A stretch of 24,454 bases of DNA from Patescibacteria group bacterium (lineage in GTDB: Bacteria; Patescibacteriota; Minisyncoccia; UBA6257; UBA9933). Made by a program: the position numbers and the translations under genes. Under the pieces are notes generated by a model. The model did not search any database. It worked only from the letters and a program-made list of their open reading frames with translations, and was not told where the DNA came from. The stretch is taken from assembly GCA_038057615.1 (NCBI GenBank), contig JBBUCW010000011.1:1-24454 (forward strand). The letters are read 5' to 3'. Shown here piece after piece: positions 1 through 24,454 of the stretch; within the stretch, counting starts at the first letter, position 1; every line of letters starts with the position of its first letter.

Positions 1-13
1 TTTTCAGCAGAAA

Positions 14-36
14 ATTATGCGAGCTCTGCGAATAAT
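14..36 (+). repeat. Small hairpin ATTAT-GCGA-GCTCT-GCGA-ATAAT (G.A-containing palindrome, same style as 531-594)
   Basis: ATTAT(14-18) pairs with ATAAT(32-36). The two GCGA copies pair as G.A, C-G, G-C, A.G. It lies just downstream of yqeY. Confidence 0.35.
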
Positions 37-69
37 ATGAGTTTTGTAATTTAAAGTTAATTAATTCAA

Positions 70-528
70 TTAACCGTTAAGTTGTTTTTTCAATATTCCG
101 CTGACCAATGACGCGTCCGCTCTGCCTTTTAATTCTTTCATCGCTTCAGCCATTACTTTGCCGAAATCTTTGATATTATTAGCGCCGATTTTTTCTATCG
201 CCGCTTTAATATTTTTTTCAATTTCTTCTTCGCCTAATTGCTCCGGCAAATATTTTTTAATAATTTCCAATTCTTTTAATTCTTTTTCAGCCAAATCATT
301 TCTTCCGGCTTTAGTAAAAATTTCCATCGCTTCTTTTCTTTTTTTTGTCTCGCGAAATAAAATTTCAATTGCTTCTTCTTCCGATAAAATCGGATCTAAT
401 TTTTTACCTTTCTTTTCTATTTCTTTATTGTGAAAAGCGGAGGCAAGCATTCTTAAGACGCCGACTTTAAAACCATCGCCGGACTTCATCGCGTCTTTTA
501 AGTCAGAGGTGAGTTTTTGATGAAGCAT
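70..528 (-). CDS. yqeY: GatB/YqeY domain protein
   Basis: N-terminal 'LTSDLKDAMKSGD...LRML', 'KKRKEAMEIFTKAGRNDLAEKELKELEIIKKYLPEQL' and 'DFGKVMAEAMKELKGRAD' are YqeY hallmarks. Position downstream of rpsU is the classic synteny. Confidence 0.95.
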   Translation of the reverse strand: MLHQKLTSDLKDAMKSGDGFKVGVLRMLASAFHNKEIEKKGKKLDPILSEEEAIEILFRETKKRKEAMEIFTKAGRNDLAEKELKELEIIKKYLPEQLGEEEIEKNIKAAIEKIGANNIKDFGKVMAEAMKELKGRADASLVSGILKKQLNG

Positions 529-530
529 GC

Positions 531-594
531 CAATGTTGTTGAAATTTATGAGCGAGGCTCAATGCCGAGCGAAATAAATTTCACTACAACATTG
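531..594 (+). repeat. 64-bp REP-like hairpin with tandem G.A pairs
   Basis: CAATGTTGT(531-539)/ACAACATTG(586-594) and TGAAATTTAT(540-549)/ATAAATTTCA(574-583) are perfect complements. Inner GAGCGAGGC(550-558)-TCAAT-GCCGAGCGA(564-572). Confidence 0.75.
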
Positions 595-597
595 AGC

Positions 598-726
598 ACC
601 CCTCCTCACTTTTACCACAATATTTTTTTAAATTTTGAGTCCGCAAGATTCAAAATTATTTTCAATACTCACTAAATATTATATAACCGCTATTTCTTAA
701 TTGTTACCGTAAAAGTGGGGAGGGGT
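598..726. repeat. 129-bp element with 18-bp terminal inverted repeats and an internal hairpin (MITE-like or structured RNA)
   Basis: ACCCCTCCTCACTTTTAC(598-615) versus GTAAAAGTGGGGAGGGGT(709-726), 17/18 complementary. Internal stem AATTTTGAGTC-CGCAA-GATTCAAAATT (about 631-657). Confidence 0.75.
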
Positions 727-741
727 AAAGGTTTTGTTTTC

Positions 742-772
742 AAAATTTCTACGCCTTTCGGCTTGAAATTTT
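742..772 (-). other. Hairpin with GAAA tetraloop just downstream of rpsU (no canonical U-tract)
   Basis: Minus strand reads AAAATTTC-AA-GCC-GAAA-GGC-GTA-GAAATTTT. Confidence 0.45.
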
Positions 773-784
773 TAACAAAGCCCT

Positions 785-994
785 TTATAATATTCCCATT
801 TTCTTCTCCTTATCCACTTCTTTTTGCTTTTGCTCGCGATGAATGGCGGAGGCTCGCCTTTTTGATTTAGAAATAGAACGGCTTCTGCGTTTTTTCTTTT
901 TTGCTTCAATCAAAATTCCGCTTTGCTGCATTTTTTTGCTAAAGCGGTATAGAAAAGCGCTCATTTGTTCTCCTTCGCGTCGTTTTAATTCCAT
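785..994 (-). CDS. rpsU: 30S ribosomal protein S21 (divergent)
   Basis: 69-aa Lys/Arg-rich protein. 'RREGEQMSAFLYRFSKKMQQSGILIEAKKKK' follows the S21 pattern, and the HIT-rpsU-yqeY order supports the call. Confidence 0.8.
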   Translation of the reverse strand: MELKRREGEQMSAFLYRFSKKMQQSGILIEAKKKKRRSRSISKSKRRASAIHREQKQKEVDKEKKMGIL

Positions 995-1003
995 AGTAAA
1001 ATA

Positions 1004-1077
1004 AGAATATAGGATTTAGAATATAGAATTTAGGAAAATTTTAATCCCTAAATCCTAACTGCTAAATTCTAAATTCT
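1004..1077. repeat. Heptamer-periodic inverted repeat, copy 1
   Basis: TAG at 1010, 1017, 1024, 1031 and CTA at 1048, 1055, 1062, 1069. Both 25-bp arms are identical to copy 2. Confidence 0.9.
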
Positions 1078-1446
1078 TTTATTTTTTTGGTCAAGACTAG
1101 GATGTGGCATTTTATCAATATCTTCCTGTTTTGTCCACCCTCCTAAAAGATGTAGGTGCAAATGGTCTATCACTTGCCCGCCTTCCCTGCCAACATTAAA
1201 AACTAATTTATATCCTTTTAATCCGGCTTCTTCCGCGACCTTTTTAGCCATAAAAATTAACTTAGAAATAATTTCCCGATGGTTGTTTTCAATGTGCATT
1301 ATTGACTGAATATGTTCCTTTGGAACAATTAAATAATGAATCGGCGCCGAGGGATGAGCATCTTTAAAAACAACAACCTCATTATTTTCATAAATTATTT
1401 CAGCCGATATTTCTTTATTGATGATTTTGCAAAAAATACAATTCAT
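1069..1446 (-). CDS. HIT (histidine triad) nucleotide-binding protein, HinT-like
   Basis: 'CIFCKII', 'FKDAHPSAPIHYLIVPK' and the triad 'GQVIDHLHLHLLGG'. Confidence 0.95.
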   Translation of the reverse strand: MNCIFCKIINKEISAEIIYENNEVVVFKDAHPSAPIHYLIVPKEHIQSIMHIENNHREIISKLIFMAKKVAEEAGLKGYKLVFNVGREGGQVIDHLHLHLLGGWTKQEDIDKMPHPSLDQKNKRI

Positions 1447-1454
1447 AATAAAAC

Positions 1455-1534
1455 AGAATTTAGGATTTAGAATATAGAATTTAGGGGAATTTAATTTTAA
1501 AGCCCTAAATCCTAACTGCTAAATTCTTAATTCT
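1455..1534. repeat. Heptamer-periodic inverted repeat, copy 2
   Basis: TAG at 1461, 1468, 1475, 1482 and CTA at 1505, 1512, 1519, 1533. Overlaps the hisS stop codon. Confidence 0.9.
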
Positions 1535-2866
1535 ATTCCTTACTTCTTCCACGACTTTTTTAAGCGGAATGGTTTCTTGCGCTCCACTTTTCATATCTCT
1601 GATAATAATATTATCTTCAAACACTTCTTTTTGTCCTAAGATCAAAGCCATGGCCACCTCTTCCCTGTCTGCAACTCCCAACTGCGAATTAAGCGATTCT
1701 CTTCCTAATGATTCTGAAATTCTAACGCCTGCTTCGCGAAATTCTTCTATTAAACGAAAAGCTCTTTTTTTAGCCGGTTGGCCTATTTGAACTAAAAAGA
1801 CTTTTGCTTTGCTTTTGAAAGGATAAATTATTCCTTGCTCTTTTATTGTTTCAATTATTCTCTCAACTCCCAAGCTAGCGCCAATCGCCGATAAAGAACC
1901 TTTTCTCGCTCCAAGCATCTCGCCTAAATTATCATAACGCCCTCCGCCACCCAAAGAAATATTAGACTTTTCAACAATAAATTCAAAAACCGTTCGGCTG
2001 TAATAATCTAAACCCCTGACTAATCTGGAATTAAGCGTATAAGGCAAATTTAATTCATCCAGATATTCCAAAACAATCCGAAAGTGATTTTTGCAATCAA
2101 GACAAAGACAATCAAGCATAATCGGCGCTTGAGCTTTTATCGGCTGACAATTTTCATTTTTGCAATCAAGAAGACGCAAGGGATTTAAAGATAATCTTCT
2201 GCGACAATCATTGCAAATTCTCCTTTGCGCTTTTTTATAATAATCCTGTAATTTTCTGCGATAAATCGGTCGACATTTTTTACAACCAAGACTATTGATT
2301 TCAACCGTTAAATTTTTTATTTTCAATTCTTCAAGTAAGCGATAATTTATCAAGATAATCTGAGCATCGTAAATCGAATCGCTCTCGCCTCCTAAAATTT
2401 CAAAACCAATTTGATAAAATTGCCGATATCTTCCGGCTTGAGGCGATTCATGGCGGAAAAACGGACCAAAATAATAAAGTTTCGTTGGTTGACCAAGGCG
2501 CGATAATCCATGCTCAAGATAAGCCCGAACAATTCCGGCTGTTCCTTCTGGACGAAGCGCCAAGCGATCTTTGCTTTTAGTTTTTACATAATACATTTGC
2601 TTTTCAATAATATCCGTGGAATCTCCCGCTGATTTTTCAAAAATTTCCGCGGATTCCAAAATCGGCGTGTCAATTCTCGAATAATTATAAAAATCAGCAA
2701 CATCTTGACTGACTTTTTTTACCTTATCCCACCAAAGTTGTTCTGACGGCAAAATATCATGCATACCCTTGGGAGACTGAAATACCGCCTTCTTTTCTTT
2801 CTTTTCTATTTCAACGGGTTTATTTTTTTGGAAATTAGAATATTTGAACATATTATTAAATAGCAT
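1505..2866 (-). CDS. hisS: Histidine--tRNA ligase
   Basis: 'PKGMHD', 'LRPEGTA', 'FRHESPQAGRYRQFYQ', 'LVRGLDYYSRTVFE', 'GGGRYD', 'GVERI' and a C-terminal anticodon-binding domain. The start could be a downstream ATG. Confidence 0.98.
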   Translation of the reverse strand: MLFNNMFKYSNFQKNKPVEIEKKEKKAVFQSPKGMHDILPSEQLWWDKVKKVSQDVADFYNYSRIDTPILESAEIFEKSAGDSTDIIEKQMYYVKTKSKDRLALRPEGTAGIVRAYLEHGLSRLGQPTKLYYFGPFFRHESPQAGRYRQFYQIGFEILGGESDSIYDAQIILINYRLLEELKIKNLTVEINSLGCKKCRPIYRRKLQDYYKKAQRRICNDCRRRLSLNPLRLLDCKNENCQPIKAQAPIMLDCLCLDCKNHFRIVLEYLDELNLPYTLNSRLVRGLDYYSRTVFEFIVEKSNISLGGGGRYDNLGEMLGARKGSLSAIGASLGVERIIETIKEQGIIYPFKSKAKVFLVQIGQPAKKRAFRLIEEFREAGVRISESLGRESLNSQLGVADREEVAMALILGQKEVFEDNIIIRDMKSGAQETIPLKKVVEEVRNRIKNLAVRI

Positions 2867-2867
2867 T

Positions 2868-2990
2868 TAGAACATAGCTAGTAGGCAGTAGAGCAGAAAA
2901 TAGAATGTAGCAAGTAGATAAATATTCTACTTTCTATTCGCTATGTTCTATGTTCTACTCGCTACTCGCTACTCGCTAAATTCTATTTTC
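2868..2990. repeat. Heptamer-periodic inverted repeat, copy 3 (longer, different internal sequence)
   Basis: TAG at 2868, 2875, 2882, 2889, 2901, 2908, 2915. Nine consecutive CTA at 7-nt spacing from 2927 to 2983. Central stem GTAGA-TAAATAT-TCTAC. Confidence 0.9.
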
Positions 2991-3002
2991 TTTAAAATTT
3001 AT

Positions 3003-3551
3003 CTAATACGCCGGCTTCTCAAACGCCATTACCTCATTAAAAGGCCATAGTCTTAATCTGACTAAGCCGACAATTTCAGTTTTTTTAAGACTGCCCCAGC
3101 TCCGAGAATCATAACTATAATTGCGATTATCGCCCATCATAAAATATTCGCCGGCTTTTAAAACAACTTCTTTATCGCCGGAAGTTTTTGTCGTTTGCGG
3201 TAAATAATTTTCTTTAACTGAAAAACCTGCTGGATATTCTTTGTTAAAAACGACAACTTCGCCATTTTTAATTATCAGCCGTTCACCTGGCAATCCGATG
3301 ATTCTTTTAATATAATAAACGCTTTCATCGCCGGGATAGTGGAAAACCAGCACTTCTCCCCGCTCGGGATTTCTAAAACGAAAACTAATTTCATCTATTA
3401 AAAGATAATCTCCCGAAGAAAAATTCGGCTCCATTGAAGCGCCACTGACTAAAAATGGCTGAATTAAAAAAGTGCGAATAATAACAACGGCGATTACCGC
3501 CACGACAACAACCTCAAAAATTTCCCAAAATGAGTATAAAAAAGATTTCAT
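3003..3551 (-). CDS. lepB: Signal peptidase I
   Basis: Catalytic Ser 'VSGASMEPN', Lys 'YYIKRIIGLPGE', and 'GDNRNYSYDSRSWG'. Start moved to M25 (3551) because the 3623 start overlaps pth and encodes low-complexity AT-rich residues. Confidence 0.95.
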   Translation of the reverse strand: MKSFLYSFWEIFEVVVVAVIAVVIIRTFLIQPFLVSGASMEPNFSSGDYLLIDEISFRFRNPERGEVLVFHYPGDESVYYIKRIIGLPGERLIIKNGEVVVFNKEYPAGFSVKENYLPQTTKTSGDKEVVLKAGEYFMMGDNRNYSYDSRSWGSLKKTEIVGLVRLRLWPFNEVMAFEKPAY

Positions 3552-3575
3552 GTATTTTAAATACTTATTTTTTAT

Positions 3576-3583
3576 ATTATAAT
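3576..3583. promoter_or_regulatory. Putative bidirectional -10 element (ATTATAAT) for the divergent lepB/pth pair
   Basis: The palindrome ATTATAAT gives TATAAT on + (3578-3583, 8 nt before the pth ATG) and on - (3581-3576), within a 40-bp intergenic gap. Confidence 0.45.
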
Positions 3584-3591
3584 TAAATTTT

Positions 3592-4140
3592 ATGAAAGTC
3601 AAATTGATTATCGGCTTGGGCAATCCGGGGAAAGAATACGAAAAAACATACCATAATGTCGGATTTTTGGCCGTTGATTACTTAATTGCTCTGTCATCGC
3701 GAGAGAAGCGAAACAATCCCAAAAAAATAGAAATTGCCACGGTCGCCTATAGCGACCTCGCCATGGCGCCTTTGCTAAAAAGCGACGCCTATATGAATCA
3801 ATCCGGTAATTTTGTAAAAACAGCGCTAAAAAAATACAAAGCCAAACCCGATGAAATTTTAATAGTTCATGATGACTCGGATATTGAACTGGGAAAATAT
3901 AAAATTTCTTTCGGTCGCGGATCGGCCGGGCATAAAGGAGTTCAATCAATAATTGACACAATTAAAACAAAAAATTTCTGGCGATTGCGGATAGGTATCG
4001 GACAAACGACAAATGGCAAACAAACAACAACACGAATAAAAGCCATAGATTTAGTATTAAAAAAAATCAATAAAAATGATTTGATAATTTTTGAAAAAAT
4101 TTTTAAAATAATCCAACGCGAAGCGTTGTTGCAAAACTGA
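3592..4140 (+). CDS. pth: Peptidyl-tRNA hydrolase
   Basis: 'IIGLGNPG', 'HNVGF', 'YMNQSG', 'VHDD', 'GSAGHKG' (canonical GHNG) and 'RLRIGIG'. Confidence 0.95.
   Translation: MKVKLIIGLGNPGKEYEKTYHNVGFLAVDYLIALSSREKRNNPKKIEIATVAYSDLAMAPLLKSDAYMNQSGNFVKTALKKYKAKPDEILIVHDDSDIELGKYKISFGRGSAGHKGVQSIIDTIKTKNFWRLRIGIGQTTNGKQTTTRIKAIDLVLKKINKNDLIIFEKIFKIIQREALLQN
3693..3767. repeat. Degenerate REP/RPE-like palindrome lying in-frame within pth
   Basis: GTCATCGCGAG(3693-3703)...CTCGCCATGGC(3757-3767) are 9/11 complementary. Internal GGTCGC-CTATA-GCGACC and CAAT/ATTG stems. Length 75 bp = 25 codons. Confidence 0.65.
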
Positions 4141-4163
4141 TCTTAGCAACAGCAATAATAACT

Positions 4164-5456
4164 ATGACAAAATTTAAAACAGCAATAATTATTTTTGGAG
4201 ACGCGGCCATATTTTATTTGGCTTTGATTTTAACATTAATTACTCGCTACGGCTTTGATAATTTTGAAAAACCGCTAAGCGCCCATCTTAAGCCATTTTC
4301 ATTAATTCTTGTCGTCTGGCTTCTGATTTTTTACATTGTTGATTTATATAAAAGCCGATATTTAAAAATAAATTTAGAAACAATTAAAAATTTAATTTTA
4401 GCGGTTGCCGTCGGCATCATCGCTTCAATCATTCTTTTTTATCTTTTTCCGTCATTTTTCAAACTAACGCCAAAAACCAATTTAATAATTTTCTCTTTAA
4501 TTTTTGGAACCTTAAATATTATTTTTCGATTTGCCATAATGAAAATTTATATTTCCGGCGGCTTTAAAAATCGCCTGCTTTTTATCGGTAATTCGCCGAT
4601 TATCAATGAAGTTATCAATTATTTAAAAAATAATCCCCAACTCGGCTATGATGTTCTCGCTCAAACCAATGAATATTTAAAAATTGAAAATTATCAAGCC
4701 GACACCATTGTCATTCATCCGCATTTTAAAAAAAATCCGGAGTTTATTAAAACAATTTATCGATTGATTCCTCAAAAAATCGCCGTGATTGATTTAACAG
4801 AATTTTACGAAAATATCTTTCAAAAAATTCCCTTGGAAGAGCTTGAAGATGATTGGTTTATAAAAGAGGTTGTCGTCAATCGCCGAATCTATGATTTTAC
4901 CAAAAGAAGCATTGATATTATTCTATCGTTTATCTTAGGGATAATTTTAATTACGATTGCGGTGTTCATCGCCATTATCACTAAATTAAGTCCCCGTAAG
5001 GGACCAACCATCCTAAAACAGGAAAGAGTCGGCTTGAACAATAAAACCTTTATCCTCTTTAAATTCGGCACCATGAGAGAGGATGTTGGAGCCCTTTGGA
5101 CTGCTCATAAAGATGATAGAATCACTGGCCTCGGAAAATTTTTACGCTATACTCATTTGGATGAAATTCCTCAACTTTGGAATATTTTCATGGGCGATAT
5201 TTCTTTTATCGGACCGCGAGCGGAACGAAAAGAACTAGTTGAACTTTACAATCAGCTTCCTTATTACGAAATCCGTCATATTATCAAGCCCGGTCTAACT
5301 GGCTGGGCGCAAATAAATTATAAACCGAGCGCTTCAATTGAAGAAGCGGCTGAAAAACTAAAATATGACATTTATTATATCAAAAACCGCTCGCTAGTTT
5401 TGGATTTTCTAATTTTACTAAAAACCATTAAATATTTATTTATATCATCAAAATGA
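4164..5456 (+). CDS. Polyprenyl-phosphate glycosyl-1-phosphate transferase (WcaJ/WbaP-like priming sugar transferase)
   Basis: N-terminal TM bundle, central Rossmann-like 'LLFIG' region, C-terminal Bac_transf domain 'KRSIDII...DDRITGLGKFLRYTHLDEIPQLWN...GPRAE...KPGLTGWAQI...YDIYYIKNRSLVLD'. Confidence 0.93.
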   Translation: MTKFKTAIIIFGDAAIFYLALILTLITRYGFDNFEKPLSAHLKPFSLILVVWLLIFYIVDLYKSRYLKINLETIKNLILAVAVGIIASIILFYLFPSFFKLTPKTNLIIFSLIFGTLNIIFRFAIMKIYISGGFKNRLLFIGNSPIINEVINYLKNNPQLGYDVLAQTNEYLKIENYQADTIVIHPHFKKNPEFIKTIYRLIPQKIAVIDLTEFYENIFQKIPLEELEDDWFIKEVVVNRRIYDFTKRSIDIILSFILGIILITIAVFIAIITKLSPRKGPTILKQERVGLNNKTFILFKFGTMREDVGALWTAHKDDRITGLGKFLRYTHLDEIPQLWNIFMGDISFIGPRAERKELVELYNQLPYYEIRHIIKPGLTGWAQINYKPSASIEEAAEKLKYDIYYIKNRSLVLDFLILLKTIKYLFISSK

Positions 5457-6919
5457 TAAATCGCTTAAAAGAACTGCTTTTTCAAAATAGAAGCGCCCGA
5501 CAAACAATAACAAAAAACATATTTTGGCTGACCATCAGTCAGATTGCAAGCCGACTAATCAGGGCAACTATTATTATTTACGCGGCTCGGATTTTGGGCG
5601 CGGCGGAATACGGAATTTTTTCTTATGTCTTGGGCTTTGCCGGATTTTTTACCATTTTTGCGGACTTAGGCGTAAGTCCTCTAATGACACGAGAAATAGC
5701 CGGTCATCCAGAAAAACGATCAATATTTTTTGCCAGCGCTTTCTGGATTAAAACTTTTCTACTAACAATCACCTCTTCCTTAATAATTTTCCTTGCTCCA
5801 AAATTTTCTAATATTGAAGAAGCGATTGTATTGCTGCCATTCGTTGCCTTGCTTGTTTTTTTTGATAATTTACGGGATTTTATTTTCGCCTATTTCCGCG
5901 GAATTGAAAAAATGGAAAAAGAAGCTTTTTTGGTTGTAATTATGAATGTGACAATCGCTTTAACCGGCTTTGTTATTTTAAACTTCTACCAAACTGCCGG
6001 TGCTTTATTATTTTCTTATATCACCAGTGTCGCTGTTTTAAGTATTATTTCTTTTTATTTTATTAAAAATCTGATTAAAGGATTATTTAAAAATTTTGAC
6101 AAAAAAATAGCAGTTCAATTTTTCCATGACTGCTGGCCATTGGCTTTTACCGGATTATTCGGAGTTTTTATGCTAAATATAGACATTATAATGCTTGGCT
6201 GGTGGCGAACTCCGGAAGAAATAGGATATTATTCAGCTGGCCAAAGAATCGTCCAAATACTCTATACCTTGCCGGCAATACTCGCCAGCGCGATTTTTCC
6301 GGTTATGACACGATATATAAAACAAAATGAATCTATTAAAGCGCGCTTGCTTAATGAAAAATCAATATCGGCCCTGTATTTTGCCGCAATCCCCTTATTA
6401 ATTGGCGGAGTTATTTTAAGCTCGCCGATTATAGAATTTATATTCGGAAAAGAATATTCTCCGGCAACCACATCGTTCCAAATATTAATCACCACTTTAA
6501 TTATCCAATTTCCAAGCGCTATTTTAAGTAATTTAATAATGGCGCACAATCAGCAAAAACGCCTTATTAAATATGTAATTATCGGTTCCGCCAGTAATGT
6601 CATTTTTAATATTCTATTAATTCCTCCATTTGGAATTATTGGCTCGGCAATCGCCACTTTAATTTCTCAATTCACATATTTCGCGCCCATCTGGCTTGAA
6701 ATGAAACAAATTGATAATTTTTATACTCTCCGCCATTTAAAAAAAATAATCGCCGGCGCGGCAATTATGGGAATTTTCAGTTATATTTTTAACCAAATTG
6801 GATTAAATGTAATTATCAATATAATCCTTTCCGCCGGAATTTATTTCGGAATGCTTTATTTAATGAAAGAAAAAATTATAAATGAAATAAAAGAGTTATT
6901 TGTGAAAATTAAAAATTAA
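5453..6919 (+). CDS. Wzx-type polysaccharide flippase (MOP family), copy 1
   Basis: Multi-TM protein with 'ARILGAAEYGIFSY', 'DLGVSPLMTREIA', 'IDIIMLGWW...EIGYYSAG', and 'LIPPFGIIGSAIAT'. Confidence 0.92.
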   Translation: MINRLKELLFQNRSARQTITKNIFWLTISQIASRLIRATIIIYAARILGAAEYGIFSYVLGFAGFFTIFADLGVSPLMTREIAGHPEKRSIFFASAFWIKTFLLTITSSLIIFLAPKFSNIEEAIVLLPFVALLVFFDNLRDFIFAYFRGIEKMEKEAFLVVIMNVTIALTGFVILNFYQTAGALLFSYITSVAVLSIISFYFIKNLIKGLFKNFDKKIAVQFFHDCWPLAFTGLFGVFMLNIDIIMLGWWRTPEEIGYYSAGQRIVQILYTLPAILASAIFPVMTRYIKQNESIKARLLNEKSISALYFAAIPLLIGGVILSSPIIEFIFGKEYSPATTSFQILITTLIIQFPSAILSNLIMAHNQQKRLIKYVIIGSASNVIFNILLIPPFGIIGSAIATLISQFTYFAPIWLEMKQIDNFYTLRHLKKIIAGAAIMGIFSYIFNQIGLNVIINIILSAGIYFGMLYLMKEKIINEIKELFVKIKN

Positions 6920-8085
6920 AATAAATTATCAGCGATGGCTTTAATAATTTTTTCAGCCGCCTTGCCGCCTCCATAAGGATTATTGCCAGATGCCATTTTA
7001 TTATAAACATTTTTATTGTCTAATAATAAAAATGTTTCATTGATAATATTTTCTGTTTTTATGCCGACAAGCTTTGAAACACCGGTTTCTATTCCCTCTT
7101 GGCGCTCGGTGATGTCGCGCATTACTAAAACCGGTCTACGGAGAGAAGGAGCTTCTTCCTGAATCCCGCCGGAATCAGTCAAAATCAAATATGATTTTCC
7201 CATTAAAAAAACAAATTCGTCGTATTTTAACGGTTCAATCAAATGGATATTAGAAATACCGCTCAACATTTCCTGCGCCAAATGATAAACATTTGGGTTT
7301 AAATGAACCGGATAAATTATTTCTACATCTTTTCTTTTTTGCGCGATTTCTTTAATCGCCGAAAAAATGTTTTTTAATCCTTCGCCGAAACTTTCTCTTC
7401 TGTGCACCGTAACTAAAATTATTTTTTTATCATTAAAATCAATGTCGTATTTTTTTGAAAAATTATTTTTGTATTCCAATGAATTTTTCTCTTGATTTTC
7501 TTTTATTATAAACAATGCGTCAATTACCGTATTACCAGTTAAAAATATTTTTTCTTCCGCGACTCCTTCTTTTAAAAGGTTGTTTTTTGCCTGTTCTGTG
7601 GGCGCAAAATGAAAATCAGTTAATCGAGAAATAAGCTGGCGATTCATTTCTTCCGGAAACGGGCTGTATTTATCATAAGTTCTTAAACCAGCTTCAATAT
7701 GAGCAATTTTAATTTTAAAATGAAAAGCAAAAAAAGCCGCCAAAAAAGCGGTTGAAGTATCTCCCTGAACCATTAAAATATCGGGTTTTTCTTTTTTAAG
7801 AATCCTTAAGAATTTTAAAAACGAAATTCCGCTTACGGCCAAATTTTTAATTTTTATAAAAATATTAATTCCTTTGCTAAATAATGCTTTATCGCTTAAT
7901 GTAATTTTCAAATCGTAATCCGGCGTAATGTTAAAAACTTTTAATATATGATTGAGCATTTCATCGTGCTGGCGAAAAACACAAACAATGCCTTTTAAAG
8001 AGGAATGATTTTTAATTTCTCTGATTATCGGCGCGAGCTTGATCGCTTCCGGCCGAGTGCCGAATACCATTAAAATTTTTTTCAT
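6916..8085 (-). CDS. wecB: UDP-N-acetylglucosamine 2-epimerase (non-hydrolysing)
   Basis: 'FGTRPEAIK', 'QGDT', 'HIEAGLR', 'FPEEMNR', 'TGNTVIDA', 'HRRE' and 'TDSGGIQEEAP'. Confidence 0.97.
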   Translation of the reverse strand: MKKILMVFGTRPEAIKLAPIIREIKNHSSLKGIVCVFRQHDEMLNHILKVFNITPDYDLKITLSDKALFSKGINIFIKIKNLAVSGISFLKFLRILKKEKPDILMVQGDTSTAFLAAFFAFHFKIKIAHIEAGLRTYDKYSPFPEEMNRQLISRLTDFHFAPTEQAKNNLLKEGVAEEKIFLTGNTVIDALFIIKENQEKNSLEYKNNFSKKYDIDFNDKKIILVTVHRRESFGEGLKNIFSAIKEIAQKRKDVEIIYPVHLNPNVYHLAQEMLSGISNIHLIEPLKYDEFVFLMGKSYLILTDSGGIQEEAPSLRRPVLVMRDITERQEGIETGVSKLVGIKTENIINETFLLLDNKNVYNKMASGNNPYGGGKAAEKIIKAIADNLF

Positions 8086-9305
8086 AATAATTTTTCAAAT
8101 TTATCCACGCAAACTTTTTTTTCCATATTTGTCAAAAGGTATTTCAACCCATTTTCGCCGTATTCTTTCATTTTATCTTTTTCATTATACATTTTTAAAA
8201 TTATTTCTAATGCTTTTTCTCCGTCATCAGAAATTCCACCATAACCGCATTTTGCTTCTTTAACAATCAATAAACCGTCGCTCTCTTTATGAAGAAATGC
8301 GACAACCGGCTTACTAGCCGCCATATAGCCCAAAATCTTTGCCGGCACCGCCGGAGTGGTATTTTGTGAAGTTAAACTGATTATACCGACATCGCAATCT
8401 TTTACCAATTCCGGATATTTTTCTAAAGAAACGAACGGCTTAAAAACAACATTTTCCAGTTTTAATTCTTCCGCCATTTTCATCAACTTTTCTTTTGCTG
8501 AACCGTCGCCAACAAAAAGAAAAATAATGTCTTTATTATTTCTTATTTTATCCGCAATTCTGATAAATAAATCTAACCCTTGCGACGGCCCAAGCACTCC
8601 GCCAAATAAAAATATAAATTTATTTTCCAAACCGTATAATTTCCTAAATCTGCCGGTTTTTTTCGTTTTTAAAAACGGCTCGCTGTCTATCCAATGATAT
8701 ACCACTTGTGTTTTTCCCTTTGGCACATTTCTTTTTTCTTCAATAAATTTTTTATGCTCATTAGAAGGAACAACAATTAAGTCAGAATTTTTATAAGCGC
8801 TTTTTTCCATTCGTTCAAAAAACCAAATAACCGGCCAATATTTCCATTTTTTTAAAACTCCGAGGTCAATGGCGTTTTGAGGAAAAATGTCATGAAGATT
8901 AAGAATATATTTCGCGCCATAAAATTTTTTTATTTTATAAGCGACGAGTGTAAGCGGTAATGGCGGACTGTGAACAATCACAACATCTATTTTTTCTTTG
9001 ATATTTTTTTTGATTTTGCGAAAAAAAATATAAGGCATTAAAAGTTGCGCTATGCCCCTGATTGTAAAATTCACTTTGTGATGAGGAATAGTTTTAATCC
9101 GTAAAACTTGCACCCCGTTTTCATCAGAAATCTCCGGCCAAACAATATTTTCGGAATCCGCCAAGTTATATTTAGGGTAAGAAGTAGCAACATAAACATT
9201 ATGGCCATCATCAGCCAAATCATCAGCCAAATCTTTCATTAATAATGCCGCGGAACGAATTTCCGGCGGATAAGAATCTGTAATAATAAGAATGTTTTTT
9301 TTCAT
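8082..9305 (-). CDS. Glycosyltransferase family 4 (WbuB-like)
   Basis: 'ITDSYPPEIRSAA', 'HSPPLPL', 'HDIFPQNAIDLG', 'GGVLGPSQGLD' and 'PAKILGYMAASKPVV'. Confidence 0.9.
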   Translation of the reverse strand: MKKNILIITDSYPPEIRSAALLMKDLADDLADDGHNVYVATSYPKYNLADSENIVWPEISDENGVQVLRIKTIPHHKVNFTIRGIAQLLMPYIFFRKIKKNIKEKIDVVIVHSPPLPLTLVAYKIKKFYGAKYILNLHDIFPQNAIDLGVLKKWKYWPVIWFFERMEKSAYKNSDLIVVPSNEHKKFIEEKRNVPKGKTQVVYHWIDSEPFLKTKKTGRFRKLYGLENKFIFLFGGVLGPSQGLDLFIRIADKIRNNKDIIFLFVGDGSAKEKLMKMAEELKLENVVFKPFVSLEKYPELVKDCDVGIISLTSQNTTPAVPAKILGYMAASKPVVAFLHKESDGLLIVKEAKCGYGGISDDGEKALEIILKMYNEKDKMKEYGENGLKYLLTNMEKKVCVDKFEKLL

Positions 9306-10924
9306 CTAAAATAACTCCAAAATTTTCCTTTGGCTTTTTCGTATCTGTCGCCCCAGCCTTTCATTTTTTGAAGTTTTTCTTCAAGATCCAGCATTATTTT
9401 AGCGGATATAAGAATTGATTCTATTGAATCGCCTTCTTCATTATTAGCTATTTTTCTTCCTATCTCACGATACATATCTCTATAACTGTCTGTTTTAAAT
9501 ATTCTCTTTTTTCTGATAATCTTGTGATTGTTCTCTGATTGGTATTTTATGGCGTCCGTTATCCTTATATTTTTCCCGTGAATTTTTAATTCCACAATAT
9601 CCCTTGGCCCAACCCGCAAACTACCTTTTTCGCTGAAAGTCGTGGTAAAAGTCGCTCCGTTTTCAAGCTCTATCCAAACCTCAACAGTATTATCTTGTAA
9701 TAATTTAATGTCAGAATTTATCGGCTTGCTGAAATTATTAAGATGCAAAAAATGATCAACTTGATGACAACCATTGGACAAAAAAGTGCTTCTGGAAACC
9801 GGCCAATTATACCAAAAAAATTCCGGTTGAAGCAATTCATAAACTATGGAATGGTATGAAATCGGCTCGCCGTATTTTACGCCAAGATCTTGTAGGGCGA
9901 ATTTATTAAATGTTCCATAACGCTTATGAAACCCGATGAATAATTTCCTTCCAACCTGCCTCAAAGTTTTTTCCAATTCGTTTAATTCGTCATAATCCAT
10001 AACAACGGGTTTTTCCACCACAACATAAGCCCCTTGATTCAAGGCGTGTAATGTTATAGGAACATGGGTATGGTTGTAGCTGGCAACAAAATAAACTTCG
10101 GCTTTCTCGTCCGCCGCGGGAAAAGGCGAAGAATCCCATTTTTGAATTCCTCTCTCAATAACTATTTGAGTTGGGTCAATTTCGTGAATTGATTTTATAT
10201 CAACAAACTTTTTTGTATACGGAATGATATTAATTTTCGCGTAATTGCCATAACCAAATAAAACTCCGCTTTTTTTGTTTTTCTTTATTTCTTCTACTTT
10301 ACCTTTTACTTCCGCGACGACATCAGCTCCGCTTGAGTCAATTTTTTGCGCTTCGCCCCAGTTATTATTTTTAATTTCTTTTTTTAATCCATCAACTAAT
10401 TTATTTTGAATCTCTTGAGTAATCTCTATCCCAGAATAGATACTCCATGCCTTAATGTCTTTCCACCATACATCCTGTATTTTATTTTTTCCGACAGGAA
10501 AATACAAAATCACGCCCTCCTCCATTTCTAAAATATCAAATTTATCAATTTTATAAATAAGCTCTTTAGGTAAAACAATTCTTTCCACAATGGCTGGATG
10601 AAAAGGCGCCATAAAATAAACCATCTCGCTCTCGGCAAAAATTTTATTATCAACGGTTTCAATAATTTTCCCAATGCCGCAAGAAATATATTTTTCATTG
10701 CGCCTATCTTCTCTAAGCCGAGACCAAATTTTTGTAAATAATCCATAAAATCCAACAACTGGGAAATAATTAATCAATAATCTTAAGCTCTTAGCCCTTA
10801 TATGATAAACATTTTCAAGCTTTTCAAGATTTTTCCATGCCAAAACTTGAATCCTGTATTCATTTTTATTTCGGCAATAATCCAAAAAACCGCCCCTCCA
10901 TTTCTTGCCGGTAAGTATTCTCAT
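9302..10924 (-). CDS. Bi-domain-type oxidoreductase: partial MDR-like N-terminus plus Gfo/Idh/MocA domain
   Basis: 'GVLFGYGNYAK' Rossmann motif, 'VVVEKP', 'GFHKRY', and 'NGCHQVD'. The N-terminal 'SRLREDRRNEKYISCGIGKIIE' resembles bi-domain oxidoreductase N-termini (inference). Confidence 0.7.
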   Translation of the reverse strand: MRILTGKKWRGGFLDYCRNKNEYRIQVLAWKNLEKLENVYHIRAKSLRLLINYFPVVGFYGLFTKIWSRLREDRRNEKYISCGIGKIIETVDNKIFAESEMVYFMAPFHPAIVERIVLPKELIYKIDKFDILEMEEGVILYFPVGKNKIQDVWWKDIKAWSIYSGIEITQEIQNKLVDGLKKEIKNNNWGEAQKIDSSGADVVAEVKGKVEEIKKNKKSGVLFGYGNYAKINIIPYTKKFVDIKSIHEIDPTQIVIERGIQKWDSSPFPAADEKAEVYFVASYNHTHVPITLHALNQGAYVVVEKPVVMDYDELNELEKTLRQVGRKLFIGFHKRYGTFNKFALQDLGVKYGEPISYHSIVYELLQPEFFWYNWPVSRSTFLSNGCHQVDHFLHLNNFSKPINSDIKLLQDNTVEVWIELENGATFTTTFSEKGSLRVGPRDIVELKIHGKNIRITDAIKYQSENNHKIIRKKRIFKTDSYRDMYREIGRKIANNEEGDSIESILISAKIMLDLEEKLQKMKGWGDRYEKAKGKFWSYFR

Positions 10925-10967
10925 GATGTCCTACATCTTAATTTATTTAAGATTGTTTTTCAATAAC

Positions 10968-11747
10968 TTACTTTTTTTCATAAATTTTCGCGTCAATCAA
11001 AAACCGATACCAAAAAGCGTGCAAAAAATGAAATATCAAACCTTCTTTACCGTCTAAAAAGCCCAACCGTAAAAAATAACGATAACAAAAATACGCGTAA
11101 ACGCGGAAAAACATCGGCAGTTTGTAATAAAATTTCTTTTTACTGATTCCAAAATCGCCGACTAAAATCGCCGCCACTTCCCGCGACGCGTAATTATTGT
11201 GCTTTTCAGTCCACCAAGTTAAATCTTTTTTATTATCATCAACAAAATCATTTTCTAATTTTCCGGATTTCCCTTCCAATAAAACGAGATGTTCATCCAT
11301 TTCTCTTTGTTCCGAACGGGCTTTTCCTTTTCTAAATAATCTTAAAAACCAAAACGGATAATAACCGCCGTGTTTTATCCACCGGCCCATAAAATAAACG
11401 CGACGTTTAATGTAAAATCCTGAAATTTCTAATGCGGTTTTTGGTATAACTTCAATAATTTCTTTTTTTAATTCTTCAGTCAAATATTCATCCGCGTCCA
11501 ATCTTAAAATCCACTCGTTTTTTATTTTCAGATTATCCAAAGCCCAGTTAAATTGCCGAGCCTGATTTTCAAATTTATGCTGAAAAATTTTAGCGTCATA
11601 TTTTTTTGCGATTTCCAAAGTTTTATCAGTGGAATAAGAATCAACGATAAAAATTTCATCCGCCCAATCACTGATATTCTTCAACAGCAGTTCAATGTGA
11701 ATTTCTTCGTTGTAGGTTAAAATTATGATTGAAATGGGAATTCTCAT
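10968..11747 (-). CDS. Glycosyltransferase family 2
   Basis: 'ISIIILTYNEE', 'IVDSYSTDKT', DxD in 'LRLDADE', 'LRLFRKG', and 'GFLDGKEG'. Confidence 0.95.
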   Translation of the reverse strand: MRIPISIIILTYNEEIHIELLLKNISDWADEIFIVDSYSTDKTLEIAKKYDAKIFQHKFENQARQFNWALDNLKIKNEWILRLDADEYLTEELKKEIIEVIPKTALEISGFYIKRRVYFMGRWIKHGGYYPFWFLRLFRKGKARSEQREMDEHLVLLEGKSGKLENDFVDDNKKDLTWWTEKHNNYASREVAAILVGDFGISKKKFYYKLPMFFRVYAYFCYRYFLRLGFLDGKEGLIFHFLHAFWYRFLIDAKIYEKK

Positions 11748-12796
11748 ATAAAATAATTTTCAACGGCAAATTTATATTGCTGAATAAATAATTCTTTAAA
11801 AAATCTAACATTATTTTGTTCGTAAAAAAGTATGATCGCTTTTTTGTAATCCGCCTCGTCAATGCTTCTGTATGAAAGCGGACAAACATTATGCGCCAAA
11901 AAAATAGCGTCCCCGATAAGCCGCGCCGTTCTTTTATTCCCGTCTTCAAACGGCTGAATATAAGATATCAATAATACCGCGGCCAGCGCTTTGAAAAAAG
12001 GATTTTTCTCTTTATTAATCAAATTCGCCATATTTTCCATCGCCTCGCGCAATTGATATTCATTATCTAACGGCCTGTATTTTGTCCCGACAACGCCAAC
12101 CGCTTTTTTTCTTATGCCATAAAAAACATTCAATCCTTCAACCAATAATCTATGAATGTCGTTAATTTTTCTAATCGTCATTTTTTTAAAATCTTTTTTA
12201 TTGGCAAAAATATAATCCAGCGCTTTTTTATGATTTAAAATCATTATTGCTTCTTCTTTTTTGTGACCTTTCGCTTCTTTGTTTTCTTTAATAAGAATTT
12301 CCGTGTCTATAAGCGAATATGTGTTGCCTTCTATTTGTGAAGATTTCCAACTTAATTCAATTGTCAGCCGCTCAAACTCTTTCTTTAAAATCGCCGGCGG
12401 AATTTTTTTAATATTAACTCCATATTTTTTATTTAATCTTTCTAAATCAATTAATTCACTTTTGCTGAAAATATTTCTAAAATTATTAAAAATATCAAAA
12501 TTAAATCTTTCAAATATGCCTTTTCGTTCATCCGGACCTTTTTGAAAATATTCATCAACATCAATATATTGAAGTAATTTATTTTCAACTGATTCCTGAT
12601 AAAAAATTCCGCGGCCTTTGCCGATTTTTTTAATCAATTTTTTCCGCTTCAAAACATTAATATCTCTGACGATGGTAACTCTGGAAATTTCGCCGAATAA
12701 CTCTTCTAAATGCTTTTTAATTTCTTTATTGCCGGCTTTTCCGCTTTTTCTGATAAATTCAAGAATTTTTAATTGCCGACTGGTTAATTTATCCAT
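11744..12796 (-). CDS. Fic family protein with N-terminal winged HTH
   Basis: N-terminal 'RQLKILEFIRK...SRVTIVRDINVLKRKKLI...GKGRGIFY', inhibitory-type motif 'SSQIEGN', and Fic motif 'IQPFEDGNKRTAR'. Confidence 0.92.
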   Translation of the reverse strand: MDKLTSRQLKILEFIRKSGKAGNKEIKKHLEELFGEISRVTIVRDINVLKRKKLIKKIGKGRGIFYQESVENKLLQYIDVDEYFQKGPDERKGIFERFNFDIFNNFRNIFSKSELIDLERLNKKYGVNIKKIPPAILKKEFERLTIELSWKSSQIEGNTYSLIDTEILIKENKEAKGHKKEEAIMILNHKKALDYIFANKKDFKKMTIRKINDIHRLLVEGLNVFYGIRKKAVGVVGTKYRPLDNEYQLREAMENMANLINKEKNPFFKALAAVLLISYIQPFEDGNKRTARLIGDAIFLAHNVCPLSYRSIDEADYKKAIILFYEQNNVRFFKELFIQQYKFAVENYFI

Positions 12797-12804
12797 CTTT
12801 TAAG

Positions 12805-12837
12805 ATTGTATCATTATTTACCGTTAATTGTATCATT
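12805..12837 (-). promoter_or_regulatory. Tandem 11-bp direct repeats (AATGATACAAT) with 22-bp period upstream of the Fic gene; candidate operator/promoter
   Basis: ATTGTATCATT at 12805-12815 and 12827-12837. The proximal copy ends in TACAAT (-10-like), 8 nt before the ATG. Confidence 0.55.
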
Positions 12838-12955
12838 TTGAAACGATAAAAGCAACGTTTTCCTCGCTAACTAAATCACCAATGTTTTTCAACAGCCGTT
12901 CAATGTGAATTTCTTCGTTGTAGGTAAGAATTATGATACTAAGAGGAATTTTCAT
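12833..12955 (-). pseudogene. Truncated 5' copy of the GT2 gene (40 aa, not in the ORF track)
   Basis: Translates as MKIPLSIIILTYNEEIHIERLLKNIGDLVSEENVAFIVSK*, versus MRIPISIIILTYNEEIHIELLLKNISDWADEIFIVDS in the intact GT2. Confidence 0.9.
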
Positions 12956-12978
12956 TTTAATACCTAATTTTTCAATTT

Positions 12979-12993
12979 AAAGCGGTCCGCTTT
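12979..12993. other. GC-rich palindrome AAAGCGG-T-CCGCTTT downstream of the LamG/SLT gene (possible terminator or binding site)
   Basis: Perfect 7-bp arms around a single central base. Confidence 0.35.
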
Positions 12994-13005
12994 TGCCTCC
13001 ATAAT

Positions 13006-15759
13006 TTATCTCAACGAAATAATAGCCGTGTAAAACTTGCCGTCGTTGAGAACGACTCTGAACTGCCAACTTCCGACAGATAAATTATCAGTGGCCAAAT
13101 TATAAACATATTGATTATTTTCCGAATCGTATCGGAACGTATTTCCCGCATCCGCCGCTGATGTTGAAAAAGCTATTTCATCCGTACCAACAACGCCATC
13201 AGAAATTTTAGCCAAATAAAGATAAGCTGTAGCCGTTGATATATAATTGTTATTGATATCGGTTAATTGAAACTTAATCGGCAAAGTTATCCTTAATTTA
13301 TAAATACCGGAACCATCGGCTTTAATCGGAGACAAAAAACCGCCAAATCTGTAAGCGGTATTAAAATAAATAATTTTGGTTGAAATATTCCCATCATAAT
13401 CTACGGCGGTAATTTTAAGAACATTTAAGCCGAGTTTGGTTAAAACAACAATTTGCCCGTTATTCACTACAACATCATTTAATAACGCTTCCACGCCGGC
13501 TATGCCGGAAATTTTATCCGTCGCGCTAAATTGAATTTGTAATTGAGAATTAAGCAAATATTCACCCGCGATCGGCGATACGTTTATCTGCGGCGGCTCA
13601 ATATCGTGCAATTCCGCATCGGAATCAATTGTTTGGTCTATTACGCCGTCTCCTTCGTAATCTATGTTTAATTTTACGCCCCTTTCGCCCCTGTTAAGCG
13701 CGTCCCAATCAATCCGGTATTGATGAATTTCTCCTTCCGTAATGGGTAAATTAATGGCGCTGAATCCGGAAAAAATTCCGTGTTGCGCATTAACAATATC
13801 CAAACCGTATTTCCCGCTGGCGGTTCCAATAATACTATAAACATAAGAATCGTTTTGGAAAAATATCACCGCTCCTTTCACATTTGCGTCATAAACGGAA
13901 AAAGGAATTTCTTCTTTTACGAGATTATCAAAAACGCCTGTTTTTCGTCCTTGAGAATCAGTGATTTGCAATTCTCCTGGGCTGTTTAATTTCACAAGGA
14001 TTTTATTATTATTCACTGTTTTCAACTTACGGCTTAATGTTTCTATGGCGATTTTATTGGCGTCATTGATAATTCCGACAAAATAATTATTTAAATAACT
14101 TAATCTAATAGCCACACCACCTAAATAATCGCCGTATAAACCTTTTTCATTTTTAACAATGCCGTTATAACCCCACACTATAAGCGATGTTTTAATGTCA
14201 GCACAAGTTAAATTAACACCGTCTATTGTTAACGGACAAGAAGTAATAATTCGCGGATTAGCCATCAATCTTAATGCTTGGTCGTATTTATTTTGTAAAA
14301 CTCTGAATCCGTCTTTTATGTTCGCGTATATTCCCTGCAAAGCGTTAGAATAATATTTACTGAATCTGCCAACCCATTCTTCTCCTTTACAATCATCGCG
14401 TTTGGAATTTATATCTAATCCGCTTCCCAATCCTTTGGAATTCGGCGACGTGATTTGCATAATTCCAATTCCGCCGTCAAAAGCGCCGGCGCAAATTTCA
14501 TTGTTAAATTCAGGCCCGGATTCTTCGGCTCCAACGGCTAAAATAAGCTCTTTTGGAAATTCCGAATCTATGATAAATTTTTGAAAATTATTCTTATTAT
14601 CCCTGCCTCCGCCTCCATCATAAAGAGAATTTTCAGAATTATTTTTTGCGTAATAATTATTTACCGCGTCCAAAATAACTGGTTTTCTTTTATCAGCCGT
14701 ATCTAATTGCGTTTCCGCTTTATTTTGTAAATCGCTTTGATTATTCGGATTGTAATCTAAATATATTGTTCCGTTTGTTAAATTTTTTGCCGCCATCCAA
14801 CCAATAACTCCGTCAATTTTGTCTTCAACTTGATACCAACGATAACCGTCTATATCTATATTATTGCCGTTATCGTCAATGATTTTTATAACTTTGAGCG
14901 CCCAACCATTGGGAAGAGTTTTTAATAAAATACCGGAAACGCCGGCGCTTTGACGAAAATTCAATCTGGCAGATTGAATTTCAGACCAAAATTGCGTTGG
15001 CTGATTTGCCAAAGCATAATTTAAAGCTATTTCTTCGGCCGAACGAGCGATATTGGAAATACGAATTTCGTCGATTAATCCCCGCATTCTTTGAGAGCTT
15101 TGATAACCTCCTCCAAAAAGATGATGATTGATATATAAAGAATGTGTATCGGTAAATGTTAAATTAGGATGATAATTCGTTGATTCTAAAACACCATTAA
15201 CATAAATCTTAGAATAAACGCCGTCATAAGTAGAAACTACGTAATACCATTGATTTGGTTCATGCCAAATTCCGCTAAAACTTACTTGATTAAAACTACT
15301 TGCGCCAGCGCAAGAACCATCTTGGTTGCGTGCGATTCGTAAATTATACCCGTTGATATAGCCATAATTACTATCCACTCCCTTAGAAATTATATCCTCG
15401 GCATTTGCCCAACAACTTAAATCAAACCCCGTTGGATAAACCCATGCCTCAATAGTTAATTGAGAAAAATTTCTTAAAGAAGGATTGTCTGGCACGATAA
15501 TATAATCTGTTTGGCCGTTAAAATATCTAGCTTTACCGAATTTGCCGTCAATAATAGCTGTGCCGATAGCAGTGCCATTATTTATTCCAGTTTCATCAAT
15601 TATTGTATTGCCGGAAACATCATTGAATCTCCACAAAGCAACTGTGTTAGTATCGACGCTAAATAAATTTTGAGGAATTGCAACTTGAGCGTTAACAAAA
15701 TTAAAATAAACAGAATTTAATAATAAAATAACAAAAACAAATACTGATTTTTTAAACAT
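13006..15759 (-). CDS. Exported multidomain protein: signal peptide, LamG-like lectin, SH3b-like, lytic transglycosylase (SLT)-like, Ig-like, PxKF domain
   Basis: Signal 'MFKKSVFVFVILLLNSVYFNFVNAQ'. LamG aa ~38-250 ('ALWRFND', 'TIEAWVYP', 'WYYVVSTYDG', 'YVNG', 'GLIDEIRISN'). SH3b aa ~258-326 ('LNFRQSAG', 'DGYRWYQV', 'GWMAA'). SLT aa ~400-560 ('LAVGAEES', 'GIMQI', 'GYNG'). C-terminal 'FGGFLSPI...LPIKFQLTD'. Confidence 0.8.
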   Translation of the reverse strand: MFKKSVFVFVILLLNSVYFNFVNAQVAIPQNLFSVDTNTVALWRFNDVSGNTIIDETGINNGTAIGTAIIDGKFGKARYFNGQTDYIIVPDNPSLRNFSQLTIEAWVYPTGFDLSCWANAEDIISKGVDSNYGYINGYNLRIARNQDGSCAGASSFNQVSFSGIWHEPNQWYYVVSTYDGVYSKIYVNGVLESTNYHPNLTFTDTHSLYINHHLFGGGYQSSQRMRGLIDEIRISNIARSAEEIALNYALANQPTQFWSEIQSARLNFRQSAGVSGILLKTLPNGWALKVIKIIDDNGNNIDIDGYRWYQVEDKIDGVIGWMAAKNLTNGTIYLDYNPNNQSDLQNKAETQLDTADKRKPVILDAVNNYYAKNNSENSLYDGGGGRDNKNNFQKFIIDSEFPKELILAVGAEESGPEFNNEICAGAFDGGIGIMQITSPNSKGLGSGLDINSKRDDCKGEEWVGRFSKYYSNALQGIYANIKDGFRVLQNKYDQALRLMANPRIITSCPLTIDGVNLTCADIKTSLIVWGYNGIVKNEKGLYGDYLGGVAIRLSYLNNYFVGIINDANKIAIETLSRKLKTVNNNKILVKLNSPGELQITDSQGRKTGVFDNLVKEEIPFSVYDANVKGAVIFFQNDSYVYSIIGTASGKYGLDIVNAQHGIFSGFSAINLPITEGEIHQYRIDWDALNRGERGVKLNIDYEGDGVIDQTIDSDAELHDIEPPQINVSPIAGEYLLNSQLQIQFSATDKISGIAGVEALLNDVVVNNGQIVVLTKLGLNVLKITAVDYDGNISTKIIYFNTAYRFGGFLSPIKADGSGIYKLRITLPIKFQLTDINNNYISTATAYLYLAKISDGVVGTDEIAFSTSAADAGNTFRYDSENNQYVYNLATDNLSVGSWQFRVVLNDGKFYTAIISLR

Positions 15760-15791
15760 AATTTTTATATTTTTACTTATATTTCGGCTTT

Positions 15792-16442
15792 TTATAATTT
15801 TTTATTTTTAGCGCAAATTATTAAGTGAGCGCCTAATGACGGGAAAACATCTCCCAAAATCTCAAAAATTCTACCCAATTTATTTCTGCGAGTTGAAAAC
15901 AATAAATGAGAAGATATTGTTTCCAAAATTTCAAATCCTTTTTCTTTAATTAAATTTTCAGCAATCTTTTTATTATAAATATGATAATGATACGGGGCAA
16001 AAGCAAATAAAGGCATTTTACCGAAAAACATCAATAATCTATTGGCAACAAAAACTAAATTCGGCACTGTAATTATTAAAATTCCGCCTTGTTTTAGCGA
16101 ATTTTTTGCATTTTCCATGAATTTTAAATCATCAAACAAATGTTCAACTACTTCACCGGCAAATATCACGTCAAATTTTACTCCAAAATCCGGAATTCCA
16201 TCATTGAGATCCACTTGCTTTATATTTACGCCGTCAAGATGGCGCGGATTTACATCTACCCCAAAACAATTAACGCCTTCATTTTTTAATAAATCAACGA
16301 CTCCGCCCTTAGCAATGCCGCACTCTAAAATATTTAATCCTTCTATCTTTTCAAAATATCGCCGAATCAAACGAACGGCTTTTTTAATTCTTATCGGGTC
16401 CGGCACATCAAAATTTTCAAAAACTTGTTGTTTTATATCCAT
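15792..16442 (-). CDS. Class I SAM-dependent methyltransferase
   Basis: Motif I 'ILECGIAKG', 'GVDVN', 'FDVIFAGEVVEHL', and 'LKQGGILIITVPN'. Confidence 0.92.
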   Translation of the reverse strand: MDIKQQVFENFDVPDPIRIKKAVRLIRRYFEKIEGLNILECGIAKGGVVDLLKNEGVNCFGVDVNPRHLDGVNIKQVDLNDGIPDFGVKFDVIFAGEVVEHLFDDLKFMENAKNSLKQGGILIITVPNLVFVANRLLMFFGKMPLFAFAPYHYHIYNKKIAENLIKEKGFEILETISSHLLFSTRRNKLGRIFEILGDVFPSLGAHLIICAKNKKL

Positions 16443-16448
16443 ATAATA

Positions 16449-16454
16449 ATTATA
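16449..16454 (-). promoter_or_regulatory. Putative -10 box (TATAAT) 6 nt before the methyltransferase ATG (possible leaderless transcript)
   Basis: Minus strand reads TATAAT-TATTAT-ATG. Confidence 0.35.
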
Positions 16455-16575
16455 ATTTAATTTCTCTTTTTGTAAAATAGTATGATATAAATTTTTTTAA
16501 CTTAAGCCATTTAATCTCAAAATCGCTTAAATAATTATCTTGTCCTTCCCAATATTTTTCGTAAAATTTAGGCAT
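16450..16575 (-). pseudogene. 41-aa 5' relic, probably of another methyltransferase gene
   Basis: MPKFYEKYWEGQDNYLSDFEIKWLKLKKFISYYFTKREIKL*. Its ATG overlaps the stop of the GT4 relic (AATGCCTAA), like a genuine operon junction. The family assignment is from pattern recall only. Confidence 0.5.
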
Positions 16576-16768
16576 TTTTGATTATTTTATTATATTCCTT
16601 TGTCCATTTCTCCGCCACTTTATCGCAGGAAAATTCTTTTTCAACCAATTTACGGCCGTTTTCGCCCATTTTTTTCGCCAAATCCGGATTATTTAAAATC
16701 TTCAAAATGGCTTCGGTTAATTGTTTTTCGTCTTTTTCTATTACGATGCCGGCGCCGACCTTTTCAAT
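16568..16768 (-). pseudogene. 3' relic of a GT4 gene (66 codons, no start)
   Basis: IEKVGAGIVIEKDEKQLTEAILKILNNPDLAKKMGENGRKLVEKEFSCDKVAEKWTKEYNKIIKNA* aligns with the C-terminus of 17467-18654. There is an in-frame TAA immediately upstream. Confidence 0.9.
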
Positions 16769-17555
16769 TTAACTAATAATTTTTATTTCTTTTTTTAATT
16801 ATTTTAGTTATCCAATCATTAAATAAGTCGCAATTCTGAATAATACAATGTCCGCCAATTTTACCGAACATCACTTTCAAAACTGGTCTTATTACATTAT
16901 TTTTACCAAGTTTTTTATAACCTTCATTATAGTCGTTATTGGCAATTGTATAAACCTCATCAAAATTCAATTTCATTTTATCGCAAATTCTTTTAACCTC
17001 TTTTACAAAAATAATATTCCAACCATAATAAGTAGTGTCTAAAATTTTTAATAATTCTGTCGTTTCCGATTTTGCAAAACATTGAGTTTTTATACCAATA
17101 TCAGAAAAAATCTTTGCCGCTTCTTTCGCCTTTTTACCCCCAAAATATTTTATAAAAGTTTTAATACCTTTTTCCAAATTAGGATGAAGCCCGCGAATCG
17201 GACTATGCACGGCCGATGTTAAAATTTTATTTGTCATACCAACAGAAATAGTTGAATGAATAATCACTAATTTAGGCTGATATTTTTCAATATAATCCTT
17301 AGTAATTTTTATAAAATTTTTTGTATTTGGATAACAAATATGAACAATATCAAATTTTCCATCTAAATCATTGTTTTTATCGCGTAAAAAAATATTATAA
17401 TATGGCTTAAAAACATTAAATAAAGATCGACCAACTTCTCCGGCTCCAATAACTAAATGTTTTTTATTATTTTTCATAATTTTGTAATATTTTATTATAT
17501 TCCTCTATCCATTTCTCCGCCACTTTTTCGCTGGAAAATTCTTTTTCAACCAATT
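16584..17555. repeat. 67-bp near-identical direct repeats (16584-16650 and 17489-17555) bracketing the dehydrogenase gene
   Basis: 63/67 identical by manual alignment, offset 905 bp. Confidence 0.85.
16773..17477 (-). CDS. Short nucleotide-sugar dehydrogenase (UDP-Glc/GDP-Man dehydrogenase superfamily, WecC-like motif), lacking the C-terminal domain
   Basis: 'VIGAGEVG', 'HSTI', 'HSPIRG', 'TELLKILDTTYYGWNI', and catalytic 'IGGHCI' (Cys211). Only 234 aa. Confidence 0.8.
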   Translation of the reverse strand: MKNNKKHLVIGAGEVGRSLFNVFKPYYNIFLRDKNNDLDGKFDIVHICYPNTKNFIKITKDYIEKYQPKLVIIHSTISVGMTNKILTSAVHSPIRGLHPNLEKGIKTFIKYFGGKKAKEAAKIFSDIGIKTQCFAKSETTELLKILDTTYYGWNIIFVKEVKRICDKMKLNFDEVYTIANNDYNEGYKKLGKNNVIRPVLKVMFGKIGGHCIIQNCDLFNDWITKIIKKRNKNY

Positions 17556-18654
17556 CGCGACCTCGTCTGCCCATTTCAGCAGCAATTTGGGGATTTTCCA
17601 AAAATTTTAAAATCGCATCCGCAATTTGACTAACATCTTTTTCAACAACTAGACCGGCGCCAGCCGCTTCAACTTCTTTTGAAATACCAACTCCTTTTGT
17701 AACCACGACGGGCTTTCCCACAATCATCGCCTCAACAACCGCCATTCCGAAATTTTCCGAATAGGACGACAAAACAAAAATATCACTTTCGCGATAAGCC
17801 GCGATTTTATCTTCGCCCAAAATCATTCCCACAAAAATTACATCTTTACCAATTTTTAATTTGTAATTTGTAATTTGTAATTTAATCTTTTCTCCGTATC
17901 CGTCATCATCCGGTCCAGCTAAAACTAAAATTGCTTTTGGCTCTTTTTTAATCACTTCGGCAAATGCCGGAATTAAAGTATCTAATCCTTTTATTTTATG
18001 TAACCGTCCCATAAAAAGAACAACTAATCTATCCTTAGAAATTCCAAATTTTTCTCTAAAATTATTTATAGGATCTATATTAATATAATTGCTAAAATCA
18101 ATGCCATTTGGAATAATAATAGTCTTCTTTAAAGGTATATTTAATTTCAAATAATCATTTTTTTCTTTTTCAACCGTAAAATGGATTGCCTCGGCTCCGG
18201 CTAAATTTCTTTTTTCAATTAAAGAAATATAAATTTTCTTTTTTAAAGGATAATATTTAAGTGGTTCTTCCATAAAACTTCCCCGCGGCGAAATAATATA
18301 TGGTTTTTTAAATTTTTTAGCATAATAAGCGCCTAAGGTGGACGCGGCCAAAAAAACAGAAGTGATATGAATTAAATCGAAATCTTTTATATTTTTTGCT
18401 AAAATGCGATGAAACGCAAAAGAATATTTCCATGGTCGAAAACTAATTGGAAAATAAAAAACTTTAACGCCGTCAATATTAACGGCTTCGCCAAGCGAAA
18501 CATTTAAATTGTCTAAACCGTCAATATTTGTAGTATAAACAGCAACATCAGCGCCATTTTTAACTAACCACTTATTTAATTCGTGAACGCTTTTAATCGG
18601 CCCGCCATAGCGAATAGCCGGAAAATAAGCCGGAACAATATGAAGAATTTTCAT
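17467..18654 (-). CDS. Glycosyltransferase family 4
   Basis: 'ILHIVPAYFPAIRYGGP', 'SPRG', 'IPNGID', 'FMGRLHKIKGLD', and 'SYSENFGMAVVEAM'. Confidence 0.95.
   Translation of the reverse strand: MKILHIVPAYFPAIRYGGPIKSVHELNKWLVKNGADVAVYTTNIDGLDNLNVSLGEAVNIDGVKVFYFPISFRPWKYSFAFHRILAKNIKDFDLIHITSVFLAASTLGAYYAKKFKKPYIISPRGSFMEEPLKYYPLKKKIYISLIEKRNLAGAEAIHFTVEKEKNDYLKLNIPLKKTIIIPNGIDFSNYINIDPINNFREKFGISKDRLVVLFMGRLHKIKGLDTLIPAFAEVIKKEPKAILVLAGPDDDGYGEKIKLQITNYKLKIGKDVIFVGMILGEDKIAAYRESDIFVLSSYSENFGMAVVEAMIVGKPVVVTKGVGISKEVEAAGAGLVVEKDVSQIADAILKFLENPQIAAEMGRRGRELVEKEFSSEKVAEKWIEEYNKILQNYEK
17857..17883. repeat. Tandem heptamer (TAATTTG)x3 plus TAATTT inside the GT4 CDS
   Basis: Read directly from the sequence; encodes KLQITNYKL on the minus strand. 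Confidence 0.8.
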
Positions 18655-20073
18655 TTATTTTAAATTTTGTCTCATCTCTCTTCCGTATTTATCATTAATT
18701 CTTACAATGTCGTCTTCTCCTAAATAATCGCCGCTTTGTATTTCAATTATTTCAAGTGGCTCGTTGCCAAAATTTTCCAATTGATGCTTAGCGCCGACTG
18801 GTATATCAATGCTCTGATGGCAATTTAAATAAAATTCTTTTCCTTCTAATAATATTTTAGCTATTCCTTTAAGCACAACCCAATGTTCCGATCTTTTATT
18901 ATGATACTGCAAACTTAATTTTTCTTTCGGATTAACATAAATTTTTTTAACCTTAAAATTATCTCTTTCTTCTATAACTGTAAAAAAACCCCATGGACGA
19001 TAAACAGTCGGATGTCCAAAATATTGCGGCAGGCTATTAGCTTTTATTCTTTCTAAAAGACCTTTTATTTCATGGCTTTTTTCCCTATGAGCGACAAAAA
19101 CAGCATCTTCCGTATCAACCACTATTAAATCTTCCAAACCAATTGCCGCAACAATTCTTTTTTTCGTTCCGTATATTAAACATTTTCGGCAATTTTCGCC
19201 AAAAACATTTTCTCCTATCACATTTTTTTCAAAATCTTTAGGAAGTAATTGATAAAGAGACTTCCAAGTGCCAACATCTTGCCATTTAAAATCAGCTGAA
19301 ATCAATCTAATTTTTTTATTTTTTTCCAAAACGCCGCGATCAACAGAAATTGGAGAAATTAATTCATAAAGATGCGGCGACTCCAGCGCTTGATAAATTT
19401 TTGGAAGTGATTTTTTAATTTCTTTAAGAAAAACTTCCGCTTTCCAAACAAATATTCCGCTATTCCAAAGATACCCTTCTTTTAAAAATTGTTCTGCTCT
19501 TTGCTTATCGGGTTTTTCAATAAATTTTTCGACTCCATAATCAAAAACTGATGCTTGTTTTTTCGCCTTCTCTTTTATTTTAATATAGCCATACTCTGTG
19601 CTTGGATTAGTCGGCTTTATCCCAAATATTACTAAAAAATTATTATTAGCTGATTTTAATGATTTTTTTATGGTTTCGCCAAATTTATAGTCTGGTTTTA
19701 TTAAGTGATCGGCCGGGCAAACAACTATAATCGCTTTTTTATCTTTTTTAAAAATATATTTAGACGCCAAAGCAATCGCCGGCGCCGTATTTTTTTGAGC
19801 CGGCTCTATTATTAAATTTTCTTTATTTAAGCCAAAATCTTTTAATTGGATATAAACATCATCAGCTAAAGATCCGTCAAGCACAATATAAATTTTTAGA
19901 GGATCTATTATTTTTTTAAGACGCAAAAAAGTCTGTTGAATTAATGTTTTATTCCCAAAAATCTTGAGTAATTGCTTTGGATAAGATTTGCGGCTGATTG
20001 GCCAAAGCCGCGTTCCTGAACCGCCGCTTAAAATTACGCCATATAAATTTTGCGCTATTTTTTTTTGTTTCAT
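18655..20073 (-). CDS. manC: Mannose-1-phosphate guanylyltransferase / mannose-6-phosphate isomerase
   Basis: 'ILSGGSGTRLWPISRKSYPKQLL', 'NTAPAI', 'PADH', 'WNSGIF', 'WQDVGTW', and C-terminal cupin 'RPWG...LSLQYHNKRSEHWVV'. Confidence 0.95.
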   Translation of the reverse strand: MKQKKIAQNLYGVILSGGSGTRLWPISRKSYPKQLLKIFGNKTLIQQTFLRLKKIIDPLKIYIVLDGSLADDVYIQLKDFGLNKENLIIEPAQKNTAPAIALASKYIFKKDKKAIIVVCPADHLIKPDYKFGETIKKSLKSANNNFLVIFGIKPTNPSTEYGYIKIKEKAKKQASVFDYGVEKFIEKPDKQRAEQFLKEGYLWNSGIFVWKAEVFLKEIKKSLPKIYQALESPHLYELISPISVDRGVLEKNKKIRLISADFKWQDVGTWKSLYQLLPKDFEKNVIGENVFGENCRKCLIYGTKKRIVAAIGLEDLIVVDTEDAVFVAHREKSHEIKGLLERIKANSLPQYFGHPTVYRPWGFFTVIEERDNFKVKKIYVNPKEKLSLQYHNKRSEHWVVLKGIAKILLEGKEFYLNCHQSIDIPVGAKHQLENFGNEPLEIIEIQSGDYLGEDDIVRINDKYGREMRQNLK

Positions 20074-21527
20074 CTCTTAATAATCGTTAAAATTTCTTCC
20101 AACACTTTTTCTTTAAATAAATAAAGTGTGAAAAAATATAACACACTAGAAAATATAATATTAATTATAATATGGATACCTATTATTTCCAAAATATATG
20201 TAAAAAAACCCATAATCAAAGCAGCAATCACTGGCTTTATTAATCCGGAAAAAATTTTGAAATTGTAAATTTTTTTTCCTATTTGCCAAAGTAAAAAAGC
20301 GTAAATAAAAAAAGAAATTAGGGTAGCCAATGCGGCCCCCTCTATTCCATAATTTGGAATTAATAAAAAATTAAGCGCAATATTGCATATTGAAACAATA
20401 ATCGCATAATTTATAGTTTTTGCCTGCTTATCAAATATAAATAAAAGATTGGTAAGTATGGGCATAATATGAACCGCTAAAATTGAAATGAGAAGAATTA
20501 TAAAAGCGCCGGTAGCCGGTAAATAACTTGGACCAAATAAAAATCCCATAATTTGACCACTAAGCAAGATACCTCCAATTACCAAAGGAAAAGAAATAAT
20601 AAAAATTATTTTAAAAGATCCTTCTAAAACATTTTTTATCTTTAATGGATCAGAATGAGCCAATAGCGATAAACTCGGTAAAGTAGCCGTTGCGATAAAT
20701 CCGGGGAATATGGCGAATATACCAACAATTTTTTGAGTCGCCGAATAAAGCCCAATTTCATCAACCCCTCTCCACCAGCCAAGCATTATAATATCAACAT
20801 TAAATAAAAAAGTGCTGGCAAATCCACCAATTGCAAAAGGCCATGCGGATTTTAATATCGGCATTATTAAATTTTTTGAAAAATTTTTAGATATTCCTCT
20901 TATAAAAGGTTTTAGTAAAAAAGTGGCGACAATAACTCCAATAAAAGAAGCTATCATATTTGATATTGTAAAAGATTTCGGACTTGCCCAAAAATATAAC
21001 GCGATAAAGCCAAATAATGCTAAGGCAATATTGACCGCCACCACAACAAATGCCTCTAAATCCATTCTGTTCTTTCCTCTAAAAAAAGCCACAAAAAAAT
21101 CTTTTAAATCGTCAAAAATAAGAATCAAAGCCACAAAAGGAAGCAATAAAATAGCGCCTTCTACGCCGCTAAAAAATGGCGCGATAAAAATAATAAGAAA
21201 TGCGGTAATAACTAATAAAACAATTTCTATCCAAAAAGCAGTTGAAAAATAATAATGCTCTTTTTCCGGTTGCTTTGCCACCTCACGGGTTAAAATAGAA
21301 TCAACTCCGATATTCTTAAAAAATACAAAAAAGCCGGCTAATCCAAGGGCATAAGAAAAAACACCATATCCCTCAACACCAAGTTTTCTAGCCGCATAAA
21401 TAACAATGACAGCCTTCAATAAACGACTACCAACATTCCCAGTAAATAACCAAATAAAATTTTTAAAAATAGTACCGCGAATAGTTTTTGTTTCAAAAAA
21501 AAATAAATTTTTAATTTTTCTAATCAT
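20070..21527 (-). CDS. Wzx-type polysaccharide flippase, copy 2
   Basis: 'ARKLGVEGYGVFSY', 'VDIIMLGWWRGVDEIGLYSA', and 'LIPNYGIEGAALAT'; multi-TM. Confidence 0.92.
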   Translation of the reverse strand: MIRKIKNLFFFETKTIRGTIFKNFIWLFTGNVGSRLLKAVIVIYAARKLGVEGYGVFSYALGLAGFFVFFKNIGVDSILTREVAKQPEKEHYYFSTAFWIEIVLLVITAFLIIFIAPFFSGVEGAILLLPFVALILIFDDLKDFFVAFFRGKNRMDLEAFVVVAVNIALALFGFIALYFWASPKSFTISNMIASFIGVIVATFLLKPFIRGISKNFSKNLIMPILKSAWPFAIGGFASTFLFNVDIIMLGWWRGVDEIGLYSATQKIVGIFAIFPGFIATATLPSLSLLAHSDPLKIKNVLEGSFKIIFIISFPLVIGGILLSGQIMGFLFGPSYLPATGAFIILLISILAVHIMPILTNLLFIFDKQAKTINYAIIVSICNIALNFLLIPNYGIEGAALATLISFFIYAFLLWQIGKKIYNFKIFSGLIKPVIAALIMGFFTYILEIIGIHIIINIIFSSVLYFFTLYLFKEKVLEEILTIIKR

Positions 21528-22846
21528 ACAGTTTTTAATTCTTTCTCGCGCTTTATTAAAAAATAATGTATTATCAGCAATAATATAAAAATCTTAACCA
21601 ATCCCGCGTAAACCGGCGCAATCCAATCTTCCATTCCTTTAATAATGTTAAGCCATAAAATACTATAAATCATTACTCCCGAAAGAGAAATTTCTGTTCT
21701 TTTAATAAAATATTCATAAATTAAACGAAACAGCATCCCCATGAAAAACATTCCAAAAATAATTCCCGCTAATCCGAAATTCATATACCAATCGCCTATA
21801 ATAGTCACTCCAACGGTTGATTTAACATCCGGCGCCAGAAGACCGGAACGATGCCCAAAATCGCCACCTCCGCTTATAATAGGCTTATTCGTCCAAATAA
21901 ATCGAGGAGGGCCCAAGCTGATAAAAAAATTCAATAATGGTTTCCCGTATAAAAAAGGTTCATTCATTTCAATAATTCTAGAAAAAATAGCGAATTGATC
22001 TATCCTGGAAAAAATACTGTTAAAAGTAAAATTGCCTGCATTTTTAATATAAGCCAAAGAATTTTCTATATTTTTAATTGATTTTTCCGCTAATGGTTTT
22101 TCCACCAATGAATAGTGGCTTAAAATTTTCGGATTTCGGCAAGCATTTCCAAGAGGAAATAATATAATCACTGTTCCCATAGCTATAATAATAATCTGTC
22201 GCCAAGTAATGCGCGAAAAATAAGACCTTACAATAAGATAAAGAATAATCGGCATCGCCACAAAAGTTCGGTTGCATGACGGCAAAGCATAAATCATTTC
22301 CAGTATAAATACCCCCCATGCTATTTTTTGCCACAAATGATAACGCGCGTCATTATTTTTTTTAAAATAAAAATAACTTATGAACGCGATAATCAAAGCA
22401 ACATAAGACAACCAATCAAAAATACCCAATAAACTGTAAAAAGAATTTTTTTCAAGCCATGAATTTTGTTGCCAATAAGAATAAGCGCCGCCGAAAATTC
22501 TTAAAATTTTTATCCCTAATCCTAAAACAAAAACAACGCCAAAAACCCATGGCACTTTTTTAAAATCCCATTCTGATTTTAACTTTAAAAAATCCGGCAA
22601 CCGCCGAACAACAGAAAATGTTTGGCGATTATAATATCCAATCGCAAAAAAAATAAGACCAATGGTCAAATAAAAAAGCGCTTTATAATAAACATCTGAA
22701 GTTTCCCATAAAAATCCACGAATGCCGACAAAAAATAAAATTGACGATAAATAAAAAATAAAAAAATAATATAATATGACAGAATTTCCGAGTTCAAAAA
22801 AATCAAAAGATTTTATTTTATTTTTAAACCAAACCGCTATTTTCAT
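21524..22846 (-). CDS. Wzy-like polysaccharide polymerase (multi-TM membrane protein)
   Basis: About 10 hydrophobic segments with a large loop ('SRID', 'PPRFIWTNKP', 'DWYMNFGLAGIIFGMF'), positioned next to a flippase. Confidence 0.75.
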   Translation of the reverse strand: MKIAVWFKNKIKSFDFFELGNSVILYYFFIFYLSSILFFVGIRGFLWETSDVYYKALFYLTIGLIFFAIGYYNRQTFSVVRRLPDFLKLKSEWDFKKVPWVFGVVFVLGLGIKILRIFGGAYSYWQQNSWLEKNSFYSLLGIFDWLSYVALIIAFISYFYFKKNNDARYHLWQKIAWGVFILEMIYALPSCNRTFVAMPIILYLIVRSYFSRITWRQIIIIAMGTVIILFPLGNACRNPKILSHYSLVEKPLAEKSIKNIENSLAYIKNAGNFTFNSIFSRIDQFAIFSRIIEMNEPFLYGKPLLNFFISLGPPRFIWTNKPIISGGGDFGHRSGLLAPDVKSTVGVTIIGDWYMNFGLAGIIFGMFFMGMLFRLIYEYFIKRTEISLSGVMIYSILWLNIIKGMEDWIAPVYAGLVKIFILLLIIHYFLIKREKELKTV

Positions 22847-22852
22847 ATATTT

Positions 22853-24454
22853 TTAAAGCTGAAAACTATCTTTTTGTATCTGAACAGAATCAATAATTTC
22901 ATTACTTTTAACAGCTTCAATAAGAACTCCATATCCCCTTAAAAAGGGGTATTTAAACCTAAAAATGCTATTAATTTTTTTCTGACCGCTGGATAATAAA
23001 TGCAAACAATAAAAAAAATGATTTACCATTGGAAGCGCTTTTTCGCCAAAAATAGGAAATAACAATAATGCCATTAAGGCAATTATTCCATTGGGAATAG
23101 CTACCGCTAAGCCTTTATATTGCGCTTCGGTTATTGAAAACCCGCTATGTTTTAATAAAATTAAAATTGTTTTTGGAGAATAAATATGATAATGATGGTC
23201 AGCAAAATCATGAAATAAGGGCACGCTCATCAACAGCTTTCCTTCCGGCAATAATATTCTATGGAGTTCTTTTAAGGTAGCTTTTTCCTCCCATATATGT
23301 TCAATAACTTCCGCAATTACAATATACTGAAAATAATTATCAGGAAATTTAATTAATTCCGTAATAGATTGCTTAATAAAAAATTTATTATCCGCAATAT
23401 TATTATCAACAATATCCAGAAGATATGTCTCTTTTATTTTTTCTTTAATAGAAGGATAATCGCGACCCGCATAGTCTCCAACTACCAATATGGGACCTTT
23501 ATCTATTCGGCTTAAAAAAAATCGATTAGGAATATATCCGGCGGGAAAATCAATTTTTGTCTTATGCGGAAAAAATTTTCTAAATAATAATCTATGTGGT
23601 TGTTGTTTAAAAAACTTATAAATTTTATACAAAATCCGCAGAATAAAACGAGGCGTTAAAAATAACGGCAAAGCAATATAAAACTCCCAATAACTCCAAT
23701 AACATTTAAACATTTGTTTTATTTTTGGAGTTTTAGAACCAAAACCAGCCGTAAATCCCATCGCTCGCTCAACTACAACGGCGCGCCAAACTCTTCTAAA
23801 ATTATCAATTAAGGCTTTTTTTATTGATTGTTTATTAAATTTATCTTCAAACTCATAAACTATTTTATATAAGTTTATTCCGAATACTTGAAATGGATCA
23901 TACCATCTCTGTTCTCCGGCCAATTTTGGTTCCGAAATCACATAGGGAGTATTCAAAAAATAAAATTTGCCGTCTTGAGAAAGCACATGTAAAATTAAGT
24001 ATAAATTAACAAAAGCAGAACCAATATATTTTTTTGATTTCTCTATGCCCGATAATGCTTTTTCTCTTTTGAAAATAGTAACTGAAATAAACCCCAGTAA
24101 GCCGATATCTTTTTCTAAAAGTTGATTACGATTATCAAAAAATTTGTTTCCCTCTAATTTAAATGCTGTATCATTTTTATGATTTATATTACAAGAATTA
24201 ACCCAAATAAAAAAAATTTGGGGGGATTTTTTAACTAACTCAATAACATATGAGATTGCTCCTTCTACTAAAATATCATCTCCAAACCACCACACATAAT
24301 CTCCTTTAGCCTCTTGAGTCAAAAATATAATCGCCGTATCTAATCCTTCTTTTTTACCTTTAAAATATCTAATTGAAACAGAAGTTTTTTTAAGATAATT
24401 TTCTATTAAATTTTCCGTTTCTAAATTAGTGCTATCATCGCGAACAATTATTTC
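22853..24454 (-). CDS. GT2 glycosyltransferase fused to a C-terminal methyltransferase-like domain (5'-partial; runs off the window)
   Basis: The frame is open from 24454 (EIIVRDDSTN...), so the TTG at 24322 is not the true start. 'GDYVWWFGDD' GT2 motif; C-terminal 'FPDNYFQYIVIAEVIEHI...LHRILLPEGKLLMSVP'. Confidence 0.85.
   Translation of the reverse strand, partial: EIIVRDDSTNLETENLIENYLKKTSVSIRYFKGKKEGLDTAIIFLTQEAKGDYVWWFGDDILVEGAISYVIELVKKSPQIFFIWVNSCNINHKNDTAFKLEGNKFFDNRNQLLEKDIGLLGFISVTIFKREKALSGIEKSKKYIGSAFVNLYLILHVLSQDGKFYFLNTPYVISEPKLAGEQRWYDPFQVFGINLYKIVYEFEDKFNKQSIKKALIDNFRRVWRAVVVERAMGFTAGFGSKTPKIKQMFKCYWSYWEFYIALPLFLTPRFILRILYKIYKFFKQQPHRLLFRKFFPHKTKIDFPAGYIPNRFFLSRIDKGPILVVGDYAGRDYPSIKEKIKETYLLDIVDNNIADNKFFIKQSITELIKFPDNYFQYIVIAEVIEHIWEEKATLKELHRILLPEGKLLMSVPLFHDFADHHYHIYSPKTILILLKHSGFSITEAQYKGLAVAIPNGIIALMALLLFPIFGEKALPMVNHFFYCLHLLSSGQKKINSIFRFKYPFLRGYGVLIEAVKSNEIIDSVQIQKDSFQL

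What the first reader, a model, noticed from the sequence alone, without database searches (positions are those of the whole stretch)
2868..2990. TAG-N4 / N4-CTA register conserved while the sequence varies: a six-frame stop-codon hairpin
Seen: a third, longer element with different heptamers (TAGAACA, TAGCAAG, CTATGTT, CTACTCG) keeps TAG every 7 nt on the left arm and nine consecutive CTA every 7 nt on the right. TAGAACATAGC(2868-2878) perfectly complements GCTATGTTCTA(2940-2950). Because 7 mod 3 = 1, three units place a TAG in every frame, and the inverted layout does so on both strands. All three elements sit at consecutive gene boundaries (lepB|hisS|HIT|rpsU). Inference: the register, not the sequence, is conserved. 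This points to a periodic protein-binding or RNA-processing scaffold, a translational insulator, or the footprint of a mobile element whose gene is absent here.
Basis: partly seen in the sequence, partly recalled or inferred. Interest (0 to 1): 0.7.

Follow-up and report, generated by a model that had tools for sequence, protein, structure and literature searches.

The report
Gene-less heptamer-armed S23p cassette hairpin
The stop-codon-studded hairpin between lepB and hisS is real. It is a gene-less copy of a small cassette family, 7-base-repeat arms around an "S23p" ring-protein gene, that has spread through the gene junctions of these tiny groundwater bacteria.

Summary
There are eight 7-nt-phased TAG at 2861-2917, in two phase blocks, and nine CTA exactly 7 nt apart at 2927-2983. 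As RNA the element folds into one imperfect hairpin with arms of about 55 nt (-48 kcal/mol, z -6).

It is one of 92 TAG/CTA period-7 runs in this 395-kb Patescibacteria MAG, against 0-4 in shuffles. The TAG-arm-first hairpin design occurs in 45 of 401 genomes sampled from the phylum.

The register is the shared signature of many arm lineages that flank S23p / 23S-rRNA-IVP genes (PF05635, Avd-like):
- 44 of the 45 hairpin-positive genomes carry that gene.
- S23p cassettes in relatives have arms identical to window elements 1 and 2.
- Element-3-like arms lie next to S23p in two relatives.
- In one relative the hisS|HIT junction holds a full cassette.
- One cassette is 96% identical between two species from arm edge to arm edge, while the flanks are 81% identical.

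Best reading: a gene-less derivative of a horizontally exchanged, IVS-like cassette. The roles of the TAGs (three-frame stops ahead of the stem) and of the stem (RNase III substrate) are inferred, not shown.

This scan has noted the same class in at least 28 other genomes. I found no paper describing it.

The parts
2861..2917 (.). Left arm of element 3: eight 7-nt-phased TAG in two blocks (2861-2891 and 2901-2917), plus one off-phase TAG at 2879. TAG falls in all three + frames.
2918..2926 (.). Approximate position of the AT-rich tip (loop) of the hairpin.
2927..2985 (.). Right arm of element 3: nine CTA exactly 7 nt apart, which read as TAG in all three - frames.
2868..2985 (-). One long imperfect hairpin in the sense (mRNA) strand, -48 kcal/mol, z -6.0. 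The + strand folds equally well (-49.4, z -7.2).
3003..3623 (-). lepB (signal peptidase S26). Its TAG stop (3003-3005) lies 17 nt before the arm.
1505..2866 (-). hisS. The first ATG (2864-2866) sits in the outermost unit of element 3; an alternative ATG is at 2849-2851. The last 11 codons and the TAG stop are encoded by an arm of element 2.
1450..1539 (.). Element 2: a gene-less hairpin of the TAGGATT/TAGAATA/TAGAATT family, -30.8 kcal/mol on the - strand.
1069..1446 (-). HIT-family gene. Its stop codon is the outermost CTA (1069-1071) of element 1.
1003..1075 (.). Element 1: its arms are near-identical to those of element 2. Its left arm equals, in 25 of 25 bases, the left arm of an S23p cassette in relative G009.
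785..994 (-). Probable ribosomal protein S21 gene (weak match only). It starts 8 nt after element 1.

Best explanation
Element 3 (2861-2985), like elements 1 and 2, is a gene-less member of a cassette family. Full-length members carry a roughly 120-codon S23p / 23S-rRNA-IVP gene (PF05635, a four-helix bundle related to the Avd protein of diversity-generating retroelements) between two inverted arrays of about 4-5 tandem 7-nt units. This is the architecture of the S23p-bearing intervening sequences (IVS) of 23S rRNA, but here it sits between protein genes.

Shown:
- The arms delimit a discrete unit that is exchanged between genomes.
- Gene-less copies share their arms with gene-bearing ones.
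- The copies occupy gene junctions in a presence/absence pattern.

Inferred:
- Gene-less copies arise by loss of the loop. They persist because they are nearly harmless where they sit.
- The 5' arm carries TAG in all three frames, whichever strand is transcribed. Ribosomes coming from lepB, or from a gene that has lost its own stop, are therefore released before the stem, and no fusion protein forms.
- In the lepB-hisS transcript the arms pair into a stem with arms of about 55 nt. The organism's RNase III could cut it, as it cuts IVS stems. That would separate the two cistrons and leave hisS with a start codon a few bases from the stem foot.

How the cassette moves is unknown. Candidates are S23p itself, or homologous recombination through the repeated arms after DNA uptake.
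For: Link to S23p:
- G000 has five PF05635 genes. Two (C16:17272-17580 and C25:2924-3232) lie between TAGGTTT and CTAACAC arrays. These are the same arms as gene-less hairpins at C2:2474, C14:4660 and C33:520.
- S23p cassettes in G009 and G019 carry the arms of window elements 1 and 2: the left arm matches 25 of 25 bases, and the right-arm start is the same.
- Element-3-like units (TAGAAAG ... CTACTTT/CTATTTT) abut S23p genes in G591 and G625.
- In G007 the order is lepB - hisS - arm - S23p - arm - HIT. The junction that holds element 2 here holds a full cassette there.
- 62 of 72 flanks of 36 S23p genes hold a tandem array. The commonest period is 7 and the median is 4.5 copies.
- 44 of 45 genomes with the hairpin pattern have PF05635, against 181 of 356 without it (Fisher p = 3e-11, kin not independent).

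Discrete, exchanged unit:
- The G001:C16 cassette is 96.3% identical to the G000:C25 cassette. The match ends exactly at the outer edge of the one arm that can be checked; the other arm lies at the contig start. The flank matches a different G000 locus at 80.7%.
- S23p dS is 0.15, against about 1.0 for hisS, HIT and the S21-like gene.
- The S23p tree follows arm type across host genomes: 5 changes, against 11.8 expected.

Presence/absence:
- Only 4 of 14 relatives have any heptamer element at lepB|hisS, and each is different. G001 has none at HIT|S21. A relative at about 85% identity in the same aquifer has 40 unrelated bases in place of element 2.

Other:
- Hairpin folds have z of -4 to -7.
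- RNase III is present in G000 and four relatives.
- Published IVS biology: a 28-bp terminal stem, tandem heptamers and RNase III excision in Coxiella (PMC4990558).
- TAG sits on the 5' arm about 200 times, against about 36 for the reverse layout, in 401 genomes. It faces inward 10:1 at S23p genes.
- S23p is under purifying selection, dN/dS 0.07-0.17.
Against: - Element 3 itself is single-copy in this genome. No S23p cassette with exactly its arms was found; the tie rests on shared units and adjacency in two relatives.
- No target-site duplication, transposase or reverse transcriptase was found. Mobility is therefore inferred from one clear transfer case and from patchiness. Vertical inheritance of old paralogues explains part of the agreement between tree and arm type.
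- Only about a quarter of S23p flanks have strictly phased stops (19 of 72 inward, 13 outward). The stop-codon role is thus not general to the family.
- Sense-strand folds are not more stable than antisense folds (15 elements, p = 0.11, trend the other way). This gives no sign of selection on the RNA stem.
- TAG hairpins in 56 viral-contig loci (mean GC 60%) have no S23p gene within the fetched DNA.
- No RNA data exist for this organism.
Confidence: 0.6

Rival explanations
1. A host-selected intercistronic device. The hairpin exists because it benefits the operon, as an RNase III processing or mRNA-stability site with a built-in three-frame translational insulator and a stop-to-start bridge that couples lepB termination to hisS initiation. 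The resemblance to S23p cassettes is then secondary.
For: The fit is tight: stop codon 17 nt or less before the stem or inside it, and start codon 0-15 nt after it. The TAG-first orientation bias holds across the phylum. Element 3 is identical in three samples from two studies. RNase III is present. Known analogues, from my own knowledge, are the phage T7 intercistronic RNase III sites and REP elements.
Against: 10 of 14 relatives have no element at lepB|hisS and manage with spacers of at most 33 nt or overlapping genes. Occupancy is the same (9-13%) at co-directional, convergent and divergent junctions. There is no sense-strand folding advantage. The arms overwrite gene 3' ends, as insertions do.
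Confidence: 0.2
2. Ordinary slippage-born heptanucleotide microsatellites, of the STRR / GGGAATC / TAACTGA class, that arise in place. Inverted pairs form by local duplication, stop-bearing units are favoured by selection at gene ends, and there is no causal link to S23p.
For: Period 7 dominates all tandem repeats in the genome: 133 arrays at score 40 or more. Heptamer excess is known in many bacteria and is attributed to polymerase slippage (PMC4679880 and PMC4692102). TAG hairpins also occur in 7 of 151 cyanobacterial genomes and in GC-rich viral contigs without S23p nearby.
Against: Element 3 consists of units that nearly all differ, which is not what slippage makes. Identical 25-nt arms occur with and without S23p in different genera. 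The 96% block ends at an arm edge. 44 of 45 pattern-positive genomes carry PF05635. No length polymorphism of element 3 was seen across samples.
Confidence: 0.12
3. A REP-like palindrome mobilised by a RAYT / IS200-type Y1 transposase, or an intrinsic transcription terminator.
For: It is an intergenic palindrome. Some families have GTAG-like unit starts. REPs are known to sit between co-transcribed genes (my own knowledge).
Against: Y1_Tnp was not found in G000 and is present in only 9 of 31 relatives, unrelated to hairpin counts. The stems are AT-rich with no consistent T-run, and the terminator scan flags none of the three elements. Occupancy is not lower at divergent junctions.
Confidence: 0.05

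Closest known systems
S23p-bearing intervening sequences (IVS) of 23S rRNA (Coxiella burnetii, Leptospira, Xanthomonas-type S23p; PMC4990558)
   Same: A terminal inverted repeat forms a stem of about 28 bp or more around a PF05635 gene. There are tandem heptamers in the arm region with strain-variable number. ORF-less and decaying forms exist, and the distribution is patchy, as for a selfish element.
   Different: Here the elements sit between protein-coding genes, not in 23S helices, at 10 or more sites per 0.4 Mb. The arms are built wholly of 7-nt units, often with a fixed TAG. S23p is under purifying selection, whereas in Coxiella it is decaying. RNase III cleavage has not been tested here.
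TAACTGA heptamer direct repeats of marine Beggiatoaceae, some Cyanobacteria and Bacteroidetes (MacGregor 2015, PMC4679880)
   Same: These are 7-nt units that place stops in all three frames. They lie at the end of the upstream ORF and a few bases before the next start codon, usually without a Shine-Dalgarno sequence.
   Different: Those are one fixed unit, almost always in direct orientation (169 direct sets and one inverted). Here the units vary, only TAG is fixed, and the arrays come as inverted pairs linked to S23p.
Xanthomonas GGGAATC and Nostoc GGGGAYT heptamer repeats, and the cyanobacterial STRR repeats (Rehm 2015, PMC4692102; STRR from my own knowledge)
   Same: They are intergenic period-7 arrays. 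There are 70-75 convergent (inverted) pairs per Xanthomonas genome, and sequences vary between close species at conserved positions.
   Different: Those are G-rich and quadruplex-forming, with no stop-codon register, and no link to S23p has been reported. The Xanthomonas link was not tested here.
REP/BIME elements and MITEs
   Same: They are short intergenic palindromes, multi-copy, inserted at gene ends and sometimes donating C-terminal codons.
   Different: Here there is no RAYT or transposase partner, no target-site duplication and a tandem-repeat construction of the arms.
Phage T7 intercistronic RNase III sites; the omega interposon (engineered). Both from my own knowledge.
   Same: T7: long imperfect stems between cistrons that are cut to separate the messages. 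Omega: a cassette whose inverted ends carry stops in all frames, so that it works in either orientation.
   Different: These are functional analogies only; there is no sequence or evolutionary relation.

Membership tests
S23p/IVP stem-loop cassette (IVS-like element) | Terminal inverted repeats that pair into a long stem | tested here: met
   2868-2985 folds at -48 kcal/mol, z -6.0. Elements 1 and 2 fold at -27.7 and -30.8.
S23p/IVP stem-loop cassette (IVS-like element) | PF05635 gene in the loop | tested here: not met
   The loop of element 3 is only a few nt long and those of elements 1 and 2 are 11 and 17 nt, so all three are gene-less. Gene-bearing forms with the arms of elements 1 and 2 exist in G009 and G019. 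Element-3-like arms abut S23p in G591 and G625.
S23p/IVP stem-loop cassette (IVS-like element) | Tandem heptamers in the arms | tested here: met
   Coxiella precedent.
S23p/IVP stem-loop cassette (IVS-like element) | Insertion in 23S rRNA helix 9, 25 or 45 | tested here: not met
   The element lies between lepB and hisS. The 23S gene is not in the assembly.
S23p/IVP stem-loop cassette (IVS-like element) | Excision of the stem by RNase III | not testable with these tools
   The rnc gene is present. No RNA runs hold this DNA.
Heptanucleotide simple-sequence repeats (STRR / TAACTGA / GGGAATC class) | Head-to-tail copies of one 7-nt unit, intergenic | tested here: inconclusive
   The period and location fit. 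In element 3, however, only CTACTCG x3 and CTATGTT x2 are true tandem copies; the other units differ outside TAG/CTA.
REP / RAYT system | Cognate Y1 (RAYT) transposase gene in the genome | tested here: not met
   PF01797 gives 0 hits in G000 (75% complete). It is in 9 of 31 relatives, with no relation to hairpin counts.
Intrinsic (Rho-independent) terminator | G+C-rich stem followed by a T-run | tested here: not met
   None of the three elements appears among the 7 terminator-like sites.
MITE | Terminal inverted repeats plus target-site duplication and a transposase-encoding parent | tested here: inconclusive
   Inverted ends and a gene-bearing parent exist, but the parent gene is not a known transposase. 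No duplication was seen at filled versus empty sites.

The most novel reading that the evidence does not exclude
The heptamer arms are the binding sites of the S23p ring. S23p is a pentameric toroid (Xanthomonas S23p, cited in PMC4990558; Avd-like). It would bind about five UAG-N4 units, one per subunit, with the strand wrapped around the ring, much as TRAP binds its (G/U)AG repeats. Protein and arms would then form a self-recognising module that spreads as a unit and leaves gene-less arms that can still be bound in trans. This would give S23p/IVS proteins their first function and would explain why bacterial intergenic repeats favour a period of 7.

Three observations are compatible with this:
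- Arms hold a median of 4.5 units, interquartile range 4.2-4.9.
- Arm type follows the S23p clade.
- Arm sequences are kept between cassettes whose synonymous sites are saturated, dS about 1.

None of these shows binding.
Probability: 0.15. Interest if true: 0.85.

Novelty: new variant of a known kind. Interest (0 to 1): 0.6.

Why it matters
S23p/IVP proteins and 23S intervening sequences have been known for some 30 years without a function, and the excess of 7-nt repeats in bacterial intergenic DNA is equally unexplained. In these Patescibacteria the two phenomena appear to be one: S23p genes sit between heptamer arms, and gene-less arms fill roughly a tenth of gene junctions. In this genome they donate stop codons and C-terminal tails to housekeeping genes.

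This gives concrete, testable handles: recombinant S23p against (TAG-N4)n oligonucleotides, and RNase III against the stems. It also matters for annotation, because the arms fragment assemblies, shift predicted gene ends and can be read through on the CTA-sense strand.

Tried and rejected
- Rfam, gathering thresholds, whole window: no family.
- tRNA/tmRNA scan: none.
- Public RNA runs: no RNA holder listed. The DNA contigs that were laid cannot show RNA ends.
- Sense versus antisense fold energies of 15 junction hairpins: no sense-strand advantage. I could not use G-U asymmetry to argue for an RNA-level role.
- Terminator reading: rejected.
- RAYT/IS200 partner: rejected.
- Reverse transcriptase, as a DGR-type partner for the Avd-like protein: not found in G000, which is 75% complete.
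- 23S rRNA, to look for a classical IVS: not in the assembly.
- S23p near TAG hairpins in 56 viral-contig loci, searched with a local profile: no hit. The link is therefore not universal, or the gene lies outside the fetched DNA.
- Alignment of element 3 with the G019 element at the same junction: only the TAG columns align, so orthology can be neither shown nor excluded.
- Strict phased-stop counts at S23p flanks: weak (19 inward, 13 outward; p = 0.095).
- dS for lepB failed, because my coordinates gave a bad alignment; it was not used.
- The letter-permutation test for stop enrichment (109 of 124 arrays against 95.7 expected; TAG 66 against 32.7) is inflated, because arrays of one family are not independent.
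- Counts over the 401 phylum genomes include one genome flagged as unpublished (G184: no hairpin pattern, one PF05635 match). Dropping it does not change any conclusion.

Full report
**Setting.** The window is contig C11 of a 395-kb, 34-contig assembly that is 75% complete. The closest named HisS relatives are Patescibacteria MAGs, and the DNA is held by groundwater metagenomes of two studies. GC content is 36%. The genes around the finding all lie on the - strand: lepB at 3003-3623, hisS at 1505-2866, a HIT-family gene at 1069-1446, and a 69-codon ORF at 785-994. That last ORF matches ribosomal protein S21 only weakly.

**The observation.**
- TAG starts at 2861, 2868, 2875, 2882 and 2889, then after a 12-nt jump at 2901, 2908 and 2915. 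There is one off-phase TAG at 2879.
- CTA starts at nine consecutive positions 7 nt apart, from 2927 to 2983. The quoted units and the 11-nt complement are correct.
- On either strand the region folds into one long imperfect hairpin: 2868-2985, -48 kcal/mol and z -6.0 on the mRNA strand; -49.4 kcal/mol and z -7.2 on the other strand.
- lepB ends with TAG 17 nt before the stem. The first ATG of hisS lies in the outermost unit at the other foot.
- Elements 1 and 2 fold likewise. The HIT stop is the outermost CTA of element 1. The last 11 codons and the stop of hisS are an arm of element 2.

**It is not chance.**
- TAG-TAG and CTA-CTA distances peak at 7, 14 and 21. At distance 7 the counts are 138 and 178, against about 25 for neighbouring distances.
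- Period 7 dominates all tandem repeats: 133 arrays at TRF score 40 or more.
- There are 92 phased TAG/CTA runs, against 0-4 in dinucleotide shuffles, and 16 TAG-arm-then-CTA-arm pairs, against none.
- Among all 64 trinucleotides, TAG/CTA is by far the most phased per occurrence.
- TAG is not the organism's usual stop codon: TAA 297, TGA 78, TAG 74.
- Many heptamer arrays lack TAG, for example ATTGAGG, GTCGTTG and ATACAAA. The general feature is therefore the period, and TAG marks a large subset.

**Distribution.**
- The strict pattern, four TAG-N4 units, a 5-35 nt gap, then four CTA-N4 units, is present in 12 of 31 relatives. It is present in 45 of 401 genomes sampled across the phylum, about 200 matches with dozens of different N4. 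The back-to-front control pattern gives almost nothing.
- The opposite arm order is about five times rarer, and many of its hits are merely CTAG direct arrays.
- The pattern also occurs, far more sparsely per megabase, in 7 of 151 Cyanobacteriota. It occurs as well in 56 viral-contig loci with a mean GC of 60%.

**What it belongs to.** Notes from earlier reports of this scan pointed to the 23S-rRNA intervening-sequence protein. I tested that lead here.
- G000 has five PF05635 genes (Pfam 121.7 bits for one of them).
- Two of them lie between TAGGTTT and CTAACAC arrays. The same arms form gene-less hairpins at five other G000 sites.
- S23p cassettes in G009 and G019 have the arms of window elements 1 and 2. 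The left arm is identical over 25 nt and the right-arm start is the same. Elements 1 and 2 thus look like those cassettes without the roughly 400-nt loop.
- A BLAST of element 3 against 120 genomes of the order finds partial arm matches in 29. Of seven loci fetched, two have an S23p gene abutting the matching arm.
- In G007 the gene order is lepB, hisS, arm, S23p, arm, HIT.
- Of 72 flanks of 36 S23p genes, 62 carry a tandem array. Period 7 is the commonest and period 8 also occurs. The median is 4.5 copies.
- Across the phylum sample, 44 of the 45 pattern-positive genomes have PF05635, against 181 of 356 others. Relatedness inflates that p-value.

**A discrete, exchanged unit.**
- The cassette on G001:C16 is 96.3% identical to the one on G000:C25. 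The match stops at the outer edge of the one arm that can be checked; the other arm lies at the contig start.
- The adjoining gene matches a different G000 locus at 80.7%.
- dS between the two S23p genes is 0.15, whereas hisS, HIT and the S21-like gene of the same two genomes give 0.93-1.13.
- The S23p tree follows arm type rather than host.
- S23p is under purifying selection, dN/dS 0.07-0.17.
- At orthologous junctions the elements come and go. Ten of 14 relatives have none at lepB|hisS, and the four that do each carry a different one. A relative in the same samples has 40 unrelated bases in place of element 2.
- Elements 1 and 2 are multi-copy in the metagenome, with word depth of about 860 against about 45, and they break contigs. 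Element 3 is bridged unchanged in three samples.

**How it probably works.**
- The published IVS of Coxiella has a 28-bp terminal stem, tandem heptamers of strain-variable number and RNase III excision. G000 and four relatives encode RNase III. By analogy the stems here are plausible RNase III substrates in the operon transcript. This is inference.
- The TAG register puts stops in all three frames on the 5' arm whichever strand is read. The CTA on the other arm is simply its complement.
- The strong preference for TAG-first and for inward-facing TAG at S23p genes (10 against 1) fits a role in releasing ribosomes before the stem or the cassette gene.
- One anecdote fits. HIT here has CAG where G001 has its TAA stop, and it runs 19 codons further to the element's TAG.
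- Against a general role, only about a quarter of S23p flanks have strictly phased stops. There is also no sense-strand folding advantage.
- Occupancy is equal at all junction orientations, and no terminator features are present.
- No Y1 transposase or reverse transcriptase partner was found.

**Verdict.** The finding is real and belongs to a phylum-wide class. Its closest described relatives are S23p-bearing IVS elements and the stop-bearing TAACTGA heptamer repeats. I found no paper describing heptamer-armed S23p cassettes at protein-gene junctions. This scan has reported the class before on other genomes.

Noticed in passing
window 529-784: The 256-nt spacer between the yqeY-like gene and the S21-like gene folds into three stem-loop domains (-81.6 kcal/mol, z -7.2) and has no Rfam or tRNA match. 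It is not heptamer-built. In G001 the same junction holds a TAGGTGT/CTAAAAC heptamer hairpin instead.
   Followed up: partly
window 1069-1130 against L010:1077-1110: The HIT protein is 19 residues longer here than in G001. The codon aligned with G001's TAA stop is CAG here, and translation runs on to the TAG of element 1. The element's stop appears to act as a back-up.
   Followed up: partly
G000 C16:16549-17640 and C25:2522-3290: Both TAGGTTT-armed S23p cassettes sit directly upstream of pilin-like genes (N-terminal G-Q-S-L-V-E-I-L type). The reading frame stays open from S23p through the CTA-sense arm into the pilin gene (open frames of 352 and 245 aa), so arm units may encode part of a leader peptide or cause mis-called fusions.
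   Followed up: no
G000 contig ends (C33:1-16, C5:14-80) and window 1003-1103, 1407-1507: Contigs start or end in heptamer arrays. Metagenome word depth jumps about 19-fold over elements 1 and 2. These repeats are a likely cause of assembly fragmentation in such MAGs.
   Followed up: partly
L129-L184 (IMG/VR contigs): TAG-N4 / N4-CTA hairpins also occur in 56 viral-contig loci with a mean GC of 60%, for example with TAGGCAG, TAGGGGC and TAGGGAG units. Chance TAG is rare at that GC. No S23p gene lies within the fetched DNA.
   Followed up: partly
window 17851-17883: A 4.7-copy AATTTGT array lies inside the 395-codon ORF 17467-18654 (- strand), where it would encode a 7-residue peptide repeat or mark a mis-joined ORF.
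   Followed up: no
G000 C33:15556-15585: A solo arm of four units (TAGAATG, TAGAATT, TAGCGAG, TAGGCAG) shares units with element 3. It sits between a stop and the next start with no partner arm.
   Followed up: partly
phylum sample, control columns: A few genomes (G265 with 32, G123 with 12, G145 with 8 matches) are rich in GAT-N4 ... ATC-N4 hairpins. This is probably a phase-shifted view of TAGATNN units.
   Followed up: no

What the first reader, a model, noticed from the sequence alone, without database searches (positions are those of the whole stretch)
3693..3767. REP/RPE-like palindrome translated in-frame inside peptidyl-tRNA hydrolase
Seen: a GC-rich 75-bp (25-codon) segment with terminal inverted arms and internal stems encodes SSREKRNNPKKIEIATVAYSDLAMA (aa 35-59), between the 'HNVGF' and 'YMNQSG' motifs. 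The opposite strand reads DCFASLAMT. From recall, this matches a widespread palindrome family of the form GTCATTGCGAG...GCAATC...GATTGC...CTCGCAATGAC. Established: Rickettsia palindromic elements insert in-frame into housekeeping genes. Inference: the same phenomenon in a probable CPR genome, in an essential enzyme, with arms decaying under coding constraint.
Basis: partly seen in the sequence, partly recalled or inferred. Interest (0 to 1): 0.7.

Follow-up and report, generated by a model that had tools for sequence, protein, structure and literature searches.

The report
Hairpin repeat translated inside pth gene
A decayed 75-base copy of a widespread selfish hairpin repeat sits in frame inside the essential peptidyl-tRNA hydrolase gene of an ultra-small groundwater bacterium and is read as an extra floppy loop; this is a clean further example of a phenomenon already in print.

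Summary
Window 3693-3767, inside pth (3592-4140, +), is a tail-to-tail pair of two hairpin units. Each unit has the form (T/C)GTC-ATTGC-GAG-[variable hairpin]-CGNN-GCAAT-C.

- The two units match 19 and 18 of 21 conserved positions. Shuffled genomes give 0.05 and 0.28 such sites per genome.
- The only same-genus genome held (G001) has intact, nested copies at the same nucleotide junction in pth. Sixteen Pth proteins from other genera of the family and order lack the segment.
- AlphaFold models residues 42-60 as a low-confidence coil.
- Contigs from three further groundwater samples carry the same insertion.

No RAYT gene was found. A 96-aa GIY-YIG nuclease gene is bracketed by the same units, in inverted orientation, in G001, in 17 of 30 genomes of the phylum and in Bradyrhizobium. 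The 75-bp pair therefore looks like a gene-less miniature of that cassette.

This matches the CGTC-tagged REPs (Di Nocera 2013; they include intragenic copies and Rickettsia RPE-4 and RPE-6). It also matches the NTS/Ssn-related motifs with Ssn ssDNA nucleases (Chenal 2025).

This scan had already reported the sister genome's pth copy (e1-859310). Verdict: a real new member of a known kind, of modest interest.

The parts
3592..4140 (+). pth, peptidyl-tRNA hydrolase, 182 aa, intact host gene
   Evidence: ORF. Pfam PF01195 E 4e-45. PDB Pth chains match at E 1e-28. All 34 columns invariant in the 17-sequence alignment are by definition present in the window's protein, including N11, H21, N69, D94 and D95.
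3693..3718 (+). Left hairpin unit: head GTCATCGCGAG, decayed inner part AGAAG, tail CGAAACAATC
   Evidence: 19 of 21 conserved positions. Same left junction ...GCTCT|GTCAT as in the sister genome.
3719..3731 (.). A-rich 13-nt spacer between the two units
   Evidence: Read from sequence. Pairs of units in the sister genome have spacers of about 7-13 nt.
3732..3767 (-). Right hairpin unit, read on the minus strand: head GCCATGGCGAG, intact inner hairpin GTCGC-TATAG-GCGAC, tail CGTGGCAATT
   Evidence: 18 of 21 conserved positions. Inner stem predicted. The tail variant CGTGGCAATC is common in sister-genome units.
3694..3768 (+). The 25 codons (residues 35-59) contributed by the element to Pth
   Evidence: Translation. 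Residues 35-41 extend helix 1. Residues 42-60 are coil, with pLDDT below 50 at 45-55.

Best explanation
Window 3693-3767 is a decayed, gene-less miniature of a GIY-YIG nuclease cassette.

What it is. It consists of two hairpin units in tail-to-tail orientation with their (T/C)GTC heads pointing outward. Each unit has a 5-bp closing stem ATTGC/GCAAT, a GAG/CGAA internal loop, a variable inner hairpin that covaries between copies, and an invariant C after the stem.

History. The pair was inserted, in frame and without a stop codon, into the loop between helix 1 and the strand that leads to the MNxSG motif of Pth. That loop is already short and variable in this family. The insertion predates the split of this genome from its sister species G001, which later gained further nested copies at the site. 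The window's copy has since accumulated substitutions.

Consequence. It is transcribed and translated with pth. It adds about 25 residues that lengthen helix 1 slightly and otherwise form a flexible surface loop. The enzyme very probably still works.

Spread (inferred, not shown). Spread most likely depends on an Ssn-type single-domain GIY-YIG nuclease. Such nucleases recognise this kind of hairpin in single-stranded DNA and cut just outside the GTC head. Full-size copies are this gene bracketed by the same two units.
For: Shown here:
- Both units match the family frame far beyond chance.
- The exact 11-mer head occurs 60 times in G001, 5 times in this genome and 0-5 times in 39 other relatives. 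The reversed control gives 0-1.
- G001 pth has intact nested units at the same left junction and the same right flank.
- Sixteen Pth proteins from other genera lack the segment.
- The AlphaFold model has mean pLDDT 81.8, with coil and low confidence at residues 42-60.
- Contigs from three more samples in two studies span 3300-3919 with one base difference and no joint.
- Other in-frame copies in this genome use the same SLR reading frame: three in a membrane protein and one forming the gltX C-terminus.
- Units rarely contain stops in the three forward frames: 1, 10 and 3 of 42 units.
- Cassette: the G001 96-aa GIY-YIG gene has units directly before its start and after its stop.
- Homologues of that gene occur in 139 of 401 genomes of the phylum. 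In 17 of the 30 best loci the same units lie within the roughly 3-kb locus, in most of them directly bracketing the gene in inverted orientation.
- A Bradyrhizobium homologue (E 4e-26) sits among ten such units, and a Sphingomonas homologue has a pair just downstream.

From the literature:
- SsnA binds NTS hairpins only as ssDNA and cuts a few nt upstream. The NTS-ssnA-NTS architecture is noted as IS-like (PMC11893778).
- Intragenic CGTC REP dimers encoding 20-30 aa are described (PMC3733652).
Against: - The copy is too decayed for an nhmmer profile of the family, and it does not fold better than shuffles.
- No homologue of the bracketed GIY-YIG gene was found in this genome, which is only 75% complete. 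Its single GIY-YIG gene is of another subtype and is not flanked by these units.
- The published degenerate SRM search string does not match these units, because their left stem starts TGCGAG rather than with pyrimidines (my reading).
- Membership of the nuclease in cd10448/Ssn was not tested directly.
- No nuclease is known to paste DNA, so the insertion step is unexplained.
- Shared ancestry of the two pth insertions rests on junction identity. The inner sequences differ, so a site-specific hot spot is not excluded.
- Translation of the loop is assumed, not observed.
Confidence: 0.85

Rival explanations
1. Independent insertions at a hot spot. The window's genome and G001 each acquired an element at the same pth position because the site is a preferred target, not because they inherited one ancestral insertion.
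For: The inner parts of the two copies align poorly. The family was active after the split: four copies in this genome are absent from the orthologous G001 sites. These are the gltX end, the intergenic pair on contig 23 and two of the three membrane-protein units. G001 has stacked several copies at this one site and a further cluster at the pth 3' end.
Against: The left junction is identical to the base. The right flank matches if G001's outermost decayed arm is taken as the orthologue. No target consensus or target-site duplication was seen in the flanks of 60 G001 units.
Confidence: 0.12
2. Exaptation. The element-derived peptide now functionally replaces the beta-hairpin that canonical Pth has at this position and that the nearest relatives have lost.
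For: With the insertion, the H21-to-N69 spacing matches canonical Pth: HMMER aligns residues 3-139 to PDB 8axp residues 5-141, placing KKI..EIATVAYSD over the hairpin. More distant relatives keep a hairpin of similar length.
Against: AlphaFold predicts no strands here and gives pLDDT of about 50. Close relatives function without any such segment. G001 tolerates a 62-aa version of quite different sequence. The equal length may be coincidence.
Confidence: 0.07
3. A classical REP mobilised by a RAYT (Y1/HUH) transposase.
For: General resemblance to REP dimers.
Against: No PF01797 match in this genome (75% complete). The units carry the CGTC-type head, not GTAG, and Di Nocera et al. found no transposase for CGTC REPs. 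The gene that the units bracket is a GIY-YIG gene.
Confidence: 0.03
4. Chance resemblance or assembly artefact.
For: The copy is degenerate. The genome is a fragmented metagenome bin of 34 contigs.
Against: Shuffle statistics. An orthologous intact copy in an independent assembly. Identical contigs in three other samples.
Confidence: 0.01

Closest known systems
CGTC-tagged REPs (Di Nocera, De Gregorio and Rocco 2013, BMC Genomics 14:522, PMC3733652), which include Neisseria dRS3 and Rickettsia conorii RPE-4 and RPE-6
   Same: Shared features: an unpaired CGTC or TGTC head, a stem starting with AT, a short tail (CCA in the alphaproteobacterial copies I retrieved) and mostly dimeric organisation. 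Copies occur inside housekeeping genes, where dimers encode 20-30 aa. Hosts overlap: Bradyrhizobium, Sphingomonas, Micavibrio, Rickettsiales.
   Different: The paper describes contiguous 8-9 bp stems and 4-5 nt loops. These units instead have a 5-bp outer stem, an internal loop and a variable inner hairpin. I could not see the paper's figure of consensus sequences, so I cannot say whether this exact sequence type is one of its four families. The host here is a Patescibacteria-type genome, a group not covered in 2013. The paper found no associated enzyme.
NTS / Ssn-related motifs (SRM) with Ssn single-domain GIY-YIG ssDNA nucleases (Chenal et al. 2025, Nat Commun 16:2388, PMC11893778)
   Same: The hairpin repeat has a conserved GTC(A/T)(T/C) head and an invariant C after the palindrome. 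A GIY-YIG gene of about 95 aa is bracketed by inverted repeats (repeat-gene-repeat). Both are widespread across phyla. The tyrosine-tyrosine-glutamate spacing of the G001 protein (Y9, Y20, E67) equals that of SsnA (Y6, Y17, E64).
   Different: The published degenerate SRM string does not match these units. Membership of the nuclease in cd10448 was not checked. In Neisseria the repeats are reported as intergenic modulators of transformation, whereas here most copies are in frame inside genes. This genome has no detected copy of the nuclease.
Rickettsia palindromic elements, RPE-1 type (Ogata et al. 2000, cited from my own knowledge and via PMC3733652 and PMC10969869)
   Same: A selfish palindromic repeat inserted in frame into essential genes of a reduced genome and kept as a surface decoration.
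   Different: RPE-1 is about 100-150 bp and of unrelated sequence (not tested here). No nuclease cassette is known for it.

Membership tests
CGTC-tagged REP superfamily (PMC3733652) | Unpaired terminal CGTC motif (TGTC or CCTC allowed) | tested here: met
   The base before GTC is T or C in 38 of 42 distinct G001 units. It is CGTC in all Bradyrhizobium and Sphingomonas units. In the window's left unit it is TGTC.
CGTC-tagged REP superfamily (PMC3733652) | Stem of 8-9 bp beginning with A-T, T-A pairs, and a loop of 4-5 nt | tested here: inconclusive
   The stem begins ATT and ends AAT. However, only 5 bp are contiguous, followed by a GAG/CGAA internal loop and a variable inner hairpin. The paper notes atypical loops in Bradyrhizobium.
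CGTC-tagged REP superfamily (PMC3733652) | Three-base unpaired tail, consensus CCA | tested here: met
   The tail is CCA in the alphaproteobacterial copies and CT or CC in the Patescibacteria copies.
CGTC-tagged REP superfamily (PMC3733652) | Mostly dimers; intragenic dimers encode 20-30 aa | tested here: met
   The window copy is a 75-bp dimer encoding 25 aa. Many G001 copies are dimers. The paper's head/tail naming could not be compared with mine.
Ssn-related motif with Ssn nuclease (PMC11893778) | Matches the degenerate SRM search string | tested here: not met
   After GTCAT the string requires two pyrimidines within 0-2 nt. These units read TGCGAG (string, checked by hand against units). 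The NTS itself passes the same reading.
Ssn-related motif with Ssn nuclease (PMC11893778) | Repeats flank a single-domain GIY-YIG gene of about 94 aa on both sides | tested here: met
   Met in G001 (L189), in the majority of 17 of 30 phylum loci and in Bradyrhizobium. Not met in the window's own genome.
Ssn-related motif with Ssn nuclease (PMC11893778) | The nuclease belongs to CDD family cd10448 | not testable with these tools
   No CDD search is available. Pfam gives only PF01541. NCBIfam has no specific model. The nearest PDB chains are UPF0213 proteins at E 1e-4.
Ssn-related motif with Ssn nuclease (PMC11893778) | The nuclease cuts the repeat only as single-stranded DNA, just upstream of the head | not testable with these tools
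   This needs a biochemical assay.
RAYT-associated REP (GTAG type) | GTAG head and a Y1 transposase gene flanked by the repeats | tested here: not met
   The head is (T/C)GTC. There is no PF01797 match in the genome.

The most novel reading that the evidence does not exclude
The 75-bp pairs are true MITEs of an Ssn-type GIY-YIG cassette that is still mobile in Patescibacteria. On this reading the nuclease both excises and seeds copies through single-stranded DNA. Because the units are stop-free, the family has become a regular source of new loops, termini and even start or stop codons in essential proteins of ultra-small bacteria. In Pth the inserted loop would have taken over the place of a lost beta-hairpin.
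Probability: 0.15. Interest if true: 0.55.

Novelty: new member of a known kind. Interest (0 to 1): 0.3.

Why it matters
This is a well-controlled case of a selfish hairpin repeat living inside an essential gene. There is an intact orthologue in the sister species, empty relatives, and independent samples. The case also links the small in-frame pairs to a nuclease cassette whose enzyme family was characterised only in 2025.

For annotation, it explains odd GC-rich insertions, spurious antisense ORFs (DCFASLAMT-type peptides) and repeat-derived C-termini in Patescibacteria genomes.

For biology, it supports the idea raised by Chenal et al. that repeat-ssn-repeat units behave like insertion sequences. 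It adds that, in very compact genomes, their miniatures end up mostly inside coding sequence. It does not reveal a new kind of system.

Tried and rejected
- Rfam scan of 3300-4300 at E up to 10: only noise.
- Literature searches for the arm sequence and its peptides: only primer coincidences.
- The repeat finder on the region did not list the arms. The single-strand fold was not better than shuffles.
- nhmmer with a profile of G001 units found six other copies in the genome but not the pth copy.
- phmmer of both GIY-YIG subtypes against ORFs of 80 loci around elements from many phyla found nothing. This is uninformative, because each genome has many repeats and few nuclease genes.
- Supplementary files were not held for PMC11893778. 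Those of PMC3733652 had no occurrence of the motif strings.
- I first suspected there was no insertion at all, because the H21-N69 spacing equals that of canonical Pth. I rejected this once close relatives proved to be shorter there.
- A 1-mismatch arm at window 833-843 has no matching tail and is treated as chance.
- No RNA holder was listed among public runs, so expression could not be examined.
- Contigs showed no allele without the element, but contigs drop rare variants.

Full report
**Setting.** The window is contig 11 of a 394.7-kb, 34-contig genome bin that is 75% complete and about 35% GC. Its relatives have genomes of 0.5-0.9 Mb. Public contigs that hold the stretch come from groundwater metagenomes. 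The gene at 3592-4140 (+) is pth: Pfam PF01195 E 4e-45, with solved Pth structures matching at E 1e-28.

**The observation.**
- They are GC-rich: 0.51 against 0.33 for the contig.
- They have end arms that are 9/11 complementary.
- They contain a perfect inner 5-bp stem.
- They encode residues 35-59 of Pth. The opposite strand gives WDCFASLAMT within a spurious antisense ORF.
- The codon register is 3694-3768, one base off the element's own ends.

**Anatomy of the repeat.** Sixty units collected from the sister genome G001 define the unit. It consists of:
- a T or C, then GTC;
- a closing stem ATTGC/GCAAT;
- a GAG/CG(A,T,C)(A,G) internal loop;
- an inner hairpin whose two sides change together from copy to copy (CC/GG, GGC/GCC, GTCCCGC/GCGGGAC and others);
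- an invariant C after the stem.

Units occur singly, as tail-to-tail pairs with heads outward, or in arrays. The pth segment is such a pair:
- left unit 3693-3718;
- 13-nt A-rich spacer 3719-3731;
- right unit 3732-3767 on the minus strand, with its inner hairpin still perfect.

**Statistics.** I counted matches to the 21 conserved positions. The left unit scores 19 and the right unit 18. Forty first-order Markov shuffles of the whole genome give 0.05 and 0.28 sites per genome at those thresholds. The real genome has 11 sites at 18 or more. The exact 11-mer head occurs 12 times with up to one mismatch, against 0 for the reversed control.

**Comparative test.**
- Pth was found in 40 of the 41 genomes searched, this genome included. 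I aligned 17 of these proteins.
- The stretch between HNVG and MNxSG is the most variable part of the protein. The nearest genera are much shorter there, for example ...DYFKKCQVSGVKYQVLKSD....
- The only same-genus genome, G001, has at exactly the same left junction (...TTAATTGCTCT|GTCAT...) an intact head. This is followed by a complete nested pair, a further unit and an old decayed arm, and then the same right flank. Its Pth is 219 aa.
- The exact head occurs 60 times in G001, 5 times here and 0-5 times in the other 39 relatives.
- The element therefore entered this genus. The pth copy most simply predates the split of the two species.

The family stayed active afterwards.
- The perfect unit that supplies the last 13 residues and the stop codon of gltX is absent from the orthologous G001 site. 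So are the intergenic pair on contig 23 and two of the three in-frame units in a membrane-protein gene.
- The third membrane-protein unit and the unit at the start of a contig-20 gene are shared with G001.

**Not an artefact.** Contigs from three further samples in two studies span 3300-3919, including the element. They show a single base difference outside it and no alternative joint.

**Effect on the protein.**
- All 34 columns invariant across the 17 aligned Pth proteins (N11, H21, N69, D94 and D95 among them) are by definition shared by the window's protein.
- An AlphaFold model built on that alignment has mean pLDDT 81.8. Helix 1 runs to residue 41. Residues 42-60 have no secondary structure, with pLDDT of about 50, and below 50 at 45-55. 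This fits a flexible surface loop, although the shallow alignment contributes to the low confidence.
- With the insertion, the protein regains the canonical spacing between H21 and N69. HMMER lays the segment over the beta-hairpin of solved Pth structures. I treat a functional replacement as a low-probability rival.
- The units carry few stops in the forward frames. Every in-frame copy in this genome that enters by its head uses the same SLR frame, while G001's nested pth copy reads in the HCE frame.

**What moves it.**
- No Y1/RAYT gene was found.
- This genome has one GIY-YIG gene, next to smpB and tmRNA. It is of a different subtype and is not flanked by these units.
- G001 has a 96-aa GIY-YIG gene with a unit ending 12 nt before its start codon and units directly after its stop.
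- Homologues of that protein occur in 139 of 401 sampled genomes of the phylum, but none was found here.
- In 17 of the 30 best loci, each from a different genome, units of exactly this family are present. In most of them one unit on the plus strand lies about 40 nt upstream of the gene and one on the minus strand lies just downstream.
- The same holds outside the phylum. A Bradyrhizobium homologue (E 4e-26) lies among ten CGTCATTGCGAG...GCAATCCA units. A Sphingomonas homologue has a pair immediately downstream.
- The short pair is therefore best read as the two ends of this cassette with the gene removed, a MITE-like derivative.
Hosts include Alpha-, Gamma- and Deltaproteobacteria, Chloroflexi, Nitrospirota, Planctomycetota, Bacteroidota, cyanobacteria, Rickettsiales and Patescibacteria.

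**Comparison with what is known.** Two papers cover the ground.
- Di Nocera et al. 2013 defined CGTC-tagged REPs. These have a CGTC or TGTC head, stems beginning with AT and CCA tails, are mostly dimers, and had no known transposase. The authors equated them with Neisseria dRS3 and R. conorii RPE-4 and RPE-6. They also catalogued intragenic dimers encoding 20-30 aa in housekeeping genes.
- Chenal et al. 2025 showed that the NTS form of dRS3, and related motifs in many phyla, flank a 94-aa GIY-YIG gene, ssnA. Its product binds the hairpin only as single-stranded DNA and cuts a few bases upstream of the head. They noted that repeat-ssnA-repeat looks like an insertion sequence.

The present units share the head, the AT-first stem, the C after the stem, the tail, the dimer habit, the host range and the bracketed small GIY-YIG gene. 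The G001 protein has the same Y-Y-E spacing as SsnA. They differ in having an interrupted stem. They also fail the published degenerate search string. I could not test cd10448 membership.

I therefore file the element as working like an SRM or CGTC-REP and as a probable, not proven, member of that class.

**Relation to earlier work of this scan.** A look-up by sequence returned an earlier report on another genome that shares all 31 sampled words with the G001 pth segment (e1-859310). It describes the same repeat in pth, parB and other genes and names the Ssn paper. That note gave me the literature lead. I re-derived the pth orthology and the nuclease association independently. Other notes pointed to the CGTC-REP paper.

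**Verdict.** This is a new member of a known kind. What is inferred rather than shown:
- that the loop is translated and harmless;
- that one ancestral insertion underlies both species' copies;
- that an Ssn-type nuclease mobilises the family.

Noticed in passing
L005 (G000 contig 24), contig coordinates 1579-1611: A perfect single unit forms the last 13 residues (SSLRGVKRRSNLK) and the TAA stop of the glutamyl-tRNA synthetase gene. The stop overlaps the ATG of the next gene. The orthologous site in the sister genome lacks the unit, so this looks like an insertion, or a retention, specific to this lineage.
   Followed up: partly
L001:141-1001 (-) (G000 contig 4), compared with L242: A 286-aa membrane-protein gene downstream of clpB carries three in-frame single units, all read in the SLR frame, and a CAATTAC x4 tandem. 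Only the third unit is shared with the sister genome. At the other two positions the sister genome has TCAATAG-type 7-mer tandems.
   Followed up: partly
L039:1501-1935 (G000 contig 9, about 7832-8262): An 87-aa GIY-YIG gene of another subtype lies between smpB and the tmRNA gene. It is followed by two tandem copies of an approximately 88-nt double hairpin that is unrelated to the GTCATTGCGAG family.
   Followed up: no
L013, L020, L038, L027, L010, L017 (pth of relatives), loop after RLRIGIG: A second variable loop of Pth holds another in-frame GC-rich hairpin (GGCGGGC-TT-GCCCGCC, peptide AGLPAKALRAKAG) in three genera. It also holds 7-8-nt tandem repeats (GTGTCAAG, AAAATCA), which appear in the first loop of some relatives too.
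   Followed up: no
L012:1861-1995, compared with window 4100-4160: The sister genome's pth has a second cluster of units at its 3' end that supplies its C-terminus. The window instead has a short unrelated tail containing the mini-hairpin CAACGC-GAA-GCGTTG (4114-4128), which may or may not be a remnant.
   Followed up: partly
L190:2341-2835 (G001): An RNase H gene of the sister genome carries an in-frame pair of units (SLRAEGEAIPKRLPRAKALAMT). It lies just downstream of a second-subtype GIY-YIG gene.
   Followed up: no
window 3608-3961 (-): A 117-aa antisense ORF across pth is kept open partly by the stop-free element. It is likely to be miscalled as a gene and is a source of DCFASLAMT-type hypothetical proteins.
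   Followed up: no
L200 (G001 contig 10, 438-660): A head-to-tail array of at least five units, joined by a constant linker CGACACGAAGT that can itself form a small hairpin with the next head.
   Followed up: no

What the first reader, a model, noticed from the sequence alone, without database searches (positions are those of the whole stretch)
11690..12955. Fic gene sits in a 1208-bp unit bracketed by a duplicated GT2 5' end with a 28-bp identical core
Seen: on the minus strand the order is [GT2 codons 1-38, then stop] -> [HTH-Fic with its own repeat/promoter] -> [intact GT2, ATG overlapping the Fic stop]. The two GT2 starts differ at many synonymous positions but share an exact 28-bp core (11690-11717 = 12898-12925). 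No integrase or transposase is present. Established: phage and island integration and homology-facilitated illegitimate recombination in competent bacteria leave a regenerated target gene plus a gene fragment. Inference: a small donor segment carrying Fic plus a GT2 allele entered by single crossover at the core. Recombination between the cores could excise it again and leave a hybrid GT2 start.
Basis: partly seen in the sequence, partly recalled or inferred. Interest (0 to 1): 0.75.

Follow-up and report, generated by a model that had tools for sequence, protein, structure and literature searches.

The report
Fic cassette with duplicated GT2 start
A Fic-type gene (a candidate toxin or phage-defence gene) was inserted long ago into the start of a sugar-transferase gene in a groundwater Patescibacterium and duplicated that gene's first ~117 bases; this is a real but old insertion scar made without a recombinase, of a kind already described, and similar scars flank relatives of this Fic gene in other phyla.

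Summary
On the minus strand a 40-codon GT2 start fragment (12833-12955), an HTH-Fic gene (11744-12796) and an intact GT2 (10968-11747) lie in a row. They are bracketed by an 87-nt direct repeat (83% identical, exact 28-nt core, spacing 1208). At least eight independent assemblies reproduce the arrangement.

- The insertion is real. Other genera have dehydrogenase->GT2 with a single GT2 start and no Fic.
- It is old. The same fragment|Fic junction occurs in the same-genus genome G001 (about 75% nt identity) and in a third lineage (L249), each with its own deletions in the fragment.
- The 28-nt core is not the entry junction. It is the best-conserved block of all GT2 orthologs.
- A later 2.1-kb tract, 99.3% identical to genome G031 of another genus, does end at the core edge. 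In G031 the same slot holds an HTH-nucleotidyltransferase/HEPN pair instead of Fic.
- No excision product was seen.

Across 143 Fic loci from many phyla, 8 have long flanking direct repeats (40-125 nt), against 0 of 195 control genes. The structure matches "insertion with long target duplication", known for restriction-modification genes. It is a new member of a known kind.

The parts
12833..12955 (-). GT2 5' fragment: a 40-codon ORF, GT2-like through about codon 38 (to ~12842), then SK-stop. A decaying relic.
   Evidence: E = 3.4e-9 to GT2 aa 1-36; homologous fragments with different internal deletions in G001, G031 and L249
12874..12960 (.). Upstream copy of the 87-nt direct repeat (includes core 12898-12925)
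   Evidence: (family D1)
11666..11752 (.). Downstream copy of the 87-nt direct repeat (includes core 11690-11717), at the start of the intact GT2
12805..12848 (-). Two 22-nt tandem units, each with an AATGATACAAT box (like an extended -10), directly after the fragment and 8 nt before the Fic ATG. Candidate Fic promoter/operator.
   Evidence: D9, 77%; conserved in G001 and L249. Function is inferred.
11744..12796 (-). HTH-Fic gene (350 aa). N-terminal winged helix, Fic fold, motif QPFEDGNKRTAR (Gln in place of the catalytic His), SxxxEG inhibitory-helix-like motif.
   Evidence: PADLOC SoFic 4e-20, PDC-S04 6e-18
10968..11747 (-). Intact family-2 glycosyltransferase (259 aa). Its ATG overlaps the Fic stop (ATGA).
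   Evidence: orthologs 65-83% aa in 25 of 36 sampled genomes of the family
12900..15054 (.). Recombination tract 99.3% identical (15 differences in 2155 nt; 12900-13593 identical) to genome G031 of another genus. It covers the 3' two-thirds of the LamG gene, the spacer and the first 56 nt of the fragment including the core.
   Evidence: the rest of the locus is 62-85% identical to relatives; both allele types co-occur in runs X8 and X9
13006..15759 (-). 917-aa secreted LamG/SH3 protein upstream of the fragment. Context; it carries the recombination tract.
16443..16772 (-). A second pair of relics in the same locus: a 66-codon GT4 3' end followed by a 41-codon methyltransferase 5' end.

Best explanation
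A ~1.1-kb single-gene cassette (promoter/operator boxes plus HTH-Fic) was inserted once, without any element-encoded recombinase, into about codon 39-42 of a GT2 gene in a surface-glycan cluster. The event predates the split of the lineages G000, G001 and L249.

The insertion left the first ~117 nt of GT2 on both sides. The upstream copy stayed in the gene's old position and has been decaying as a pseudogene ever since. The downstream copy heads the working GT2, which is now fused to the Fic stop codon (ATGA) and is presumably co-transcribed with Fic.

Structurally this is an 'insertion with long target duplication'. The most likely route is uptake of DNA followed by homologous pairing on one side and illegitimate joining on the other. 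That route is inferred, not shown.

The exact 28-nt core is not the scar of entry. It is the best-conserved block of the gene. It has been kept or made identical by later recombination, because the relic still works as a short homology anchor: a 2.1-kb tract shared at 99.3% with another genus ends at its edge. In that genus the same slot carries a different candidate defence cassette (HTH-nucleotidyltransferase + HEPN).
For: Structure and significance.

Empty sites: in G006, G025 and G005 the dehydrogenase (window 16773-17477 homolog) is followed within 1-5 nt by a single GT2 start. In G001 the fragment occupies exactly that place, and the repeat begins at the ATG.

Single old event:
- The same fragment|Fic junction and the same AATGATACAAT boxes occur in G000, G001 and L249.
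- Fic is directly upstream of GT2 in a fourth lineage, L141.
- The unit is about 75% nt identical between G000 and G001.
- The fragments carry different deletions.

Same slot, other cargo: G031 has LamG -> fragment -> HTH-NTase + HEPN -> GT2. PADLOC assigns these to PDC-M05A/B, and Fic to SoFic/PDC-S04.

Relic as anchor: the 99.3% tract stops where the fragments of G000 and G031 cease to be alignable. Both organisms are in the same groundwater runs.

Generality:
- Flank-to-flank alignment score >=60 in 8 of 143 Fic loci against 0 of 195 neighbouring control ORFs (Fisher P = 0.0009).
- The repeats are 40-125 nt and some are perfect or nearly so: 53/53, 40/40, 69/70.
- They are present in only two copies in their genomes.
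- Several are ends of neighbouring genes, for example the first 12 codons of mutM in L073 and the 3' end of a SpoU-like gene in L028.

No recombinase in the window.

ComEC and DprA homologs are present in G000, G001 and G031.

The structural class and its criteria are described in PMC2853133.
Against: - No empty site exists at species or genus level. The empty alleles are from other genera, so an insertion is inferred from synteny and not from a clean polymorphism.
- The fragments are not closer to their own genome's GT2 than to foreign alleles.
- Another relic in the same locus (GT4 3' end) is clearly nearer to foreign alleles (80-82%) than to the resident gene (73%). The two GT2 copies may therefore never have been identical, which would mean a donor allele rather than self-duplication.
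- G005 carries two full GT2 paralogs, so a deletion between paralogs cannot be excluded for this locus alone.
- The enrichment of repeats rests on 8 loci. The controls are neighbouring, mostly core, genes and not other accessory genes.
- ComEC and DprA also occur in bacteria that are not naturally transformable (control lists).
- The mechanism of long target duplication is unknown even for the published cases.
Confidence: 0.6

Rival explanations
1. A small donor segment carrying Fic plus the 5' end of a foreign GT2 allele entered by a single crossover (Campbell-type, or homology-facilitated illegitimate recombination). The two GT2 starts were therefore different alleles from the outset. The crossover lay in the 28-nt core, and the unit can excise again by recombination between the cores.
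For: - The two copies differ at 15 of 87 positions, many of them synonymous.
- The fragments are not closer to the resident GT2 than to foreign alleles.
- The GT4 3' relic in the same locus is allelic: 80-82% to other genera, 73% to its own GT4.
- G000 and G001 carry reciprocal 5' relics of two methyltransferase types.
- HFIR leaves such relics (PMC3240628; PMC5361080, listed).
- The two G000 copies share states (CAC, GAA, CTG) that are rare in orthologs.
Against: - The defining junction is at ~12842 and not in the core. It is shared by three lineages at about 75-80% identity. The event is therefore ancient and present-day differences say little about the original copies.
- The core is the most conserved block in every ortholog.
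- The only crossover that can be placed at the core is the much later LamG tract.
- In other Fic loci the flanking repeats are perfect or near-perfect.
- No excised or empty form appears in contigs of 4 runs, nor among the 9 GT2 contigs and 12 Fic contigs.
Confidence: 0.25
2. No insertion took place. The ancestor had two GT2 paralogs (as G005 has) with Fic in front of the second. A deletion removed most of the first paralog and whatever lay between, leaving its first ~40 codons.
For: G005 has two full-length GT2 genes 5 kb apart in the same cluster. GT2 3' relics occur in G033 and G001, so deletions in this locus are common.
Against: - In G001 the fragment sits exactly where the single GT2 starts in three 'empty' genera.
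- No sampled genome has a full GT2 followed by Fic-GT2.
- This model cannot explain near-perfect repeats of the ends of single-copy genes around Fic in unrelated genomes.
Confidence: 0.08
3. Site-specific integration of a mobilisable cassette by a recombinase supplied in trans. The repeats would be attL and attR, and the 28-nt core would be the crossover site.
For: Direct repeats that regenerate a gene end are typical of integrase-mediated islands (general knowledge; also discussed in PMC2853133). Two different cargoes occupy nearly the same position in GT2.
Against: - There is no integrase in the window.
- Fic relatives sit at unrelated targets, with repeats of variable length (40-125 nt) and unrelated sequence.
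- By my own reading of the sequence, the core has no dyad symmetry.
- The family is rare in viral contigs (7 hits).
Confidence: 0.04
4. Artefact: a misassembled repeat, or chance similarity in AT-rich DNA.
For: The genome is a 75%-complete MAG in 34 contigs. Co-occurring strains exist.
Against: Independent ENA and Logan assemblies of at least 8 runs give the same order at 99.8-100%. The exact repeat (28 nt) is shorter than Logan's k = 31. The alignment score is 104 against 30 or less in shuffles. Homologous structures exist in G001 and L249.
Confidence: 0.01

Closest known systems
Insertion with long target duplication (ILTD) of restriction-modification genes (Furuta, Abe and Kobayashi 2010, PMC2853133, which credits its reference 37; I recall that reference as Nobusato et al. 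2000)
   Same: - A small gene unit with no mobility gene.
- Flanked by direct repeats longer than 30 bp and of variable length, both of which align to a single target copy in a genome without the insert.
- The targets are unrelated between cases.
- The published cases are mostly in naturally competent species.
- The cargo is a self-interested or defence gene.
   Different: - The cargo here is an HTH-Fic gene (and an NTase/HEPN pair in G031), not an RM system. The double-strand-break explanation offered for RM units therefore does not apply.
- The host is a Patescibacterium.
- The event is old, and the empty sites come from other genera.
- The duplication regenerates the 5' end of a working gene.
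Homology-facilitated illegitimate recombination (HFIR) during natural transformation (summarised in PMC3240628; invoked for displacement of T6SS effector/immunity modules in Vibrio cholerae, PMC5361080)
   Same: - It needs no recombinase.
- A conserved gene end acts as the single homology anchor.
- It leaves relics of the displaced allele at cassette borders, as seen here for the GT4 3' end and the methyltransferase 5' ends.
   Different: From memory, HFIR usually replaces or deletes recipient DNA rather than duplicating it. No donor arrangement (Fic-GT2 without a fragment) has been found. Transformation has not been shown for this organism.
Integrase-mediated genomic islands and prophages that regenerate the end of their target gene (attL/attR)
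   Same: A regenerated target gene plus a duplicated gene end as direct repeats.
   Different: There is no integrase, no fixed target, variable repeat length, and a 1.1-kb single-gene cargo.
SoFic single-gene anti-phage defence / class II Fic AMP-transferases (PMC12249575; FICD structures)
   Same: The Fic fold. The best PADLOC model is SoFic (4e-20) and the best solved relatives are FICD (about 1e-12). An SxxxEG motif lies upstream of the core.
   Different: The catalytic His of HxFx(D/E)GNGRxxR is Gln, and GNG is GNK, in all 20 aligned members. The winged helix is N-terminal. NCBIfam SoFic and NmFic scores are far below their cut-offs.

Membership tests
Insertion with long target duplication (criteria of PMC2853133) | Direct repeats longer than 30 bp flank the insert | tested here: met
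   87 nt ungapped at 83%. Homology at protein level covers about 117 nt.
Insertion with long target duplication (criteria of PMC2853133) | Both repeat copies align to one target copy in a genome without the insert | tested here: met
   G006 and G025 (dehydrogenase -> single GT2 start) align to the left flank plus the upstream copy, and to the downstream copy plus the right flank of G001. The empty genomes are from other genera, not the same species.
Insertion with long target duplication (criteria of PMC2853133) | Insert shorter than 20 kb with no mobility gene, and a repeat that is not dispersed in the genome | tested here: met
   The insert is about 1.1 kb and holds Fic only. There are two copies only in G000. 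No integrase or transposase is in the window.
Insertion with long target duplication (criteria of PMC2853133) | Cargo includes R and M genes | tested here: not met
   The cargo is HTH-Fic. It therefore shares the structural class but is not a member of the RM cases.
Homology-facilitated illegitimate recombination | One homologous and one illegitimate (microhomology) junction relative to an identified donor | not testable with these tools
   No donor arrangement was found, and the junction is too old to read any microhomology.
Homology-facilitated illegitimate recombination | Host able to take up DNA | tested here: inconclusive
   ComEC and DprA homologs are present in G000, G001 and G031. They are also present in control genomes that are not competent.
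Integrase-type integrative element | Tyrosine or serine recombinase in or beside the element; fixed att core | tested here: not met
   No such domain is in the window. Targets and repeat lengths differ among Fic loci.
IS / transposon / MITE | Terminal inverted repeats and a short target duplication | tested here: not met
   No inverted repeat lies at the unit ends. The duplication is about 90-117 nt.
Fic AMP-transferase (SoFic, FICD, NmFic) | Active-site motif HxFx(D/E)GNGRxxR | tested here: not met
   The motif is QPFEDGNKRTAR. Q, K and both R are invariant in 20 members.
Fic AMP-transferase (SoFic, FICD, NmFic) | Fic/Fido fold recognised by profile | tested here: met
   Pfam Fic 48.9 bits (cut-off 24). 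FICD about 1e-12. PADLOC SoFic 4e-20. The NCBIfam equivalogs are far below their cut-offs.

The most novel reading that the evidence does not exclude
Small single-gene or two-gene defence or toxin cassettes (HTH-Fic, NTase/HEPN) spread through Patescibacteria and other phyla by a general route that needs no recombinase and duplicates 40-125 nt of the target. The gene-end relics left behind then act as portable homology anchors. Different cassettes and neighbouring genes can be swapped at the same slot even between genera, which would amount to an integron-like hotspot made only of host recombination and relics.
Probability: 0.25. Interest if true: 0.7.

Novelty: new member of a known kind. Interest (0 to 1): 0.5.

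Why it matters
Patescibacteria have tiny genomes, few classical mobile elements and no cultured genetic systems. How they gain accessory genes is therefore poorly understood.

This locus shows, with empty sites and several independently decaying copies, that a defence-type gene entered a working glycan gene without destroying it, because the insertion duplicated the gene's start.

It also shows that the leftover 60-nt relic still mediates exchange: a 2.1-kb near-identical tract is shared with another genus living in the same groundwater.

Finding the same kind of scar around about 6% of relatives of this Fic gene in several phyla extends "insertion with long target duplication" beyond restriction-modification genes. 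The DNA-breakage explanation proposed for those genes then cannot be general.

For this window alone, the finding is an ordinary, old scar.

Tried and rejected
1. Search for an excised or empty form. Contigs of four runs laid on 9500-16500 show no joint between 11690 and 12898. All contigs carrying the exact GT2 or Fic keep the arrangement. Only Logan contigs were available, not raw reads, so rare events are not excluded.

2. Species-level empty sites for the near-perfect repeats elsewhere.
 - The relatives of the L073 genome are too distant (MutM 54-62% aa by tblastn, upstream gene not conserved).
 - The exact MutM is on one contig only.
 - For L111, strains without Fic (92-95% identical) carry one copy of the repeat but a different left-hand gene, so this is not a clean empty site.

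3. Which allele the fragments derive from. With 62 shared sites there is no resolution.

4. Whether G031's cargo shares the very same junction as Fic. G031's fragment keeps 9-12 nt that the Fic lineages lack. The following promoter-like sequences look vaguely alike (TCA-AAATGATACAAT against TCA-TAATTGAGTATAAT), but this is not robust in AT-rich DNA. I left it open whether these are two insertions 3-4 codons apart or a cargo replacement.

5. Phage carriage. There are only 7 distant hits in 2.9 million viral contigs.

6. Dyad symmetry of the core as a dif- or att-like site. I saw none by eye in the sequence.

7. One tool call failed on syntax ('of' needs a G handle) and was corrected.
Full report
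**What is there.**
The window is a whole 24.5-kb contig of a 395-kb, 75%-complete, ~33% GC genome in 34 contigs. Relatives are annotated as Patescibacteria. Most of the window is a surface-glycan cluster: sugar transferase, two flippases, epimerase, GT4 genes, GT2, ManC, polymerase-like gene and methyltransferases.

On the minus strand the order is:
- LamG/SH3 protein (13006-15759)
- 40-codon GT2 start fragment (12833-12955)
- two 22-nt tandem units with AATGATACAAT boxes (12805-12848)
- HTH-Fic (11744-12796)
- intact GT2 (10968-11747), whose ATG overlaps the Fic TGA

The two GT2 starts form an 87-nt direct repeat (83% identical, spacing 1208) with an exact 28-nt core. The flank-to-flank alignment scores 104 against 30 or less in shuffles.

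**It is not an assembly artefact.**
The exact Fic protein is on 12 contigs and the exact GT2 on 9. They come from ENA and Logan assemblies of several groundwater runs from two studies and are collinear with the window at 99.8-100%. The exact repeat is shorter than Logan's k-mer.

**It is an insertion, but an old one.**
- In three other genera (G006, G025, G005) the small dehydrogenase gene (homolog of 16773-17477) is followed within a few bases by a single GT2 start and there is no Fic.
- In the same-genus genome G001 the dehydrogenase is followed by a GT2 fragment, then Fic (78% aa), then GT2.
- A four-way alignment shows that the empty genomes match G001's left flank up to the ATG of the fragment, and match its downstream copy from the ATG onward. 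The duplication therefore starts at or within a few bases of the ATG.
- G000, G001 and a third lineage (L249, Fic 79% aa) share the same fragment|Fic junction (…ATYGTW | TCAAAATGATACAAT…). Each has its own internal deletion in the fragment: 24 nt in G001, and a larger one that removes the core in L249.
- A fourth lineage (L141) again has Fic directly before GT2.
- The whole unit is about 75% identical in nucleotides between G000 and G001.

One event therefore predates these lineages, and the upstream copy is a decaying relic.

**What the 28-nt core is.**
Across about 20 orthologs this block is the best-conserved part of the GT2 5' end. The closest orthologs have 2-4 mismatches in the core, against 9-11 in the 30-mers on either side. 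It is thus not a signature of the entry crossover.

Exact identity is nevertheless seen only between the two G000 copies. They share some states that are rare in orthologs (CAC, GAA, CTG), which suggests later homogenisation.

A later event can be placed here:
- From 12900 to about 15054 the window differs from G031 (another genus of the same family) at only 15 of 2155 positions, with 694 nt identical next to the fragment. The rest of the locus is 62-85% identical to relatives.
- The tract covers the LamG 3' part, the spacer and the first 56 nt of the fragment. It stops where the two genomes' fragments cease to be alignable.
- The right-hand crossover must therefore have used the fragment of about 60 nt as homology.
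- Both allele types are present in the same groundwater runs.
- The direction of transfer is unknown.

**Same slot, different cargo.**
In G031 the order is LamG -> fragment -> a 194-aa HTH-nucleotidyltransferase and a 160-aa HEPN-like protein -> GT2. PADLOC assigns this pair to candidate defence system PDC-M05 (6e-43 and 4e-19). It assigns Fic to SoFic (4e-20) and PDC-S04. G031's fragment retains 9-12 nt that the Fic lineages lack. This is therefore either a second insertion 3-4 codons away or a cargo replacement, and I could not decide between them.

**Is this a property of the Fic cassette?**
The family is highly conserved and scattered:
- More than 8000 homologs at E < 1e-20.
- 584 matching stretches in the species-representative genome collection, spanning Patescibacteria, Melainabacteria, Proteobacteria, Bacteroidota and Firmicutes.
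- Orthologs at 68-70% identity sit in unrelated contexts.
- It is rare in viral contigs.

I aligned the 400 nt upstream of each Fic gene against the 400 nt downstream, in 143 loci from genome and metagenome collections. I did the same for 195 neighbouring ORFs of similar size.

| Score | Fic loci | Control ORFs | Fisher P |
|---|---|---|---|
| >=60 | 8/143 | 0/195 | 0.0009 |
| >=60, without G001 | 7/142 | 0/195 | 0.002 |
| >=50 | 10/143 | 1/195 | 0.001 |

The repeats are 40-125 nt long, and the units measure 1124-1513 nt from repeat start to repeat start. Some repeats are perfect or nearly so (53/53 in L111, 40/40 in L210, 69/70 in L086). They occur only twice in their genomes.

Several are ends of neighbouring genes:
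- L073 duplicates the stop codon of the upstream gene plus the first 12 codons of mutM.
- L146 duplicates the 5' end of a divergent gene (the ORF is my own reading of that alignment).
- L028 duplicates the 3' end of a SpoU-like gene.
- L058 and L111 duplicate promoter-like DNA.

This is the structure that Kobayashi's group named "insertion with long target duplication". They described it for restriction-modification genes, mostly in naturally competent bacteria, and its mechanism is unknown (PMC2853133).

**Mechanism: what is shown and what is inferred.**

Shown:
- an insertion flanked by a long duplication of the target
- no recombinase gene
- one ancient event
- a relic that decays
- later homologous exchange that ends in the relic

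Inferred: the route. The same locus has other border relics that are allelic rather than self-copies.
- The 66-codon GT4 3' relic at 16568-16772 is 80-82% identical to GT4 of other genera but 73% to the resident GT4. It still has a 63/67 conserved block.
- G000 and G001 carry reciprocal 5' relics of two methyltransferase types.

These fit one-sided homologous plus illegitimate joining (HFIR; PMC3240628 and PMC5361080, listed). With a donor of the same species, that route would also give near-identical repeats. ComEC and DprA homologs are present, but this is weak evidence. I therefore file the unit under the structural class and leave open whether the copies arose by self-duplication or from a donor allele.

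**Function of the unit.**
The Fic protein has an N-terminal winged helix, an SxxxEG motif and a Fic core whose catalytic His is Gln (QPFEDGNKRTAR). This is invariant in 20 members from several phyla. The best solved relatives are FICD. Whether it AMPylates is doubtful. A toxin or defence role is suggested only by the PADLOC similarity and by its company (NTase/HEPN pairs lie beside Fic in L058 and L091).

The scan found no terminator-like site between Fic and GT2, and the ATGA overlap joins them. GT2 and the genes behind it are probably transcribed with Fic. This is an inference.

**Verdict.**
The finding is a new member of a known kind. Interest is moderate. The window's scar is ordinary and old. 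Three points are worth a proper census: the repeats recur around this Fic family, the same slot holds another cargo in another genus, and the relic serves as a recombination anchor between genera.

Noticed in passing
window 16443-16772 (minus strand): A second pair of border relics. A 66-codon GT4 3' end (63/67 identical to the resident GT4 over 16584-16650, otherwise 61%; closer to GT4 of other genera, 80-82%) is followed by a 41-codon 5' end of a methyltransferase of the type that is intact in G001. G001 in turn carries a 5' relic of the methyltransferase type that is intact here (L037 8643-8777).
   Followed up: partly
L039 5683-5757 (G033); L037 4806-4865 (G001): GT2 3'-end relics (aa ~235-259, 75-88% identical) lie downstream of the intact GT2 in two other genomes. 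Gene-end relics are thus common in this glycan cluster.
   Followed up: no
L249 1134-1298: In a third Fic-GT2 lineage a ~160-nt element with perfect 20-nt terminal inverted repeats and a 50-codon ORF (with a YVYLLQS motif reminiscent of GIY-YIG) sits exactly at the Fic-stop/GT2-start overlap. It is flanked by ATGA on both sides, like a MITE with a 4-nt target duplication.
   Followed up: no
window 11744-12796; alignment A4: The Fic motif reads QPFEDGNKRTAR. Gln replaces the catalytic His and Lys replaces the second Gly, invariantly in 20 family members from several phyla.
   Followed up: partly
L231 1729-1798 and 2871-2940; L232 562-633: In a Bacteroidaceae genome the 53-nt perfect repeat around Fic is a promoter-like sequence with an internal palindrome (GTAACATTTTTGTTAC). 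Related strains without Fic (92-95% identical) have one copy of it but a different gene on its left, so this site is variable on both counts.
   Followed up: partly
L058 3004-3856; L091 1842-2796; L038 6929-7958: HTH-nucleotidyltransferase + HEPN/HepT pairs lie directly upstream of Fic in two unrelated contigs, and they occupy the Fic slot in G031. These small cassettes tend to keep company.
   Followed up: no
window 12900-15054, runs X8 and X9: The G031-type allele of the LamG tract (depth 64 and 18) and the window's own type co-occur in the same groundwater runs. Logan contigs break exactly at 12900 and about 15054, where the two types diverge.
   Followed up: partly
window 13006-15759 vs L037 6905-8002: The LamG protein is 917 aa here and 925 aa in G031, but only 365 aa in G001. 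In G001 it lies downstream of GT2 instead of upstream, so the cluster order differs even within the genus.
   Followed up: no

What the first reader, a model, noticed from the sequence alone, without database searches (positions are those of the whole stretch)
11690..17555. Candidate system: recombinase-free cassette shuffling of a surface-glycan locus using glycosyltransferase gene ends as anchors
Within 6 kb there are two independent cargo genes each flanked by direct repeats derived from the adjacent GT gene, plus further relics (16450-16575, 12964-13005). In each case an intact GT reading frame is preserved. Inference: conserved GT motif-coding DNA ('TYNEEIHIE', 'LVEKEFS..KVAEKW') acts as a reusable landing pad. 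The locus could then accumulate or swap accessory genes (Fic, dehydrogenase, methyltransferase, cell-wall enzyme) through RecA/competence without losing function. This would be an integron-like outcome with no integrase or attC sites.
Basis: inference. Interest (0 to 1): 0.8.

Follow-up and report, generated by a model that had tools for sequence, protein, structure and literature searches.

The report
Recombination scars in a glycan locus
The duplicated glycosyltransferase gene ends are real, but they are scars of ordinary homology-anchored plus illegitimate recombination that added a selfish Fic gene and a block from a neighbouring organism to a surface-sugar locus of a tiny groundwater bacterium; they are not a dedicated cassette-shuffling system.

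Summary
The repeats exist and are far beyond chance. The locus carries three scars.

1. A 1.2-kb wHTH-Fic cassette sits between a 5' stub of the GT2 gene and an intact GT2. The same stub-Fic-GT2 module is in the sister species. In another genus the same stub and GT2 enclose a different toxin-antitoxin pair (MNT-HEPN). Homologous Fic cassettes elsewhere in the class are flanked by 36-81-nt duplicated ends of unrelated genes, such as a metG-like gene. Some MNT-HEPN cassettes are too (comM-like gene). This matches "insertion with long target duplication", described for restriction-modification genes.

2. The GT4 3' stub is not a copy of the adjacent GT4. It is about 95% identical to the GT4 of a co-occurring organism and runs straight into a methyltransferase 5' stub. 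It marks the left edge of a block joined behind the dehydrogenase gene at an 8-12-nt microhomology. The dehydrogenase came in alongside an intact GT4 and is not a bracketed cassette of its own.

3. One methyltransferase replaced another and left a 5' stub.

recA, comEC and dprA are present. No recombinase lies in the window. No shared core or glycosyltransferase specificity was found.

The parts
10968..11747 (-). Intact family-2 glycosyltransferase (GT2, 259 aa). Its first ~27 codons (11666-11752) are the downstream copy of the direct repeat.
   Evidence: Pfam PF00535. Orthologues at 56-83% identity lie next to GT4 or DH in relatives. Repeat D2.
11744..12873 (-). wHTH-Fic cassette. The ORF is 11744-12796 (350 aa). 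The Fic motif reads QPFEDGNKR, with Gln in place of the catalytic His. An upstream region of ~77 nt holds a palindromic operator-like site (12827-12847) and a second half-site (12805-12815). The stop codon overlaps the GT2 ATG.
   Evidence: Pfam Fic 48.9 bits and wHTH hits. PADLOC SoFic and PDC-S04. Alignment to FICD. The operator pair and Q-motif are conserved in homologues. Distribution is patchy: 17/301 and 50/401 genomes.
12874..12960 (-). GT2 5' stub (relic 1), the upstream copy of the direct repeat. The ATG is at 12953-12955. A 40-codon ORF ends in the operator region at 12833-12835.
   Evidence: The same stub lies upstream of Fic in G001 and upstream of MNT-HEPN in G055, where the first 56 nt are identical.
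12896..15050 (-). Tract 99-100% identical to genus-g47 genome G055 and to an abundant co-occurring organism. It spans the LamG 3' two-thirds, the spacer and the first ~20 codons of the stub, and it ends where the cargo differs.
   Evidence: Identity profile. blastn 92% over 12896-15800. Contigs and a loose end at 12896 in runs X6 and X9.
12969..12980 (-). 12-mer copy 2, 13 nt upstream of the stub's ATG.
   Evidence: Only two copies exist in the 395-kb genome. Also present at this place in G055.
13006..15759 (-). Exported LamG/SH3/PxKF protein (917 aa). It is part of the G055-like block.
   Evidence: Pfam and NCBIfam. 90% aa identity to the 925-aa G055 protein.
15792..16442 (-). Methyltransferase MTa (216 aa), which replaced MTb. 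Its leader and first 13 codons (16404-16457) occur as a stub upstream of MTb in G001, G052 and G005.
16487..16575 (-). MTb 5' stub (relic 3), ~30 codons. The ATG is at 16573-16575 and overlaps the end of the GT4 stub by 8 nt (ATGCCTAA).
   Evidence: 75-79% identical to the N-termini of the MTb proteins of G001, G003 and G055. No similarity to MTa.
16568..16768 (-). GT4' 3' stub (relic 2): 66 in-frame codons plus its own stop. It is contiguous with the MTb stub, as in the GT4-MTb junctions of G055 and G003.
16761..16772 (-). 12-mer copy 1, directly behind the dehydrogenase stop codon. Its last 8 nt double as GT4' codons (Ile-Glu-Lys). This is the inferred microhomology junction.
16773..17477 (-). 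Short nucleotide-sugar-dehydrogenase-like gene (DH, 234 aa). GT4-DH and DH-GT2 adjacencies recur in relatives.
   Evidence: Pfam and NCBIfam. GT4-DH-GT2 in G006. DH-GT2 in G005 and G046. DH-stub-Fic-GT2 in G001.
17467..18654 (-). Intact family-4 glycosyltransferase GT4a (395 aa). Its 3' end (17456-17675) is the partner of relic 2.
   Evidence: Pfam. Orthologues at 52-72% identity in 13 other genera.

Best explanation
The window is a Wzx/Wzy-type surface-polysaccharide locus of a groundwater Patescibacteria (CPR) genome. It has been rebuilt repeatedly by recombination with DNA of relatives. The gene-end stubs are the scars.

(a) A selfish, self-regulated wHTH-Fic cassette entered at the 5' end of GT2. 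It left about 82-87 nt of GT2 duplicated, so a dead stub lies upstream and an intact GT2 lies downstream. This happened before G000 and G001 split. The same site later exchanged cargo (MNT-HEPN in G055).

(b) A G055-like haplotype (GT4'-MTb-LamG-stub-cargo-GT2) and a G006/G001-like haplotype (GT4-DH-GT2) were joined. The join lies between the DNA just behind the DH stop and codon ~326 of GT4', at an 8-12-nt microhomology. This left the GT4' 3' stub still fused to the start of MTb.

(c) MTa displaced MTb and left a 30-codon stub.

Inferred mechanism: DNA taken up from relatives (comEC, dprA and recA are present) integrates with one end anchored by RecA in a conserved coding region. The other end is joined illegitimately. 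This is either homology-facilitated illegitimate recombination or a single crossover of a circularised fragment. In these gene-dense genomes only products that keep one intact gene copy survive, so duplications end at gene starts or stops.

Shown: the anatomy, the origin of each stub, the cargo differences, the recurrence at other genes, and the recent inter-genus tract. Inferred: the route of entry and the order of events.
For: - Repeats are significant.
- The GT4 stub is closer to foreign GT4 alleles than to its neighbour and runs straight into an MTb 5' stub.
- G055 carries the intact GT4'-MTb-LamG-stub arrangement.
- The 12-mer is found only at the two block edges.
- G001 has the same stub-Fic-GT2 module. 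G006 shows DH-GT2 with no insert.
- Fic-family cassettes elsewhere carry adjacent direct repeats of 36-81 nt made of local gene ends. Counted as independent events this is 7 of 35 loci, against 0 of 172 other G000 genes (Fisher p=2e-6).
- One case is an 81-nt, 100% identical duplication of the first 26 codons of a metG-like gene. Empty sites exist in two related genera.
- MNT-HEPN cassettes show the same pattern at GT2 and at a comM-like 3' end.
- Repeat edges coincide with start or stop codons while the leaders differ, as expected for homology anchoring.
- A 99-100% identical tract ends inside the stub.
- recA, comEC and dprA are present, and the window has no recombinase.
- Literature: long target duplications around RM genes, mostly in competent species (PMC2853133). 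Duplications of 109-950 bp from a single crossover of circularised one-sided-homology DNA (PMC3240628). Stubs and orphans left by sequential displacement via HFIR (PMC5361080). Natural competence in Patescibacteria (PMC10633639).
Against: - The parental haplotypes are inferred from other genera, not observed. No contig joining DH directly to the stub was seen in the runs laid.
- The anchor implied for some events is short (tens of nt). That is short compared with HFIR anchors as I recall them from the literature.
- Most Fic loci (about 28 of 35) show no repeat.
- Three repeats (L079, L082, L083) may be dispersed REP-like elements, and L060 is ambiguous.
- The control genes come from one genome only.
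- Competence of this organism is untested, and the genome is only 75% complete.
Confidence: 0.68

Rival explanations
1. First reader's model. Conserved glycosyltransferase motif DNA is a dedicated, reusable landing pad, and the locus works as an integron-like platform for accessory genes without an integrase.
For: The same stub-GT2 pair holds Fic or MNT-HEPN, and a TA pair sits upstream of GT2 in G010. The GT4-GT2 interval is variable across the family. Abundant co-occurring relatives share these gene-end segments at about 90% identity.
Against: The targets of the same cassettes elsewhere are metG-like, comM-like and other genes. The junctions share no core. The GT4 core is ordinary orthologue conservation. 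The GT4 stub lies on the illegitimate side of a junction, not on the anchor side. Stub lengths differ between events.
Confidence: 0.1
2. The wHTH-Fic cassette is an autonomous mobile element. Its own protein, or a partner acting in trans, makes widely staggered cuts and so creates true long target-site duplications.
For: It is a single-gene unit of constant architecture, found in many families and often at contig ends. A conserved palindromic site lies at its left end. One repeat is a perfect 81 nt.
Against: The unrelated MNT-HEPN cassettes show the same repeats. There are no terminal inverted repeats and no conserved right end. Repeat lengths vary from 36 to 87 nt, and the repeat edges sit at start or stop codons next to unlike leaders. 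The palindrome is more simply an autoregulatory operator.
Confidence: 0.07
3. The stubs are local tandem-duplication scars of the neighbouring genes that have since decayed. No foreign DNA was involved.
For: The stubs lie next to homologous intact genes, and identity is 71-84%.
Against: The GT4 stub is about 95% identical to the G055 allele but only 61% identical (non-core part) to its neighbour. It is fused to a methyltransferase 5' end that has no full-length copy in the window. The Fic family is absent from the other genera of this family that were searched.
Confidence: 0.05
4. The contig is an assembly chimera of two co-occurring organisms that share the 2.2-kb identical tract.
For: A G055-like organism is 4-15 times more abundant than G000 in runs X6 and X9 and shares the tract.
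Against: Run X8 shows no variant letters. Its contigs match G000 with 0 differences at even depth, and they span Fic-stub-LamG (12549-13155) and MTa-stubs-DH (15591-17600). In X6 the G000-specific contigs on both sides have the same depth of 10-16.
Confidence: 0.03

Closest known systems
Insertion with long target duplication (Nobusato et al. 2000, recalled; Furuta, Abe & Kobayashi 2010, PMC2853133)
   Same: A selfish gene unit with no mobility gene is flanked by direct repeats longer than 30 bp. The repeats are single-copy in empty-site genomes, vary in length between events, and share no core. The cases are mostly in naturally competent bacteria.
   Different: Here the cargo is a wHTH-Fic gene or an MNT-HEPN pair rather than restriction-modification genes. 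The hosts are Patescibacteria. One edge of each repeat sits at a start or stop codon, so an intact gene is always kept.
Homology-facilitated illegitimate recombination, and single crossover of circularised one-sided-homology DNA (references given in PMC5361080; PMC3240628)
   Same: There is one homologous anchor plus one microhomology joint (8-12 nt behind the DH stop). Foreign DNA is gained and the resident gene is truncated. Part of the anchor is duplicated.
   Different: This is inferred from comparative anatomy only. The implied anchors are short, and uptake and RecA dependence are untested in this organism.
Sequential displacement in T6SS effector-immunity arrays and Rhs/CDI orphan arrays (PMC5361080)
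   Same: Incoming modules displace residents and leave orphaned gene pieces. A conserved gene part acts as the anchor, and no integrase is involved.
   Different: There the arrays hold immunity genes or toxin tips, and the leftovers can be functional. Here the stubs are short and lie in a biosynthetic locus.
Mosaic capsule and O-antigen loci with gene remnants (own knowledge, not checked here)
   Same: Wzx/Wzy loci vary in gene content between conserved genes through recombination, and gene fragments lie at the junctions.
   Different: Toxin-antitoxin or defence-like cassettes are embedded inside the operon, and exchange occurs between genera.
Integrons, and integrative elements that rebuild a gene end (own knowledge)
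   Same: Cassette-like cargo sits at a fixed site, and a gene end is duplicated so that the target stays intact.
   Different: No integrase, attC-like site or common core was found. The targets differ from genome to genome.

Membership tests
Insertion with long target duplication | The inserted unit carries no transposase or integrase. | tested here: met
   The cassette holds only the wHTH-Fic ORF and its upstream region. No recombinase lies in the window.
Insertion with long target duplication | Flanking direct repeats longer than 30 bp that are single-copy at the empty site of a related genome. | tested here: met
   G068: an 81-nt perfect repeat, with a single copy in G176 and G191. G001 has the stub whereas G006 has DH-GT2 with no insert. 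The comparisons are between genera, not strains.
Insertion with long target duplication | Repeat length and sequence vary between events, with no shared att core. | tested here: met
   Repeats of 36, 44, 47, 76, 81 and 82 nt come from different genes. The junctions share no motif.
Homology-facilitated illegitimate recombination | An illegitimate joint at a short microhomology, with truncation of the resident gene. | tested here: inconclusive
   The 12-mer occurs only at the two block edges. Eight of its nt double as GT4' codons, and the GT4' gene is cut at codon ~326. The parental sequences are inferred, not observed.
Homology-facilitated illegitimate recombination | Natural transformation and RecA dependence. 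| not testable with these tools
   recA, comEC and dprA are present. Competence has been shown only for Saccharibacteria (PMC10633639).
Integron-like cassette platform | An integrase next to the array and attC-type sites at the cassette ends. | tested here: not met
   No integrase lies in the window. The single tyrosine recombinase found is on another contig. No conserved inverted repeat occurs at the cassette 3' ends.
IS/transposon | A transposase gene and terminal inverted repeats. | tested here: not met
Fic/DOC family (the cargo protein) | Fic fold recognised by the family profile. | tested here: met
   PF02661 at 48.9 bits against a cut-off of 24. Aligns to FICD structures, E=3e-9.
Fic/DOC family (the cargo protein) | Catalytic motif HxFx(D/E)GN(G/K)R with the histidine present. 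| tested here: not met
   The motif reads QPFEDGNKR here. The Gln is present in all 12 homologues inspected (one reads QPFDDGNKR).
Wzx/Wzy-dependent polysaccharide locus | An initiating sugar transferase, a flippase, a polymerase-like protein, glycosyltransferases and sugar-nucleotide enzymes. | tested here: met
   Bac_transf, two Polysacc_synt flippases, GT2 and GT4 genes, ManC and a 2-epimerase. The O-antigen-polymerase hit is weak (23.4 bits, just under the 24.2 cut-off).

The most novel reading that the evidence does not exclude
Patescibacteria may have a general, integrase-free way of docking selfish defence or toxin-antitoxin cassettes at the ends of conserved genes, run either by the host or by the cassettes themselves. 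The duplicated gene end would then serve as portable homology that lets different cassettes replace one another and cross genus boundaries. That would amount to a distributed, recombinase-less cassette platform.
Probability: 0.1. Interest if true: 0.8.

Novelty: new member of a known kind. Interest (0 to 1): 0.45.

Why it matters
Little is known about how the tiny, gene-dense genomes of Patescibacteria gain genes. These data show three things. First, selfish Fic and MNT-HEPN cassettes enter at gene ends in a way that leaves the target gene intact. Second, a surface-glycan locus exchanges multi-kb tracts between co-occurring genera (99-100% identity). Third, the scars can be read to reconstruct the events. 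This extends a phenomenon described for restriction-modification genes in competent bacteria to other selfish genes and to an uncultivated phylum. It also yields a prediction that can be tested in the transformable Saccharibacteria models. It does not reveal a new kind of genetic system.

Tried and rejected
- Gene conversion as the source of the GT4 core. Rejected: the same 81 nt are 83-89% identical between orthologues of different genera.
- Extending the GT2 stub to the 'FIV' codons. Rejected: that stretch is the cassette's conserved palindromic operator, which is also present in genomes where the target is another gene.
- The methyltransferase stub as a frameshifted N-terminus of MTa. Rejected: it is in a different frame and belongs to a different family.
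- Pattern scans of species genomes and JGI metagenomes for the GT2 core gave 3 and 5 loci. None showed a further stub-cargo module.
- The genome-wide self-scan for gene fragments was dominated by dispersed REP/MITE-like repeats. Few true stubs lie outside this contig (C15:9139-9276, C2:4075-4134).
- An empty site for the G287 event was not clearly recovered.
- A crossover between G055-like and G001-like sequence inside the stub could not be shown. Identity to G001 is about 80% versus 86% on its two halves (by eye).
- A literature search for long target duplications around toxin-antitoxin genes found nothing specific. Prudhomme 2002 is not held in the library.

Full report
LAYOUT. The window is the whole contig C11 of a 395-kb, 75%-complete genome. 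All relevant genes are on the minus strand. In transcription order they are:
- flippase, ManC, GT4a (17467-18654), a short dehydrogenase-like gene DH (16773-17477);
- a gene-free 330 nt;
- methyltransferase MTa (15792-16442), a 917-aa LamG/SH3/PxKF protein (13006-15759);
- a gene-free 209 nt;
- a wHTH-Fic gene (11744-12796), GT2 (10968-11747), then further sugar genes.
Together with an initiating transferase, two flippases and a weak polymerase-like hit, this is a Wzx/Wzy-type glycan locus. It contains no recombinase.

OBSERVATION. Both repeat pairs are real.
- GT2 pair: 87 nt at 83% identity (11666-11752 vs 12874-12960).
- GT4 pair: 220 nt at 71% identity (16551-16770 vs 17456-17675). E-values are 4e-22 and 1e-38 pairwise, and 8e-28 against the whole genome.
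- Among 174 genes of this genome tested the same way, only Fic and DH have strong repeats adjacent on both sides.
- The GT2 stub starts with its own ATG and reads as a 40-codon ORF.
- The GT4 stub is 66 in-frame codons with its own stop. An ATG overlapping that stop by 8 nt opens a further stub of about 30 codons.
- Logan contigs from an independent sample reproduce the stub regions without a single difference.

THE GT4 STUB IS FOREIGN, AND DH IS NOT A BRACKETED CASSETTE.
- The stub peptide is 62% identical to the adjacent GT4a but 74-79% identical to the GT4 of G006, G013, G005 and G010.
- At the DNA level its first 114 nt are 61% identical to GT4a and 77-82% identical to those genera.
The same stretch is 83-89% identical between GT4a and the orthologues of G003, G005 and G006. 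It is therefore ordinary conservation.
- The following stub matches the N-terminus of a methyltransferase family (MTb) that is not MTa.
- G055 (another genus) has the intact arrangement: GT4'-MTb-LamG(925 aa)-GT2 stub-cargo-GT2. G000's GT4 stub is about 95% identical to the 3' end of that GT4'.
- GT4-DH-GT2 occurs in G006. DH-GT2 occurs in G005 and G046. DH-stub-Fic-GT2 occurs in the sister species G001.
- The 12-mer directly behind the DH stop (16761-16772) occurs only once more in the genome, 13 nt upstream of the GT2 stub's ATG. That copy is also present in G055. Its last 8 nt are at the same time the first codons of the GT4' stub.

I read this as one illegitimate joint at a microhomology between a GT4-DH-leader fragment and a G055-like backbone. 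That is the pattern expected from homology-facilitated illegitimate recombination. Separately, MTa replaced MTb codons 31 to the end. Conversely, G001, G052 and G005 keep the MTa leader plus 13 codons as a stub in front of MTb.

THE FIC CASSETTE.
- G001 has the same GT2 stub, the same operator-like repeats and a 78%-identical Fic gene in front of GT2. The event therefore predates the split of the two species.
- The protein has a wHTH N-terminus and a Fic domain. In its motif the catalytic His is Gln (QPFEDGNKR), and the Gln is present in all 12 homologues inspected. It matches PADLOC SoFic and PDC-S04.
- The family is patchy: 17 of 301 genomes of the order and 50 of 401 of the class. Within this family it was found only in this genus. 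It often lies at contig ends.
- A palindromic site and a second half-site precede the ATG in most of the loci inspected.
- Many distant cassettes are flanked by direct repeats made of the end of whatever gene lies next to them:
  - 81 nt at 100% identity, the first 26 codons of a metG-like gene (G068);
  - 76 nt at 95%, the last codons of the upstream gene (G287);
  - 44 nt starting at the ATG of the downstream gene (G515);
  - 36 nt at the 3' end of a convergent gene (G524);
  - 47 nt of uncertain nature (G095).
- Counted as independent events this is 7 of 35 loci, against 0 of 172 other G000 genes (p=2e-6). Caveat: the controls come from one genome.
- For G068, two related genera show the empty site with a single copy.
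- The junctions share no motif and the cassette has no terminal repeats.

NOT FIC-SPECIFIC, NOT GT-SPECIFIC.
- In G055 the same GT2 stub and GT2 enclose an MNT nucleotidyltransferase plus a HEPN protein (Pfam, NCBIfam MntA, PADLOC PDC-M05A/B). The first 56 nt of the stub are identical to G000's.
- A distant MNT-HEPN pair in G552 is flanked by a 91-nt repeat of the 3' end of a comM-like gene.
- G010 has an RHH-RelE-like pair between GT4 and GT2.
- The phenomenon therefore belongs to small selfish cassettes in these genomes in general. The GT2 upstream site has been used repeatedly.

RECENT EXCHANGE.
- G000 and G055 are 66-85% identical over the other shared genes of the locus.
- They are 99-100% identical from about 15050 to 12896. 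The tract ends in the stub exactly where the cargo differs.
- In two groundwater runs a G055-like organism, 4-15 times more abundant than G000, carries this tract. It continues beyond 12896 with the G055-type sequence.
- This is direct evidence that homologous recombination between genera runs up to the stub.

MECHANISM.
- In the 5' cases the repeat begins at or within 3 nt of the start codon. In the 3' cases it ends at the stop codon. In G068 the two copies are identical but are preceded by unlike leaders. A staggered cut would not respect ORF borders.
- Anchoring in sequence that donor and recipient share (coding DNA), with the other edge set by the end of the incoming fragment, would respect them.
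- Experiments in E. coli gave duplications of 109-950 bp of the homologous segment by a single crossover of a circularised one-sided-homology molecule (PMC3240628).
- HFIR explains joints such as the one behind DH (references in PMC5361080).
- The overall picture equals 'insertion with long target duplication' of restriction-modification genes, found mostly in competent species (PMC2853133).
- G000 has recA, comEC, dprA and a single tyrosine recombinase on another contig. Competence is documented for Saccharibacteria (PMC10633639).

VERDICT. It is wrong in treating the two cases as equivalent, in deriving the GT4 stub from its neighbour, and in proposing a glycosyltransferase-specific landing-pad system. 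I file this as a new member of known recombination outcomes and rate its interest as moderate.

Noticed in passing
window 11744-12796; loci L053-L091: The wHTH-Fic family has Gln in place of the catalytic His (QPFEDGNKR) in all 12 homologues inspected. In most loci a palindrome plus a half-site precede the ATG. This suggests a self-regulated protein whose chemistry may differ from AMPylating Fic enzymes.
   Followed up: partly
window 12896-15050 vs L037 (G055): A 2.2-kb tract is 99-100% identical between genomes of different genera whose other shared genes are 66-85% identical. The partner organism is 4-15 times more abundant than G000 in the same groundwater samples.
   Followed up: partly
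window 16404-16457; L031:6661-6714; L038:9135-9185; L021:8770-8834: Reciprocal stubs. The MTa leader plus 13 codons survive in front of MTb in three genomes, while G000 keeps an MTb stub in front of MTa.
   Followed up: partly
L036 (G022) about 4129-4642: The GT4 orthologue is gutted. Only about 63 N-terminal and 44 C-terminal codons remain, roughly 100 nt apart.
   Followed up: no
L031:2788-2865 and 14874-15002; L021:18227-18640 and 19689-19799: Further gene-end fragments lie in the glycan loci of G001 and G005 (a GT2 3' end and 3' ends of other genes).
   Followed up: no
G000 contigs C4, C5, C6, C23, C25, C28, C30 and others: Dispersed repeat elements of about 50-170 nt read as protein both inside and outside ORFs. 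They dominate any self-similarity scan of the intergenic DNA.
   Followed up: no
L061 (G068 contig C6 end) and G068:C18:1341-1467: The contig with the perfect 81-nt duplication ends in a 127-nt overlap with the contig that continues the metG-like gene. This fork in the assembly could reflect coexisting occupied and empty alleles.
   Followed up: no
L024:9077-9567 (G010): An RHH antitoxin-like gene and a RelE/YafQ-like toxin gene lie between GT4 and GT2. This is a third kind of toxin-antitoxin cargo upstream of GT2.
   Followed up: partly
window 15958-16485 in run X6: One low-depth contig (depth 7) skips this stretch, with 6 other letters in between. It may be a variant or another organism's methyltransferase gene.
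   Followed up: no
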